Shown here in pieces: positions 1-64,000 of a DNA stretch of 64,000 nucleotides (positions within the stretch are counted from its first letter, which is position 1; each line of letters begins with the position of its first letter). The stretch comes from Bacteroidia bacterium (GTDB taxonomy: Bacteria; Bacteroidota; Bacteroidia; Bacteroidales; VadinHA17): contig JAPLDX010000068.1 in the NCBI GenBank assembly GCA_026391215.1, positions 1 to 64,000 on the forward strand. The letters are read 5' to 3'. Under the pieces are notes generated by a model. The model did not search any database. It was not told the DNA's origin and worked only from the letters and a program-made list of their open reading frames with translations. The translations under genes were made by a program, and so were the position numbers.

Positions 1-53
1 TGATCCCTCGGACGTTTGTGAGGTTTTTTATTACTGCTTGTCAGATGCGATAA

Positions 54-446
54 TTATTTAATTCTTAGAGTATATTTTAACTGTGGCCCGGTTTTAATCT
101 GCTCTTTCAGCGATGTTTCTACGGTTATTGCTTTAAAAGATATTTTTAAAAATTTTACGTTCATGCTCTCAAATCCAATTAACCTCTTTTTCATATCATC
201 AGTCAGTTTATTTGATTTGCTTATCATCATAAAATCATTATTACCATAAGTATATACTAAAACAAAACTTATAATCAAGTAGTTTTTATTACAGAGGAAA
301 ATGTATTCCATATTCAATAAATCCTCCAAAATAATTGTGTCATTTTCCTTGTAATCAGGTATCCTAATCTGAATATTATCCTTGTCCTGACAATGAGCAA
401 TAATAGTAATTGCTATCAACATTAAAAATGTAACTATTTTTTTCAT
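54..446 (-). CDS. Small secreted protein, possibly a standalone GldM C-terminal-like domain
   Basis: Likely start ATG at 446 (MKKIVTFLMLIAITIIAHC, a signal peptide). The pattern Y.IISF.L...SNKLTDDMK.RL...ISFKAI.V...LKY.LRIK recalls the GldM C-terminal domain. Very AT-rich. Confidence 0.5.
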   Translation of the reverse strand: MKKIVTFLMLIAITIIAHCQDKDNIQIRIPDYKENDTIILEDLLNMEYIFLCNKNYLIISFVLVYTYGNNDFMMISKSNKLTDDMKKRLIGFESMNVKFLKISFKAITVETSLKEQIKTGPQLKYTLRIK

Positions 447-571
447 ATAGCAGGATATTAGATTACTAATAAATGAATTTATTCTGGTAAAGTTATGAAA
501 GGCAATAACATAAATCAAATAAAAATTCACCCAAGAATTACCAACATTAACAATACGGCGTTTGTAGAAGT

Positions 572-600
572 AAAAAGCCCCCGGATTGATTTCTGGGGGA
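572..600 (-). terminator. Intrinsic terminator after the M14 peptidase gene
   Basis: Minus strand CCCCCAGA-AATCAA-TCCGGGGG (one mismatch) followed by CTTTTT. Confidence 0.6.
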
Positions 601-662
601 CTTCTCTATTTTAAAAGATATATATACTATTTGTAAAGGCACTATTTTATTGAACATATTAT

Positions 663-3296
663 TCATTCAACCGGGAATGGGAAAAGAGCGTTAAACAATA
701 ACTTATAAGTCGCCTGTGTAGATGCCCTGAACTGCGGATTAAATGCAAACAGAACAAGCTCTCCTTTTCCCTTTTTCAGCCAGATCATGGCGGCCTTGTT
801 TGCTATTTTTTCCTCATTCTCACAATAACCACTTATTAATATATTTTTCTCCGGGAATACGCCTATTATCCTCCGGTCCATGTCAAAGCGGGGGATGCTG
901 GTAGAGAAGAATGGCATATCACGGTAAAATACACCTGTCTCATTGGGCATGCCATAGGTCAGGGGATGATCCTGTTTCAGATGCACACGTATCAGTGAGC
1001 CGGGAATAAGTAATCCATCCTTTCGGGCCTGATCACTCACATTTGCAAAAGGAAGCATGAATTCTTCCTTAGTTTCGCCCTTAGTAATCTCGAGCATACC
1101 TGTAAATAGTTCAGCAGACTGCTCCCATGAAATTACTTTTCCACCCTCGTTAATAAAGACCAATAATTTCTCGAATCCTTTTTTACCCATTCCTTTCTGA
1201 TAGTCAGGATGATAATTACTCATGTAGGATCTGTCTTCGGTCCCGGGTTTGCCGTTCATAAGCAATGCTTTACTGGAACTGGGGATGATAACAATATCAA
1301 AATTTGCTGTAAAATCAGTTTTTTCGAATTCATCAGGATGAATTATAGTATATGGCAATTTGTAAGAATCAAATAGATAGCGTGTCCATCCGGCATCTAT
1401 ATCGCTGAAATAAGTTTCAATAAGTGCTATCCGCGGCATACTGATAGCCGACAATAGCAATTTTCCAGGGTCCTGGACAAATCCAGGTTCCGTGCGAGAT
1501 TCTTTTACAATACGGTTCAATAAAGCCTCATCATCGCCTTGTATGACAAAGCTCCCTTTTCCGTACAATTTGTCACTTATCTTTGTTTCCTTATTGAGGC
1601 GGCCAACCTTTATACCGTTTTGCATAGCGATGAAGGCAGCCTTAAAACTGCCGTTGCTGGTGACTGGGAATATGGCAGGTAAATTATATGTTTCCTTCAA
1701 CAAGTTTAACTCACCTGTAAGTGGTTTTAATGTGGCTTCAAAAGCAGCATCACGTACCCTTATTTCATACGATACCAGTCCTCTATGAAGGGGCAACGAC
1801 CAGCTGGTAACATCATAAGGGCGGATCACATCACCTCCGGGGGTATAGTGTCTTACCGGGAATTCCTGTTTCTCCATCACCTCTTTAATAAAAGCCCGAA
1901 ATGGTTGCGCCAATGGATATACAATATCACCTGATCTCAGGTTAATACCATTGAGGGTATAACTTTCAGATAGCTGGAAAGTATTGATACCCTGTTCCTT
2001 CATCAGCTCAACCAGACTTATAAGTTCGCTCTGATCAGCTTGTTCCTGTGGAACAACGTAATAATAGGGAGGTTGTGTTTTACCTTTCTCAACTTCCCTT
2101 TTACAAAGATCATTCCTGAATTTCAGAATATCATTTTTTTGCAGTGAGGCAGTTTTTATAATTGATAGGGTAGATTCTATTTCAAGTTTGACAATATCAC
2201 CCAGTCGCCACCAGCCGCCAGGCCAAGGCAAAGGGAAATTAATACTTTTCTCATATTCTGAGAGCCCTTTACCGCTGACCTGCAGCTCACCAGGCTCGAT
2301 AAATACAGGTGACGCCTCGCGTGCGCTGGCAGCTTCGGTAAGCATGCCTATCACATTCTTCCAGATACAGGTTTCGGTTGAGCCCGGCCAGTAATCATCA
2401 AAAATGGTTTTCTGTCCAACACCTGAAAGCCCGGCATTAGTCAGGTCACGCAACATATTGGTCCCGAATATCCCTGTCCAGGTCCATAATTCCGCATCCA
2501 CATTTTCAGCGATAGGATCATGTGAAGGAGGCACAAAATAGCGAATGCCCGTCGATCCCATCTGATGCTTTTCGATCATTACCTGGGGAAACCAATCCAG
2601 GTTATATATGCGTGCGATAGCCCTTGTGTCCTCCTGTGTGAGTCCGACAAAATCACGATTGTTGTCGTGACCGACATATTTATGGTACACCCTTGGCAAT
2701 GAAGCACCTTCATATTGAGTACCCCTATATTTATTGTAATTTTCAACTACAAAATCCATCCCGTCGGGATTATGATTGGGGACCATCATATATACCACGT
2801 CATCAAGGTATTTCTTAATCAGCGGATCATTTGAGGTAAGGAGCTTATAGGCGATCAGGGGAGATGCCTGGGATGGTGCCACTTCAGTAGAATGCATTGA
2901 CAGGGTGGCCAGGAAAAATACCTTGCCATCCTTTATATACTCTGCTTGCTTTGTTTCAGACAAGTCAGGATTAAGCGCAAGTTCTCTGTTTATTTCACGA
3001 AGTCTGTCAAGGTTATTTATATTCTTTTCAGACGATATGAAAGCGATGTACATTTTTTTACCCATCGGGCTTTGTCCGATTTCAACAAGCTTGAGCATTG
3101 GGGAAGCCTTATCAAGCTTAACGAGGTAATCAATCAGTTGTTCATAATTGAAAAGCATGTAATCGGAGCCGGGTGTAAATCCAAAATGTTCCTCAGGTTT
3201 TGGGACAGAAGATTGTGCAAATCCTTGCTGTGGAGAAACAATGCTGTTTATAAGAACGAGCAAAATACTCGATGTCAATAGATTAATCCCTCTCAT
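663..3296 (-). CDS. Secreted M14 zinc carboxypeptidase-family protein with a C-terminal glutamine-amidotransferase-like domain
   Basis: Signal peptide. HSTE (HxxE), NPDG, HDNNRD and EKHQMG motifs. C-terminal GWTRY...NPQFRA. Confidence 0.8.
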   Translation of the reverse strand: MRGINLLTSSILLVLINSIVSPQQGFAQSSVPKPEEHFGFTPGSDYMLFNYEQLIDYLVKLDKASPMLKLVEIGQSPMGKKMYIAFISSEKNINNLDRLREINRELALNPDLSETKQAEYIKDGKVFFLATLSMHSTEVAPSQASPLIAYKLLTSNDPLIKKYLDDVVYMMVPNHNPDGMDFVVENYNKYRGTQYEGASLPRVYHKYVGHDNNRDFVGLTQEDTRAIARIYNLDWFPQVMIEKHQMGSTGIRYFVPPSHDPIAENVDAELWTWTGIFGTNMLRDLTNAGLSGVGQKTIFDDYWPGSTETCIWKNVIGMLTEAASAREASPVFIEPGELQVSGKGLSEYEKSINFPLPWPGGWWRLGDIVKLEIESTLSIIKTASLQKNDILKFRNDLCKREVEKGKTQPPYYYVVPQEQADQSELISLVELMKEQGINTFQLSESYTLNGINLRSGDIVYPLAQPFRAFIKEVMEKQEFPVRHYTPGGDVIRPYDVTSWSLPLHRGLVSYEIRVRDAAFEATLKPLTGELNLLKETYNLPAIFPVTSNGSFKAAFIAMQNGIKVGRLNKETKISDKLYGKGSFVIQGDDEALLNRIVKESRTEPGFVQDPGKLLLSAISMPRIALIETYFSDIDAGWTRYLFDSYKLPYTIIHPDEFEKTDFTANFDIVIIPSSSKALLMNGKPGTEDRSYMSNYHPDYQKGMGKKGFEKLLVFINEGGKVISWEQSAELFTGMLEITKGETKEEFMLPFANVSDQARKDGLLIPGSLIRVHLKQDHPLTYGMPNETGVFYRDMPFFSTSIPRFDMDRRIIGVFPEKNILISGYCENEEKIANKAAMIWLKKGKGELVLFAFNPQFRASTQATYKLLFNALFPFPVE

Positions 3297-3410
3297 AATT
3301 CAATATTTTAAAAGTTATTGTGATTAAAGAACAGTTACAGATTTGACATAGTAGCAGTTCTTTATACCAGCCTCCTTACTTTCTTCCGAAGTCATATTGA
3401 TCCAAATTAA

Positions 3411-5714
3411 TTATTTCATCAATTCGAATGGAACGGTTTGAAGAATGTTTTCAACTGAAGCACCGAATAGTGCCTGATAAGTTCCGGCGTCTGTAATCCA
3501 TTCCGATTTGTCCGGATGGAACGAAGCCAGATCATAATCGGTGAAAGTCATCGTAAGTGTCTGACTTTCACCCTGAGCAATGGTTTTTGTCTTGGTAAAT
3601 GCTTTCAATTCACGATTCGGTTTATCGATGTCGCTTTCGGGAGCAGAAACATAGAGCTCTACGACTTCTTTACCTGCAACTTTACCGGTATTAGTAACAT
3701 TAACGGTGGCAATCCACATGCCGCCCGATCTTTCAACATTAGCATCACTGAATGCAAAAGTTGTATATGAAAGTCCGTATCCAAACGGATATGAAACTTT
3801 CAAACCTTTTTTATCGAAGTGACGGTAACCGACATATATGCCCTCTTCATATTCAGTGTAATCGATATTACGTACATATTTGTCCGGTTTCTTATCTTTT
3901 TTGATTCCGGTAATCGCAAGCAAACTTATCGAAGCACCTTCGGTCGGGAAATTAACCGTTGATGCATGGTCGGATAGTGCAACAGGGAATGTCATAGGAA
4001 GTTTTCCCGACGGATTGACATTACCTTTCAATATATCGGCAACGGAATTACCACCCTCCTGTCCCGCCTGCCATGCAAGCAATACTGCATCGGGTAAATT
4101 CTTCCAGCTTGTTGTCTCTATGACACCACCTATATTCAATACAACAACGACCTGTTTTCCGGCATTATGATATTCATTACATACAGACTTAATCATCGCC
4201 TGTTCGGCATTTGTCAACAAAAAATCGTCTTTTTCGGCATGGTCTTTACCCTCGGTAGTATTACGGCCAATGGTAATAATCGCAGCATCGGAAGATGAGA
4301 CAGCTGAAGCCAATTGTTCTTCAGAAGGGATGAATTCCCCTAACCGTTCAGAATTGATCATCGAGAAAAGGGCATTTTTAGGTTTCTTAGGTACTCCTCC
4401 GTTGTCCTCGTAATATTTGTCATAATCGCTTTTGACGCTCTCATTAACGGTATATCCCGCATTAGCAATACCTTCGGCAAGCGAAACAGTATACTCTTCG
4501 TTTACGTCGCCAGAGCCCATACCGCCGGATATGAAGTCATAAGATGTAGTTCCGAATAAAGCTATATTTTTAATTTCTATGGAAAAAGGTAGTGCACCGT
4601 TGTTTTCAAGCAGTATCATGCCTTCAGTTGCAGCCTGACGCGCGACGGCTGCATGTGTTTTAAGGTCAGGTTTATTGTTGTGTTTGTAACCGTTGAATCC
4701 CGGCGATTTAACAACAAGTTCCAACACACGTTTAACACTAGTATTGACATCCTTGATGGAAAGTGTACCGTTCTCCACGCCTTTAATTATCGCTTTCTTC
4801 TGGCTTTTACGACCAGGTTCCTGGAGGTCATTCCCTGCTGTTACCTGTGCAACGGCGTCCCTGCCACCGAACCAATCTGTCATTACAAGCCCTTCAAATC
4901 CCCAGTCATCACGAAGCACTTCAGTCAGAAGCCAATGATTGTGGGCGGCATATGTGCCATTAATCTTATTATAAGACGACATCACCGTCCACGGTTGTGC
5001 ATCCTTCACAACAATCTCGTACCCTTTGAGATAAATCTCGCGCATGGCACGTTCCGATACCCTTGCATCGTTAAAATTCCGATTCGTCTCCTGATTGTTA
5101 AGTGCAAAATGTTTAACCGATGTACCGACTCCATTTGACTGAATGCCGTTCACCATTGCAGATGCAATGGTTCCGGTCAGATAAGGGTCTTCGGAAAAAT
5201 ATTCAAAATTACGTCCGCACAGAGGATTACGCTGAATATTCATACCCGGACCAAGTATTACATCTACACCGTATTCCAGCATTTCATTGCCCGTTGTCGC
5301 ACCCACACTTTCAACAAGGGCTGTATCCCACGTAGAAGCAAGCAGAGTTCCGACTGGAAATGCAGTGCAATAATAGGTGTTTTCATCGTTTTTACGAGTG
5401 GGACTTATCCTCAGTCCGGCAGGACCGTCGGCAAGCACTACAAAAGGTATTCCGAGCCTCGGAATTGCCACAGTAGTTCCGGCAGCGCCATTTACTCCGA
5501 GTTGAGTCGAACCGACTGCAGGATGCGACTTACCCATCATAGATTTCATTCCCGTACCGATAAGAAGCGAAGCTTTCTCGTCAAGAGTCAATGCATTGAC
5601 GATTTCATCAATGTTATTTTTGTTAAGTTTTATTTCTGCAGAGTTAGTTTTATCTTGCGAAGTACACGCAAACAGCATGACCATTCCGGAAAACAGTATA
5701 AACAGCTTTTTCAT
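3411..5714 (-). CDS. GH3 beta-glucosidase (lipoprotein) with a C-terminal Fn3-like domain
   Basis: Lipobox LFAC. DGPAGLR, GRNFEYFSEDP, VKHF, VMSSYN, VMTDWFG (nucleophile) and EGIYVGYR..PFGYGLSYT. Confidence 0.93.
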   Translation of the reverse strand: MKKLFILFSGMVMLFACTSQDKTNSAEIKLNKNNIDEIVNALTLDEKASLLIGTGMKSMMGKSHPAVGSTQLGVNGAAGTTVAIPRLGIPFVVLADGPAGLRISPTRKNDENTYYCTAFPVGTLLASTWDTALVESVGATTGNEMLEYGVDVILGPGMNIQRNPLCGRNFEYFSEDPYLTGTIASAMVNGIQSNGVGTSVKHFALNNQETNRNFNDARVSERAMREIYLKGYEIVVKDAQPWTVMSSYNKINGTYAAHNHWLLTEVLRDDWGFEGLVMTDWFGGRDAVAQVTAGNDLQEPGRKSQKKAIIKGVENGTLSIKDVNTSVKRVLELVVKSPGFNGYKHNNKPDLKTHAAVARQAATEGMILLENNGALPFSIEIKNIALFGTTSYDFISGGMGSGDVNEEYTVSLAEGIANAGYTVNESVKSDYDKYYEDNGGVPKKPKNALFSMINSERLGEFIPSEEQLASAVSSSDAAIITIGRNTTEGKDHAEKDDFLLTNAEQAMIKSVCNEYHNAGKQVVVVLNIGGVIETTSWKNLPDAVLLAWQAGQEGGNSVADILKGNVNPSGKLPMTFPVALSDHASTVNFPTEGASISLLAITGIKKDKKPDKYVRNIDYTEYEEGIYVGYRHFDKKGLKVSYPFGYGLSYTTFAFSDANVERSGGMWIATVNVTNTGKVAGKEVVELYVSAPESDIDKPNRELKAFTKTKTIAQGESQTLTMTFTDYDLASFHPDKSEWITDAGTYQALFGASVENILQTVPFELMK

Positions 5715-5771
5715 AAAAAGGCAATAAATTACAGGTTATGAAAATCAGGTTAATTTAGTTTATCAATAGAA

Positions 5772-6281
5772 TTATTGTTTTTTATTGAAGATCTGAGTCA
5801 CTGACGATCCAAAGGGATCAATGTCTGCGGTCTTGACCGTCAGAACAAGGCCATTGTCTGAAAGAGAGTAAGATGCAGTGCTGCCGTAAACATCTGTACC
5901 TACAGTTCTGGTGCTTTTTGTTGTAAGAGTTTTTTTGTCTGGCGACCAGGTGGCAAGGTCCTTGTTTATTCCCTCGTTTTCCTCTTTAATTATCTCTTTT
6001 CCGTCGAGGTTGAATGAATTTTCACGTGCTGTAATTTCTTTTCCGTCCTTATCAAAAAATGTTGTTTTAAGTGTAAATGTCTGAGGAGTCTGTGTAATAA
6101 CACATGTTATATCAAACTCTTTATAAAAGTCATCACTTTTTACATTATCCTGTGTCCAGGTACCTGAAAAATCCGGCACGGACTGAGCATATGAAGCTGA
6201 TGCATAGGAGATCAATGCCAAAACAATAAATGATTTGATAATCAATTTTTTACTCGTAAATAAACATCCAGTGATTTTCAT
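5772..6281 (-). CDS. Secreted hypothetical protein, lipocalin-like beta fold
   Basis: Signal peptide, PDFSGTW N-terminal motif, beta-strand-rich sequence. Confidence 0.6.
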   Translation of the reverse strand: MKITGCLFTSKKLIIKSFIVLALISYASASYAQSVPDFSGTWTQDNVKSDDFYKEFDITCVITQTPQTFTLKTTFFDKDGKEITARENSFNLDGKEIIKEENEGINKDLATWSPDKKTLTTKSTRTVGTDVYGSTASYSLSDNGLVLTVKTADIDPFGSSVTQIFNKKQ

Positions 6282-6364
6282 ATTGGGTAAGATTTAATGG
6301 TTTAACTGATGGATAAATAATCGAATATACGATAAAAGGAGATTAATAAAGAATACAGATGGTG

Positions 6365-6403
6365 AAAAAAAGAAAAGCCGTCTCTTTTATGATTTGAGAC
6401 GGC
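6365..6403 (-). terminator. Intrinsic terminator after the DUF5916 gene
   Basis: 8-bp stem GCCGTCTC/GAGACGGC followed on the minus strand by a T-rich run. Confidence 0.75.
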
Positions 6404-6432
6404 CCTTTAGCCTCATACTATTAATCTGAATT

Positions 6433-9120
6433 CTATTTCAAACCAAACCGATAACTGAACTTAATAAGAAAAATATTATGAGGTGTATTATTGTTCCTGT
6501 CAAAAAGATCCCCGATATCATTCATAAGATCCATCTCTCCCAGACCTGTATAATAGTTCCTCGACTGATTCCATACAAGGTATACTATTGAACCCGGATT
6601 AAACTCCCATCTCACGACTAGGTTTGACAGAAATTCCTGAACATTGAAATCAGGTTTCCCGATATAATAATCATTATTTCCATCACTGTTCTCATCAACG
6701 GAGTAATATGAGTTATCTACAAGGGTTATCTGGTCTGAAGGATTATATACAGCAAACCTGTCAGTATATTCAGATGCCATCGGGTTTGTAATATATTTAA
6801 AACTATAATATTTACCCGATGCAATAAATGGCTGTCCCCAATACTGGAGGGTAAGATCGGGAGATAGATTGAAATTCACCCTGAACGACATGCTAATGGT
6901 CTTCTGGTCTATGCTGGCAAAAATATATCTGTCCTGTCCATTATATACCGACTGAGTTACATATTGCAATTCATCGTAAGATTTGAAGATTGAGGGCTGG
7001 AGTGACAGCTCGAGGGTGTTTATAGGTTTATAAGTTATCTGTGGCGATAAGCTGATTGAATGTGATCCGTCTTTAAAAGTATTCGACTTCTGGACATTAA
7101 ATCCATAAACCAGTTTTTTCCGATCATCGCTGAATAATCCGAACCATTCGTTGGCGCCCCCCGGCATTTTCATCACCGGTCCGCCGCGAAGCATCGTGTT
7201 GGCCAGGACATTAAAACTAAGCTCCGTACCGAAGTTAACGCCCCAGTAGTTCTTCAGGCTTATAAATCCGTTAATATTTCCGCCGTCGAACAAGCGATTT
7301 CCTGAAAAATCCCATGCAGAATACTGGTTATAATTAAGATTAACGCTCCTGTAAAAAGACTTCGGTTCCCATAACCTGTAACCGACCCATACTACACCAA
7401 ATATCTGATCTGCTTCCCTCTGGTATCCCATATCGTTAAGTTCAAGACCGGGAGTTTTCCATAGCATTGAAACAAGGTACCTGAAATGTCCGCTGCCGGA
7501 TTTCTGAAACTGTATCCTGCCGCCATTCCCCGACAGCGATGTCCTTGATGAATCAAGCGAGATATGGCTTCCGGGCCGCTGGAAATACCTGGCCGATGAA
7601 CGTTGCGCCCTTACCATTGAAAGCTCAGTTCCTGATATATTACTGAAGGCAGTATTTACATTGAACATATAGGTTTTCTTCTTGAAATATTGTGTAAAAT
7701 CCAAACCTCCGGCAAATGCAGCCCCGGGTATCCTGTTGATAAGATTCCTGATTTCATCCCCGAAAAGTGGAATCTCCTTCATATCCCGGTTTACCATAGT
7801 GACCATACCGCCGATAATCGTATTACCTTCCTTGTAGTCTTTCTGGACTCTTCCTACAAAGAAATTGGTCAAAGGTTCCACAGTTTGAAACGAACGGTTT
7901 CCGCCTGTATCAATCTCGGCCATTTCCTCTGAAGTGACAGCATCAAAAAATCCTACTGAAAGCCCGTTCCTGGTCTTCCCGGTCAGCTTGACAGCCCCGA
8001 TAATGGATGTGTTGATTGGCAGATCGGCATATCCTTCAATTGTATCGTTAAAACCATAATAATTATAAGAACCGCCCTGTGGTCTTCTGCCTATTCTCCT
8101 GGAATAGAACATGTTATCATTTCCTATCCCGCCATCGCCAATTCCCATTCCAAAGCTGAGGATATTGCTGCCTTCTATGAAAAATGGCCTTTTCTCTTCG
8201 AAAAAAGTCTCATAAGCTGAAAGATTTACTACTGAAGGGTCAGCCTCAACCTGACCGAAATCGGGATTTATGGTAAGGTCCATCGTCATGTTGTTTGTGA
8301 CACCGATTTTTGCATCAATACCGCCATTCGGACCGAATTTTCTTCCCTTTTCCATAAATGGATTTCCTGCTTCAGCTTTGAAAGTCTCTGTTTTAACGAC
8401 GCCATAGGGTGTCACATCAAAGATCTTCCTTGGCTTTACATTTTCAATCCCGCTCATTTCACCGAACATATGTACAAGTCCGGGTGCATCTTTAGGAATA
8501 TGCTGCCACATACTCATTTCCTGTTTCCTGTAAAGGGTTCTGAATACCTCAAGTCCCCAGACATCACCCGAATTCTTTTCAAATCGCAACTGACTGAAAG
8601 GGATCTTCATTTCTGCAATCCATCCATCGCTGTTTACTGAAGTTTTGACCCACCAGTTAGGATCCCAGGAAGAATCCTCATTTTCGCCATCATTTGACAT
8701 CATTTCATCCAGCTTGACTCCGCCAACGCTTACAGCGAAAAAGAATCCTGTCCGCCGATCGTGAAAGCTGTCAAAAACAACTCCGACCATATCACCATCA
8801 ACATTATCCCTTCTGGTCATACGCTTAACTATACTGTCGGGACTTGTATCAAATGATTTAATGGCGATAAAAAGATTATCCTCATCAAAAATGATCTTGA
8901 ACTCAGTTTTTTGACTCGGCTTTTGCCCGTTATAAGGCTCATACTGTGTAAAGTCATCTATCCATTCTCCCTGCTCCCAAACCTGATCATCGACTATACC
9001 GTCAATTAGCGGTGCAGTAGCAACTTCCGTTGCCTTGTAACGCTTTTTATCAGGAGTCTGTCCAAACGAAGCTGAGAGAATGAGAAAGATAATTGCAAAC
9101 GAAATTAAAATTCTTTTCAT
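6433..9120 (-). CDS. CBM9-like N-terminal domain plus DUF5916 outer-membrane protein
   Basis: Likely start ATG at 9120 (MKRILIS). P.IDG..D..W, GWIAEMKIPFSQLRF, TINPDFGQVEAD, EKRPFFIEG, FYSRRIGR. C-terminal IKFSYRF barrel-like ending. Confidence 0.85.
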   Translation of the reverse strand: MKRILISFAIIFLILSASFGQTPDKKRYKATEVATAPLIDGIVDDQVWEQGEWIDDFTQYEPYNGQKPSQKTEFKIIFDEDNLFIAIKSFDTSPDSIVKRMTRRDNVDGDMVGVVFDSFHDRRTGFFFAVSVGGVKLDEMMSNDGENEDSSWDPNWWVKTSVNSDGWIAEMKIPFSQLRFEKNSGDVWGLEVFRTLYRKQEMSMWQHIPKDAPGLVHMFGEMSGIENVKPRKIFDVTPYGVVKTETFKAEAGNPFMEKGRKFGPNGGIDAKIGVTNNMTMDLTINPDFGQVEADPSVVNLSAYETFFEEKRPFFIEGSNILSFGMGIGDGGIGNDNMFYSRRIGRRPQGGSYNYYGFNDTIEGYADLPINTSIIGAVKLTGKTRNGLSVGFFDAVTSEEMAEIDTGGNRSFQTVEPLTNFFVGRVQKDYKEGNTIIGGMVTMVNRDMKEIPLFGDEIRNLINRIPGAAFAGGLDFTQYFKKKTYMFNVNTAFSNISGTELSMVRAQRSSARYFQRPGSHISLDSSRTSLSGNGGRIQFQKSGSGHFRYLVSMLWKTPGLELNDMGYQREADQIFGVVWVGYRLWEPKSFYRSVNLNYNQYSAWDFSGNRLFDGGNINGFISLKNYWGVNFGTELSFNVLANTMLRGGPVMKMPGGANEWFGLFSDDRKKLVYGFNVQKSNTFKDGSHSISLSPQITYKPINTLELSLQPSIFKSYDELQYVTQSVYNGQDRYIFASIDQKTISMSFRVNFNLSPDLTLQYWGQPFIASGKYYSFKYITNPMASEYTDRFAVYNPSDQITLVDNSYYSVDENSDGNNDYYIGKPDFNVQEFLSNLVVRWEFNPGSIVYLVWNQSRNYYTGLGEMDLMNDIGDLFDRNNNTPHNIFLIKFSYRFGLK

Positions 9121-9245
9121 GGCTGCTCGGTTATGGTTTTTTCCTTCATAAAGACGGATAAGACTGTAGTTTGATGCAATCAATCATTTTTAAGTTTATA
9201 ATTATTAAGTTTGTGAGGGTATAATTGAAAATAAAACAGATTACC

Positions 9246-9629
9246 ATGCCACGAGTTTTTAAAGCAACAGAAATAGAGAGGGAAGAAAAAGAGATCAAAC
9301 GCGATTATCTCGACAGGCATATGCCTCATGTCATCTGTCCCGACCAGGTAAAAAGGGGCGAGAAATTTGCCGTGAAAGTAAAGCTTGGAGAAGAGTATAC
9401 CCATCCTGATGAGCATGACCATTTCATCAGTGTAATACAGCTCTGGAACAGGGAAACGCTGCTGGCAGAAGCACGCTATACATCAGGTGTTTATGGAAAC
9501 CAGCCTTCACATTATGAAATAGATTTCTATATTGTTGCACCTGAAGTCTCAATGAACCTCTCTGCAATGTCGGTTTGCACCAAGCATGGATTATGGCAAA
9601 GCGAAGATAAAGCCGTAAAGGTCATTTGA
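9246..9629 (+). CDS. Superoxide reductase-like (neelaredoxin / class II SORL) protein
   Basis: Likely start ATG at 9246. Fe ligand pattern DRHMP...HPDEHDHFI...CTKHGLW. Confidence 0.85.
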   Translation: MPRVFKATEIEREEKEIKRDYLDRHMPHVICPDQVKRGEKFAVKVKLGEEYTHPDEHDHFISVIQLWNRETLLAEARYTSGVYGNQPSHYEIDFYIVAPEVSMNLSAMSVCTKHGLWQSEDKAVKVI

Positions 9630-9667
9630 ATGCTGGCAGCCGGTACCCGGATATAACCGGATATTAT

Positions 9668-9675
9668 TATCTTTG
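9668..9675 (+). promoter_or_regulatory. Bacteroidota housekeeping-sigma -7 element for the M23-dxr-rseP operon
   Basis: TATCTTTG matches TAnnTTTG, 22 nt upstream of ATG 9698. Confidence 0.6.
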
Positions 9676-9697
9676 CAGGCCGCACAATCAATAGAAA

Positions 9698-10561
9698 ATG
9701 GCAAAGAACGATAAGAAAAAACGCAATTGGCGGGATAAATACAGATTTTCTGTCAGTAATGACACAACCTTTGAAGAGGTCTGGAGAGTAAGACTCACCA
9801 AATACAATGCTTTTCTCCTGATAACCGCCATCGTATTTTTCATTATCACTGCCACAATATGCCTGATAGCCTTTACCAACCTGCGGGAATTCATCCCGGG
9901 CTATCCCGATGTTATCATGAGACGCAATATTCTTATGAGCGCCATACGCCTCGATTCCCTCGAAAACGAGCTGGAGCTCAGGGATAAATATTTTTCAAAC
10001 CTTAATGCAATCATCTCCGGAAATGAACCTGTTGATCTCTATTCTGTGCAGGATACTTCACAAACCTATAAATCAATAAATTTCAGAAATTCTCCGGAAG
10101 ACTCAGCATTGAGAGCCAGTATAGAAGCACAGGAGAAGTTCAATCTTAACCTGGGACCTTCTTCACCAGAATCTGTTACAAGCCTGGCCGGACTTCACTT
10201 TTTCCCGCCGGTAAAAGGGATAATCTCATCCAGATTCGATCTGCGTACAAAACATTTTGGAACCGATATCGTCACAAAACCAAAATCCACTGTAGCTGCC
10301 GTACTTGACGGCACGGTAATCTTAACGGGATGGACCATGGAAACCGGTTATGTAATCCAGATACAGCACCCAAATAATATAGTTTCGGTCTATAAGCACA
10401 ATGAAAGCCTTTTGAAGGAAACCGGTGATCTGGTTCGCGCCGGAGAACCTGTTTCAGTTGTCGGCGACTCAGGTGAGCTATATACTTCAGGACCTCATCT
10501 TCACTTTGAGTTATGGTATAAAGGAACCCCTCTGGATCCTGAAAAACACATTTTATTCTAA
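9698..10561 (+). CDS. M23 family metallopeptidase, membrane-anchored
   Basis: HFGTD (HxxxD), YKH and PHLHFE motifs. N-terminal TM helix. Usual position upstream of dxr. Confidence 0.92.
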   Translation: MAKNDKKKRNWRDKYRFSVSNDTTFEEVWRVRLTKYNAFLLITAIVFFIITATICLIAFTNLREFIPGYPDVIMRRNILMSAIRLDSLENELELRDKYFSNLNAIISGNEPVDLYSVQDTSQTYKSINFRNSPEDSALRASIEAQEKFNLNLGPSSPESVTSLAGLHFFPPVKGIISSRFDLRTKHFGTDIVTKPKSTVAAVLDGTVILTGWTMETGYVIQIQHPNNIVSVYKHNESLLKETGDLVRAGEPVSVVGDSGELYTSGPHLHFELWYKGTPLDPEKHILF

Positions 10562-10577
10562 CATTCACATTGCCTTT

Positions 10578-11747
10578 ATGCCGCAAAAAATCGCACTGTT
10601 AGGCTCCACCGGATCGATCGGGACCCAGGCCCTGGATGTAATATCCAGATACCCGGATGATTTTAAGGCAGGGATACTTACAGCAGGCGAAAATGTTGAC
10701 CTTCTGATAAGCCAGGCCAGGAAATTCCTCCCTGATAGCGTGGTGATCGGGAACAAGGACCATTATAAGAAGCTCAGGGACAACCTTAAAGATACCAGCA
10801 TAAAAGTATATGCTGGCAATGAGGCAATTGAGCAGGTAATTACAGACTCGGATGCAAACGTGGTTCTGGCAGCTATCGTCGGGTATTCAGGACTAAGACC
10901 GGTAATTGCAGCTATAAAAGCAGGGAAAAAAATCGCCCTTGCCAACAAGGAGACGCTTGTGGTAGCCGGTGAAATAATCAGCAATCTGGTCCGGGAAACC
11001 GGGAGCTCTATCATCCCGGTCGATTCAGAACATTCGGCTATTTTTCAGTGTCTTATAGGCGAGGACCGCAACAGCGTTGAGCATATAACTCTTACGGCAT
11101 CTGGTGGTCCCTTCCTGAATATGCCTTATGAGAAACTTGAAAAGGTAAGTCCGAAGGATGCCCTGAAGCATCCGAACTGGAATATGGGCGACAAGGTGAC
11201 AATCGATTCTGCAACTCTTATGAATAAAGGGCTGGAGGTGATCGAGGCCAAATGGCTATTTAATCTGGTTCCTGAACAGATAAAAGTTACTGTTCATCCC
11301 CAGTCAATAATCCATTCATTTGTTCATTTTAAAGACGGATCTGTGAAGGCGCAGCTTGGCATGCCTGACATGAGGCTGCCGATACTCTTTGCCCTGAGCC
11401 ATCCACACCGCTTCTCAAGCGAGCTTCCCAGGCTTGATTTCAGGAAATATCCTGTCTTTACCTTTGCAGAACCCGACCTTAAAAAATTCAGGAATCTGTA
11501 CCTGGCTTATAAAGCATTGAATATGGGCGGAAATATGCCATGCATTCTGAATGCAGCAAATGAAACAGCTGTTAAAGCTTTCCTGTCAGGGGAAATAGGA
11601 TTCATGGAGATGCCCGATGTAGTTGAATATGCTCTCGAAAAAAATTCATATATTGCATCCCCAGAACTTGAGTCTCTTGAGATATCGGACAGCAAGGCAA
11701 GGGAAACAGCAATTGATTTTATTAATAAACTTAAGAATAGAAAATGA
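10578..11747 (+). CDS. dxr: 1-deoxy-D-xylulose-5-phosphate reductoisomerase
   Basis: LGSTGSIGTQ, LANKE, PVDSEHSA, TASGGPF, MNKGLEVIEA and NAANE. Start at ATG 10578. Confidence 0.97.
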   Translation: MPQKIALLGSTGSIGTQALDVISRYPDDFKAGILTAGENVDLLISQARKFLPDSVVIGNKDHYKKLRDNLKDTSIKVYAGNEAIEQVITDSDANVVLAAIVGYSGLRPVIAAIKAGKKIALANKETLVVAGEIISNLVRETGSSIIPVDSEHSAIFQCLIGEDRNSVEHITLTASGGPFLNMPYEKLEKVSPKDALKHPNWNMGDKVTIDSATLMNKGLEVIEAKWLFNLVPEQIKVTVHPQSIIHSFVHFKDGSVKAQLGMPDMRLPILFALSHPHRFSSELPRLDFRKYPVFTFAEPDLKKFRNLYLAYKALNMGGNMPCILNAANETAVKAFLSGEIGFMEMPDVVEYALEKNSYIASPELESLEISDSKARETAIDFINKLKNRK

Positions 11748-13078
11748 CCGTTCTTATTCAAATACTTCAGCTCCTTCTGAGTCTTTCAATTCTTGTTCTT
11801 ATTCATGAACTGGGACATTTCATGTTTGCCAGGCTTTTTAAAACAAGAGTCGAAAAGCTGTACCTGTTCTTTGATCCATGGTTCTCACTTTTTAAAATCA
11901 AAAAAGGAGATACGGAATACGGCATAGGATGGCTGCCACTCGGCGGGTATGCCAAAATATCAGGGATGATTGATGAATCACTCGACACTGAACAGATGAA
12001 GCAGCCCCCGCAACCGTGGGAATTCAGATCCAAGAAAGCATGGCAGCGTCTTCTGATCATGACAGGAGGTGTCTTATTCAATTTTATTCTGGCAATGCTC
12101 ATTTATGTCTTCGTACTTTTCATCTGGGGAGAAACTTATCTTCCCACGTCAAGCGTAAAATATGGTATTGTTACCGATTCGACTGGACATGCACTGGGAC
12201 TAATGAATGGCGATAAAATACTTTCAGTTGATAATCAGTATATTGAGAGTTTCTATACGATAACTTCCGATATAGTTCTTAATGACCGTAAAACGATCCA
12301 GGTTGATCGCGGCGGACAGACAGTAAATATAGATATCACCCTTGACTATATTAAGGGAGTTTTAAAAAGACGGGGTCAGATTGAACCCAGGGCGCCTTTC
12401 GGACCGTACGTGATTTCCACATTTGGAAAAAAATCTCCGGCCAAGATTGCCGGAGTGCTCGTTGATGATGAGCTGGTGGGTCTCGATAATATCAAGTTTA
12501 CCTGGTTTGATGAATTTCAGAATTACCTGGCAGAGAATAGAAAAAAGCCCGTAACAATGAATCTTATCCGTAAAGGGGAATCGGTTGATATCCAGGTTAA
12601 GCCGACAGCTGCCGGGATGCTGGGAATAAGCAGCAATTACAGGACTGTTGGCAATATCTTTGGACTGAAAACAATTAATTATGGATTCCTTCAGTCGATC
12701 CCTGCAGGCATCAGCAAAGGATTCAAATCCATCGCTGATTACCTGAAACAATTCAAACTGATTTTCTCACGTGATACAAAAGCCTATGAATCGCTTGGAG
12801 GTTTTATAGCCATAGGTAGCATATTTCCCGGTGTCTGGGACTGGCAGTCATTCCTGGACCTGACAGCATTCCTGTCAATAATTCTTGCTGTCATGAACAT
12901 TCTTCCAATACCGGGTCTCGATGGCGGTCACGTCATGTTTGTACTTTTTGAATTGATAACAGGAAGAAAACCAAGCGATAAATTCCTGGAATATGCCCAG
13001 ATTACGGGTATGATATTATTGTTTGCATTGCTTATTTTCGCAAATGGGAACGATATAATAAGGCTTATCAGGAAATAG
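11744..13078 (+). CDS. rseP: RIP metalloprotease RseP
   Basis: HELGH zinc motif, NILPIPGLDGGH, PDZ-like periplasmic region. Follows dxr. Confidence 0.95.
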   Translation: MTVLIQILQLLLSLSILVLIHELGHFMFARLFKTRVEKLYLFFDPWFSLFKIKKGDTEYGIGWLPLGGYAKISGMIDESLDTEQMKQPPQPWEFRSKKAWQRLLIMTGGVLFNFILAMLIYVFVLFIWGETYLPTSSVKYGIVTDSTGHALGLMNGDKILSVDNQYIESFYTITSDIVLNDRKTIQVDRGGQTVNIDITLDYIKGVLKRRGQIEPRAPFGPYVISTFGKKSPAKIAGVLVDDELVGLDNIKFTWFDEFQNYLAENRKKPVTMNLIRKGESVDIQVKPTAAGMLGISSNYRTVGNIFGLKTINYGFLQSIPAGISKGFKSIADYLKQFKLIFSRDTKAYESLGGFIAIGSIFPGVWDWQSFLDLTAFLSIILAVMNILPIPGLDGGHVMFVLFELITGRKPSDKFLEYAQITGMILLFALLIFANGNDIIRLIRK

Positions 13079-13093
13079 TAAACTGATATGTTT

Positions 13094-13125
13094 TTTGGTA
13101 AAGAGTAAAGTATTGCTTAACTTTG
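13094..13125 (+). promoter_or_regulatory. Bacteroidota -33/-7 promoter for tatA
   Basis: TTTG at 13094-13097, 20-nt spacer, TAACTTTG at 13118-13125. Confidence 0.75.
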
Positions 13126-13147
13126 TATAAATTAAAAAATTACTGAA

Positions 13148-13321
13148 ATGGGAAAGATAGGTGCAACTGAGATTATTCTGATTCTGCTTGTAGTCATTCT
13201 CCTTTTTGGCGGTCGTAAGATCCCTGAACTATTCAAGGGTATCGGACAGGGAATAAAAGAATTTAAAAAGTCTTCAAAATATGATGCGGATGAGGAGAAG
13301 GAAAAGGAAAAAGTTCAATAG
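13148..13321 (+). CDS. tatA: Twin-arginine translocase TatA/TatE subunit (57 aa; absent from the ORF track)
   Basis: Manual translation: [57 protein letters not shown]. Confidence 0.93.
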
Positions 13322-13339
13322 AATCTAATTTTATATAGG

Positions 13340-13366
13340 AGCCTGCACTTAGATGCAGGCTTTTTT
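13340..13366 (+). terminator. Intrinsic terminator of tatA
   Basis: AGCCTGCA-CTTAGA-TGCAGGCT followed by TTTTT. Confidence 0.85.
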
Positions 13367-13377
13367 ATTATCTAAAA

Positions 13378-13475
13378 ACCCCCCACCCCCCCTGAAGGGG
13401 GGCTATAAACCCATCCAGTTCTTATGTAGTATTTGCTTTGGGTTTTAACCCCCCTTCAGGGGGGCAGGGGGGTAC
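13378..13475. repeat. Inverted doublet of C/G-rich hairpin (REP-like) repeats
   Basis: Left arm ACCCCCCACCCCCCC-TGAA-GGGGGGCTATAAACCCA. Reverse complement of the right arm: GTACCCCCCTGCCCCCC-TGAA-GGGGGGTTAAAACCCA. Spacer about 25 nt. Confidence 0.85.
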
Positions 13476-13518
13476 TTTGTTATGATTGGGAAACGATGTA
13501 ACTTAATGGAACAGAGAT

Positions 13519-14604
13519 TTATACAAGTTCGTATTTCTGGTTTCTCCTTACCGGTACAAAGCCTGCTTCCCTGATTATTGATTGCAGGTCATTTGCGCTG
13601 AACCTGTTATTTGATCCGGCAGCGCTCACAACATTCTCCTCTATCATTATCGATCCAAGATCGTTTGCACCGGCATGAAGCGAAAGCATACCGGCTTCTT
13701 TTCCAACCGTAAGTATTGATGCCTGTATATTCCTGATATTGTTCAGCATTATCCTGCTCACGGCAATTAATCTTAAGTAGTCAGGACAGTTATAGCTGCT
13801 CCTGATCCCATATTTCTCCCTGAGCACTGTACCTTCATCCTGGAACGGCCATGGAATAAATGTTATAAATCCATATTGTTCCTTTTGTTTTTCGGCCTGA
13901 AGATCCCTTAATCTGATCAGATGGTCTATCCTCTCATCTATGGTCTCAATATGTCCGTACATCATTGTTGCGGAAGTGGGAATGTTCATCCTGTGTGCGA
14001 TTCTCATCACCTCCAGCCACTCTTCAGCTGATGCCTTGGCAGGTGATACAGTTTTTCTTACACGGTCAGAAAGAATTTCAGCACCGGCCCCGGGAAGAGA
14101 ATCCAGTCCTGCATCAACCAACCGGCTAAGAATTTCATGAACTGTAGTTTTTTCTTTTTTTGCAAGGTGTACTATTTCAGGAGGCCCCAGGGCATGAAGC
14201 TTAAGTGCAGGATAGAGTTTCTTGAGCTCCAAAAAAAGATCAGCGTAAAAGCTGAGTCCCAGATCAGGATTCATCCCCCCCTGAAGAAGCAGCTGGTCTC
14301 CTCCGAGAGAAAATAATTCATTAACCTTCCTGATGTAATCTTCTGTTGTTGTGATGTATGCGTCAGGAGATCCTTTCTTTCTGCAATAATTACAGAAGGT
14401 GCATTGAGAAAAACAAATGTTGGTAATGTTCACATTCCTGTCGATCATCCAACCGACATTGTCACCCGGAATATGTATCTGTCTTAACTTATCGGCAACA
14501 AACATAAGTTCTTCAAGGGGCGCCTGATTGTAAAGGACAATCCCTTCCTCAGCATCAAGAGGAATGAGATTTAGAGCTTTATCATATATCTGACTAATAA
14601 CCAT
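13519..14604 (-). CDS. mqnC: Cyclic dehypoxanthine futalosine synthase (radical SAM, CofH/MqnC family)
   Basis: IDRNVNITNICFSQCTFC (CxxxCxxC), LLQGG, SLPGAGAEIL, FIPWPFQ and GANDLGSIMIEENVVSAAG. Likely start ATG at 14604. Confidence 0.85.
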   Translation of the reverse strand: MVISQIYDKALNLIPLDAEEGIVLYNQAPLEELMFVADKLRQIHIPGDNVGWMIDRNVNITNICFSQCTFCNYCRKKGSPDAYITTTEDYIRKVNELFSLGGDQLLLQGGMNPDLGLSFYADLFLELKKLYPALKLHALGPPEIVHLAKKEKTTVHEILSRLVDAGLDSLPGAGAEILSDRVRKTVSPAKASAEEWLEVMRIAHRMNIPTSATMMYGHIETIDERIDHLIRLRDLQAEKQKEQYGFITFIPWPFQDEGTVLREKYGIRSSYNCPDYLRLIAVSRIMLNNIRNIQASILTVGKEAGMLSLHAGANDLGSIMIEENVVSAAGSNNRFSANDLQSIIREAGFVPVRRNQKYELV

Positions 14605-14628
14605 ACTATTACAATTCACTGTTTAGAG

Positions 14629-14651
14629 CCCCCTTTAGGGGGTTGGGGGTC
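14629..14651. repeat. Solo short REP-like hairpin
   Basis: Minus strand GACCCCCAACCCCC-TAAA-GGGGG, the same C-run plus hairpin layout as the other copies. Confidence 0.6.
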
Positions 14652-14662
14652 GTCAACCGTCG

Positions 14663-14670
14663 CAAAGGTA
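14663..14670 (-). promoter_or_regulatory. -7 promoter element for mqnC
   Basis: Minus strand TACCTTTG. Confidence 0.55.
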
Positions 14671-14737
14671 ACGTTTTGAAACCGAAACAATCAATAATTT
14701 GATTAACTTTACACTTCCGAAAAACAGCCGTAAAAAC

Positions 14738-16195
14738 ATGAAACCTGAAATTATTAAAATACTCCAAATATCGCCAGATCAGTCTGTTGTATGCATAGTC
14801 GGGAAAGACAGGATCCCTGAGAACCTGCGTCTCAGTAAGAGTGAAAAGGAATATGCGCTGAAACAGCTTAAAGCCAAAGAAGAATATGTTTTCATAAATT
14901 CTTACTTTAAATGCACCTATATTGTAAAAGTAAAAGGCGAGATCAGTGAATTCAGAGCAAGGGAGGAGCTGCGAAAGACAGCGTACAACCTGAGAAAGCT
15001 TATCAAATCAAATGATCACAAAGAACTGGTAATAACATCACATGATTCATATAAGGGAGCTATTGAAGACTTCACGGAAGGACTTCTGCTCAGCCTTTAT
15101 TCTTTTGATAAATACAAAACAAAAGAACCCGAGGAACCAAAAAAGAATTATCCTTCAAAAATATTATTGTACGGAGAGGTAGAAACAGCGGCTATCAAAT
15201 GGCTGACCTGTATCACTGATGCAGTATATCTTGCAAGGGACCTCATAAATGAGCCTGTCAACTTTCTTACTGCAGCCAGGCTGGCATCTGAAATACAAAA
15301 AGCGGGGAAAGCAGCAGGATTCAGTGTTGAAGTCCTGAACAAAGGCAAGATTGAGGCCCTGAAAATGGGAGGGCTTCTTGCAGTCAACAAAGGGAGCATT
15401 GATCCGCCGACATTCTGCATTCTTGAGTGGAAGCCGGGGAACTGTCTTAATAAAAAACCGCTGGTACTGATCGGTAAGGGAATAGTGTATGATACCGGGG
15501 GACTTAATTTAAAAACAGGTGATTATATGACCATGATGAATGGCGATATGGCCGGAGCAGCAACAGTTACGGGTGTCTTTTATACTGCTGCAAAGTCAAA
15601 CATCCCGCTTCATCTTATCGGATTGATACCTGCAACGGACAACCGCCCCGGAGGGAATGCATACACCCAGGGAGACATCATTACCATGCATAACAAGATG
15701 ACTGTTGAGGTTGGAAATACCGATGCCGAAGGACGGCTTATCCTGGCCGATGCAATAAGTTATGCATCAAGGTATAATCCGGAGCTGATTATCGATATAG
15801 CCACTCTGACAGGTTCCGCAGCCGCTACATTCAGCAATCAGGCAATTGCAGTGATGTCCAATGCTGACGACAAGTACATATCTCTTCTTGAGGAGTGCGG
15901 GCAGATGGTCTATGAAAGAATTGCCGAACTTCCTTTCTGGGAGGAGTATGGTGAAACGATCAAGTCGGATGTTGCTGATATCAGGAATATAGGAGGTCGT
16001 GAAGCGGGCGCAATAACTGCCGGTAAATTCCTGGAAAAATTTACGAAATCTCCTCTGATTCATTTGGATATTGCCGGTACGGGCTTACTGAAGAAAGACG
16101 ATTTCTACAGGCTTAAACATGCACCCGGTTCCGGACTAAGACTGCTTGCTACATTCCTGAAACAGATGGCAGCAGATTATAAAAGATATAAGTAA
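14738..16195 (+). CDS. pepA: Leucyl aminopeptidase (M17)
   Basis: GKGIVYDTGGLNLK, DMAGAA, NTDAEGRL, ATLTG and HLDIAG. Start at ATG 14738. Confidence 0.92.
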   Translation: MKPEIIKILQISPDQSVVCIVGKDRIPENLRLSKSEKEYALKQLKAKEEYVFINSYFKCTYIVKVKGEISEFRAREELRKTAYNLRKLIKSNDHKELVITSHDSYKGAIEDFTEGLLLSLYSFDKYKTKEPEEPKKNYPSKILLYGEVETAAIKWLTCITDAVYLARDLINEPVNFLTAARLASEIQKAGKAAGFSVEVLNKGKIEALKMGGLLAVNKGSIDPPTFCILEWKPGNCLNKKPLVLIGKGIVYDTGGLNLKTGDYMTMMNGDMAGAATVTGVFYTAAKSNIPLHLIGLIPATDNRPGGNAYTQGDIITMHNKMTVEVGNTDAEGRLILADAISYASRYNPELIIDIATLTGSAAATFSNQAIAVMSNADDKYISLLEECGQMVYERIAELPFWEEYGETIKSDVADIRNIGGREAGAITAGKFLEKFTKSPLIHLDIAGTGLLKKDDFYRLKHAPGSGLRLLATFLKQMAADYKRYK

Positions 16196-16200
16196 CAAGT

Positions 16201-17307
16201 ATGGAAACAAAAACAATTTTAGCCGGTATTTCACATGGAGATATCAATGGCATTGGTTATGAGGTAATAATCAAATCCCTCATGGACCCTATGATCAATG
16301 ATCTGTGTGTGCCGATAATCTATGGGTCGCCAAAAGTAGCGGCATATCATCGTAAAGCTTTGAATATTACCAATTTCAGCTTCAATAACATTAAATCACC
16401 TGAAGAGGCGAACCATAAAAAGGCAAATATGATCAACTGCCTTGATGATAACGTAAGGGTTGAGCTGGGGAAATCAACACCTCAGGGAGGGGAGGCTGCC
16501 CTTATATCGCTGGAGAGAGCAATAGAGGATCTGATGAACGGCAAAATAAATGTACTGATCACGGCGCCTATTGATAAAAAGAATATTCAATCGGAAAAAT
16601 TCGACTTCAAGGGCCATACTGAATACCTGAGATCAAAAACAAATGCGGAAGATGTCCTGATGTTCATGATCAGCGAAAATATGAGGATAGGCTTTGCCAC
16701 AGGGCATATCCCCCTGAATAAGGTTTCAGAAACGCTGACAGTTGAATTAATGGTCCGTAAGATAAAGCTTATGAATCACTCTCTCATGAGTGATTTCGGG
16801 ATACGTAAACCGCAGATAGCAGTTCTGGGGCTTAATCCTCATGCCGGTGACAATTCCCTTCTTGGAACCGAAGAGGCAGAAATAATTATTCCTGCAATGA
16901 AGCAGGCTGAAAGGGAAGGGATCATGTCTTTCGGACCGTTCCCGGCTGATGGTTTTTTTGGTGCAGGATCATTTACAAAATTTGATGGTATCCTGGCAAT
17001 GTATCATGATCAGGGACTTGGACCATTCAAAGCGCTGTCATTTGATTCAGGAGTCAACTTCACAGCAGGACTGCCGTTTGTCAGAACATCCCCTGTACAT
17101 GGGACTGCCTTCCCTATTGCAGGAAAGGGAGAAGCCTCTGAAAATTCATTCCGGCATGCACTCTATCTGGCCTGCAGCATATATAAAAACAGGAAGGCCT
17201 ATGCTGATCTTACCAAAGATCCGCTAAAGCATCAGGATATTGAAATACACACTGACAAGGTTGATGAGCTGCCTCCTGATATTATTAATTCCGAATCTCA
17301 GTTATGA
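16201..17307 (+). CDS. pdxA: 4-hydroxythreonine-4-phosphate dehydrogenase
   Basis: GDINGIGYE, TAPIDK, GHTEYL, LNPHAGD, AMYHDQG and RTSPVHGTA. Confidence 0.95.
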   Translation: METKTILAGISHGDINGIGYEVIIKSLMDPMINDLCVPIIYGSPKVAAYHRKALNITNFSFNNIKSPEEANHKKANMINCLDDNVRVELGKSTPQGGEAALISLERAIEDLMNGKINVLITAPIDKKNIQSEKFDFKGHTEYLRSKTNAEDVLMFMISENMRIGFATGHIPLNKVSETLTVELMVRKIKLMNHSLMSDFGIRKPQIAVLGLNPHAGDNSLLGTEEAEIIIPAMKQAEREGIMSFGPFPADGFFGAGSFTKFDGILAMYHDQGLGPFKALSFDSGVNFTAGLPFVRTSPVHGTAFPIAGKGEASENSFRHALYLACSIYKNRKAYADLTKDPLKHQDIEIHTDKVDELPPDIINSESQL

Positions 17308-17885
17308 TCGATTACATTAAAGGTACAATAACCCAGATCACACCGGCATTCCTTACTGTCGAGACGGGAGGAATGGGATACTTCATTAATATCTCTCTTA
17401 CGACCTTTTCAAAACTGGAAAGCAAAAATGAGTATAAGATCCTTGTGCATGAGGTGATCAGGGAGGATGCTCATCAGCTCTATGGTTTTGCTGACCTGGA
17501 AGAACGTGAGATTTTCAGGTTCCTGATATCAGTTTCAGGAGTAGGTGCGGCTACCGCAAGGATGATGCTTTCATCGCTCAGCCCGGCAGAAGTAGAAAGA
17601 GCAATAATAGGATCTGAAGTCAATGTTCTGAAAAGCGTCAAGGGGATAGGATTAAAAACTGCACAAAGGATCATTGTTGACCTTAAAGACAAGCTTGGCA
17701 AACAGTCCGAAACCGATGAAATATTTGGCTTCCCGGACAATACAAGACGCGAAGAAGCGTTATCTGCTTTAGTGATGCTTGGGTTTGCCAAAAGCGCTGT
17801 CTCAAAAGTTCTTGACAAGATTTTAAGGGAAGAAAAAAACCTTTCTGTCGAGGATATTATAAAGAGAGCGCTTAAGAACTTGTAA
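17304..17885 (+). CDS. ruvA: Holliday junction branch migration protein RuvA
   Basis: MIDYIKG, REDAHQLYGF, SVSGVG, KGIGLKTAQRI and EALSALVMLGF. Confidence 0.97.
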   Translation: MIDYIKGTITQITPAFLTVETGGMGYFINISLTTFSKLESKNEYKILVHEVIREDAHQLYGFADLEEREIFRFLISVSGVGAATARMMLSSLSPAEVERAIIGSEVNVLKSVKGIGLKTAQRIIVDLKDKLGKQSETDEIFGFPDNTRREEALSALVMLGFAKSAVSKVLDKILREEKNLSVEDIIKRALKNL

Positions 17886-17902
17886 TACTGAAAAAAGCCG
17901 GA

Positions 17903-20900
17903 TTGGGATCAGGGATATCACATAAGAATCTTCTGGTATTTTTATATCCTCTGCTGTTGGCTTCCTTGTTATTGAACTCGGAAAAAGCCGGCAGCCAGAC
18001 CTCTGTTCAATACGGAGATACAACCCGGAAATCGATCCTCAAACTGGAGGATGTTTCAGGAATTCCCTGGGAATCAAAGCAAAAAGCCCCTCTGTATCTC
18101 GATAATCCTTCAAACATAAAATCAAATGTGATATATGACCCTGATAAGAATGAATATGTCATATATCAGAAGGTAGGATCATTCGATTATCGCCCTCCGG
18201 TTTATATGAGCCCTGAGGAATTCAGGAAATATGAGTATACCAGGGCGATGAGAGACTACTGGCAATCGAGAATATCCGGCGATGAATCAGGCTTCAGGTC
18301 AACACTGATACCGCAGATCGAAGTAGGGGGCGCTGCATTCGATAAGATATTCGGCAGCAATACAATAAATATCATTCCCCAGGGATCGGCTGAACTGATC
18401 TTCGGGATAAATATTTCACGATCTCAGAATCCGGCACTTTCTGAAAAGCTGCAGACAATACCGACATTTGACTTTAAGGAAAAGATACAGATGAATGTCA
18501 CCGGGACAATAGGTGACAAAATGGAGCTTGGTGTCAATTATAATACTGATGCGCTGTTTGAATTTGAGAACAGGACAAAGCTGCAGTATTCCGGGAAAGA
18601 AGATGAGATACTTAAAAAGGTCGAAGCAGGTGATGTCACTCTTCCTCTCACGGGGACTCTCATAACCGGTAGCTACAGCCTTTTCGGGCTTAAAACAGAA
18701 ATGCAGTTTGGCAAACTGACAGTCACTACAGTTCTTTCACAGCAGAAAGGAGAATCATCGGTTGTTGAAGTGGAAGGAGGCGCTCAGCTTACCGATTTTG
18801 AGATTTTTGCAGATGAATATGAGGCAAACCGGCATTTCTTCCTGTCGCAGTTTTTCAGGGATATTTATGATGATGCGCTCAGGACCATGCCTGTCATAAG
18901 CTCGGGAGTAAATATTGAAAGGATTGAAGTATGGGTGACAAATAAAACGAGCCGCTTTGAGGAGGGAAGCAACAGGAATATTGTCGCATTTATTGACCTT
19001 GCCGAAAACAAAAATCATATTTACAACAACATCCCTGAATTCCAGGAATCTACGGGAGCCTCTCTATATCCCGATAACAGCACAAACCAGATGTATGATC
19101 AGCTGAATTCTGTGTACACGGGGGTGAGAAGCGTTGACCAGGTAACCAATGCGCTTGATCCTTTGTACCCCGGATTCCAGATAGGACGTGATTATGAAAA
19201 GATAGAGAATGCAAGAAAGCTGAATGACAGGGAGTACTCAGTCAATAAACAGCTTGGATATATTTCCCTTAATTCAGCACTTAATACTGATGAGGTTCTG
19301 GCAGTCGCTTTTGAATATACCCTGAACGGGAAGATATATAAAGTAGGAGAGTTTTCAACTGACGGCATTACAGCCCCCCAGACTCTTCTTCTTAAACTTT
19401 TGAAGGGGACAACACTTACACCAAAGCTGCCAACCTGGAGCCTGATGATGAAAAACATCTACTCCCTTGGATCAGGCACCCTTGAAAAGAAAGATTTTGA
19501 ACTTAATGTACTGTACCAGGATGACAAAACAGGCAACTCCATAAACTACCTGCCTGAAGGGAAGCTTGAGGATCAGATACTTCTCCAGGTGATGGGTCTT
19601 GATGTGCTTAATTCACAGCTTGACCGTGAATCGGATGGTTATTTCGATTTCATTGAAAATGTGACTGTAATGGTCGACAGGGGAAAGATCGTATTTCCTG
19701 TTCTCGAGCCTTTTGGGAGTCATCTTATTAAAGTAACTGCCGGAGGGGTGACTCTGACAGAAAATACAGATTATACTGTTGATTACAACATGGGGACTGT
19801 AAGAATTATCAATCCTGCACTTATTGAATCACAAACACCTATCCAGGTGTCGCTTGAAAGCAACCAGTTCTTTGGTTTTCAAACCAAGACACTTGTCGGA
19901 ACACACCTGGATTACCGTTTCTCTGACAACTTTGATATCGGCGGTACAATCCTTCATCTTACTGAAAGGCCTTACACACAAAAAGTTAACTTTGGAGAAG
20001 AACCAATTTCAAACACTATCTGGGGCCTGAATACATCTTATAAAACACAATCCCAGGTTCTCACTAATATTATTGACAAAATTCCTCTTCTGGAAACAAA
20101 AACTCCTTCATCAATATCATTTTTCGGTGAGTTTGCACACCTGATCCCCGGTCATTCAAAAGCAATCTCAAATGCCGGCAACTCATATATAGATGATTTT
20201 GAAGCAAGTGAAATACCCCTCGACCTGAAGTCATTTAATGCCTGGACAATAGCCAGCATTCCGCAGGGACAGGATCTTATGTTCCCTGAAGCGAGACTTA
20301 ATGATAACCTTGCAAGCGGTTTTAACAGGGCAAAGCTGGCCTGGTATGTCATCGATCCGATCTTCCTTCGCAACAGCACATCAACACCCGAGCATATTAA
20401 AGATAATGCTGATTTACAGTCAAGCCATTTTGTAAGAGAGATCTTTGAGAATGAGATCTATCCATACCGTGAGAGCACAACAGGAATACCTACCAACATT
20501 ACAGTACTTAACCTGGCTTATTTCCCTGAAGAAAGAGGTCCATATAATTTTGACACTTATCCCGGCAGCTATTCTGAAGGAATGAACTCTAATGGCGGAC
20601 TCAATGATCCGGGATCGCGATGGGGCGGTATCATGAGGGAGGTTCTTACAAGTGATTTCGAAACGGCAAATATTCAGTATATAAAGTTCTGGCTCATGGA
20701 TCCCTTTGTTGAGGATCCGGACCATGAAGGCGGCGATCTTTACATAAACCTTGGAAATATATCGGAAGATATCCTCAGGGATTCAAGGAAAAGTTTTGAG
20801 CATGGCCTGCCCGTAGGCCCTGAACAGATAAATGTGGATTCGACTTCCTGGGGAAGAATTCCCACAGTTCAGGCAGTTGTTAACGCTTTTGATAATGATC

Positions 20901-23900
20901 CCTTATCACGAACATACCAGGATGTAGGCTTTGACGGTCTCAGGAATCAGGATGAGCAGACATTTTTCTCAGATTATCTTCAGAAAGCAGGTGCAATTAC
21001 CAGCCCTGAAGCATACCAGGATATCCTGGATGACCCGTCCGGTGATGATTTTCATTATTTCAGGGGAACGGATTACGATCTGGATGAACTGGGAATTATT
21101 GACAGGTATAAAAAATATAACGGGCCGGATGGCAATTCAAAAACTGCAGAAATGTCACCCGAACAATATCCTACCTCAGGATCAACACTTCCTGACATGG
21201 AAGATATTAACCGAGATAACACCCTGAATGAAACGGAAAGTTATTATCAGTACAGAGTAAGCCTAAGACCGGGAGACCTGGTAGTGGGTTCGAATTATAT
21301 AGTCGATGAAATTGAAAATAAGGAAGTTACATTTCCTAACGGCATCAAATCATCAGTAAAATGGTACCAGTTTAAAATCCCGATTACTGATTATCAGAAG
21401 ATAGTAGGCACAATCAGTGATTTTAAATCGATAAGGTTCATGAGAATTTTCCTCCGCAATTTCAAAGAACCTGTTATAATGCGTTATGCTGACCTGGACC
21501 TCGTCAGGGCAGAATGGAGGAAATACAATATCTCATTCATGGAAGGCGGTGAAAGAGTTACCTTACCTGAGGCTTCTGACGGGACATTTGAGATAAGCTC
21601 CGTGAGCATTGAGGAAAACTCGGGCAAGGAGCCTGTAAACTATGTTCTTCCCCCGGGATTTGACAGAGTTACGGATCCTTCCAATCCTCAGCTGAGGCAG
21701 CTTAATGAACAGTCAATGGTTCTTAAGGTTCAGAATCTTGAAGATGGTGATGCCCGGGCAGCTTTTAAAAATGTAAGTCTTGACATAAGGCAATACAGGC
21801 GCCTCAGGATGGAGGTTCATGCCGAAGCGCTCATTGGACAGCCTCTGCAGGATGGCGAACTTACAGCCTTCATAAGGATAGGATCGGATTACAAAAGCAA
21901 CTTCTATGAATATGAGATCCCTCTAAAGCTTACATCTCCACGACATTATGACAACAAGATCGATTCAGAAAGGGAGATGGTATGGCCTGAGGAAAACAGC
22001 TTCAACATTGATCTGTCGGTATTCCAGGATGCCAAACAGGCACGAAACAGGAAGATGCAGGAGGCAGGATCATCCCTGAGCATATCAGATGTTTTTGTTT
22101 ATGCATATCAAGGGCACAGGATATCAATTTCAGGTAACCCTAATCTGAGCAACGTAAAAGTCATAATGGTCGGGATCAGGAATCCCATTAAGACGAGGAA
22201 TCCAGTGATTGATGACGGACAACCCAAGTGGGGAGAGGTCTGGGTCAATGAGCTTCGTCTTAATGATTTCGTTGAGAACGGCGGCTGGGCAGCAAATGCA
22301 CATTTACAGGCCCGCCTGGCTGACCTTGGTACCGTTGACGTGGTTGGACAGTCAAGCACTCCGGGTTGGGGAAGCATAGAAAAGAAAGTGAATGAGCGAA
22401 GCAAGGAACAGGTTATGAAATATGATCTTTCATCAACTCTTGAGCTTGGGAAATTCTTTTCTGATAAAGCAGGTATAAGGCTTCCTGTCTATGTTGGTTA
22501 TTCCGAAACAAGAATCAGGCCCCAGTACAATCCCCTGGATCCTGACATACCTCTTGAAGATGCTTTACGGAATGCCGAGGACCAGACGGCAAGGGATTCA
22601 ATAAAAGCCATTTCAGAAGATTTTGCGAGAAGAAAAACCATCACTATAAGCAATGCGGGAATTACGAAACGGGGAGAAAAGCCCCATGCCTGGGATCCTG
22701 CAAACCTGAGCGTCAACTATACCTATAATGAAATTTACAGCAGCAATATCAAAACTGAAATAGACCTTGAAAAGAATTACAGGGGTGGGCTGAATTATGA
22801 CTACCAGGCTCAACCTGAAAATATAGCTCCTTTTAAGAGTGTGAAATTCCTTAATGGATCCATTTTCCGGCTCATAAAGGATTTCAATTTCTATCTCTTC
22901 CCTAAAAGCATCTCTTTCAGAACAGATCTTTCACGTTATTATAACGAGGTGAAGGCCAGAAATATAAATAATCCTTATCTGCGCATTACTCCAACGTATA
23001 GAAAGGATTTTGAATGGACAAGAATGTACGATTTCAAGTATGATATCACACGTCAGCTGAAGGTTGACTTCACTGCAACAAATCTTGCAAGAATCGATGA
23101 ACCAACAGGCGGGGTTGACAGAGAAAGATACGGCAATCAGTATGATTTCTGGCGTGATTCTGTAATGACAAACCTGTTGAATTTCGGAAGGACGACCTCC
23201 TATAATCATTTTATTAATGCAACGTATACCATCCCGGTCAATAAGCTGCCTCTTCTTTCCTGGATAAATGCGAATGCCCGTTTCGGTTCGGATTATACCT
23301 GGCTGGCAGGGCCGCTTTTCCCTGACAGCATGAATATAAACATCGGCAATTCAATAAAGAACCATAATGAGCTATCGTTCACTGCCATGGCAAACCTCTC
23401 GACACTCTATGGCAAATCGAAATTCCTTAAAAAGATTGAGAACAATACACGTCCGGATGCGGCGCAACGGATGAAACCTGAATACAAGACAGTGAACTAC
23501 ACGAGGAATAATGTCAATTTCAGGACAAATGCAGTCAAGGGGATTATTCATAACCTTGGCACTACCGACGTAAAAGTCAGGATCGTTAAAAAGACCGGAG
23601 AGGAAGTAAAGGGCAAAGTTGATATTGTGAACAGCGACAAGATAAACTTTGCAGCGGCAGAGCAGGTTGACGGTGCACAGGTACTGATTGAGGGAAGGGT
23701 CCCGGTAAAACGGAATCCATTAAGTATAGCGGGTGAATATATGGTGAGAGCCCTTCTTGGGGTAAGATCTGTAAGCCTGACATTAACATCATCACAGGGA
23801 CAATTCCTTCCGGGTTATATGCCTGAAACAAAATACCTGGGATTATCGAAAAACAATAGTATCCTGGCGCCGGGCTGGCCATTCATACTTGGTTACAACG

Positions 23901-25156
23901 ACAAAAATTTCTTTGACAGGGCAGCATCCAATGGCTGGCTTTCAAAAGACACCCTTCTCAATACTCCGGCAAATTACAATAACAAGTATGATCTTTCTGC
24001 CAGGAGCATGATTGAGCCCTTCCCCGGCATGAGGATTGATGTTAATGCCGACCGGAGATTCCTTGAAGGGGTGAGTGCATATTATATTGCGGATATGAAC
24101 GGCAATTTCCCGGACAGCACCCGCAACATGATAGTTAACGGGAATTTCTCTATTTCAGTTATTTCATGGGGTACTGCATTTGAAAAGATATCGGCAAAGA
24201 ATAATTATGTTTCTCCTACTTTTGAAGCTTTCAAGGAAAACCTGGTAATTATTTCCGGAAGAAGAGCTTCGGAAAGATCCAAATCAGATCCGGGTTATAA
24301 TCCTGATATTAACCCGTTTACAGGAGAGCCTATCGAAGGGCCCTATAAGAGCGGATATGGAAAAACCTCACGCGAGGTAATGATACCTGCATTCCTTGCA
24401 GCCTATACCAAAACTGATCCGAATAAGGTGACCATGGAAACCTTCCCTTCTGCGCTGCGGATGATGCCAAACTGGAGGCTGACATTTGACGGATTATCGA
24501 AATTTGAATTCATACAGAAGGTTTTCAGGTCAGTAAATCTCTCACATCAGTACAGAAGCACTTTCCAGATAGGGAGCTATACCACGAACCTCAGCTATAT
24601 GGAAGATATAAACGGTATTAACTCCATCAGAGACCTTCAGGACAACTTCATCCAGGAATACGAAATCAATGTTGTGACGCTGAATGAACAGTTCAGCCCG
24701 CTGATAAATATCGACATGAACTGGATAAACAGCCTGACAACCCGGTTTGAATGGAAAAAATCACGTACCATCTCGCTCAACATGACAAGCAACCAGATAG
24801 CCGATGCACGTACCAATGAGCTTGTTTTCGGAGCCGGATACAGGTTTGACGAAGTGCAGATCGTGCTCAAAACCGGGGGCGGACAGAAGGTGCTGAAGAG
24901 CGACCTTAACCTGCGGTTTGATCTTTCAATCCGTGACAACAAGACTCTGGCAAGAAAGCTGGTTGAGGATGTAAATCAGCCTGTCGCAGGACAAAGGGTC
25001 TTTACTGCGGGGCTGACGGCAGATTATGTCTTAAGTGACAGGTTTAACCTTCAGATCTTTGCCGACCACACCATGAATAATCCATTTGTGGCAAACACCT
25101 TCCCCACATCTAACACAAATTTCGGGTTTAGCCTTAAGTTTACCCTGGTCCAGTAA
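17903..25156 (+). CDS. sprA: Type IX secretion system outer-membrane translocon SprA/Sov
   Basis: 2417 aa with a TTG start. FDKIFG...IPQGSAE, YIDDFE, FNRAKLAWY, GNISEDILRD, LPDMEDIN and VWVNELRL. Follows ruvA. Confidence 0.95.
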   Translation: MGSGISHKNLLVFLYPLLLASLLLNSEKAGSQTSVQYGDTTRKSILKLEDVSGIPWESKQKAPLYLDNPSNIKSNVIYDPDKNEYVIYQKVGSFDYRPPVYMSPEEFRKYEYTRAMRDYWQSRISGDESGFRSTLIPQIEVGGAAFDKIFGSNTINIIPQGSAELIFGINISRSQNPALSEKLQTIPTFDFKEKIQMNVTGTIGDKMELGVNYNTDALFEFENRTKLQYSGKEDEILKKVEAGDVTLPLTGTLITGSYSLFGLKTEMQFGKLTVTTVLSQQKGESSVVEVEGGAQLTDFEIFADEYEANRHFFLSQFFRDIYDDALRTMPVISSGVNIERIEVWVTNKTSRFEEGSNRNIVAFIDLAENKNHIYNNIPEFQESTGASLYPDNSTNQMYDQLNSVYTGVRSVDQVTNALDPLYPGFQIGRDYEKIENARKLNDREYSVNKQLGYISLNSALNTDEVLAVAFEYTLNGKIYKVGEFSTDGITAPQTLLLKLLKGTTLTPKLPTWSLMMKNIYSLGSGTLEKKDFELNVLYQDDKTGNSINYLPEGKLEDQILLQVMGLDVLNSQLDRESDGYFDFIENVTVMVDRGKIVFPVLEPFGSHLIKVTAGGVTLTENTDYTVDYNMGTVRIINPALIESQTPIQVSLESNQFFGFQTKTLVGTHLDYRFSDNFDIGGTILHLTERPYTQKVNFGEEPISNTIWGLNTSYKTQSQVLTNIIDKIPLLETKTPSSISFFGEFAHLIPGHSKAISNAGNSYIDDFEASEIPLDLKSFNAWTIASIPQGQDLMFPEARLNDNLASGFNRAKLAWYVIDPIFLRNSTSTPEHIKDNADLQSSHFVREIFENEIYPYRESTTGIPTNITVLNLAYFPEERGPYNFDTYPGSYSEGMNSNGGLNDPGSRWGGIMREVLTSDFETANIQYIKFWLMDPFVEDPDHEGGDLYINLGNISEDILRDSRKSFEHGLPVGPEQINVDSTSWGRIPTVQAVVNAFDNDPLSRTYQDVGFDGLRNQDEQTFFSDYLQKAGAITSPEAYQDILDDPSGDDFHYFRGTDYDLDELGIIDRYKKYNGPDGNSKTAEMSPEQYPTSGSTLPDMEDINRDNTLNETESYYQYRVSLRPGDLVVGSNYIVDEIENKEVTFPNGIKSSVKWYQFKIPITDYQKIVGTISDFKSIRFMRIFLRNFKEPVIMRYADLDLVRAEWRKYNISFMEGGERVTLPEASDGTFEISSVSIEENSGKEPVNYVLPPGFDRVTDPSNPQLRQLNEQSMVLKVQNLEDGDARAAFKNVSLDIRQYRRLRMEVHAEALIGQPLQDGELTAFIRIGSDYKSNFYEYEIPLKLTSPRHYDNKIDSEREMVWPEENSFNIDLSVFQDAKQARNRKMQEAGSSLSISDVFVYAYQGHRISISGNPNLSNVKVIMVGIRNPIKTRNPVIDDGQPKWGEVWVNELRLNDFVENGGWAANAHLQARLADLGTVDVVGQSSTPGWGSIEKKVNERSKEQVMKYDLSSTLELGKFFSDKAGIRLPVYVGYSETRIRPQYNPLDPDIPLEDALRNAEDQTARDSIKAISEDFARRKTITISNAGITKRGEKPHAWDPANLSVNYTYNEIYSSNIKTEIDLEKNYRGGLNYDYQAQPENIAPFKSVKFLNGSIFRLIKDFNFYLFPKSISFRTDLSRYYNEVKARNINNPYLRITPTYRKDFEWTRMYDFKYDITRQLKVDFTATNLARIDEPTGGVDRERYGNQYDFWRDSVMTNLLNFGRTTSYNHFINATYTIPVNKLPLLSWINANARFGSDYTWLAGPLFPDSMNINIGNSIKNHNELSFTAMANLSTLYGKSKFLKKIENNTRPDAAQRMKPEYKTVNYTRNNVNFRTNAVKGIIHNLGTTDVKVRIVKKTGEEVKGKVDIVNSDKINFAAAEQVDGAQVLIEGRVPVKRNPLSIAGEYMVRALLGVRSVSLTLTSSQGQFLPGYMPETKYLGLSKNNSILAPGWPFILGYNDKNFFDRAASNGWLSKDTLLNTPANYNNKYDLSARSMIEPFPGMRIDVNADRRFLEGVSAYYIADMNGNFPDSTRNMIVNGNFSISVISWGTAFEKISAKNNYVSPTFEAFKENLVIISGRRASERSKSDPGYNPDINPFTGEPIEGPYKSGYGKTSREVMIPAFLAAYTKTDPNKVTMETFPSALRMMPNWRLTFDGLSKFEFIQKVFRSVNLSHQYRSTFQIGSYTTNLSYMEDINGINSIRDLQDNFIQEYEINVVTLNEQFSPLINIDMNWINSLTTRFEWKKSRTISLNMTSNQIADARTNELVFGAGYRFDEVQIVLKTGGGQKVLKSDLNLRFDLSIRDNKTLARKLVEDVNQPVAGQRVFTAGLTADYVLSDRFNLQIFADHTMNNPFVANTFPTSNTNFGFSLKFTLVQ

Positions 25157-25191
25157 ACATTTTTCAATCCCTGTTGATTTTTTTATTTTTT

Positions 25192-25207
25192 CAGAAAACG
25201 TTTGAAA
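25192..25207. promoter_or_regulatory. Putative LacI-family operator upstream of the maltose operon
   Basis: CAGAAAACGTTTGAAA with a central AAACGTTT palindrome. 15/16 identical to 52562-52577. Confidence 0.65.
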
Positions 25208-25355
25208 CAAAGTCGTACTGATTTTTTACCCGAAAATCGGCGAATCTCAGTGAAAATAAATAACATACGCAGTTTTTTAACAATCATTTTTCCTATTTTT
25301 GAATAGGATTCTTATACTTTTTCGATAAATTTTCTGAAAAACATATTCATTATTT

Positions 25356-26897
25356 ATGAAAAGGACCAAACCAAAATTATCCTTCTGGCAGATCTGGAAC
25401 ATGAGCTTCGGATTCTTAGGGATCCAGTTTGGCTTTGCTCTGCAGAATGCAAATGTAAGCCGCATCTTTGAAACTCTTGGAGCAAAGGTGGACGATATTC
25501 CGATACTCTGGGTTGCCGCACCTGTTACAGGGCTGATAATGCAGCCGATCATAGGCCATATGAGCGACAGGACATGGAACCGTCTGGGCCGTCGCCGTCC
25601 ATATTTTCTGACAGGGGCCATCCTGGCTTCACTTGCCCTGTTGCTAATGCCGAATTCACCTGCACTCTGGGTTGCCGCAGGAACCCTATGGATCATGGAT
25701 GCTTCAATAAATATATCGATGGAACCGTTCAGGGCTTTCGTGGGTGACATGCTATCATCGGAACAAAGAACAAGAGGTTTTGCCATGCAAAGCTTTTTCA
25801 TAGGCACAGGGGCAGTTGTAGCATCATTTCTACCATATATACTTACTAACTGGTTTAACGTACCGACAGAACCCTCCCCGGGGAAGCTGATCCCAATGAA
25901 TGTCAAGCTCTCCTTTTACATTGGAGCGACAGTCTTCTTCCTTGCAGTTTTGTGGACAATCCTGAGAACAAAGGAATACTCTCCGGAGGAGCTTGCTGAA
26001 TTTGAAGAAGGTGAGCAGATTGCAAGGGGAGAAAAAGAGGACTCAGGGCTCACGACTCATGGCACAGGGCTGAAGACAGAAAGAAAAACTAATTTCTATG
26101 CTCCGGGTTTAATATGGCTGGGAGCTGGCCTGATCCTGACATTTATACTGTCAAAAACCAATCTGGAAAAGGAACTGTATATCATTACCGGTGGCATATC
26201 TTTTTTCGGCCTTCTCCAGTTAATTGCAGGCATTCTGCAGACCTCAGGCAAAGGGGAAAACGGGCTTAATTCAATTCTTATTGATCTTAGAAACATGCCT
26301 TCCACAATGAGTCAGCTGGCACTGGTACAGTTCTTTACATGGTTCGCACTTTTTTCGATGTGGATTTATACTACATCCGCTGTAACATCAAATATTTACG
26401 ATACTTCCGACACGACATCGCTGGAATATAATAAAGGTGCCAACTGGGTTGGTGTGCTCTTCGGAATTTATAACGGAGTAGCTGCTCTTGTCGCTTTTCT
26501 CCTGCCAGTACTGGCAAGGATAACAAGCAGGAAGATCACACACTCAATATGTCTTGTGGTCGGCGGTATCAGCCTTATATCAATAAGCCTTATCGGCAAT
26601 CCCTGGCTGCTGATCCTTCCCATGGCAGGGATAGGAGTCGCATGGGCAAGCATTCTTTCTATGCCTTACGCCATGCTCACCGGCGCTCTGCCGCAGAACA
26701 AGATGGGTATTTATATGGGCATTTTCAACTTCTTCATTGTAATACCCCAGATACTTGCCGCAAGCATTCTCGGCAGCATGGTCAAACACCTTTTTGACGG
26801 GAATACCATGAATGCACTTATTACGGGCGGTATATCTATGATAGTTGCAGCCATAATGGTGAAATTTGTAAAAGACGTTGACGACAAGAGAAAATAA
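25356..26897 (+). CDS. MFS maltose/sugar transporter (SLC45/GPH-like)
   Basis: QIWNMSFGFLGIQFGFALQ, SDRTW..LGRRRPY, MEPFRAFVGD and GIFNFFIVIPQ. Confidence 0.9.
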   Translation: MKRTKPKLSFWQIWNMSFGFLGIQFGFALQNANVSRIFETLGAKVDDIPILWVAAPVTGLIMQPIIGHMSDRTWNRLGRRRPYFLTGAILASLALLLMPNSPALWVAAGTLWIMDASINISMEPFRAFVGDMLSSEQRTRGFAMQSFFIGTGAVVASFLPYILTNWFNVPTEPSPGKLIPMNVKLSFYIGATVFFLAVLWTILRTKEYSPEELAEFEEGEQIARGEKEDSGLTTHGTGLKTERKTNFYAPGLIWLGAGLILTFILSKTNLEKELYIITGGISFFGLLQLIAGILQTSGKGENGLNSILIDLRNMPSTMSQLALVQFFTWFALFSMWIYTTSAVTSNIYDTSDTTSLEYNKGANWVGVLFGIYNGVAALVAFLLPVLARITSRKITHSICLVVGGISLISISLIGNPWLLILPMAGIGVAWASILSMPYAMLTGALPQNKMGIYMGIFNFFIVIPQILAASILGSMVKHLFDGNTMNALITGGISMIVAAIMVKFVKDVDDKRK

Positions 26898-27544
26898 TGG
26901 AAATAAAAGGCTGCATTTTTGATCTTGACGGGGTTATAGTTGATACAGCAAAATACCATTATCTGGCATGGAAAAGACTTGCTGACCATCTGGATGTAAA
27001 TTTCACTTTGGAGGATAACGAAAGGCTTAAGGGTGTCAGCCGTATGGATTCGCTTGAAATAATCCTTGCGATAGGCAAAAGAAAGCTGAATAAGGAATTG
27101 AAAGAAAAATATGCACGCCTGAAAAACGAATGGTATATAGATTATATAAGTAAAATGACTCCTGATGAGATACTCTCAGGAAGCATAAAATTCATTAATG
27201 AGCTGAAGGGAGCGGGAATAAAAACAGCATTGGGATCAGCAAGCAAAAACACGCCTCTGATACTTAAGAGAGTAGGTATGGAGAAAATGTTTGATGCAGT
27301 AGTTGATGGTAATATTGTAAGCAGGGCGAAACCCAATCCCGAGGTTTTTATTGTTGCCGCCGGAATGATAAAAGTGAAACCTGAACATTGTGTTGTTTTC
27401 GAAGATGCAGTGGCAGGGGTGCAGGCTGCAATTAACGCTGGGATGATATGTGTGGGTATCGGATCACGAAAAGTACTTGCCAAAGCTCATTATATAATTT
27501 CAGGATTAGATGAAATGAACCTGAAGAAACTCAAAGAAATTTAA
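26897..27544 (+). CDS. pgmB: Beta-phosphoglucomutase
   Basis: HAD motif FDLDGVIVDTA, LKGVSRMDSL, SASKN, KPNPEVF and FEDA. Confidence 0.95.
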   Translation: MEIKGCIFDLDGVIVDTAKYHYLAWKRLADHLDVNFTLEDNERLKGVSRMDSLEIILAIGKRKLNKELKEKYARLKNEWYIDYISKMTPDEILSGSIKFINELKGAGIKTALGSASKNTPLILKRVGMEKMFDAVVDGNIVSRAKPNPEVFIVAAGMIKVKPEHCVVFEDAVAGVQAAINAGMICVGIGSRKVLAKAHYIISGLDEMNLKKLKEI

Positions 27545-27557
27545 AGAAAGGCCGGAC

Positions 27558-29876
27558 ATGAACAGCTGTTATAAAAAGGATGAATGGCTCATAATAGAGG
27601 AGGGATTCCACCCTGAATTCAACAGGGAATCGGAAAGCATATTTTCGATAGGGAATGGTTATATGGGACAGAGAGCAAATTTTGAAGAGCAATATTCAGG
27701 TGACAGCCTCCAGGGAAGCTATATTGCCGGTGTTTATTATCCTGATAAAACCCGTGTCGGCTGGTGGAAAAACGGTTATCCAGAATATTTTGCGAAAGTC
27801 CTGAATGCGCCAAAATGGATAGGTATAGATATCTCAGTTAACGGGAAACCCGTCGATCTTGCAACCTCAAAGCTCACCTCTTTCAGAAGAGTGCTCAACA
27901 TGAAAGAAGGATATATTGACAGGATTTTCAGAATAGCTGTATCGGGAAACAAAACTCTTGAATTTAATTCCAGGAGGTTCGTCAGCATGTCAGAGCCCGA
28001 TACCGGTGTTATCAGATATTCAGTAAGATCGGTTGATTTTGAAGGTATTGTAGGTTTTAATCTTTATATTAATTCCGATGTAAGGAATGAAGATGCCAAT
28101 TACGGCAAAAAATTCTGGAAAGAAGTTGGAAGGGAAGTAACAGAAGGAACGGGGATGATCATATCCAGAACGATGAAGACCGATTTCCATGTTGCAACAG
28201 GAATGTGCTATCAAATCCTTAGAAACAAAAAAGTCCTTTCTGTAAAACCGATCCTTACTAACCGTGAAAAGTACGTAGCCAATTCTTTTAAGGAAAAGAT
28301 CAAACCCGGTGATGACCTGACAGTTATCAAATATGTTTCAGTTCTTTCGTCCCTGAATAGTCCTAAGGGAGACCTGATGAATGATGTGAAGAAGCGGCTT
28401 AAGGAATCATCATCGAAAGGTTATGAAAAACTGTTTGCGGATCACAAACATGAATGGGAAAGAATATGGTCAGCCTCGGATGTTGTGATTGAAGGAGATA
28501 TTGCAGCCCAGCAGGCAATAAGATTCAATATTTTTCACCTGAACCAGACTTACACGGGAAAGGATGAAAGACTGAATATAGGACCAAAAGGATTTACAGG
28601 CGAAAAATACGGCGGAAGCACATACTGGGATACTGAAGCTTTTGCGCTTCCTTTCTTCCTGAAGACTGCCGATCAGAAGGTTGTCAGGAATTTGCTGCTG
28701 TACAGGTATAAGCATTTACCACGCAGCATTGAAAATGCAAAGAAGCTTGGTTTTAAGAACGGAGCAGCCCTTTATCCGATGGTTACAATGAACGGAGAAG
28801 AGTGTCATAATGAATGGGAAATAACTTTCGAGGAGATCCACCGTAACGGGGCAATCGCATATGCAATTCATAACTACATCAGGCATACCGGTGACAAGAA
28901 TTATATAGCTGATTACGGACTTGAAGTCCTGATTGCCATATCCCGTTTCTGGAGCCAGAGAGCAACATGGTCGGAGGATAAAAAGAAATATGTGATCCTC
29001 GGAGTTACCGGACCGAATGAATATGAAAATAATGTCAACAACAACTGGTACACCAACACACTGGCTGTATGGACATTGTCATATACAATCAAAAACCTGG
29101 AACAAGTCAGGGAAGAAAATAAGGATAAGTATAATAAAGTAGTCAAAAAGGCAGATCTCAATTTCACAAAAGAAACAAGCCTCTGGCGGGATATAATAAA
29201 GAATATGCACCTGCCCTATGATGATGTACAGAAAGTCTTCCTACAGCAGGATGGATTCCTTGATAAGGAACTTATACCAGCAGAAAAATTACCTGCAGAT
29301 GAGCGCCCGATAAATCAGCACTGGTCATGGGACAGAATACTACGTTCCTGCTACATCAAACAGGCTGATGTGCTCCATGGCTTATATGTATTTGAAGACC
29401 AGTATGATACTAAAACAATAAAGCGAAATTTTGATTTCTATGAACCAATGACCGTTCATGAATCATCCCTGTCAGCCTGTATACATTCAATTCTTGCATC
29501 GAGGATCGGGAATATTAAAAAAGCGTATGAACTTTATCTCAGGACGGCCAGGCTTGACCTCGATGATTATAATAATGAGGTTGCTGACGGTCTGCATATA
29601 ACAAGCATGGCCGGAACATGGCTGGCTATTGTCGAAGGATTTGCAGGAATGAGAATAACAGACAGCAAGATCGTTATCAATCCGCTTATACCGGACAAGT
29701 GGAAGTCATATTCATACCATGCAAGGTTCAGGGGAATCCTTTTTGAGATAAAGGTGAATCACAGGACAATAATTATAAGAAACCTGTCACCTGAAGCCCT
29801 TAAAATCATTAGTTTCGGAAATGAATATGAGGTTGCCGGCAGGGAAAAGAAAGAAGTCCAAATAGTAAAAAAATAA
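27558..29876 (+). CDS. GH65 maltose phosphorylase
   Basis: YPDKTRVGWWKNGYPEYFAK, KGFTGEKYGGSTYWDTE, GPNEYENN, IKQADV and HESSLS. Adjacent to pgmB. Confidence 0.93.
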   Translation: MNSCYKKDEWLIIEEGFHPEFNRESESIFSIGNGYMGQRANFEEQYSGDSLQGSYIAGVYYPDKTRVGWWKNGYPEYFAKVLNAPKWIGIDISVNGKPVDLATSKLTSFRRVLNMKEGYIDRIFRIAVSGNKTLEFNSRRFVSMSEPDTGVIRYSVRSVDFEGIVGFNLYINSDVRNEDANYGKKFWKEVGREVTEGTGMIISRTMKTDFHVATGMCYQILRNKKVLSVKPILTNREKYVANSFKEKIKPGDDLTVIKYVSVLSSLNSPKGDLMNDVKKRLKESSSKGYEKLFADHKHEWERIWSASDVVIEGDIAAQQAIRFNIFHLNQTYTGKDERLNIGPKGFTGEKYGGSTYWDTEAFALPFFLKTADQKVVRNLLLYRYKHLPRSIENAKKLGFKNGAALYPMVTMNGEECHNEWEITFEEIHRNGAIAYAIHNYIRHTGDKNYIADYGLEVLIAISRFWSQRATWSEDKKKYVILGVTGPNEYENNVNNNWYTNTLAVWTLSYTIKNLEQVREENKDKYNKVVKKADLNFTKETSLWRDIIKNMHLPYDDVQKVFLQQDGFLDKELIPAEKLPADERPINQHWSWDRILRSCYIKQADVLHGLYVFEDQYDTKTIKRNFDFYEPMTVHESSLSACIHSILASRIGNIKKAYELYLRTARLDLDDYNNEVADGLHITSMAGTWLAIVEGFAGMRITDSKIVINPLIPDKWKSYSYHARFRGILFEIKVNHRTIIIRNLSPEALKIISFGNEYEVAGREKKEVQIVKK

Positions 29877-29892
29877 TTCAATCATAAAGATC

Positions 29893-31272
29893 ATGGAAAA
29901 AGTAATTGTTGGCCTGTTAACTGTTTTTATGGTATTGGCACTCGGCATTGGCGGATGTTCGTTCTTTGGTAAGAAGAAGGAGCTCAAGCCATTCACCTCT
30001 GAAGTCGTTCACCCGGACTGGACCAAAGATATAGTGATGTATGAGGTAAATGTAAGACAATACACCAATGAAGGAACATTTGCGGCATTTGCGGAACACC
30101 TCCCGAGACTTAAGTCCCTCGGAATTGATGTTCTCTGGTTTATGCCGACTTTCCCTATCGGAGTTGTAAACAGGAAAGGCGAGCTTGGCAGCTATTATTC
30201 AGTAAAGGATTTCATGGATGTTAACCCGGAATTTGGAACGGTTGACGATTTAAAGGATGTTATTGACAAGACCCACGAGCTGGGAATGTATGTACTGCTC
30301 GACTGGGTGCCCAATCATACTTCATGGGATAACCAGCTTACAATTGATCACCCTGATTGGTATGCAAAGGATTCAAATGGTAAATTTACTCCTCCCATCG
30401 GCACCGACTGGACTGATGTAATTCAGCTTGACTGGTCACAGAAAGGGCTTCAGGATTATATGATTGATGCAATGAAGTTCTGGGTTAACCTGGGAGTTGA
30501 CGGATTCCGAGTCGACCATCCGCATAATACCCCCAAAGAATTCTGGGAAAGGGCAAAAGCAGAGCTGAGTGCAATCAAGCCGGTATTGATGCTGGCCGAA
30601 CACGAAGGTCCGGGTTTTTTCATGGAGAAGGGATTTGACATGAATTATGCATGGGAGCTTCATCACATGATGAACAGTGTGGCTCAGGGAAAAGACAGTG
30701 CAAATGCCATAATGAAATACTTTAAGAGGGAACAGGCTGTTTACCCGCAAAAAGTTTACCGGCTTATGTTCCTGACCAATCATGACGAGAACTCATGGGC
30801 CGGAACAATTGATTCCCTGATGGGCGATGCACAGAAAGTTTTTGCAAACCTTATTTTTACGGCCCCGGGAGTGCCTCTCATCTACAGCGGCCAGGAGACC
30901 TGCCTTGATAAGAAGCTTAAATTCTTTGTAAGGGATACAATTGAATGGGATGCATGCGATCTAACTCCATTTTATACCAGCCTGATAAAGCTGAAAAAAA
31001 ATAATAAAGCTCTCTGGAACGGAGAATCGGGAGGGCAAATGGTTACAATTAAAACCGACAATAAAAACAAGGTACTTGCTTTTTACAGGGAGAAGGATGA
31101 GAACAGAGTGGTAGTCTTTCTTAACCTTACAAAAAAGAGCGTCTCATTCAAGCCTGTGCTTAAAGGGATTGAAGGTGAATACACGGATTATTATGCCGGG
31201 GAAAAAGTTTCCCTGCCATTAAGTGTAAAATATACACTTGATCCGTGGGGATATAGAGTTTATGTGAAATAA
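29893..31272 (+). CDS. GH13 alpha-amylase-family lipoprotein
   Basis: Lipobox-like IGGC. YEVNVRQYT, DWVPNH, GFRVD, LAE and NHDE. Confidence 0.9.
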   Translation: MEKVIVGLLTVFMVLALGIGGCSFFGKKKELKPFTSEVVHPDWTKDIVMYEVNVRQYTNEGTFAAFAEHLPRLKSLGIDVLWFMPTFPIGVVNRKGELGSYYSVKDFMDVNPEFGTVDDLKDVIDKTHELGMYVLLDWVPNHTSWDNQLTIDHPDWYAKDSNGKFTPPIGTDWTDVIQLDWSQKGLQDYMIDAMKFWVNLGVDGFRVDHPHNTPKEFWERAKAELSAIKPVLMLAEHEGPGFFMEKGFDMNYAWELHHMMNSVAQGKDSANAIMKYFKREQAVYPQKVYRLMFLTNHDENSWAGTIDSLMGDAQKVFANLIFTAPGVPLIYSGQETCLDKKLKFFVRDTIEWDACDLTPFYTSLIKLKKNNKALWNGESGGQMVTIKTDNKNKVLAFYREKDENRVVVFLNLTKKSVSFKPVLKGIEGEYTDYYAGEKVSLPLSVKYTLDPWGYRVYVK

Positions 31273-31275
31273 CGG

Positions 31276-31392
31276 CACGTACCCACCCCCTAGCCCCCTC
31301 CCTACTGCGTAAGGAGGGGGAATAAATTAATAATCAGCCACATAGCCCCCTTCCTTGCGTAGCAGGGAAGGGGGTTGGGGGATGGGTACATG
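31276..31392. repeat. 117-bp REPIN/MITE-like inverted doublet of hairpin repeats
   Basis: Left arm CACGTACCCACCCCCTAGCCCCCTCCCTAC-TGC-GTAAGGAGGGGG. Reverse complement of the right arm: CATGTACCCATCCCCCAACCCCCTTCCCTGC-TAC-GCAAGGAAGGGGG. AT-rich 25-nt spacer. Confidence 0.9.
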
Positions 31393-31441
31393 CAGTTCAG
31401 GGATGGGGGGTAGATTACTACGTTGTTCAAATATTATTATA

Positions 31442-33289
31442 ATGAAAAGAACTCAAAGATTCATCAGGCTAACCCTGGTCGCTGCAATGATCAGTACAGC
31501 ATTGTCTGCTCAGAAGATTGAGCGTGTTGAACCTCCTTCATGGTTCACCGGAATGAAAGACACAGGTTTACAGTTGATGGTCTATGGGAAGGAGATCGGC
31601 TCATTTGATGTGATTGCTGATTATCCCGGTGTTAAAGTCACTAAATTGGTCAAGACCGGAAATCCAAACTACCTTTTTGTCAACCTTGATATCAGCAGCA
31701 GTGCAGTTCCCGGAAGTGTTAAACTGACTTTCACACAGGGCAAACAGAAGCTGGTGCATAATTATCCTCTCCTGGGACATCCGGCGGAGCCGGCAAAAGG
31801 TTTCAACACATCAGATGTAATTTACCTGCTAATGCCCGATCGTTTTGCCAATGGTGATCCATCAAATGACAATGTCGATGCCATGCTGGAAAAAGTCAGC
31901 AGGGCCAATCCCAACGGCCGCCACGGAGGAGACCTGAAAGGCATATCTGATCATCTTGATTATATTAAGGATCTTGGAGTTACCGGAATATGGCTTAATC
32001 CGTTCCTGGAGAATAATCAGACTGCTTACTCTTATCATGGATATTCAATAACTGACCTTTACTGCGTTGATCCGCGATACGGAAGCAATGAGGATTTTAA
32101 AAATCTGGTATCAAAAGCACATGATACGGATATGAAACTGATTATGGATATGATATGTAACCATATAGGATCAGGACACTGGTGGATGAAAGATCTGCCC
32201 TCGGAAGACTGGATCCATCAGTTCAGCACATTCACCCGCACCAATTACAGGGTGTCGACCAACATGGATCCTTATGCAGCAAAGAGCGATGCTGACCTGT
32301 CGGAGAAAGGGTGGTTTGACAATACCATGCCCGACCTTAACCAAAGCAATCCGCTTGTTGAAACCTACCTTATCCAGAACAGCCTCTGGTGGATCGCTTA
32401 CTTCGGTATTGACGGTATAAGGATGGATACCTATCCTTATCCTGAAAAGAACATGATGTCAAGATGGGCCAAAAGTATCACTGACGAGTTCCCGGGATTC
32501 TTTATCGTTGGAGAGGTATGGTACCAGCAGGAAGCAATGACTGCTTACTGGGCACTTGACAAAGTAAACAGTGATGGTTACCAGTCTAACCTTCCGTCTG
32601 TAACCGATTTCCCTCTGTCACTGGCTACCCATAGAGCATTTAATGAGCCTGATAACTGGACGGACGGATTAGCCAGATTGTACAATATACTTTCACAGGA
32701 TTTCCTCTATCCAGATCCTTTCCGCAATGTGATCTTCCTGGATAACCACGATATGACAAGATTCTTTACCGAAACCGGTATGAGGCTTGATATTTACAAA
32801 ATGGCCCTTTCATTTATCCTGACCACCAGGGGGATTCCTCAGTTTTACTATGGCACAGAGATAGTTATGGAAGGCGATAAAAATCGCGGTGATGGATATC
32901 TGAGAGGGGATTTCCCTGGCGGATGGCCGGGTGATAATAAGAATGCGTTTACCGGAAACGGGCTGACAACGACCGAGAAAGATGCTTTCGATTTTACTGG
33001 TAAGCTGCTCAAATGGAGAAAAGACAAAGAGGTTATCCATACAGGTAAGCTGAAGCATTACATTCCTGAGAACGGGCTTTATGTATATTTCAGGTATAAT
33101 AAAAATGAAAGTGTGATGGTTATTCTGAATAACAATGAAAAGAATTCAGTTACCATAAACAAAGACAGATATGCCGAGGCCATGGCAGGCTTCACAAAAG
33201 GTTATGATGTTATCACAGGCAAAACTGTGGATGACCTCACATCATTCAGGGTAGGTCCAAAGACAGCAATGATCCTGGAACTGAAATGA
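31442..33289 (+). CDS. GH13 cyclomaltodextrinase/neopullulanase (SusA-like), secreted
   Basis: Start at ATG 31442 with a signal peptide. RVEPP.W N-domain, DVIYLLMPDRFANGD, GIRMDT, VGEVW and DNHD. Confidence 0.92.
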   Translation: MKRTQRFIRLTLVAAMISTALSAQKIERVEPPSWFTGMKDTGLQLMVYGKEIGSFDVIADYPGVKVTKLVKTGNPNYLFVNLDISSSAVPGSVKLTFTQGKQKLVHNYPLLGHPAEPAKGFNTSDVIYLLMPDRFANGDPSNDNVDAMLEKVSRANPNGRHGGDLKGISDHLDYIKDLGVTGIWLNPFLENNQTAYSYHGYSITDLYCVDPRYGSNEDFKNLVSKAHDTDMKLIMDMICNHIGSGHWWMKDLPSEDWIHQFSTFTRTNYRVSTNMDPYAAKSDADLSEKGWFDNTMPDLNQSNPLVETYLIQNSLWWIAYFGIDGIRMDTYPYPEKNMMSRWAKSITDEFPGFFIVGEVWYQQEAMTAYWALDKVNSDGYQSNLPSVTDFPLSLATHRAFNEPDNWTDGLARLYNILSQDFLYPDPFRNVIFLDNHDMTRFFTETGMRLDIYKMALSFILTTRGIPQFYYGTEIVMEGDKNRGDGYLRGDFPGGWPGDNKNAFTGNGLTTTEKDAFDFTGKLLKWRKDKEVIHTGKLKHYIPENGLYVYFRYNKNESVMVILNNNEKNSVTINKDRYAEAMAGFTKGYDVITGKTVDDLTSFRVGPKTAMILELK

Positions 33290-33469
33290 GATCAGCAGGA
33301 AGAAATATTATTTCTGTCTCTATCATTTTATATTCTTTGTAACTTAAATTTATTCTAAAACCACACCTTAAATTTGTACCTTTACTTATAGACTATTCAC
33401 TTTCAATTTACACACCGAGGTTATACAGGGATGGAACCTTGAATCATTTACAGACAAAAAAATATAACT

Positions 33470-34561
33470 ATGAAAAAAATATCGTATTTCATGATTTTCC
33501 TAATTTTTATCGGATGTCAATCAATACCATCGGAGGAATGGAATTTCAGATCATTTTATAAACCCAAAGAAAATCCGATAATCCAGGCAGATTCATCTTT
33601 CAGTTTTGTCGATCCGGTTAAGAAAGAGGTGGTGAAATGGCAAAAAGCTGATGTTTTTAATCCTGCCGCCATTGTCAGGGACAATAAAGTATATTTGCTT
33701 ATACGATGTGAGGATAATCCTATTGCCAATCTGGGCGGACGAACTTCCAGAATTGGTTTGGCGTATAGCGATGATGGGATACATTTCACCAAATACCCTA
33801 CGCCTGTTTTATATCCGGATTCCAGTGAATATATGATATACGATTTTCCGGGAGGATGTGAAGATCCCAGAATTGTTCAAACCAGCGATTCCTTATATGT
33901 TTTAACTTATACCTCCTGGAATTATAAGATTGCCCGTCTAAGTGTAGCATTTTCAAAGGATCTGATTGTCTGGGAAAAGAAAGGACCTGCATTTGCAAAA
34001 GCATACAATGGAAAATTTTTAGACACATGGTCAAAATCGGGCTCTATAGTTACTAAAATGGAAAATGGCCGACAGGTTGTTGCACAAATAAATGGAAAAT
34101 ACTGGATGTATTGGGGAGAGCGTTTTATCAACCTTGCTTGGTCAGATAACTTCATTGACTGGACCCCTTTACTGGATGAAAAGGGAGAGCTTAAGAAACT
34201 AATTGAACCGCGAACAAGAAAATTTGATAGTGATCTTGTAGAATGCGGCCCTCCGGCATTAATAACCAATGAAGGGGTTGTATTATTTTATAATGGTAAA
34301 AATACCGAAGGAGAAAATGCCGATAAGTCTCTGCCTGAATCTACGTATTCAGTGGGGAAAGTTGTTTTTAATACTAATAATCTTGAAAAAGTAATCTATC
34401 GTACCGATACTTGTTTGTTAAAACCTACCTTACCCCATGAGGTTTCCGGACAATATTCGGCGGGAACTACTTTTGCTGAAGGGCTTGTGTATTTTAAATC
34501 AAAATGGTTTCTTTATTATGGTACGGCAGATTCCTATGTTGGTGTTGCAATTTCAAAATAA
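33470..34561 (+). CDS. GH130 family beta-mannoside-active enzyme (lipoprotein)
   Basis: Lipobox FIGC. DVFNPAA, SRIGLAYS.DG, GGCEDPRI, ECGPP, FAEGLV and YYGTADS. Confidence 0.9.
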   Translation: MKKISYFMIFLIFIGCQSIPSEEWNFRSFYKPKENPIIQADSSFSFVDPVKKEVVKWQKADVFNPAAIVRDNKVYLLIRCEDNPIANLGGRTSRIGLAYSDDGIHFTKYPTPVLYPDSSEYMIYDFPGGCEDPRIVQTSDSLYVLTYTSWNYKIARLSVAFSKDLIVWEKKGPAFAKAYNGKFLDTWSKSGSIVTKMENGRQVVAQINGKYWMYWGERFINLAWSDNFIDWTPLLDEKGELKKLIEPRTRKFDSDLVECGPPALITNEGVVLFYNGKNTEGENADKSLPESTYSVGKVVFNTNNLEKVIYRTDTCLLKPTLPHEVSGQYSAGTTFAEGLVYFKSKWFLYYGTADSYVGVAISK

Positions 34562-34577
34562 TCAAAACATAAGTACT

Positions 34578-35324
34578 ATGAAAAAAATAAAAACTGCACT
34601 GAAAAGAAGTATTTCGGAGATAACATCCAGGAAAGCTTTATTGATTAAAAATCTTGTTGGAGGCATATTGTTTCTTATGATTTTAAGCCTGTCAGCATTT
34701 GTTTCAGATCGTTCAGAATGGCGGCAGCTGTTTAACGGGAAGGATCTGACCGGCTGGAAACACGCTGGCCCGGGAGAGCAATATGTGGAAGATGGCTTGA
34801 TAAAGTCACACGGTGGTATGGGCCTGATATACTGGCCCGGAGAGAAATTCGGGAATTGTATGATCCGGGTGGTTTTCAGGATGCGTGATGAAAACAGTAA
34901 TTCAGGAGTTTTTATACGGATGCCTATCGAACCCCGTGAGGAATGGATGCCTGTTCATTACGGCTTTGAAGTTCAGATTGACAATAAACCTGAACTATCT
35001 GACGAAGATGAATATCACTACACAGGCACTCTCTATTCACTGACAAAGCCATTAGCTAAAACCGGAAAACCAGGGCCTGAATGGAATACCATGGAGATTA
35101 CCCTCGCTGGTTCCCGTACCATTGTTTATCTGAACGGTACAAAAGTGACTGACTTTAAGGAAGGGGATCCGGTACCTGATCGTAAATTTGATTTTGAACC
35201 TTTCCGTGGTCCACGACCGGATTCTGGATTTATAGGTATTCAAAATCATGGTGATAAAGATGTTGTCTTCTTTAAAGAAATTGCTGTGAAGCCTCTCTCA
35301 AAAAAAGAACTAAATAGCTTATAA
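34578..35324 (+). CDS. DUF1080 / 3-keto-disaccharide hydrolase family protein
   Basis: LFNGKDLTGW, NSGVFIR, EVQID, TGTLYS, EWNTMEI and GFIGIQNHG. Start uncertain (ATG 34578 used). Confidence 0.88.
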   Translation: MKKIKTALKRSISEITSRKALLIKNLVGGILFLMILSLSAFVSDRSEWRQLFNGKDLTGWKHAGPGEQYVEDGLIKSHGGMGLIYWPGEKFGNCMIRVVFRMRDENSNSGVFIRMPIEPREEWMPVHYGFEVQIDNKPELSDEDEYHYTGTLYSLTKPLAKTGKPGPEWNTMEITLAGSRTIVYLNGTKVTDFKEGDPVPDRKFDFEPFRGPRPDSGFIGIQNHGDKDVVFFKEIAVKPLSKKELNSL

Positions 35325-35357
35325 TTCATTATTGTCTGACATAATAAGAATAATAAA

Positions 35358-36884
35358 ATGAAAACGATTAAAAAAGAGTCAAAGAATCCGGGAGAAATCT
35401 CCAGACGAAAGTTTGTTATAACAGCAGCATCTGGAGCAGCAGCCATTACAATAGTCCCGAGCTTCGTGGTAAGCGGATGCGGGCATGTCGCGCCAAGCGA
35501 TAAATTGCTTATAGCAGCAGTTGGATGCGGAGGGGAAGGGAGCGATGACATCCGTCATTACGCAATTGCACCTAAAAAAAATGCAGAAATTGCTTTCCTC
35601 TGCGATGTTGATGATAGGCAGGCTGCTTCTAAAAGAAAAGAGTTTCCGAAAGCTAAGTTTTATTATGACTGGAGGGAAATGTTCGACAAGGAAAGCAAGA
35701 ACTTTGATGCAGTGTCAGTAGCTATTCCAGATCATAATCATGCCATTGTAGGTCTTGGCGCCATGCAGCTGAAAAAACATCTGTACCTTCAAAAGCCATT
35801 GACTCACGATATCTATGAGGCTCGTATCCTGACAGAAGCATCTGAAAAATATAAGGTTGTTACTCAAATGGGGGACCAGGGGGCTTCATGTGAGGGAATG
35901 CGCACTTTAAGGGAATGGATTGAAGCCGATGTCCTTGGAGAGATTGAAAAAGTCTATTGCTGGACTGACCGGCCGGTGTGGCCGCAGGGAATTCCCTGGC
36001 CTGATGCCCGCCCTGCAGTTCCGTCTGAATTAAAATGGGATCTCTGGCTGGGTACTGCTGAAGAAACGGAATATATTGATAATCTGGTTCCTTTCAACTG
36101 GCGTGGCTGGTGGCGGTTTGGTACCGGAGCGCTTGGCGATATGGGATGTCATATTATGGGACCACCGTTTAAATTGCTGGGTCTTGGGTATCCAACCGAA
36201 GTATCCTGCAGCGCAAGCACTGTTTACAGTGGCATTTTCATTGAAGGCATATATCCCGAAAGCGGACCAGTATCAAGTTCTGTACGCTTCAGATACCGGT
36301 TAAAAAATGGTAAAGACCTTGATCTCTACTGGATGGACGGCGGGATAACCCCGGAACGCCCATATGAAATAGAACCGGATCTTAATATGAATAATGTAAT
36401 GGCAGATTGGCCGGGACTTAATGATTATGAAGGGGGTACTCTTTTTATCGGGACCAAGGGAAAAGTGGCCTGTGGCTGGGGTGGTCGTAATCCGGTTTTG
36501 CTTCCACTTTCAAGAAATAAAGAGATCAATGTTCCGAAAAAATATCCAAGGGTAGAGGGAGACATGGATGGTCACTGGTGGCAGTGGATTGATGCCTGTA
36601 TTGCAGGTTATGGAAACGCTGAGGTTGATTCTCCGTTTGTCGGCTATGCCGGTCCTCTGACTGAAACCGTTCTGATGGGCAACCTGCTCCTGAGAAGTTT
36701 CAATATCCGTGAAAAGATAAAACGCACAGATCCTGTTTATGGCAATATGGAAGGATACATTTTCCCTGGCCGTTACATCAGTTATAAATGGGATGGGGAG
36801 AATATGAGAATAACCAATTTTGAACAAGCCAATCAATTTGTCAGAAGAGAGTACAGAAAAGGATGGGGTGACATGAAGATCTGA
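35358..36884 (+). CDS. Tat-exported Gfo/Idh/MocA oxidoreductase
   Basis: SRRKFV Tat motif, VGCGGEG, PDHNHA, LYLQKPLTH and GALGDMGCHI. Confidence 0.9.
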   Translation: MKTIKKESKNPGEISRRKFVITAASGAAAITIVPSFVVSGCGHVAPSDKLLIAAVGCGGEGSDDIRHYAIAPKKNAEIAFLCDVDDRQAASKRKEFPKAKFYYDWREMFDKESKNFDAVSVAIPDHNHAIVGLGAMQLKKHLYLQKPLTHDIYEARILTEASEKYKVVTQMGDQGASCEGMRTLREWIEADVLGEIEKVYCWTDRPVWPQGIPWPDARPAVPSELKWDLWLGTAEETEYIDNLVPFNWRGWWRFGTGALGDMGCHIMGPPFKLLGLGYPTEVSCSASTVYSGIFIEGIYPESGPVSSSVRFRYRLKNGKDLDLYWMDGGITPERPYEIEPDLNMNNVMADWPGLNDYEGGTLFIGTKGKVACGWGGRNPVLLPLSRNKEINVPKKYPRVEGDMDGHWWQWIDACIAGYGNAEVDSPFVGYAGPLTETVLMGNLLLRSFNIREKIKRTDPVYGNMEGYIFPGRYISYKWDGENMRITNFEQANQFVRREYRKGWGDMKI

Positions 36885-36899
36885 TTGACCTGATACAAT

Positions 36900-39800
36900 T
36901 TATTGTTGAGCAAAAGATTTGAATACTTGCAGATCTCCATTATTTACTGCAGCTACCAGATACTGTTCACCCAATACCTCAATTGAAAGGATTCTTCTTG
37001 CATCTCCTTTAAGTGTGAAACCACTTTTCACAGGCATTATGGTTTTATAACTATTGTTTGGTTCCCCTGCTAAGAACCAGCCGTAACTTGCATCATACCT
37101 GCCATAAGAAGGCCTGACCAGATAATTGTTACCGACAAAAAGAAGGTCATTAATGCCGTCGTGGTTAAAATCCTGAACCATTAAATCACGAACAGGGGAG
37201 AACTGTGCTTCTATCGGAAGTTTACTGGTTTTGAAAGTTCCATCTCCATTATTCAGGAAAATACAACTTTCAAATAATACTGCTTTTTTTAAGATAGATT
37301 TTTCCAATGTATTCTTATCAAATATGTCTTTTACAGTATTACCTCCAAAATCAGAATAATTGGGATATTTTTTATTAAAACCGGTTATCTGACTGGCCAG
37401 CTCATCCAGAGAGGCAATGGGGTAACTGATACCGTTTTGATAGGAACAGATCAATTGGTCAAGCAATCCATTGTTATCAAAATCATTCAGGTACATTTCA
37501 ACAGGCTCTTTAATTGAAGCTTTTAGCAACGAATTAAGACCCAGATTTCCAACTATTAAATCATCGTCTCCGTCCTGATCAACATCGGCAGCATGGATGC
37601 AGTACCACCATCCGGAGGTTTCATCAAGACCGGCAGTAGAAGTTACATCAATAAAATGGCCCTCATCATTCCTGTATATACTTACCTTCATCCATTCTCC
37701 GGCTACAACCAGATCCAGGTCACCATCCTGGTCATAATCCATCCAACAGGCGTCGGTAACCATCCCGGCATTTCTTACGGCGCTCATTCTGCTTTCTGTT
37801 ACATCCTTAAAATGACCTGTTCCATCATTTTCAAGAAGATACTGATCAGGTGACAATCCATAGGCGCCAGGAACAGATCTCGAACCCACAAAAAGATCTA
37901 TATCACCATCACCGTCAAAGTCACCCGGCCTTACGCAGGAGCCATTATGAGACATAAAAGGCAGAGATCCTTTTTCGCTCTTATTAAATCCTCCTTTTCC
38001 ATCGTTTATGAGCAACAGGTCAATCAGCAAAGGATTTCCGACAGGCACTTCATTGCCTCCCCTTACAATATAAAGATCCATATCGCCATCTCCATCAGCA
38101 TCAAAAAAAGCTGCATCCACATCATCTGTATAATGTAGCTCTTTAAAAAGTGGTACATCTGAAGATTTGAAATTACCATCATTTTGCTGAATGAAGATTT
38201 CAGATTTCTGCCCTTTAGCTCCACCTGCAAACAAATCTTCCAATCCGTCACCGTTTATATCACCAACAGCAAGTGGAGGACCCTCTGCGGTCAGACTATG
38301 AGGAATCAAGCGTTCACGGTAAAAGTCAACATAACTGTCTTCTCTGTGCCTGAACTCAAGACCCGGGATAGAAGCCCGGGAAAAAAACTTCGGTTTTTCT
38401 CCATTATCTATATTTGTTCTAACTGGTTTTGAGGCACTTATCATTTCAAGTGTGATAAACTTATCAGCTTCAACATTTCTTATGGTTTGTTCAGAAAGGT
38501 CAGGCCAGCGTACTACTATTGAATCAATCAGTTTTACAGCTCCTGTCCCAAAATGCAACACTTCGGATGTTGAAGATAAAAATCCCCTGGTAAGAAATTG
38601 CTCGGCAACCTGTTCTTGACCATTATAGAATAATGTAACTCTGGCACCTATACCTCTGGTATTCAATCCTTGTCCTTTAAGTATCACGGATAGGAAATGG
38701 TTTTTTGACTTTGATGAAGAATTATTTCTGAAAATAAATGCGTTATCGTTTATATTATTTACAATAAGATCCAGATCTCCGTCATTATCAAGATCAGCAT
38801 AAGTTGATCCATTAGAAAAAGATCGATCTTTAAAGCCCCATTCATAGGCCATATTAGAAAACGTAAGATCGCCATTGTTTTTAAAGAGATAATTGACATT
38901 CGGATACAGAGGCATCTTCTCGTACAGGACCCTGTCCGGAACATCACTATTATCCTGCGAAGGAACGTACCTATTCCCCCCTGTCAGAAATTTAACATAA
39001 TCCAGGTCATTGGCCCTCCGGTATATTCCGTTGGTAATGAAAAGATCTTTCCAGCCATCATTATCCACATCACAAAACAGCGGTGACCAGCTCCAGTCAG
39101 TGGCATAAACTCCGGCCAGCAATCCTATTTCACTGAACAATCCTCCTCCCAGATTAAGCTGCAGAGTATTACGTACAAACTGGTTATTGTAGCCATATTG
39201 CCGTTTTAAATCAAAGAGCTCATAGTCATCTTCTCCTCCTGATTGTTTTCTTATTTTTTCCTCATCCGGCATCATATCCAGAACCATCACATCCAAAAGG
39301 CCGTCATTGTTGATATCTCCTACATCATTACCCATCGATGATCTGCTTGTATGAGCAATAAACTCTGTCAGCCGTTCAGAAAAAGTTCCATTACCGTTGT
39401 TGATATACAAATAATCATTTTCATGGAAATCATTCGATACATAAATATCCGGAAATCCATCATTGTTTATGTCACAGATATTTACTCCCAGGCCATACCC
39501 GATCTGACTACTATATATCCCGGCCTGGCGGGTAATATCCCGGAAGAAGCATTTTCCATCGGCCTCATCATTTCTGAATAATCTGTCGCCAGCCAGAGAA
39601 TCCTGTTCAAAGCGTAACGAAGCATAACCATAACTGCGTGAAGTATGTACGGAATGGTTAAGAAGGTACATATCAAGATCGCCATCCATATCGAAGTCAA
39701 AGAAGGCTGCCTGTGTCGAAAAACCCTTAAAATCAAGTCCGTAATCGTCGGCAGCTTCTTTGAAAGTCAGGTTCCCCTGATTAATGAATAATTGGTTTCT

Positions 39801-40220
39801 CCCATGATAGCTCTTATAATTTCCGACCTGGCAAACATAAATATCAAGAAACCCATCTCCATTCACATCTGCCATTGTTACACCGGTTTTCCAGTCACCA
39901 GTTCCTGCAACTCCTGCTGTATCAGTGATGTCCTCGAATCTTAGATTTCCCTTGTTCAGGTATAATTTATTGGATTGTTGATTTGAAGTGAAATAAAGAT
40001 CAATCAGTCCATCGTTATTGATATCTCCTGCAGCAACACCTGCTCCGTTGTTGAAATAAAGATATTCTATGATATTTGATTGCTCTGTTTCTGTCAGCTC
40101 GTTTATAAAGTCGACATGTGTGGATGAAGGAGGCATCAGAGAAAACAAATGATCTTTTTCCCCGGATTTACAGGAAAAAACCAATAAAGATACAAGCAAA
40201 ATTAAGCCTGATTTTTTCAT
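36900..40220 (-). CDS. VCBS/FG-GAP repeat plus ASPIC/UnbV (CRTAC1-like) lipoprotein, paralog 3
   Basis: Lipobox VFSC. Many DxN/DxDGxxD Ca-binding repeats. Central GIGARV...RGFLSS...LHFG.G. Confidence 0.88.
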   Translation of the reverse strand: MKKSGLILLVSLLVFSCKSGEKDHLFSLMPPSSTHVDFINELTETEQSNIIEYLYFNNGAGVAAGDINNDGLIDLYFTSNQQSNKLYLNKGNLRFEDITDTAGVAGTGDWKTGVTMADVNGDGFLDIYVCQVGNYKSYHGRNQLFINQGNLTFKEAADDYGLDFKGFSTQAAFFDFDMDGDLDMYLLNHSVHTSRSYGYASLRFEQDSLAGDRLFRNDEADGKCFFRDITRQAGIYSSQIGYGLGVNICDINNDGFPDIYVSNDFHENDYLYINNGNGTFSERLTEFIAHTSRSSMGNDVGDINNDGLLDVMVLDMMPDEEKIRKQSGGEDDYELFDLKRQYGYNNQFVRNTLQLNLGGGLFSEIGLLAGVYATDWSWSPLFCDVDNDGWKDLFITNGIYRRANDLDYVKFLTGGNRYVPSQDNSDVPDRVLYEKMPLYPNVNYLFKNNGDLTFSNMAYEWGFKDRSFSNGSTYADLDNDGDLDLIVNNINDNAFIFRNNSSSKSKNHFLSVILKGQGLNTRGIGARVTLFYNGQEQVAEQFLTRGFLSSTSEVLHFGTGAVKLIDSIVVRWPDLSEQTIRNVEADKFITLEMISASKPVRTNIDNGEKPKFFSRASIPGLEFRHREDSYVDFYRERLIPHSLTAEGPPLAVGDINGDGLEDLFAGGAKGQKSEIFIQQNDGNFKSSDVPLFKELHYTDDVDAAFFDADGDGDMDLYIVRGGNEVPVGNPLLIDLLLINDGKGGFNKSEKGSLPFMSHNGSCVRPGDFDGDGDIDLFVGSRSVPGAYGLSPDQYLLENDGTGHFKDVTESRMSAVRNAGMVTDACWMDYDQDGDLDLVVAGEWMKVSIYRNDEGHFIDVTSTAGLDETSGWWYCIHAADVDQDGDDDLIVGNLGLNSLLKASIKEPVEMYLNDFDNNGLLDQLICSYQNGISYPIASLDELASQITGFNKKYPNYSDFGGNTVKDIFDKNTLEKSILKKAVLFESCIFLNNGDGTFKTSKLPIEAQFSPVRDLMVQDFNHDGINDLLFVGNNYLVRPSYGRYDASYGWFLAGEPNNSYKTIMPVKSGFTLKGDARRILSIEVLGEQYLVAAVNNGDLQVFKSFAQQ

Positions 40221-40229
40221 TATGGTGAT

Positions 40230-43200
40230 TCACCGGTTTGAAATTTTAAAGACCTGTAACGCATCGTTACTGCGTGCAACAACCAGCAATTTACCGTCTG
40301 AAGTACTCACCTCCTTGAAATCTCTGATCTCTCCGTCGAGACGAAATCCAGATGATTTTACCGGGATGTTTTTAAACCCTCCTCTTCCGTCACCCATTAA
40401 GAATGATCCATAACTGGCATCATAACGGCCCACCTCCGGTTTCACATTGTAAAGATTACCACCCAGGAGGATATCGGGTTTGCCATCAGCGTTATAATCT
40501 CCGGTTTCAGCAGCATAAACCGGTGAAAACTGCACTTCGACAGGCAGAGGTTTTCTTGTGAAATTTCCGGAACCGTCATTTAGAAAAAGGGAGGTTTCCA
40601 GAAGATATGCATCAAGATGGATAGAATTCTGTAACTGCTCCGGTGGAAATATATCTGTAATCTGCTGATCCTTATACATCTCATATTTTGGGTATTTTTT
40701 CCCCAGAGCAGGTATTTGTCTTGTCAGATCATGTTTCAGCGCAATAGGGTATGATTTATCACCATCATAAGCACATATTATTTGCTCTACCGTACCATTC
40801 AGGTCAAAATCATTCACATACATACTCACAGGTTTTTCGGATGTTGGTTTAAATCTGGAGTTTAATCCATGATTTCCGGCTATAAAATCAATATCACCAT
40901 CAGAGTCAAAATCCGCGGGAGCCAGGCAGTTCCACCAGCCTTCAGTTTTATCGGAGCCAAAAGCATCATTTTTTTCTTTGAACCTGCCATTTTCATTAAT
41001 GAACACCTTTATCGGCATCCAGTCTCCTGCCAGGATCATGTCTTCATCTTTATCACCGTCAACGTCTGCCCATAACATATCGCGGATCATGCCAACATTC
41101 ATTAGTCCCGGTGCAATCTCAGACGTAACATTGGTAAAATTTCCTTTGCCGTCATTATCAAGCAAATATCCGTTAACCGGCACTCCATACAAAAATGGCT
41201 TTAGCCGGATGCCTGCAAATAACTCAATATCCCCATCGTTATCAAAGTCCATAGGTCTGACGCAGGAAGTACTTTCATATTTGCCTGCAGGCAGAACCTG
41301 CGGTGATTTAATGAAATGGCCTTTCCCATCGTTTAAATATAACCGGTCAATCAAAGCAGATGAGCTCTCCGGAAATTCATTTCCTCCGCTGGCTACATAT
41401 AAATCAAGATCACCATCACCATCTGCATCGAACATTGCGCAATCAGTGTCTTCGGATATCTTGTCAGCTTCAAACAGCTGTTCTTCAACAGAAACAAATG
41501 TGCCATTCTTTCGCTGAATCATCAATGAGCCTGGCTGGCCTTTGGCTCCACCAATATATATATCATCCAGTCCGTCTCCGTTTACATCGCCTTTGCACAC
41601 ATGAGGACCTTCGGTTGACATCATTTGATATATCAATGGTTCCTGTTCAAAATCATTAAAATCATTCTCCTTATGAACGAAATTTATTCTGTTTTCCTTA
41701 CTTATATTTTGAAAATAAGCATTTTTAGAGCTTACGGTATCTATTAAGCTTATGGACTTTATTATGCCGTCTTTCTGATATAAAGTTAAAATCTGATCTG
41801 TTTTTACATCTGTCATAACTGTAACCCTGTCATCCGGCCATTCAACTACCAGTGAATCCACTATGGTTAAAGGACCTAATCCCAGATTAGGACGGGAATC
41901 GACTGTTGACAGATAGCCACGCATTGGCATTTGCTCAAGATATACCAGCTTACCTTTATGTTTAACCGTCACTTTGGCACCTATGGCTGCTGTATTTCCG
42001 GGTTCACCTTTCAGAATTATTTTCAAATAGTGATTGTCCGGCAACTGATGATCTGTTTCATTCCTGTAAATGAACATAGGCATATTAACATTGTTTACAA
42101 CCAGATCCAAATCCCCATCGTTATCAAGATCACCATAAGCAGCGCCATTTGAGAAACTTGGTGCATCCAGGCCCCATTCAGGTGCAACATTTTGAAATTT
42201 GTAATTTCCCATGTTTTTAAAGGCATAATTGGGAATTCTAACAGATGGAATAGCATCAATAAGGGTTTTATAGTCCACATCGTTGCCTGACACAATAGAT
42301 AAGACCATATCACGGTTAGAAAAATACTGAATATAGTCCTGATCGGTCAGGTCCTTGTAAATGCCATTTGCTTCATAAATATCCTTCAAACCATCATTAT
42401 CGAGATCCATGATCAGAGCGCCCCAGGACCAATCAGTGGCGGACACGCCTGCCAGCCTTCCGATTTCGCTGAAAGTCCCATTGGCGTTGTTTAATTGAAG
42501 CACATTACGAGTATACTGAGAGTGGTAACCATTATCAAGGCTGAATTTGTAATTTTCCCAATTATCAAAAGTTGTTTTTGTTTTTAAGCGGTCGTTATGT
42601 TCAGGTAGCATATCGGTAGCAAATATCTCCGGATAATGATCATTATTTAGATCGGCCATATCGCCTCCCATGGATGCTGCAGAAATGGATCTCATCATAT
42701 CCACCAATGTTTCCTTAAATGTTCCATCCTGATTATTAATGTAAATATAATCCCGTTCAAAAAAATCATTTGCAACATAGATATCCATCCAGCCATCCTG
42801 ATCAATATCCCCGACTGTAACGCCCAATCCAAATGCTATAGTGCTCCCATAAATACCAGCCTCTGCACTGACATCGGTAAATTTATTGCCATTGTTATTG
42901 AAGAGCTTAGAACCACCTACGGAATCGCGGACAAGGCGCTGATTTTCCTTAAGATTAAAACTGCTAATCGCTTTTGGAAAATTCTTTAATAAAAACAGGT
43001 CAAGATCACCGTCCTTGTCGTAATCAAAAAACACTCCCTGGGTTGAATTGCCGTTTTCATCTAAGCCATATTCTTTTGCTTTTTCTGTAAATGTCAGATC
43101 ACCATTGTTGATGTAAAACTCATTCCGGCTTTGAACGCCTTCTGCATTTCCTGATTTACATACATAGATATCTAACCAACCATCGCCATTGACGTCAGCA

Positions 43201-43589
43201 AAGCTGACACCTGTCGACCATCCTTTTCCTTCAATACCCGTCTGACGGGAAATATCTTCGAACCTGAAATTTCCATTATTCAAATACAGCTTATTATTGC
43301 CCATATTTGATGTCATAAATATATCTGGGAGACCATCATTATTCACATCCCCTATGGCTACACCTCCGCCGTTGTAAAAATTACGGAAAGTGTAAATGTT
43401 GAATTTGCTCTCAATTTGTCTATCGTAGTCCAATTGGTTGATAAAATCAGCATGAGTAACAGAAACTGGCATAAGTGTAAACAGATTATTTCCGGACTGT
43501 TTGCCACAAGCGCAAATAAACAATGGCAAAAGAAGCCATATATATCTTAGCGTTAGCGTGCGCCTGTTTGATTGAACTGTTCTGAACAT
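40230..43589 (-). CDS. VCBS/FG-GAP repeat plus ASPIC/UnbV (CRTAC1-like) lipoprotein, paralog 2
   Basis: Lipobox ICAC. NGGGVAIGDVNNDG, TDWSWG and AIGAKV...RGYLS. Repeated DxDxDG motifs. Confidence 0.88.
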   Translation of the reverse strand: MFRTVQSNRRTLTLRYIWLLLPLFICACGKQSGNNLFTLMPVSVTHADFINQLDYDRQIESKFNIYTFRNFYNGGGVAIGDVNNDGLPDIFMTSNMGNNKLYLNNGNFRFEDISRQTGIEGKGWSTGVSFADVNGDGWLDIYVCKSGNAEGVQSRNEFYINNGDLTFTEKAKEYGLDENGNSTQGVFFDYDKDGDLDLFLLKNFPKAISSFNLKENQRLVRDSVGGSKLFNNNGNKFTDVSAEAGIYGSTIAFGLGVTVGDIDQDGWMDIYVANDFFERDYIYINNQDGTFKETLVDMMRSISAASMGGDMADLNNDHYPEIFATDMLPEHNDRLKTKTTFDNWENYKFSLDNGYHSQYTRNVLQLNNANGTFSEIGRLAGVSATDWSWGALIMDLDNDGLKDIYEANGIYKDLTDQDYIQYFSNRDMVLSIVSGNDVDYKTLIDAIPSVRIPNYAFKNMGNYKFQNVAPEWGLDAPSFSNGAAYGDLDNDGDLDLVVNNVNMPMFIYRNETDHQLPDNHYLKIILKGEPGNTAAIGAKVTVKHKGKLVYLEQMPMRGYLSTVDSRPNLGLGPLTIVDSLVVEWPDDRVTVMTDVKTDQILTLYQKDGIIKSISLIDTVSSKNAYFQNISKENRINFVHKENDFNDFEQEPLIYQMMSTEGPHVCKGDVNGDGLDDIYIGGAKGQPGSLMIQRKNGTFVSVEEQLFEADKISEDTDCAMFDADGDGDLDLYVASGGNEFPESSSALIDRLYLNDGKGHFIKSPQVLPAGKYESTSCVRPMDFDNDGDIELFAGIRLKPFLYGVPVNGYLLDNDGKGNFTNVTSEIAPGLMNVGMIRDMLWADVDGDKDEDMILAGDWMPIKVFINENGRFKEKNDAFGSDKTEGWWNCLAPADFDSDGDIDFIAGNHGLNSRFKPTSEKPVSMYVNDFDLNGTVEQIICAYDGDKSYPIALKHDLTRQIPALGKKYPKYEMYKDQQITDIFPPEQLQNSIHLDAYLLETSLFLNDGSGNFTRKPLPVEVQFSPVYAAETGDYNADGKPDILLGGNLYNVKPEVGRYDASYGSFLMGDGRGGFKNIPVKSSGFRLDGEIRDFKEVSTSDGKLLVVARSNDALQVFKISNR

Positions 43590-43590
43590 T

Positions 43591-44217
43591 CTATTTCTTC
43601 AGACTATTCGTAGTGTCGTTCTGAATTATTCCCGGATTTGAAGCAGAATCATTCCACTCTTTTTTTACAGTCAGGTCAGTAAAAACGACCCACACATTCA
43701 ATTCATTTTCAATAAAAACTGTAATACGACGATTCCCGTCTATCTTTACAAATGCTGTCCCCCTTTCAGGATGCTTCACTTCTATAAAATCCTCACCGTA
43801 AATCTTTTCATACCATTTTAATATATCAATTTCGAGGTTATCTGAAGATAGTGTTTTATTCCAGGGTGCCCATCCTTTATATGTAAACCGAACAGGCATT
43901 TCATAAATTTTACCTTGAACAAATTTCGGATAGAAATTCATAGCGGCCGGATATTTCAGCTCATCTTTCAATTCATACAGAACGGTTGTATTATTTTCAC
44001 CCTGCCTGATTAATCCTTTCTTGTTAAGATTCCAACAATGAACATAGTAATCTTTTTCAGGCATTCCAAAGTAGAATCCCATAAATAACGAATCATATCT
44101 AACCCCGCTGGCCAGTTCATGCTTCAACTTACGCTCATATTTTGCTCTTGGTGAACATCCGGAAATAATAGAACCTGAAATAAGGATCATCACGAGCCAC
44201 ATAATTCTTGTCTTCAT
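43591..44217 (-). CDS. Hypothetical lipoprotein
   Basis: Lipobox ISGC. 208 aa, tightly coupled between two VCBS genes. No recognisable catalytic motif. Confidence 0.75.
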   Translation of the reverse strand: MKTRIMWLVMILISGSIISGCSPRAKYERKLKHELASGVRYDSLFMGFYFGMPEKDYYVHCWNLNKKGLIRQGENNTTVLYELKDELKYPAAMNFYPKFVQGKIYEMPVRFTYKGWAPWNKTLSSDNLEIDILKWYEKIYGEDFIEVKHPERGTAFVKIDGNRRITVFIENELNVWVVFTDLTVKKEWNDSASNPGIIQNDTTNSLKK

Positions 44218-44226
44218 AGTTTTCTA

Positions 44227-47200
44227 TCAATATTTATAAAACTGTAAATTATCATTATTTTTTGCAACTACGATGATCGGGCTTCCATTTATGTTCATAA
44301 TCTCAAGATCGCGTATCTCCCCTTTGGTAAAAAAACCAGATGTCAAAGAGGAAACAGACTGCCATGTTCCTCCAGAATTCCCTTTCAGGAAAAGGCCATA
44401 ACTCGCATCGTAAATTCCTGTCTCCGGTTTGCCCCTGTACTGGTTCCCTCCGATAAGGATATCACAATTTCCATCATTATCAAAATCTTCGGCAGCTATA
44501 GCATAAACCGGTGAGAACTGTGCTTCTACAGGAAGGGGAGTCAACTGAAAAGATCCCTTGCCGGTATTGATCATCAGGCAACTCTCCATGATTCGTGCAT
44601 TTAATTTAATTGACCGCTTCAAAACTTCATCAGGAAAAATATCTTCAATGGTTGCCTCCTTATAATCATCAAACTTCATGAATTTTTGCTTAAGGGAAGG
44701 AATTTGCTTTACCAGATCATCCTTCATTGCTAAAGGATATGATTTATCCCCGTTGTAAGTACAGATGATCTGTTCAATCGTACCATTCAGATCAAAATCA
44801 TTTATGAACATGGTAACAGGCTTCTTTTCTGAAGCTTTAAACCGTGAATTCAATCCATGATTACCCAATATTAAGTCCACATTTCCGTCTCTGTTCAAAT
44901 CTTTGGCAACAATCGTATGCCACCAGCCTTCCGTATTTGATAAACCAAACTTTTCGGACTGATCTGTAAAGATCCCATGATCATTAATAAATATCTTTAC
45001 AGGCATCCAGTCACCCACTATCACAATGTCCAGATCTCCATCACTATCCACATCAGCCCATGTCATATCTGTTATCATGCCGATGCCTGTCAATCCGGGT
45101 GCTAACTTCCCTGTTTCATTTAAAAAATTACCATGACCGTCATTTTCCAGCAGGTAGCCATTTGCCGGTAAACCATAACCGAACGGACGTAATCGAATAC
45201 CTACAAACATGTCAATATCTCCATCACCGTCAAAGTCTGCTGGCTGTACACAGGATGTACTCTCATATTTACCTGCTGGCAAAATTTGCCCGGATTTTAC
45301 AAAGCGTCCTTTGCCATCGTTAAAGTACAAACGATCCACCAGGGCCGATGAACTCTCCGGAAATTCATTTCCCCCACTTGCCACATATAGATCCTTATCT
45401 CCATCGCCGTCTGCATCAAAAAAAGCACAATCAGTATCTTCCGATATTCTGTCCGACGCAAACAATGTCTCATTTGTTTTTTTGAAACGTCCCTGTCCAT
45501 CCTGTACAAATAAGGCTCCCTGAGAATCCTTTGCACCACAAATATAGATATCATCAAGCCCATCGCTGTTCACATCGCCAACAGCTATATGAGGACCTTC
45601 ATTAGATAACATCTGAAACAGCAGCCTGTCGCGTTCAAAATCATTAAAATCATTCTCACTATGAATATAATTAAGATCATTGATCTTTTCTACCTTAAGG
45701 AATAGAGTCGGATTTACATAACCATGAATGTGAGAACATTCTTCAGACTTATCATTTTCATCAATAGTAAGAAACTGATTCACTCCAATATTATGCAGAA
45801 CGCTGTACCTGCCATCCGGCCAGTTCACGATCAGAGAATCAACAAAATTGCATTCCCCAAGGCCGAAATGGAGCCTGTTATCGACACTGGATTGAAATCC
45901 CCTTGCAGGTATTAGTTCAGAATAATTCGTTTTTCCATCAATGTAAAGAATTACGGAAGCTCCGATAGCATCTTTGTTTTTCCCTGCTCCTTTTAGTTTT
46001 ATTGAAAGATAATTTGTTCGGATGGATGTTTCTGTTTCATTTTTGTAAACAAATGACGGCATATTGACATTATTTACTACCAGGTCAAGATCACCGTCGT
46101 TATCAAGGTCGCCATAAGCAGCGCCATTAGAAAAGGAAGGTGTACTCAGTCCCCATTTTTCTGATAGATTGGTGAATGTCAGATCAGCGTTATTATGAAA
46201 AGCGTAGTTGGGAATTTTAACTGAAGGCATCATATCGATCAGGCTCAGGATTGCCGATTCTTCAGTCTTTATCATTGACCGCATGATGGAAGGATTAGAA
46301 TAGATGTTAAGATAATCGAGATCAAGCAGATCCTTGTATATCCCATTTGCTATAAAAATGTCTTTCCATCCGTCATTATCAAGATCCATTATCAAAGCCC
46401 CCCAGCTCCAGTCGGTTGCACTAACTCCGCTCAGCCTTCCTATTTCACTGAAAGATCCGTTCCTGTTATTCAGCTGAAGCACATTCCTGGCAAACTGATG
46501 ATAATAGCCACTGGTAACTTTCTTAGAGTATGCTTCCCAGCTCTCAAACAGTGCTTTTGTCTTTAGGCGTGCATTCCCTTCGGGAGTCATCTCTGTGGCA
46601 AAGATCTCAGGCCACGTATCATTGTTTATATCAGCAATATCTGCTCCCATAGCGCCAGCACTTATCTCGCGAATCTGGTCTTCAAGCGATTCTGTAAATG
46701 TGCCGTTCTTATTATTAATGTAAAGATAATCACGTTCAAAGAAATCATTTGAAACATAAATATCAGGCCACCCGTCACGGTTTATGTCTCCGACAGTGAC
46801 GCCAAGTCCAAAACCGATTTTACTGCAATATATGCCAGCTTCGAGGGTGATGTCAACAAAATGGCCATTATCATTCCGGTACAATTTATTACCTCCCAGA
46901 GTATCGGGTATTTGCCGCTGATAAGGTTTCATATCAAAATCAGTGACTGACTGAAATGAGTTGTTAAGAAGATAGCAATCGAGATCTCCGTCCCGGTCAT
47001 AATCGAAAAAGGATGCGTGGTTTGAAAGTCCTGAATTGCCAAGGCCATATTCATCTGCTTTTTCTGAAAAGGTAAGATCACCATTATTAATGAATAGCTC
47101 ATTGGAACGATGGGGAGTGTCAGGTTTTCCCGATTTGCATACGTATATATCAAGCCATCCATCGCCATTGACATCTGCAATGCTCACTCCTGTTGACCAT

Positions 47201-47559
47201 GAACCAGAACATGACACTCCTGCTCCTTGAGTGACATCCTCGAAAACAAAACTGCCCTTATTTATATAAAGCCTGTTTTCTGCCTGGTTCCCGCAGAAAT
47301 ATATGTCGGGAAGGCCATCATTATTAAAGTCACCCAGGCCCACACCAGCGCCATTATAGTAATTCCTGTATGTATATGTATTAAACTTCTCAGTATATTC
47401 CAGCTGATTTATGAAATCGATCCTAGTTTGTTTTTGGTTGAGAAGCGAGAACAGCGGTTTCTGAACCAGATCAGACCGTTTTGTCCGGCATGAGCTGAAT
47501 AAAACGAAAATTATCATCAGCACTGCTACAAATAAACTTCTTAACCTCATAAAATCCAT
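44227..47559 (-). CDS. VCBS/FG-GAP repeat plus ASPIC/UnbV (CRTAC1-like) lipoprotein, paralog 1
   Basis: Lipobox FSSC. NGAGVGLGDFNNDG, TDWSWG and AIGASV...RGFQSSVD..LHFGLG. Confidence 0.88.
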   Translation of the reverse strand: MDFMRLRSLFVAVLMIIFVLFSSCRTKRSDLVQKPLFSLLNQKQTRIDFINQLEYTEKFNTYTYRNYYNGAGVGLGDFNNDGLPDIYFCGNQAENRLYINKGSFVFEDVTQGAGVSCSGSWSTGVSIADVNGDGWLDIYVCKSGKPDTPHRSNELFINNGDLTFSEKADEYGLGNSGLSNHASFFDYDRDGDLDCYLLNNSFQSVTDFDMKPYQRQIPDTLGGNKLYRNDNGHFVDITLEAGIYCSKIGFGLGVTVGDINRDGWPDIYVSNDFFERDYLYINNKNGTFTESLEDQIREISAGAMGADIADINNDTWPEIFATEMTPEGNARLKTKALFESWEAYSKKVTSGYYHQFARNVLQLNNRNGSFSEIGRLSGVSATDWSWGALIMDLDNDGWKDIFIANGIYKDLLDLDYLNIYSNPSIMRSMIKTEESAILSLIDMMPSVKIPNYAFHNNADLTFTNLSEKWGLSTPSFSNGAAYGDLDNDGDLDLVVNNVNMPSFVYKNETETSIRTNYLSIKLKGAGKNKDAIGASVILYIDGKTNYSELIPARGFQSSVDNRLHFGLGECNFVDSLIVNWPDGRYSVLHNIGVNQFLTIDENDKSEECSHIHGYVNPTLFLKVEKINDLNYIHSENDFNDFERDRLLFQMLSNEGPHIAVGDVNSDGLDDIYICGAKDSQGALFVQDGQGRFKKTNETLFASDRISEDTDCAFFDADGDGDKDLYVASGGNEFPESSSALVDRLYFNDGKGRFVKSGQILPAGKYESTSCVQPADFDGDGDIDMFVGIRLRPFGYGLPANGYLLENDGHGNFLNETGKLAPGLTGIGMITDMTWADVDSDGDLDIVIVGDWMPVKIFINDHGIFTDQSEKFGLSNTEGWWHTIVAKDLNRDGNVDLILGNHGLNSRFKASEKKPVTMFINDFDLNGTIEQIICTYNGDKSYPLAMKDDLVKQIPSLKQKFMKFDDYKEATIEDIFPDEVLKRSIKLNARIMESCLMINTGKGSFQLTPLPVEAQFSPVYAIAAEDFDNDGNCDILIGGNQYRGKPETGIYDASYGLFLKGNSGGTWQSVSSLTSGFFTKGEIRDLEIMNINGSPIIVVAKNNDNLQFYKY

Positions 47560-47564
47560 ATCAT

Positions 47565-47605
47565 AAAAAGAGAGAGCAGGTAAATGTAATAATTACCTGC
47601 TCTCT
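47565..47605 (-). terminator. Strong hairpin/terminator between susD and the VCBS cluster
   Basis: 13-bp stem AGAGAGCAGGTAA/TTACCTGCTCTCT followed on the minus strand by CTTTTT. Confidence 0.8.
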
Positions 47606-47630
47606 AAAAGAAATTACTTAAATATTGTTG

Positions 47631-49322
47631 CTAATAACCCGTATTTTGAACCAGGTTAGGATTAGCTGCCAATTTAGATTTGTTAATTGGGAACAAAGAA
47701 CGATAAGCATCTGATTTCATTACATCTCCAACATTATTAAAGGGGAGTGTCCATTTTGAATTACTGGTCCATAATCCCCAGCGGATCAGATCCTGACGTC
47801 TGTTGTGTTCTGCAAACATTTCACGTCCCATTTCATTGAATAATTCACCTCCGGCAATGGCTGCACTTCCCATATCAAAACTCAGCTGTCCATCTAACGA
47901 AGTAAGATCAACCAAACCGGCCCGTTTTCTGATCTGGTTTACCAATGCCAATGCAGCGGCATCTGTGGGGCTATTGCTCTTACGCCAGAGCGCTTCTGCT
48001 TTCATCAGCATGACATCGGCATAACGGAATACTGCAAGATCATTGCTCATATTACCCGGATCGGATCCTACAGCAAATTCCCACTTGCCTATTCTGACTC
48101 CAGACTGTCGCCAGCACTGGGGGCCCAGTTCATTTATCTGACCTGCAGTTGAACCTATATTCCCAAAATTAAGAGGTTTTCCATCAGGATCTCCGGCATC
48201 AGCTCCGTCATCAACTACTTTTACTCCTCCGTTCGTGTATTGATAACCTGCAAGGAAATTGCCTCTTTTTCCAGCCGGAGCTGTAATTGTACCTACATCG
48301 CCTCTGCGAAGATCTGTAGCATCGTAGGATTTATAAAATTCCTCAAGCGTACAGAAACCATTCCACGGCTGCTGTGTAAGATTATAGGTATACTGGCTGC
48401 CATAATGCAATGTCTGGCATGCAATGTTGAATCCCTGGAAGAAAATCTGGTCGTAGGGTATAGCAAAGATAAATTCTTTGGACCCCGAATTGTTCACATT
48501 AAAATTTGTAAAATAGTTACTTTCCAGTGAATATTTACCTGAGTTTATAATCTCATCACAAGCTGTGATCACTTTATCCCACTGTGCAGTGCCAGTATAT
48601 ACTGCTGCATTAAGGTATAATTTAGCCAGCAACATCTGTCCTGCATAATAATTCATACGTCCGTAAGTTGTTCCGTCGACGGCTTTTGACAGCTTGGGAA
48701 CAGCTGTTTCCAGATCGCCAACAACAAAAGTGTACACCTCTGATCTTGACTTGGTTGCAGGTGCAGCTTCTCCGCTTGCGAAATCAGTAACAAGCGGGAC
48801 ATTACCATACATATCAATCAATTGCCAATAAAAGAAACCACGAACAGTCTCGAGTTCCGAAATATAAGCATCTGCTGCGGCCTGTTCTACCTGTCCGCTC
48901 TCAACAAGAGACTGAAACTGGTACATTAACCTGTTTGCAGTATTTACGCCGCTGAAGCAAAAGTCCCATGCACCACCTGTTGCGCTAACTTCATAATCCC
49001 ATGAATGTAAATGAAGCTTTCTCCAGTTACCTCCATCATCCCAGTCCGATCCTCTGGTAGGAACAGCCATCTCATCAGTAGTGACCTCCTGTAAACTAAA
49101 CATATCACCAGAAGCATAACCTCCAAACTGAGTATAAGCAGCGCCTAACGCTGAAACAAATTCTTTCTCTGATTTGAAGAAATTGTCGGGTGTTACCTCG
49201 CTGTAAAGAGTTTCATCCAATTTGGTGCACGACTGACTAAAAGCAATTACTATAATTGCAGTTAATGTTACTTTTATCAGAAGTATTGATTTTTTCATCA
49301 TATTTCTTACTATTGTTTTCAT
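47631..49322 (-). CDS. RagB/SusD family nutrient-binding lipoprotein
   Basis: Lipobox SQSC. RGFFYWQLIDMYGNVP, FRYADVMLMKAEA, RRQDLIRWG and NPNLVQN.GY. Confidence 0.95.
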   Translation of the reverse strand: MKTIVRNMMKKSILLIKVTLTAIIVIAFSQSCTKLDETLYSEVTPDNFFKSEKEFVSALGAAYTQFGGYASGDMFSLQEVTTDEMAVPTRGSDWDDGGNWRKLHLHSWDYEVSATGGAWDFCFSGVNTANRLMYQFQSLVESGQVEQAAADAYISELETVRGFFYWQLIDMYGNVPLVTDFASGEAAPATKSRSEVYTFVVGDLETAVPKLSKAVDGTTYGRMNYYAGQMLLAKLYLNAAVYTGTAQWDKVITACDEIINSGKYSLESNYFTNFNVNNSGSKEFIFAIPYDQIFFQGFNIACQTLHYGSQYTYNLTQQPWNGFCTLEEFYKSYDATDLRRGDVGTITAPAGKRGNFLAGYQYTNGGVKVVDDGADAGDPDGKPLNFGNIGSTAGQINELGPQCWRQSGVRIGKWEFAVGSDPGNMSNDLAVFRYADVMLMKAEALWRKSNSPTDAAALALVNQIRKRAGLVDLTSLDGQLSFDMGSAAIAGGELFNEMGREMFAEHNRRQDLIRWGLWTSNSKWTLPFNNVGDVMKSDAYRSLFPINKSKLAANPNLVQNTGY

Positions 49323-49340
49323 GTCTTTAAATTTTCAGGA

Positions 49341-52300
49341 TTAAAAAACAAAGTTTGCACCAAAAGTTACAGATCTGGTTCTGAACCATTCACTCCTTCT
49401 GTCGACACCAGGTACGAGCGTACTGCCATATGTTCCAAGATCTGTGGCACTATCTGTGTATCTCGGGTTAGGATCCACACCTTTATACTTGGTGATATAG
49501 AATAAATTATTACCGCCAAGGTAAACCCTTATTTTACTGAACTGGCCGCTCTTTGGTAAATTGAAATTATACCCTACACTCATGTTATCGAGAGAAACAA
49601 AGTCAGCATTTTCAACATCTTTGCTTGACAAAGTACCTGAAGAGACGTTCAGAAGTTTTCCTGTCGAACTTCTCATATCAGTAGTTGAATTTGGCAGGTT
49701 ATATGATGTGATATAATTCGGCACTTCAAAGAATCCACGGAAAGAGTTAATAAGATCATGTCCGAATACGCCACGGAAGAATACATTCAGATCCCAGTTT
49801 TTATAATTAAGTGTATTGCCAAATCCAGTCTGGAACTTGGGCAAACCGTTTCCAGTCACCGTCCTGTCAGATGCACCGATACTTCCATCTCCGTCTACAT
49901 CTTTAAATATAAATTTACCATCGTCATCAATTCCCTCGTATACATATGTAAGTATCTGACCTAAAGGTTTACCTTCTTCCACTCTTGTTAATGGTGTCTG
50001 ATTTTGTCCTGGCGAACCCATATCACCCAGATCCTGTACTCCATAACTCAAATCAGCACCATTGAAAGTGCCTGAAAGTGATACCAGTGTGTTCCCAAGA
50101 CTGTATGATGGAGTAACTGTTACGCTGTAGGAAAAATCTTGTTTTTCAACAGCATGCCAGGTCAGTGTCAATTCCAAGCCGCTGCTTTTTAATTTTCCAA
50201 GGTTCATCCATGCCTGATTATAAAGGTTTGGTGGAACCGGCACTCCATATTGCCACAACAGGTCAGTAGTCGTTCTGGTATAAAAGTCAAATGCACCGGA
50301 AACCCTTGATTTGAACAATGCGAAATCAAATCCGGCATCTATTTCACCTTTCTTTTCCCATTTAAGATCAGTATTTGCATTACTTACAGGTGAATAGCCA
50401 GGGACGAATGCTCCGTTATAGAAGAAATTACCCGAAGGGCCCATGCGAAGCAATGATAAATAACTGCTTGGCGGCTCGGCTCCTGTAACACCATAACTGG
50501 CTCTCAATTTAAGGTTGTCAACAAAACTGAGGTTTACTAATCTGGATAGATCCACTCCTCCTCCAATTGATGGGAATATACCCCACTTACTATCAGCACC
50601 GAACCTTGAGGAGCCTTCATACCTTGCGCTGGCGGTCAAAAACCATGTACTGTTAATATTCAGGTTGACACGTCCAAAGAATGCAATCAGTTTATGGTCG
50701 TTCTTATAACTGGTTATTGTTCCTTTACCATTTTTGAAATCGAGGGCAGCATTAAGATTATTATATGTGAAATTGTCGGTAAGAAAATCACCTCCCTCAG
50801 CATAAAAACCTTCATAAGTAAAATCCTGATATGAATAACCACCAAGGACTGTCAGGTTTGTACCTGCTGTCACATCACCTGTCCAATGTGCTGTTGATTC
50901 AAAAAGCCGGCTGAAAGAAGAATTTGCACTCCTTGAAGCTAAGCCAGTCCTGTTCATCCCTCCCCAGTAATCATTTTTATCATAATATGTACCCCCGAGA
51001 TCATCAGAACTCTGGATAGCATAAAAAGCATCAAGAGTCAATCCTTTGATGATTTCATAGGCACCTTTTAATGAAAGATTCATCATTCTGGATTGTCCGT
51101 CATTTTTATTTAACTCTAGGATTGCAACAGGGTTATAGTAATCAAACAGCACCTGTTGAAAATATCCATCGTATTTATCATAAAGTGCATCATCACTTTT
51201 TACAGGAGCAGTCGGATTATATTGTGTGGCATATCTGAATGCAGCAGGAAAACCATATTGTGATTCCCTTTGCGTAGCCCCCAGATTCACATCAAAGGTA
51301 AGCTTATCATTCAATGCTTTTTGTGTAAGATTGATCCTTCCGTTTAACTGTTTGAATCCAGTCGTACGCATAACACCTTCACCATTATGATAATTGATTG
51401 AAGCCCGGTAATTTGATTTATCAGTTCCTCCCGATAACGAAAGATTATGTACCTGTGTCAGGGCTGTCTGTTCAATCTCCTTGAACCAGTCAGTACTTTC
51501 GCCAAAGTCTGTTCCAATAGTGTTCGAGTACTCCTGATTAATTTCAGTCTTCAATGCCCTCCATTCTGTAGCAGTCATCACAGGGTAATTCTTTGCAACC
51601 ATTTCAGCAGTACCATAAACATTGTACTCGATGACGGATGTACCTTTTTTGCCCTGCTTGGTAGTAACCAGAATTACGCCGCTGGAACCCCTTGTTCCAT
51701 AAATAGATGCAGCAGAACCATCCTTTAAAACGCTCATGGATTCAATATCATTCGGATCCACATTTTCAAGAGAACCCCCGACAACGCCATCAATAACAAC
51801 AAGAGGCTGGGTATTTGCACCAATGGTACTCAAACCCCTCAGGCGTATAGTATACCCTCCATTCGGGTCCCCGCCAGCTTTACTGACGGACAAACCTGCC
51901 ACCTTACCAACTATAAGCTGTTCAGGTGTGTTGAGGTTACCCTTGTTAAACTCATCAGATTTTACACTGGAAATGGCACTCGTAATCTCTTTCTTCTTCT
52001 GTGTGCCATATCCTGTAACCACAACTTCTCCAAGTGTACTTGTCTCAGGAACCAGTACCACATTGAATGTAGACTGACTACCTACAGCCACCTGCTGAGA
52101 AGTATAGCCGATAAATGAAAAAACCAGGACTGCTTCCGATCCCGGAACCGGAATACTGAAATTACCTTCAGCATCACTTATCGCCCCGGTCATTGTTCCC
52201 TGAACAACAATGTTCACTCCGGCTAGCGCACCCTCTGTCTCAGAAGTTACTTTACCTGTAACTGTTCTTTGTTGAGCGCTGGCTAAGCTAACCGCGAAGT

Positions 52301-52364
52301 ATAAAAGGAAAATAGATAATATCCATTTCCTCCATGAGAATAAATAATTTTTAAAAGTTCCCAT
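49341..52364 (-). CDS. SusC/RagA TonB-dependent transporter
   Basis: CarboxypepD_reg-like N-terminus, EVVVTGYG, PLVVIDGV, VLKDGSAASIYGTRGSSGVILVTTK, LKWE and a terminal F. Confidence 0.96.
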   Translation of the reverse strand: MGTFKNYLFSWRKWILSIFLLYFAVSLASAQQRTVTGKVTSETEGALAGVNIVVQGTMTGAISDAEGNFSIPVPGSEAVLVFSFIGYTSQQVAVGSQSTFNVVLVPETSTLGEVVVTGYGTQKKKEITSAISSVKSDEFNKGNLNTPEQLIVGKVAGLSVSKAGGDPNGGYTIRLRGLSTIGANTQPLVVIDGVVGGSLENVDPNDIESMSVLKDGSAASIYGTRGSSGVILVTTKQGKKGTSVIEYNVYGTAEMVAKNYPVMTATEWRALKTEINQEYSNTIGTDFGESTDWFKEIEQTALTQVHNLSLSGGTDKSNYRASINYHNGEGVMRTTGFKQLNGRINLTQKALNDKLTFDVNLGATQRESQYGFPAAFRYATQYNPTAPVKSDDALYDKYDGYFQQVLFDYYNPVAILELNKNDGQSRMMNLSLKGAYEIIKGLTLDAFYAIQSSDDLGGTYYDKNDYWGGMNRTGLASRSANSSFSRLFESTAHWTGDVTAGTNLTVLGGYSYQDFTYEGFYAEGGDFLTDNFTYNNLNAALDFKNGKGTITSYKNDHKLIAFFGRVNLNINSTWFLTASARYEGSSRFGADSKWGIFPSIGGGVDLSRLVNLSFVDNLKLRASYGVTGAEPPSSYLSLLRMGPSGNFFYNGAFVPGYSPVSNANTDLKWEKKGEIDAGFDFALFKSRVSGAFDFYTRTTTDLLWQYGVPVPPNLYNQAWMNLGKLKSSGLELTLTWHAVEKQDFSYSVTVTPSYSLGNTLVSLSGTFNGADLSYGVQDLGDMGSPGQNQTPLTRVEEGKPLGQILTYVYEGIDDDGKFIFKDVDGDGSIGASDRTVTGNGLPKFQTGFGNTLNYKNWDLNVFFRGVFGHDLINSFRGFFEVPNYITSYNLPNSTTDMRSSTGKLLNVSSGTLSSKDVENADFVSLDNMSVGYNFNLPKSGQFSKIRVYLGGNNLFYITKYKGVDPNPRYTDSATDLGTYGSTLVPGVDRRSEWFRTRSVTFGANFVF

Positions 52365-52491
52365 CGTAAAAATATTAAGGTTAGTTATTTATAGGTTTAA
52401 GAAAAAATACTTTGTCAAAAAAATGTGCTATTCTGTGCATGATAACTTCAAAGGATTTAAGACAGGTTCAAGGTTTCATAATTAGGTTAAT

Positions 52492-52499
52492 CAAATATA
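52492..52499 (-). promoter_or_regulatory. -7 promoter element for susC
   Basis: Minus strand TATATTTG, about 128 nt upstream of the susC ATG. Confidence 0.55.
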
Positions 52500-52561
52500 G
52501 AATTAATTCTGAGATTAAAAACAGATTAAAAAGAAATATTCACGGAATCTGAAACACATTA

Positions 52562-52577
52562 CAGCAAACGTTTGAAA
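52562..52577. promoter_or_regulatory. Putative LacI-family operator in the divergent susC/lacI region
   Basis: CAGCAAACGTTTGAAA containing the palindrome CAAACGTTTG. Matches 25192-25207. Confidence 0.65.
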
Positions 52578-52735
52578 TACTAATAATAAAAAAAACCTCA
52601 TTATCCTCCGATTATTCTGTTTAATCTTTACTGAATATTGATTAACAGAATTTTGCTTTGAGGATCATTTTTATTCCTTTTAGGAAAATATATTTATTTC
52701 AACTAACTTGGTATTTTTGAACCTCCGGGAAGATT

Positions 52736-53755
52736 ATGGGAAAGGGACGGGTAACAATTAAGGACATAGCCAGAGAGCTCGGGATTTCTCCTTCAACGGT
52801 ATCAAAAGCTTTGAAAGGACATCCTGATATCAGCTCTGCTACAAAAAAGGCAGTAAAGGAGCTTGTTGAAAAATGGAATTATAAACCCGATCCTATAGCC
52901 CTGAGCCTTAAAGTCGGCCAGAGCAGGACCATAGGTGTGATAGTACCGGAAATAGTTCATTATTTCTTCTCCACAGTGATAAGCGGGATTGAAGATATTG
53001 CTTATGATTCAGGATATAATGTCCTCTTCTGCCAGTCAAATGAATTATATGAAAGAGAAGTAAAGGCAGTTGAAACTCTTCTCTCCGGACGGGCTGACGG
53101 GATACTTGTCTCTCTGAGCAAAGTGACAGAGAATTTTGATCATTTCAGGAAGATAATGAAAGCAGGGATACCGCTCGTATTTTTTGACAGGGTATGTGAT
53201 GAACTTGAAACAGACAGGGTAATAGTCGATGATGAAAAGGGTGCATATGATGCTACAAATCATCTTATACACACCGGATGTTCCAATATCATCCATCTGT
53301 CCGGACCACCAAACCTGATAATCGGGAAAAACAGGAAAGCAGGATTTATAAGAGCATTGAAGGAGCATAGAATTCCAATCCGGGCCGAAAATATTATTAA
53401 GTGTGATACAGCCCCCGAAGCCCGGATCATAGTTCCTGAGATTCTAAAAAGAACCAAGAAACCTGACGGCATTTTTGCAGTCAATGACCTCACTGCTGCA
53501 GAGACCATGAAAATTGTAAAGCTCAATGGGTATAAAGTGCCTGATGATATTTCGATAATCGGATTTACCAGCGGCATGATATCTGATCTTACCGATCCTC
53601 CTCTTACCTCAGTTCAGCAGCATGGGTACATCGTCGGACAGGAAGCAGTAAACTTACTCATAAAGAATATTGAAAACAGAAACGAGATACCTTTTCAGAC
53701 AAAGGTGATCAAAACAGAACTTGTCATTAAAGGATCAACCAGAAAGGTGCTGTAA
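52736..53755 (+). CDS. LacI-family transcriptional regulator (MalR-like)
   Basis: VTIKDIARELGISPSTVSKAL HTH, PLVFFDRV and P.LTSV.Q. Confidence 0.95.
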   Translation: MGKGRVTIKDIARELGISPSTVSKALKGHPDISSATKKAVKELVEKWNYKPDPIALSLKVGQSRTIGVIVPEIVHYFFSTVISGIEDIAYDSGYNVLFCQSNELYEREVKAVETLLSGRADGILVSLSKVTENFDHFRKIMKAGIPLVFFDRVCDELETDRVIVDDEKGAYDATNHLIHTGCSNIIHLSGPPNLIIGKNRKAGFIRALKEHRIPIRAENIIKCDTAPEARIIVPEILKRTKKPDGIFAVNDLTAAETMKIVKLNGYKVPDDISIIGFTSGMISDLTDPPLTSVQQHGYIVGQEAVNLLIKNIENRNEIPFQTKVIKTELVIKGSTRKVL

Positions 53756-53771
53756 AAAAGAAAAAAAACCT

Positions 53772-53779
53772 TATTTTTG
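53772..53779 (+). promoter_or_regulatory. -7 promoter element for gcvH
   Basis: TATTTTTG, 29 nt upstream of ATG 53809. Confidence 0.5.
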
Positions 53780-53808
53780 GCTCAATAGTAATTTTAAAAC
53801 TGATCATT

Positions 53809-54183
53809 ATGAACATACCGGCAGATCTTTTGTATACCAAGGACCATGAATGGCTTCGCGTTGAAGGAGATATGGGCTACGTGGGAATAACCGACTTTGC
53901 CCAGGGAGAACTGGGAGATGTTGTTTTCGTAGAGATAGAAACTCTAGGAGAAACCCTTAAGAAAGAGGAGGTCTTTGGAACCATCGAAGCAGTAAAAACA
54001 GTTTCGGATATGTTTATGCCGGTGGGAGGAGAGATACTTGAAGTAAATCCTTCTATTGAAGAATCACCTGTCGTAGTAAACAAGGATCCTTACGGGAAAG
54101 GCTGGATGGTAAAAATTAAAATAACAGATCCTGCTGAAATCAGTACACTGCTCTCAGCAGATAAGTACAAAACACTTTTATAA
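53809..54183 (+). CDS. gcvH: Glycine cleavage system H protein
   Basis: [23 protein letters not shown], lipoyl-lysine motif EAVKTVS and DPYGKGW. Confidence 0.97.
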
Positions 54184-57084
54184 GGTTTTCTTGATCTCGA
54201 ATTCCTGGTAGCCTTCAACGATATCACCTGCTTTTATGTCGTTGAAATTCTGAATGTTAAGCCCGCATTCATACCCGCCAACGACTTCCTTGACATCATC
54301 CTTGAATCGTTTGAGCGAACCGAGTTCCCCTGTATATATAACAATACCATCGCGTATTAAACGCACTCTGGTATTTCGTGTGATCTTTCCTTCCTTGACA
54401 TAACATCCGGCAACCGTGCCAACTTTAGTGACCTTAAAGATCTCGCGTATTTCCAGGGTGGCGACAATCTCTTCTTTGACCTCCGGAGAGAGCATCCCTT
54501 CCATAGCTGCCCTGATCTCCTCAATGGCATTGTATATAATTGAATAGAGACGGACATCAATCTCCTCCTTCTCGGCAAGCTTGCGTGCTGCCATTGATGG
54601 GCGAACCTGGAATCCTACTATAATTGCGTTGGATGCTGCAGCGAGCAGAATATCCGATTCTGAGATCTGGCCAACAGCTTTATGAATAATATTCAGCTGT
54701 ATTTCAGGTGTTGACAGCTTGATAAGCGAATCGCTCAGAGCTTCAATTGATCCGTCAACGTCACCTTTTACGATAATATTAAGTTCCTGGAAATTGCCAA
54801 TGGCAATCCTTCTTCCTATTTCGTCAAGGGTAATATGCTTCTGCGTACGCAGTCCCTGTTCTCTCTGTAGCTGTGATCTCTTTGTGGCTATATCCTTTGC
54901 TTCCCTGTCGCTGTCCATTACATTGAATTTGTCACCGGCCTGGGGAGCGCCGTTGAGTCCTAGAACAAGAGCGGGTGTTGCCGGGCCGACTTCGTCAACC
55001 TTATTGCCTCTTTCATTGTACATAGCCTTTATATGTCCGAAGCTGGCTCCTGCCAGAAGTACATCACCAACCCTCAGCGTCCCGGCTTTTACGAGAATGG
55101 TTGCTGTGAATCCGCGGCCTTTATCAAGGGATGATTCCACAACTGTGCCAATTGCAGGCTTGTCGGGATTAGCCTTTAGATCAAGCATCTCAGCTTCGAG
55201 CAGTACTTTTTCAAGCAGAAGCTCAATATTGAGCCCGGTTTTTGCAGATATCTCCTGTGACTGGTATTTGCCTCCCCAGTCCTCAACCAGGTAATTCATA
55301 TTTGCAAGAGCCTCCTTTATTTTCTCAGGATTTGAGGTAGGCTTATCAATCTTGTTGATCGCGAATACAATAGGTACTCCAGCGGCTGAAGCATGGTTGA
55401 TGGCTTCTATTGTCTGCGGCATTACACCGTCATCAGCGGCCACAACAATAATAGCTATGTCGGTGATCTGTGCTCCGCGGGCACGCATTGCAGTGAAGGC
55501 CTCATGTCCGGGTGTATCCAGGAATGTTATCTGACGGCCGTCATCAAGCTTCACAGCGTAGGCTCCTATATGCTGTGTAATTCCGCCTGCCTCACCCGCG
55601 ATCACATTTGTACGGCGTATATAGTCGAGCAATTTTGTTTTGCCATGATCGACATGTCCCATGACTGTTACTATCGGTGGCCTGGGCTTAAGATCTTCGT
55701 CTTCATCATCTGACTCCCTCACAGCTTCCTGAAGCTCAGCACTTACAAATTCTACCTTATAACCGAATTCATCGGCAAGAAGTGCCATTGTTTCTGCATC
55801 AAGACGCTGATTTATTGAAACGAAAAGCCCGAGGTTCATACATGTAGAGATAATGTCTGTAACCGGGGTATTCATCATAATCGCCAGCTCATTTACCGAC
55901 ACGAATTCCGTAACCTTGAGGATATTCTTTTCCAATTCAATTCTGTCCTCGTCCTCGCGATGCTTCTGACTTATTGCTTCTCTCTTTTCCCTGCGGTATC
56001 TTGAACCCTTTGATTTGCCTTTTGTAGTAAGCCTCGCAAGCGTTTCCTTTATCTGCTTCTGTACTTCCTCTTCATCTACCTCAACCCTTACAGGTCTTTT
56101 CTTCAGGATTTTCTTGCCGCCTTTTTCTTTTTTATCGCCCAGGTCAGGCTTGACTGCTGAAACCTGGTCTTTTTCCTTGGTGATCCTTTTCCTTCTTTTC
56201 TTCCTTCTGAAATCGCTCTCACTATTCACCTTTACCGGCTGGTATGGAGCAGGTTTCCTCTTTTCCTCCACAGGGAGGTTTATTCTCCCCACGACTGTAG
56301 GTCCGGTAATTTTCTGATAACCTGGCCTGAAAACTTCTATTATTTCCTCCTGTTCGGGGATTAAATCTGCTTCCGGGATTTCCAGATCTGGTGCAGCTTG
56401 TGATACAGGCTCTTCTACAGTCTCCCTCTCTTTTTTTGATGGAGCTTTCTTTTCTTCTTCAACGACAGGTTCTTTTTCCTTGGTCTTCTCTTTTTTGGCA
56501 GGCTTAGCATCTTTGGTTACTGTACCAGGTTCAGCTTCACCTTTAGTATCTGAAGCTGAACGGCTCTTCTTTTCTTCAGCTGCACCTGTCTTTTCCGCAG
56601 CGGCCTTCTTCTGTTCATCCTTTTCAGGTTCAGCACTTTTTGCTGCTTCCTGTTTTGATGGTGCCGGTTTTTCTGTTTTGGGTATCTTTTCCAGATCAAT
56701 CTTTCCGACAAGCTTTATGTCAGGCTTTTTGATCTCTGTTTTGATATCGACACCTTTCTTTATTCCTGAAGAATCTATAACAAGCATCTCTTCTTCACGG
56801 TCAGTATCTTCAGACTGGGCTTTTTCCGGTACATCATCAATTGAAACGGTTTCTTTCTTCCGATGCAGATCTTTGAGGGCAAGCTTTTCAGATTCTTTCT
56901 TGACGCTTAAATCAGAGCTGTATTCTTTCAACAGCATAAGGTATGCTTCATGAGGAAGCTTTGTATTGGGATTTGGATCGATTTCAATACCTTTCTTATG
57001 GAGGAATTCGATCATTGTGGAAATCCCTACATTGAACTCCTTGGCAGCTTTACTTAACCGTGTCGCCTTTACGTCCTCTGTCAT
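54178..57084 (-). CDS. infB: Translation initiation factor IF-2
   Basis: [32 protein letters not shown] and [11 protein letters not shown]. Long charged N-terminus. Confidence 0.98.
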
Positions 57085-57133
57085 AGATATGCCCTGTCTT
57101 TATAATGACTTCAATAACAAAACTTTAATAATA

Positions 57134-58372
57134 TCATTCAAATTCAGCTTTAAGGATGTTTACAACTTCCTTAACGGTTTCCTCTTCAAGATCGGTTCTC
57201 TTAACAAGATCGCTTATAGAAAGGTTGAGAACGCTTCTGGCTGTGTCGCATCCGATAGCTTTAAGCTCATCGATGATCCATTCTTCAATCTCATCACTGA
57301 ATTCCTCGAGTTTGACATCTTCCTCATCCTCACCTCCCGGCTCCCTGTACACATCAATCTCATAACCGGTCAGCTGACTTGCAAGCTTAATATTAAGACC
57401 TCCTTTTCCTATAGCGAGGGATACTTCACTCGGTTTAAGATAGATCTCGGCTCTTTTCGTATCTTCAATGAGCTTTATTGATGTGATTTTTGCCGGACTG
57501 AGAGCTCTCTGTATAAAGAGCTGGTTATTGGCGGTATAGTTTATGACATCAATATTTTCATTACGGAGTTCCCTTACAATGCCATGTATTCTTGATCCTT
57601 TCATACCAACACAGGCGCCTACCGGGTCGATCCTTTCATCATATGATTCCACTGCAACTTTGGCCCGTTCACCCGGAACCCTGACAATCTTCTTTATAGT
57701 GATAAGCCCATCGAATATCTCAGGTACTTCAAGCTCGAAAAGCCTTTCAAGGAATACAGGTGAAGTACGGCTGAGAATTATGAAAGGTGTGTTATTCCTC
57801 ATTTCAACCTTAATGACAACAGCTCTTATGGAGTCGCCTTTCCTGAAATGATCGGAAGGTATCTGTTCGCTTTTGGGTATAATAAGCTCATTCCCGTCAT
57901 CATCAAGAACTAGGATCTCTCTTTTCCAGACCTGGTAAACCTCACCGGTGACGATCTCGCCGATCCGATCCTTGTACTTCATGTAGATGTTGTTCTTTTC
58001 AAGATCCAGGATACGCGCTGTAAGATTTTGTCGCAGCGACAAAATTGCCCTTCTTCCGAAATCGAGGAACTTAACCTCATCCGAGACCTCTTCGCCTACT
58101 TCATAGTCATCATCAATTTTCTTGGCTTCTGAAAGCGGTATCTGAGTTATGGGGTCGGTAATCTCATCGTCATTGACAACAGTTCTGTTACGCCATATTT
58201 CGAAGTCGCCTTTATCGATATTGACAATAATGTCGAAATTATCTGCCGATCCGTACCTTTTGGCAAGCATACCTCTGAAAACATCCTCCAGAACGCTCAT
58301 CATTGTCGGGCGATCAATATTTTTCAGCTCTTTAAATTCCGAAAAAGTGTCGATCAAATTAATATTTTCCAT
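57134..58372 (-). CDS. nusA: Transcription termination factor NusA
   Basis: S1/KH domains. RVPGERAKVAV, DPVGACVG and LAIGKGGLNIKLA. Confidence 0.98.
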   Translation of the reverse strand: MENINLIDTFSEFKELKNIDRPTMMSVLEDVFRGMLAKRYGSADNFDIIVNIDKGDFEIWRNRTVVNDDEITDPITQIPLSEAKKIDDDYEVGEEVSDEVKFLDFGRRAILSLRQNLTARILDLEKNNIYMKYKDRIGEIVTGEVYQVWKREILVLDDDGNELIIPKSEQIPSDHFRKGDSIRAVVIKVEMRNNTPFIILSRTSPVFLERLFELEVPEIFDGLITIKKIVRVPGERAKVAVESYDERIDPVGACVGMKGSRIHGIVRELRNENIDVINYTANNQLFIQRALSPAKITSIKLIEDTKRAEIYLKPSEVSLAIGKGGLNIKLASQLTGYEIDVYREPGGEDEEDVKLEEFSDEIEEWIIDELKAIGCDTARSVLNLSISDLVKRTDLEEETVKEVVNILKAEFE

Positions 58373-58389
58373 CTGGTATTAACCTATTT

Positions 58390-58842
58390 TTATTTAATCA
58401 CTAAAACCTCTTTTGTCGATTTTACCTGGTCAAAGTTGAACGAAATATCCTTCAGCTCCTTACCCTTGCCTTTTACTCTGACTTCAGTTTCCAGTTCAAA
58501 TCCTCCCTTTGTCACATTTTTAAGATTACCTGTAAACTTTTCGCCATCCGTATCAACAACCTCAACTTTCTTTCCTTCATTTTTATAGTACTGTTCAGGC
58601 ACTCCGAAAGGCATATCAAGTCCCGGAGAAGAAACCTGCAGCTCAAAGTCCTCAGTGCTGCGGTCAAAGTGTTTTTCAACATAGCGGTGAATGGCAGCAC
58701 ATTCATCAATGGTTATGCCTGTCATTGTATCTGCCAGTACAGTTATTTTGTTTGAACTGCTCACTCTGATTGTGACAAGAAAAATACCTGTTCCCTTAAT
58801 GAACTCACTTACAAGCTTTTCTATTTTATTTTTATCTACCAT
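58390..58842 (-). CDS. rimP: Ribosome maturation factor RimP
   Basis: GITIDEC and FELQVSSPGLD. First gene of rimP-nusA-infB. Confidence 0.93.
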   Translation of the reverse strand: MVDKNKIEKLVSEFIKGTGIFLVTIRVSSSNKITVLADTMTGITIDECAAIHRYVEKHFDRSTEDFELQVSSPGLDMPFGVPEQYYKNEGKKVEVVDTDGEKFTGNLKNVTKGGFELETEVRVKGKGKELKDISFNFDQVKSTKEVLVIK

Positions 58843-58864
58843 ACTTTAAATTAAGAAATAAAAT

Positions 58865-58882
58865 AGGGGACTCTGGTCCCCT
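58865..58882 (-). promoter_or_regulatory. rimP leader hairpin (possible attenuator)
   Basis: Minus strand AGGGGAC-CAGA-GTCCCCT followed by ATTTTATTT, in the 5' UTR between the promoter and rimP. Confidence 0.55.
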
Positions 58883-58909
58883 TGTCTCAACTACCCCTCA
58901 AATCGGTTG

Positions 58910-58940
58910 CAAAGATAAATAATGTTTTGTAATTAGCAAT
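58910..58940 (-). promoter_or_regulatory. -33/-7 promoter of the rimP-nusA-infB operon
   Basis: Minus strand ATTG, 19-nt spacer, then TATCTTTG (58910-58917). Confidence 0.7.
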
Positions 58941-58985
58941 AAGAAAGATAATTATTAGTAATATTTTGATTTGAAATATAACGGA

Positions 58986-59083
58986 AAGGCACAACGGCGT
59001 AGCGGCATAAAGGCGCAAAGGTGTTTCGATCATTTACATTTTCCTTTGTGTACCTTTGTGATCTACCTTTGTGCCCCTTTGTG
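58986..59083. repeat. Two opposed arrays of short (~8-10 bp) repeats
   Basis: AAGGCACA ACGGCGTA GCGGCATA AAGGCGCA AAGG, then CCTTTGTG four times (59043, 59053, 59066, 59076). Confidence 0.75.
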
Positions 59084-60043
59084 TTTAAAAAAGAAATAAT
59101 AAGTTATTATGAAATCTATGATAGCAGTGAGCATGATCTGCTGTCTCACTGCACTTTATGCCCGCGGGAATGCGGGGTGAACAGGTTTAATAGCGGTGAT
59201 GGATATTGTGGAATGGATGCAGGGATGAATATTGCATCAATATGCATCCACAGGGGAGAAGAACCCCCGATAAGCGGTCCCGATGGCATCTGTAATATAT
59301 TTTTTGCCGGCTGCAATCTTCACTGCATCTATTGTCAGAACTATGACATAAGCAGATCTGATGGAAAAAACAGGAAAACTTCATTGACATTAGCGGAGGT
59401 TCTCGATCAGATTGAAAACATCCTTTCTGCAGGCATCAGGGCTGTCGGATTTGTCTCCCCTTCACATGTCGTTCCTCAAGTAAGGGCAATTATACGAGGA
59501 CTGAATGCAAGAGGTCTTAAGCCAATAACGGTATATAATACAAATAGTTACGACAAACCGGAGGTGATAGACGCTCTTGATGGCATGATTGATGTCTGGC
59601 TCCCTGACTACAAATATGTCACACCTGGAACAGCGAAAGAGTATTCCGATGCTTCTGATTATCCTGAGGTGTCACTGAAGGCAATAAAGCGAATGTATTA
59701 CCAGAAGGGTTCCGTACTTCAGATGGATGAGAAGGGAAGGGCAGAGAGCGGCATGCTGTTACGGCATCTAGTATTGCCGGGTCATGCTGAGGAGAGCAAA
59801 CAGGTAATGAGAAAGATCGCCGGTGAATTGTCAGCAGGAGTTCATATTTCGCTAATGTCGCAGTATCATCCGACATACGAGGTAAAAAACCATCCTGTGA
59901 TTAACAGACCCCTTTACATTAAAGAGTACAACGAAGTGACTGCAGAAATGGAGAAGCTGGGGTTCCGTAATGGCTGGCTTCAGGAGATGAACAGTTACCG
60001 GAATTACAGGCCGGATTTCAGAAAAAAGAATCCTTTTGAATAA
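59081..60043 (+). CDS. PflX-like radical SAM protein (PFL-activating-enzyme related)
   Basis: CTLCPRECGVNR, HRGEEPPISG, GCNLHCIYCQN, PDYKY, RHLVLPG and SLMSQY. Start uncertain (see findings). Confidence 0.85.
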   Translation: MFKKEIISYYEIYDSSEHDLLSHCTLCPRECGVNRFNSGDGYCGMDAGMNIASICIHRGEEPPISGPDGICNIFFAGCNLHCIYCQNYDISRSDGKNRKTSLTLAEVLDQIENILSAGIRAVGFVSPSHVVPQVRAIIRGLNARGLKPITVYNTNSYDKPEVIDALDGMIDVWLPDYKYVTPGTAKEYSDASDYPEVSLKAIKRMYYQKGSVLQMDEKGRAESGMLLRHLVLPGHAEESKQVMRKIAGELSAGVHISLMSQYHPTYEVKNHPVINRPLYIKEYNEVTAEMEKLGFRNGWLQEMNSYRNYRPDFRKKNPFE

Positions 60044-60120
60044 TTGATTTAGTGCAATTATTTTAATATATTTTCGCCGGTTTTCAATTAATGGAAACCC
60101 TTAACGGAAAGGAGCAAAAA

Positions 60121-60831
60121 ATGTGTTTCTCGGCAGGAGCAAGCTTTACGGCAGGAGCAGTCATTTCAGCTATTGGTATTGCGACGGTTAAAGAGGTTCA
60201 AAAACCGTCTCAGTGGGTATTTGCCAGCATACCTTTGATTTTTGGAATTCAGCAAATTGCAGAAGGTTGTCTGTGGATGACATTACAGAATGGTGATTAT
60301 GCTGTCATTCAGAAAATCAGTACATATATTTTTCTACTGACGGCAGATGCTCTCTGGCCGGTAATAATTCCTCTTTCTGTCCTGTTATTGGAAGAAGATA
60401 GTAAAAGGCGCAAAATATTGCGGATTCTGCTATTTACGGGCATAATCTTAGCATTGTATTATGCATATTTCATAGTGTTTTTCAAAGTGACACCTCAGAT
60501 TCTGAATTGTCATATTTATTATGACACTTTTACCCCGGAATCTCTCATGATACCTGCTTTCTTGATTTACTTATTCGTAACCATCACATCCTTGTTTGTC
60601 TCAAGCACTAAAAATATGCATCTACTGGGTATTTTAATGTTTCTGTCATGTGTGGTTTCAGTTATTTTCTATACAATAAATACTACTTCGGTCTGGTGCT
60701 TTTTTGCGGCGGTTATCAGCGGTGTGATATATTGGATCATCCGGGTACCGCAGGAGGAGAACAGTCCGATCAGCCTCAGATTAATGAAGATTATATCTGA
60801 TAACAATCCCTGGAAAAGAAGATCAAACTAA
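60121..60831 (+). CDS. Multi-pass membrane protein, DUF6629-like
   Basis: Starts MCFSAGASF. P..FG.QQ..EG..W and SVWCFFAA motifs. About 7 TM segments. Confidence 0.7.
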   Translation: MCFSAGASFTAGAVISAIGIATVKEVQKPSQWVFASIPLIFGIQQIAEGCLWMTLQNGDYAVIQKISTYIFLLTADALWPVIIPLSVLLLEEDSKRRKILRILLFTGIILALYYAYFIVFFKVTPQILNCHIYYDTFTPESLMIPAFLIYLFVTITSLFVSSTKNMHLLGILMFLSCVVSVIFYTINTTSVWCFFAAVISGVIYWIIRVPQEENSPISLRLMKIISDNNPWKRRSN

Positions 60832-60838
60832 TCCTCAT

Positions 60839-62212
60839 TTAAAATCCGGTCACCTTCCATCCTTTCCGGTAATCTCGGCGAAGGTATTTATTAGCTTCAG
60901 GATAGTTTGTCACAGCCATTTTCCCGGCATTCCATTCCAGCAATGTATCCGGGACGCGGATTGCCACCGTACCAAGGAGAATTGCCTCTGTCATCGGTCC
61001 CGTCTGTGCGAAATGAGATTCAGTCTTAGGGCCGCCCAGGCAGGCAACTACAAAGCTGTGATAATGATTACCGGCTTCGAATTCAGGTATTTTATAATTT
61101 GCGAATTTACTTTCGGGTAACAATACAGGAAATTCATCATGCGGATTAAGCAGGGCTCCTTCAGTACCAATAAGCATTGCGGATTCAGCGGGATATTCTT
61201 TTCCCGCATATAAGTCACGTACTTCCGTGGGAGGATAAAACTCTCCATCGAACCATTCCAATGGAAGAACGTCAGAATCCGTTTTATCGTTTCCCGGAAA
61301 CATCCATGTTATATGATCACCCTGGGGCCAGTTATCAGTTCTTCTTTCAGGTGAATCCTTCCATGACTTCTGAACTTCGGCTATAACAGATATAGGTGGT
61401 TTCAATCCAATACCTTTCCAGACAGCATCAAATATATGGCATCCGATGTCGCCTGACCAGCCAGTTCCAAAGTCCTGCCATGCTCTCCATTTTGTCTGAT
61501 GATATATTTCGGGAGCATAAGGACGCATAGGTGCAGTGCCGATCCAGATGTCCCAGTTCAGATTTGCCGGAGCTGCCTGTCCCTGTGGAGGACGTGGTCC
61601 AAAAAGGCGGTAATTTTCTACGGCACCAGGGCGATTGGAACAGAGATATGCATGCTTTATCTTGCCAATGGCACCGTCTTTAATTAGCTGGACCGCTGTC
61701 AGGTCACCTTTTCTCGAGGCAATCTGAGTGCCAAGCTGGGTTATCACTCCATTCTTCACTGTTGCTTCTGTAAGGGCTCGAACCTCTGCCACATCATGAC
61801 ACATTGGTTTCTGGCAATAGACATGCTTTCCCATCCTGATAGCCATCATGGCAATCGGGAAGTGATTATGATCCGGTACAGTAACATTGACAGAATCAAT
61901 ATTATTCTCTTCTTTCCTGAGAAGCTCGCGCCAGTCGGAATAAGTACGGGCATCAGGAAGAATTTCAGAGGCCTTCTTCAGATTGTCAGCATCCACATCG
62001 CATATTGCGACGATCTGTACATTCGGATCCTCTTTGAATTTATTAAGGTCTGACCATCCCATCCCCCCGACTCCTATGCAGGCATGATTAAGCTTGCCGT
62101 TTGATGATGGGGCATTCCCTGAGCATCTGATTATGAGCGGTGCGCCAATTGCGGCAGTTGCAGCCGTTTGTATAAACTTCCTTCGTGATAATGAATTGTT
62201 ATGGTTTGTCAT
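60839..62212 (-). CDS. Tat-exported Gfo/Idh/MocA oxidoreductase
   Basis: Likely start ATG at 62212. LSRRKFI, IGVGGMG, PDHNH, HVYCQKP and DFGTGWSGDIGCHI. Confidence 0.9.
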   Translation of the reverse strand: MTNHNNSLSRRKFIQTAATAAIGAPLIIRCSGNAPSSNGKLNHACIGVGGMGWSDLNKFKEDPNVQIVAICDVDADNLKKASEILPDARTYSDWRELLRKEENNIDSVNVTVPDHNHFPIAMMAIRMGKHVYCQKPMCHDVAEVRALTEATVKNGVITQLGTQIASRKGDLTAVQLIKDGAIGKIKHAYLCSNRPGAVENYRLFGPRPPQGQAAPANLNWDIWIGTAPMRPYAPEIYHQTKWRAWQDFGTGWSGDIGCHIFDAVWKGIGLKPPISVIAEVQKSWKDSPERRTDNWPQGDHITWMFPGNDKTDSDVLPLEWFDGEFYPPTEVRDLYAGKEYPAESAMLIGTEGALLNPHDEFPVLLPESKFANYKIPEFEAGNHYHSFVVACLGGPKTESHFAQTGPMTEAILLGTVAIRVPDTLLEWNAGKMAVTNYPEANKYLRRDYRKGWKVTGF

Positions 62213-62278
62213 GGCCTGATGGATAATATTAAATGCTACATAAAATGCAAGTAATGCAAGATAAGAAATTTTGCAATT

Positions 62279-62865
62279 CATGTACTCACCCCCTTCCTTC
62301 GCTACGCTCAGGTTTTCCCCCTCTCTGCTGAAGCAAAGAGGGAGAAGGATTCACCTAATAATGTCGTAGATTTTGTATTTTTATATTGTGTTAAAAAAAT
62401 ATGTCTCAATCTAAGAAATTTGATATTAAAGGAATTAAGAAGCATGCTCAAGACCTGAGAAATAATATGACTGAATCTGAAAAACTATTGTGGAGAGAGC
62501 TTAAGGGAAGGAAACTATCAGGTTCTAAGTTTTTACGTCAGCACTATATACTTTATAAAGGCAATTTAACGAGATACAATTATTTTATTGCTGATTTTTA
62601 TTGTTATGCCCGGAAAGCTGTGATTGAACTTGATGGCCCGATTCATGATACTTCAGTCGAATATGATCAATTCAGAGATTCGGAATTGCAGGAACTGGGT
62701 TTTCATATTTTACATATCAAAAATGAAGAGCTATCAAATATAAAAGAAGTTCTTTGTAAAATCATTTTATTTCTTAATCGAATAAGCAAATAATCAACTA
62801 ATTACACGAACTTACTCCCCCCTCTTTGCTTCAGCAGAGAGGGGGGCTGAGGGGGTGAGTACGTG
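62279..62865. mobile_element. Candidate 587-bp mobile element: DUF559 gene enclosed by inverted REP-like terminal repeats
   Basis: Left arm CATGTACTCACCCCCT...CCCCCTCTCTGC-TGAA-GCAAAGAGGGAG. Reverse complement of the right arm: CACGTACTCACCCCCTCAGCCCCCCTCTCTGC-TGAA-GCAAAGAGGGGGG. Mobility is inferred. Confidence 0.6.
62401..62793 (+). CDS. DUF559 endonuclease-domain protein (Vsr-like fold)
   Basis: LRNNMTESEKLLWRELK, FLRQH, IADFYC, IELDGPIH, YDQFRD and GFHILHIKN. Confidence 0.92.
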   Translation: MSQSKKFDIKGIKKHAQDLRNNMTESEKLLWRELKGRKLSGSKFLRQHYILYKGNLTRYNYFIADFYCYARKAVIELDGPIHDTSVEYDQFRDSELQELGFHILHIKNEELSNIKEVLCKIILFLNRISK

Positions 62866-62871
62866 TTGTAC

Positions 62872-62900
62872 AAAACAAAAACCCCGCTTTTGGCGGGGTT
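62872..62900 (-). terminator. Intrinsic terminator of the 62952 gene
   Basis: AACCCCGC/GCGGGGTT stem followed on the minus strand by TTTGTTTT. Confidence 0.75.
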
Positions 62901-62951
62901 GCGAGTCTCAAAGACTCCTGGCACACATTATCTTATCTGCTATATGTTGCC

Positions 62952-63998
62952 TTATCTTATTCTATCATTTTCTTCAGGTTTTTCAGGTTTATCAGCTCGT
63001 CTGGTAACAGTTTCGGTTTTGGTCTCAGCCGGAGCACTTTTGCGTTCCGGCTGGCTTTCTGCAGGTCTGGAAACCTTGGGAGCTTCCTCTCTCTGAGCTG
63101 GTTCAGGTCTGCTGACGACTCTTTCAGCCGGCTCCGGCCTGGAGATCACCCTTTCCTGAACTGGTTCAGGTTCCCTTCTGGTCTCAACAGCCTTTTCAGA
63201 CGGTTCAGGCCTTGAAGCTGGTCTCTCATAACCGGTGTCAGCCGGTCTGCGAACCGGGGCAGAAGCTTCATCTGAAGAGGACTTCGTCACGGGCCTTTCC
63301 TCAACAGTGGTTGTTGACCTTCTTACATCTCCTGTATTCTGATCAGATGATGATTTTATTACAGGTCTATCATCAACAGTTGTGGTTGATCTGCGTGAGG
63401 TACCTGTGCTCTGACGGTTGGAGGGATCAGTAGCGCTCCTGCTGTTTGTAACATTATCTGAACGTCTGGTGCTGCCTGTGGTGTTACTCGTAGTTGCCTG
63501 GTCACGGGTTGACTGAGAGACTGACCTTCTGGTCTGGCTGATAACGGGAGTATTCTCCTGTGTCCTTTTTTCCTGATCAGGATGAGTTGAGGTGAAAAGA
63601 ACCTCGCCATCACGCCTCTGTTCAGGGTGTGAATAAGTGGATTTATATTTACCGTCATTGATGTTATGGTCAATTTGCGGTGAATGTGAACGTATCCCTG
63701 AGTAATAAAAGTCATTATATCCATGGTAGCGGGGATGATCCCAATGATGGTAATGATTGTAGTAATGATGGCACCAGTTATAATGATAACCGTAGTAGTA
63801 GTGCCAGTAGTATGGCTGCCATGGATCCCAGTAAGGAGGGTAATAACCCCAGTACCATGAAGAATGCCACATGACATAATCAGGGTAATACATGAATCTT
63901 ATCATCGGCCAGTCGGCTATTTCATAAAAATCAGTATAAACAATGGTTACATTGCTCTTACTGTTCTTCTTACCCAGGTAGCCGGGATTAGGAGTCTC
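62952..63998 (-). CDS. Partial (5'-truncated) hypothetical protein with a Tyr/Trp/His-rich segment and a repetitive disordered tail
   Basis: The frame stays open to the window edge (ETPNPGYLGKKNSKSNVTIVYTDFYEIADWPM...). Aromatic/His block followed by a 24-aa-period RR-anchored tail. Confidence 0.8.
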   Translation of the reverse strand, partial: ETPNPGYLGKKNSKSNVTIVYTDFYEIADWPMIRFMYYPDYVMWHSSWYWGYYPPYWDPWQPYYWHYYYGYHYNWCHHYYNHYHHWDHPRYHGYNDFYYSGIRSHSPQIDHNINDGKYKSTYSHPEQRRDGEVLFTSTHPDQEKRTQENTPVISQTRRSVSQSTRDQATTSNTTGSTRRSDNVTNSRSATDPSNRQSTGTSRRSTTTVDDRPVIKSSSDQNTGDVRRSTTTVEERPVTKSSSDEASAPVRRPADTGYERPASRPEPSEKAVETRREPEPVQERVISRPEPAERVVSRPEPAQREEAPKVSRPAESQPERKSAPAETKTETVTRRADKPEKPEENDRIR

Positions 63999-64000
63999 CT

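Follow-up and report, generated by a model that had tools for sequence, protein, structure and literature searches.

A DUF559 nuclease gene between triplex-capable hairpin arms as a candidate mobile cassette related to BoxC/PIT/TM repeats

Introduction

BoxC/PIT/TM repeats are intrastrand triplex motifs. Holder et al. (2015, PMC4666352) recorded them in >260 genomes, E. coli K-12 having 23 copies. In the definition of that study, a TM motif has stems of 6-15 nt, short loops and the triads G.G-C, A.A-T and T.A-T. The repeats formed a triplex in vitro, while no stable triplex was detected in vivo by DMS footprinting; purine-motif triplexes are not formed in RNA, PIT elements were found without promoter or terminator activity, TM repeats mark unstable loci, and remnants of transposases or integrases near TM motifs were 'never found' (PMC4666352). 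The main text of the same paper reports no mobility or nuclease gene, and the terms 'endonuclease', 'DUF' and 'ycjD' have no occurrence in it. Known for about thirty years and present in hundreds of bacterial genomes including E. coli K-12, the repeats have had no origin, partner, mobiliser or function reported. DUF559 proteins form a large family of 'unknown function', and our literature search found no paper linking them to flanking repeats or to BoxC/PIT/TM repeats.

Several other systems combine features of the locus described below. In REPIN/RAYT systems a gene is flanked by inverted hairpin repeats, and gene-less inverted doublets are dispersed without target duplications; the gene, for an HUH Y1 transposase, is single-copy and vertically inherited, the repeats carry a GTAG/CGTC tag, and RAYTs are thought to be domesticated. 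MITEs are short units with inverted repeats that arise from longer elements through internal deletion and are associated with target duplications and a DDE-type transposase, and palindromic elements that lie in frame within genes also exist, for example the Rickettsia palindromic elements. Among nucleases, Vsr has a T.G mismatch as its substrate, and a PD-(D/E)XK hydrolase of the Vsr type cannot itself join DNA or perform strand transfer. Here we compare with these systems a DUF559 gene enclosed by hairpin arms in a Bacteroidales genome, and suggest that a long-unexplained repeat class may be the footprint of a nuclease-carrying mobile cassette.

Results

A DUF559 gene and two inverted arms form one unit

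The window, that is, the whole stretch of 64,000 nt that was analysed, belongs to contig C111 of a 3.39 Mb assembly in 135 contigs. A model's earlier interpretation of this DNA from its letters alone (hereafter the sequence-only reading) had described a lone 130-aa DUF559 gene between inverted arms, and this was confirmed: the gene and its arms make up a 587-bp unit at window positions 62279-62865 (Table 1), and the repeat search found two inverted repeat pairs, I1 of 31 nt (94% complementary) and I2 of 26 nt (81%). The unit boundaries fit the pile-up of loose ends of other copies at 62278/62279 and 62866 in metagenome contigs. The adjoining genes encode a GFO/IDH/MocA oxidoreductase and a low-complexity protein.

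As had also been read correctly, each arm comprises a head, CAYGTACTCACCCCC, which is followed by a linker and a G+C-rich hairpin containing a single mismatch. On the C-rich strand this mismatch reads C.A and on the G-rich strand T.G; it adjoins a 3-bp inner stem (TGC-loop-GCA) with a 4-nt loop, and the order along the G-rich strand is pyrimidine stem, loop, purine stem, linker and head. When the arms were folded as single-stranded DNA, the prediction gave the hairpin only and left the head unpaired; for the right arm hairpin the predicted energy was −12.9 kcal/mol (z −3.1). The linker between head and hairpin is mostly 3-8 nt in other copies, whereas the left arm of the window copy carries a 23-nt insertion, similar insertions being found in C128:9210 and C101:29933, and its 3′ (outer) stem is partly decayed. 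Given this long linker and the decayed stem, the window copy may be inactive. The frame is closed just 5′ of the DUF559 ATG (132 aa from stop to stop), and the leader between arm and start codon presumably holds the gene's own promoter and RBS region.

Table 1. Positions of the 587-bp unit's parts and of the gene-less doublets in the window
Feature	Position	Strand or orientation	Remark
Gene-less doublet, related family	13378..13475	.	CCCCCC-loop-GGGGGG-linker-GGGGGG
Gene-less 117-bp doublet, same family	31276..31392	.	two outward-facing modules, 10 and 11 triplets
Left arm	62279-62347	inverted vs right arm	repeat search
Left arm head (CATGTACTCACCCCC)	62279..62293	-	on its complement, the left module's G-rich third-strand segment
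Left-arm linker insertion, 23 nt	62294..62316	.	between head and hairpin
Left arm hairpin CCCCCTCT-C-TGC tgaa GCA-A-AGAGGG	62317..62342	.	C.A on + strand, T.G on - strand
AT-rich leader, arm to start codon	62343..62400	+	sequence
DUF559 / Vsr-like nuclease gene, 130 aa	62401..62793	+	PF04480 E=1.2e-26
Right arm	62815-62865	inverted vs left arm	repeat search
Right arm hairpin CCCCCCTCT-T-TGC ttca GCA-G-AGAGGGGGG	62817..62846	+	T.G mismatch on + strand
Right arm linker CTGA and head GGGGGTGAGTACGTG	62847..62865	+	10 canonical purine-motif triplets vs purine stem

Allowing at most two mismatches, GTACTCACCCCCT has 5 matches in the window against 0.87 expected, a count reached by 0 of 100 shuffles. 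The sequence-only reading had placed related gene-less copies at three other intergenic sites, of which a same-family doublet and a related-family doublet were recovered (Table 1), the latter resembling the repeats that flank a DUF559 gene on contig C88. The motif matches at 24066 and 40303 were rejected as copies, both being chance matches that lie in apparently ordinary coding sequence and have no hairpin.

The encoded protein has the fold of Vsr-like nucleases

In the Pfam scan the window gene matched PF04480 only, and the protein also matches the NCBIfam DUF559 model below its equivalog cut-off. For the AlphaFold model (pLDDT 85.5), the closest structure in a Foldseek comparison was the DUF559 protein 3hrl (E 4.7e-7), followed by the catalytic domain of the homing endonuclease I-Bth0305I (3r3p, E 3e-4) and, as a weak match, Vsr (1vsr, E 0.04); the sequence-level comparison agrees with these matches. 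D65, E76, D78 and H82 together with an RQH motif are invariant in 14 subfamily proteins, and the four residues, which are of catalytic type, are intact in the window copy. The protein thus shares the catalytic fold of the EDxHD/I-Bth0305I homing endonucleases and Vsr, including a Vsr-like core with conserved acidic and His residues.

The setting of the gene differs from that of either relative. Unlike a homing endonuclease gene, it is not accompanied by a self-splicing intron or intein (no Rfam match at threshold, no group I intron, and no Hint domain in the in-frame inserts of relatives), nor does the protein have an extra DNA-binding domain; unlike Vsr, it has no cytosine-5 methyltransferase gene among the immediate neighbours of the unit, and the mismatch sits in the element's own hairpins. 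Membership of a defence system was rejected, since only marginal PADLOC matches were obtained (E about 0.003). Phage or plasmid carriage of the subfamily was rejected as well: matches came from 2 phage records (35-39% identity) and from 34 records in plasmid collections (all <60%), none of them a close relative.

The unit belongs to a dispersed family with gene-less derivatives

Across the genome the core head has 86 exact and 129 one-mismatch occurrences. Pairing of convergent heads, the count of doublets and singlets that had been suggested earlier, yielded 49 head-to-head doublets and 31 solitary heads. The doublets measure 117-128 bp in 27 cases, 140-150 bp in 11 and 177-183 bp in 5, with single ones of 202, 212 and 268 bp and three of 570-587 bp. 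Gene-less doublets span 117-268 bp, and all 3 doublets of >500 bp contain DUF559; a fourth arm-enclosed DUF559 copy is interrupted by a contig end, so that arms of the window element's family enclose 4 of the genome's 9 PF04480 matches.

The gene copies on C3 and C29 differ at 2 of 174 coding nt and have unlike outer flanks, which points to recent copying to a second locus; the C29 copy carries an in-frame TGA. The 268-bp doublet C128:9210-9477 keeps two stretches of the window element, positions 1-69 and 429-584, and with them ~90 nt of the 3′ end of the ORF, and the doublets of 145-212 bp also retain subterminal sequence of gene-bearing copies, indicating that gene-less doublets are at least partly internal-deletion derivatives. 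Gene and arms can therefore be regarded, as proposed before, as one unit of a dispersed family, represented by 49 doublets, gene-bearing members that all carry DUF559, and deletion derivatives. Neither a target-site duplication nor a consistent target is visible at the 49 doublets, the flanks of which are weakly AT-rich and roughly symmetric only, and none of the 49 lies in a frame open for at least 100 aa on both sides.

Our best reading, held with moderate confidence, is that the 587-bp unit is a small selfish mobile nuclease cassette with triplex-hairpin modules as its ends and with the gene-less doublets as relatives or derivatives. Its main rival, which we consider rather unlikely, is that the doublets pre-exist and are spread by another agent or by the host, and that DUF559 is a homing-type parasite that cuts gene-less doublets near their centre and is copied in via ~50-nt arm homology. 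A homing gene of this kind would account for the presence of the gene in only 4 of about 53 units and for an orientation relative to the two arm types that, by eye, varies between elements, and the second-best structure match is a true homing endonuclease. About 15 of the 31 solitary heads belong, by eye, to arms that end at the hairpin loop or shortly before it and directly adjoin a complete arm; they suggest that breaks occur within arms and would fit such cutting. However, C128 and the doublets of intermediate size are descended from units with the gene, the spacers of short doublets look alike (by eye, unaligned) and so suggest whole-unit copying, and the doublets have no link to any other candidate mobiliser.

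In this last respect the seven PF01797 (Y1/RAYT-like) matches of the genome are informative. None is near a head of the window family, and the Y1 genes on at least 4 contigs (C31, C101, C100 and C62) sit among other palindromes, so that Y1 genes own other repeats and a RAYT was rejected as mobiliser of the window-family arms. The proposal of a non-RAYT system of REP/REPIN type stands for the dispersed family, the DUF559 unit and the Y1 genes with repeats of their own; it does not stand for the class of the arms, which are of BoxC/PIT/TM type (see below), or for the inheritance of the gene. Dispersed inverted doublets are found as in REPIN/RAYT systems (49, of which 27 are of 117-128 bp), also with a gene flanked by inverted hairpin repeats and without target duplications, whereas the enzyme here is a PD-(D/E)XK hydrolase and not an HUH Y1 transposase, the head is CAYGTACYCAYCCCC with no GTAG/CGTC tag, the module is two-fold symmetric and triplex-capable, and DUF559 is multi-copy (four in the family) and patchy in 24 congeners rather than single-copy and vertical. 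Because a Vsr-type hydrolase cannot join DNA, the RAYT analogy covers the anatomy and not the chemistry. With MITEs the family shares terminal inverted repeats and short forms produced by internal deletion from longer ones; it differs from them, and from palindromic elements, in that no flanking direct repeat or DDE-type transposase is found and the long form encodes only the small nuclease, DUF559 being the sole ORF.

The arms follow a triplex code of the BoxC/PIT/TM type

Parsing of 74 arms of the family showed the C.A mismatch in all 74, making the mismatched hairpin the constant feature that it had been taken for, and compensatory change in the inner stem (TGC/GCA in 54 vs TAC/GTA in 18). 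A mirror covariation was observed between head and stem, with four haplotypes, TCACC/TCT in 31 arms, CCACC/TCC in 22, CCATC/TTCC in 6 and TCATC/TTCT in 4, and it holds in 63 of the 74. This mirror relation is not explicable by copying and fits a purine-motif triplex code: placed antiparallel to the purine stem, the head gives only G.G-C, A.A-T and T.A-T triads, with 10 in the right arm (reversed-tail control, 1) and 10 and 11 in the two modules of the 31-kb doublet. Genome-wide, 386 hairpins have an all-purine 3′ arm, and 64 of them reach at least 10 triads, vs 0 in the reversed-tail control. Among the 73 modules with at least 8 triads, 56 belong to the window element's family and 13 to a second family, which has a covariation of its own and flanks DUF559 genes on C109 and C64. 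Of 40 mismatched stems, 24 have T.G, and the mismatch is mostly found at a distance of 2-3 bp from the loop.

The GTAC that had been suggested as a conserved foot had to be given up, since GAAC, GGAC or ATAC stands in its place in congeners whose gene is of the same subfamily, the heads diverging together with the protein. What is conserved in the arms is instead the mirror relation of the head to the purine stem, i.e. the triplex code. Judged by these rules, the arms are members of the known BoxC/PIT/TM class of intrastrand triplex motifs and not a new REP type. They share with it the three blocks (pyrimidine, purine and purine-rich third strand) obeying the triad rules on one strand, as in the right arm with its 4-nt linker, as well as short loops, a G/C-rich composition, many conserved intergenic copies, the frequent occurrence of inverted ('palindromic') pairs and the link to local genome instability; the 23-nt linker of the window's left arm lies outside the 1-6 nt loop range given by Holder et al. 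(PMC4666352). The difference is that here a pair encloses a DUF559 gene.

The strandedness of the code also bears on a very improbable explanation, according to which the arms act only on RNA or expression, as terminators, stabilisers, processing stems or an inversion switch, with no enzyme-substrate link. A whole doublet does fold as one long hairpin (−36 kcal/mol, z −6.0), and the variable orientation of the gene relative to the arm types would be compatible with such a role. Nevertheless, the triplex code is confined at either end to the DNA strand that runs outward, hence to opposite strands and not to one RNA, and purine-motif triplexes in RNA as well as promoter or terminator activity of PIT elements are contradicted by the work cited above. 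In addition, gene-less copies are the majority, and no known RNA family reaches the Rfam gathering score, the only matches being sub-threshold ones to miRNA-precursor-like hairpins.

DUF559 genes are associated with outward modules in many phyla

Every fetched member of the window protein's subfamily is bracketed by arms, at 10 loci in 9 congeners or relatives including one of another family. Seven further subfamily loci (L010-L015 and L026, from Rikenellaceae/Bacteroidales MAGs) are also armed, L014 being without the right arm. Distant DUF559 genes from Spirochaetes, Saccharibacteria and Gracilibacteria MAGs and from other Bacteroidota have arms of another sequence and the same design. The enrichment of arms at DUF559 genes, which had been named as a check, was borne out: the flank inverted-repeat score exceeded the 99th percentile of 510 control small ORFs at 22 of 32 DUF559 loci and the control maximum at 15 of 32. 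The highest-scoring control ORF is itself a RAYT.

Outward modules with at least 8 triads were found on at least one side of 53 of 69 DUF559 loci and on both sides of 26, being absent at 16; counted by sides, 79 of 138 carry outward and 22 of 138 inward modules. The 69 loci are partly non-independent, with ten from one Gracilibacteria MAG, the HsdR loci L059, L061 and L063 as orthologues, and one genus-wide subfamily. The E. coli gene ycjD, annotated as DUF559, has two 10-triad modules that overlap and follow its stop codon, and records of Synechocystis, Picosynechococcus, Deinococcus and Azospirillum show TM-like modules beside DUF559 genes, two of these four being judged by eye, with stems <6 bp or long linkers. 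Thus, the link extends from the window to E. coli ycjD, to many phyla and to cassettes in frame within housekeeping genes (see below), and DUF559 is the missing protein partner of BoxC/PIT/TM repeats under both the cassette reading and the rival in which a homing gene enters pre-existing doublets. This gives testable roles to both sides: the repeats gain a candidate enzyme, and DUF559 gains a candidate substrate.

In E. coli the gene stands at a fixed sapF-ycjD-fabI locus in 3346 of 5426 complete genomes. Such fixity could be taken to mean that DUF559 is a domesticated caretaker, that is, a host Vsr-like repair nuclease that clears the triplex or hairpin obstacles posed by TM repeats and is kept adjacent to them by co-selection, an improbable view to our mind. 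The Vsr-like fold and the prevalence of T.G among the mismatched stems are in line with a repair function, as are the instability of TM loci (PMC4666352) and the SOS response linked to a cytosine methyltransferase that is reported to be caused by a Caulobacter DUF559 protein (PMC12907096). A caretaker would not be expected, however, to be multi-copy, to include the nonsense copy on C29 and near-identical copies at different loci, to be patchy among congeners, or to insert in frame into essential genes, the last being typical of selfish elements. A clean empty site in E. coli was rejected: ~2080 genomes are without ycjD, and the one inspected has other genes after sapF.

The element is gained or lost between species

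Exact heads number 64, 37 and 28 in three congeners that also have the arm-flanked gene, and 1-6 in six other congeners in which the subfamily gene is absent; they are found in none of 15 of the 24 congeners and in none of 16 genomes of other families. The six genomes with few heads and no gene would suit a homing gene that invades pre-existing doublets. Conversely, six congeners (G002, G008, G014, G016, G023 and G024) and G029, of another family, have the gene and no exact head because their heads have diverged, and for the same reason counts of exact heads understate related families.

At the site of the window element, the orthologous oxidoreductase gene is without an adjoining arm in eleven relatives. 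One of these, G066, has both flanking genes and lacks the element, with 338 bp between the matched segments vs 1140 bp here. In contigs of 4 metagenome runs over positions 60500-64000, which drop rare variants, no empty-site joint 62278-62866 was found, and a variant strain of ~97% has the element at the same site. Two skips in these contigs, 62295->62818 and 62348->62790 (with 18 foreign letters), were rejected as empty sites as they come from other copies of the family. The search for empty sites that the sequence-only reading had suggested accordingly turned up one relative that lacks the element and no empty allele in the four runs, indicating gain or loss between species and not within the population.

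A proposed route of mobility

There is good support for the anatomy of the system, namely the unit, the family, the derivatives, the triplex code and the DUF559 association, and the sequences also show whole units inserted into genes that are otherwise uninterrupted. Action of the nuclease on the folded arms of its own element we infer from the constant association, the recurrent single stem mismatch and the Vsr-like fold. According to the cassette reading, the two outward-facing end modules would serve as cis sites. On the strand running 5′->3′ out of the element, each module would fold into a hairpin of pyrimidine arm, loop and purine arm, in most cases interrupted close to the loop by one T.G mismatch, and the G-rich head would fold back on this hairpin as a third strand in a purine-motif triplex. 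When the arms are single-stranded or extruded, the nuclease might recognise the folded, mismatched module and nick it, and the resulting break could lead to copying, loss, inversion or relocation of the cassette via host replication and recombination. We likewise infer the cut position and the route into new sites. The gene-less doublets (117-268 bp) would then be non-autonomous relatives, formed in part by internal deletion, and would correspond to BoxC/PIT/TM repeats. Should the nuclease recognise the shape of folded DNA (hairpin, mismatch, triplex) and not a sequence, this principle of recognition would be new among selfish elements, and the protein might become useful as a structure-specific nicking enzyme.

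DUF559 cassettes lie in frame within protein genes of other Bacteroidota

Of the best 30 PF04480 matches from 150 Bacteroidota genomes, 14 fall within open frames of 790-1420 aa. All 14 frames were translated and 12 were scanned with Pfam, by which a reading as 'helicase-DUF559 fusion' was rejected in favour of insertions. LeuRS is entered at two sites, both between domains. In three genomes the insert lies in MetH, where it separates the B12 cap from the B12-binding domain, and in HsdR it separates HSDR_N from the ATPase. Acs (acetyl-CoA synthetase), HsdM, an MmeI-like methylase and Lhr carry inserts as well. MetH, LeuRS and Acs of the window's own genome are uninterrupted at the insertion points, from which inserts of ~140-160 aa can be delimited. 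Gene-less modules also occur in frame in HsdR, at sites without DUF559.

Within the inserts DUF559 is flanked by short Pro/Gly-rich peptides that are encoded by the modules. At the DNA level an insert begins with a minus-strand module and ends with a plus-strand module, the two ends being unlike in sequence and each retaining its own match of stem and third strand; what is conserved at these ends is thus the fold and not an inverted repeat. Translation of the ends in frame is explained by the fact that pure pyrimidine or purine runs are stop-free in any frame. In this respect the relatives of the DUF559 cassette are like in-frame palindromic elements, being inserted stop-free into protein genes, and like inteins with homing endonucleases in that a nuclease domain lies in frame at conserved or inter-domain sites of essential genes (LeuRS, MetH, Acs). 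They differ from inteins in having no Hint domain: by Pfam the inserts contain DUF559 and no Hint or splicing domain, and the insert is presumably retained in the mature protein.

Both leading explanations are touched by these cassettes. The gene-less modules in HsdR would be expected if doublets had existed before a homing gene arrived, whereas the two ends of an in-gene cassette do not repeat each other in inverted form, and arm homology alone would therefore be insufficient to have placed the gene there. Extending the cassette reading beyond the window, we tentatively raise the possibility, with less confidence than the reading for the unit itself, that DUF559 cassettes are previously unrecognised, bacteria-wide mobile elements, which have triplex-clamped mismatched hairpins as ends and a Vsr-like structure-specific nuclease as their only protein, and which would have, besides introns and inteins, a third route of residing within essential genes, through stop-free Pro/Gly-coding ends that are translated as a tolerated loop. 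If this is true, BoxC/PIT/TM repeats would be the cassette's non-autonomous offspring. For annotation, the 'fusion' architectures of LeuRS, MetH, HsdR and Acs are to be read as insertions and not as designed multi-domain proteins.

Boundaries and downstream neighbourhood of the element

Comparison of the window with L043, the corresponding locus of the element-free relative G066, found that the terminator-like hairpin following the element (CCCCGC…GCGGGG, 62869-62905) is common to both, while approximately 7-11 nt flanking the element on each side (TGCAATT / TTGTACAAAAC) have no counterpart in the relative. As these flanks are also weakly inverted, the element may in truth extend slightly past the CAYGTAC heads, by a few bases. 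A neighbouring ORF of 317 aa had no Pfam match; its N-terminal part is rich in His, Tyr and Trp and is followed by a long low-complexity tail rich in Ser, Thr, Arg and Pro.

Arm types and gene orientation

Inspection by eye distinguished two arm types in each unit, which differ in their linker: long and T-rich in one, a short CAG/CAA in the other. Relative to these, also by eye, the direction of the DUF559 gene differs between the units of C111 (the window contig), C16 and the fetched loci L038 and L013 and those of C29 and L011, as if the unit interior had been inverted between its arms. This variable direction fits a published report (PMC9881135) in which DUF559 is enriched in the set of predicted inversion targets.

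Truncated, interrupted and tandem arms

Approximately 15 solitary heads were observed in G000, the genome of the window, being arms that break off at the hairpin loop or ahead of it and are fused to a complete arm pointing the same way; the table names examples from among them. At the C16 site, the outer partial arms lie symmetrically on either side of a gene-bearing element, forming an onion-like nested palindrome.

In several arms of this genome, the hairpin is interrupted by a different element of ~55 nt (…GCAAACCGGCTCTTCACTAAAATAGCCCACCGGGCTATTT…). This insertion accounts for the doublets of 177-183 bp, and it suggests that the arms serve as a target for another small repeat.

Tandem arrays of head fragments or whole arms were present in three congeners (G014, G045 and G061). 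Further, HsdR genes of three Bacteroidota genomes (L059, L061 and L063) carry 3-6 modules in a tandem array with a 78-bp period, adjoining an in-frame DUF559; the array is translated into repeats of PSTTGRGAGGEG plus 14 residues, and the same protein has extra single modules, likewise in frame, at three sites elsewhere.

Coexisting Y1 systems

Several Y1 (RAYT/IS200-like) genes of G000 are each surrounded by copies of a palindromic repeat that is distinct for that gene; this genome therefore has ordinary REP/RAYT-type systems alongside its DUF559 families.

Locations of the neighbouring ORF, repeat arrays, modified arms and Y1 genes
Feature	Source	Positions	Strand
317-aa ORF, neighbour of element	window	62952-63905	-
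Head-fragment tandem array, period 23 nt	G014:C1 (L034)		
Whole-arm tandem array, period roughly 100-160 bp	G045:C14	175028-175879	
Whole-arm tandem array, period roughly 100-160 bp	G061:C26	61218-63005	
Solitary-head/partial-arm site	G000:C8	13733-13967	
Solitary-head/partial-arm site	G000:C29	10569-11175	
Solitary-head/partial-arm site	G000:C29	25130-25259	
Solitary-head/partial-arm site	G000:C16	1446-2200	
Arm with ~55-nt insert in hairpin	G000:C38	81764	
Arm with ~55-nt insert in hairpin	G000:C80	13740-13919	
Arm with ~55-nt insert in hairpin	G000:C118	30785-30961	
Arm with ~55-nt insert in hairpin	G000:C132	5362-5541	
Y1 gene among own palindromes	G000:C31	258-764	
Y1 gene among own palindromes	G000:C101	10655-11089	
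Y1 gene among own palindromes	G000:C100	45450-45897	
Y1 gene among own palindromes	G000:C62
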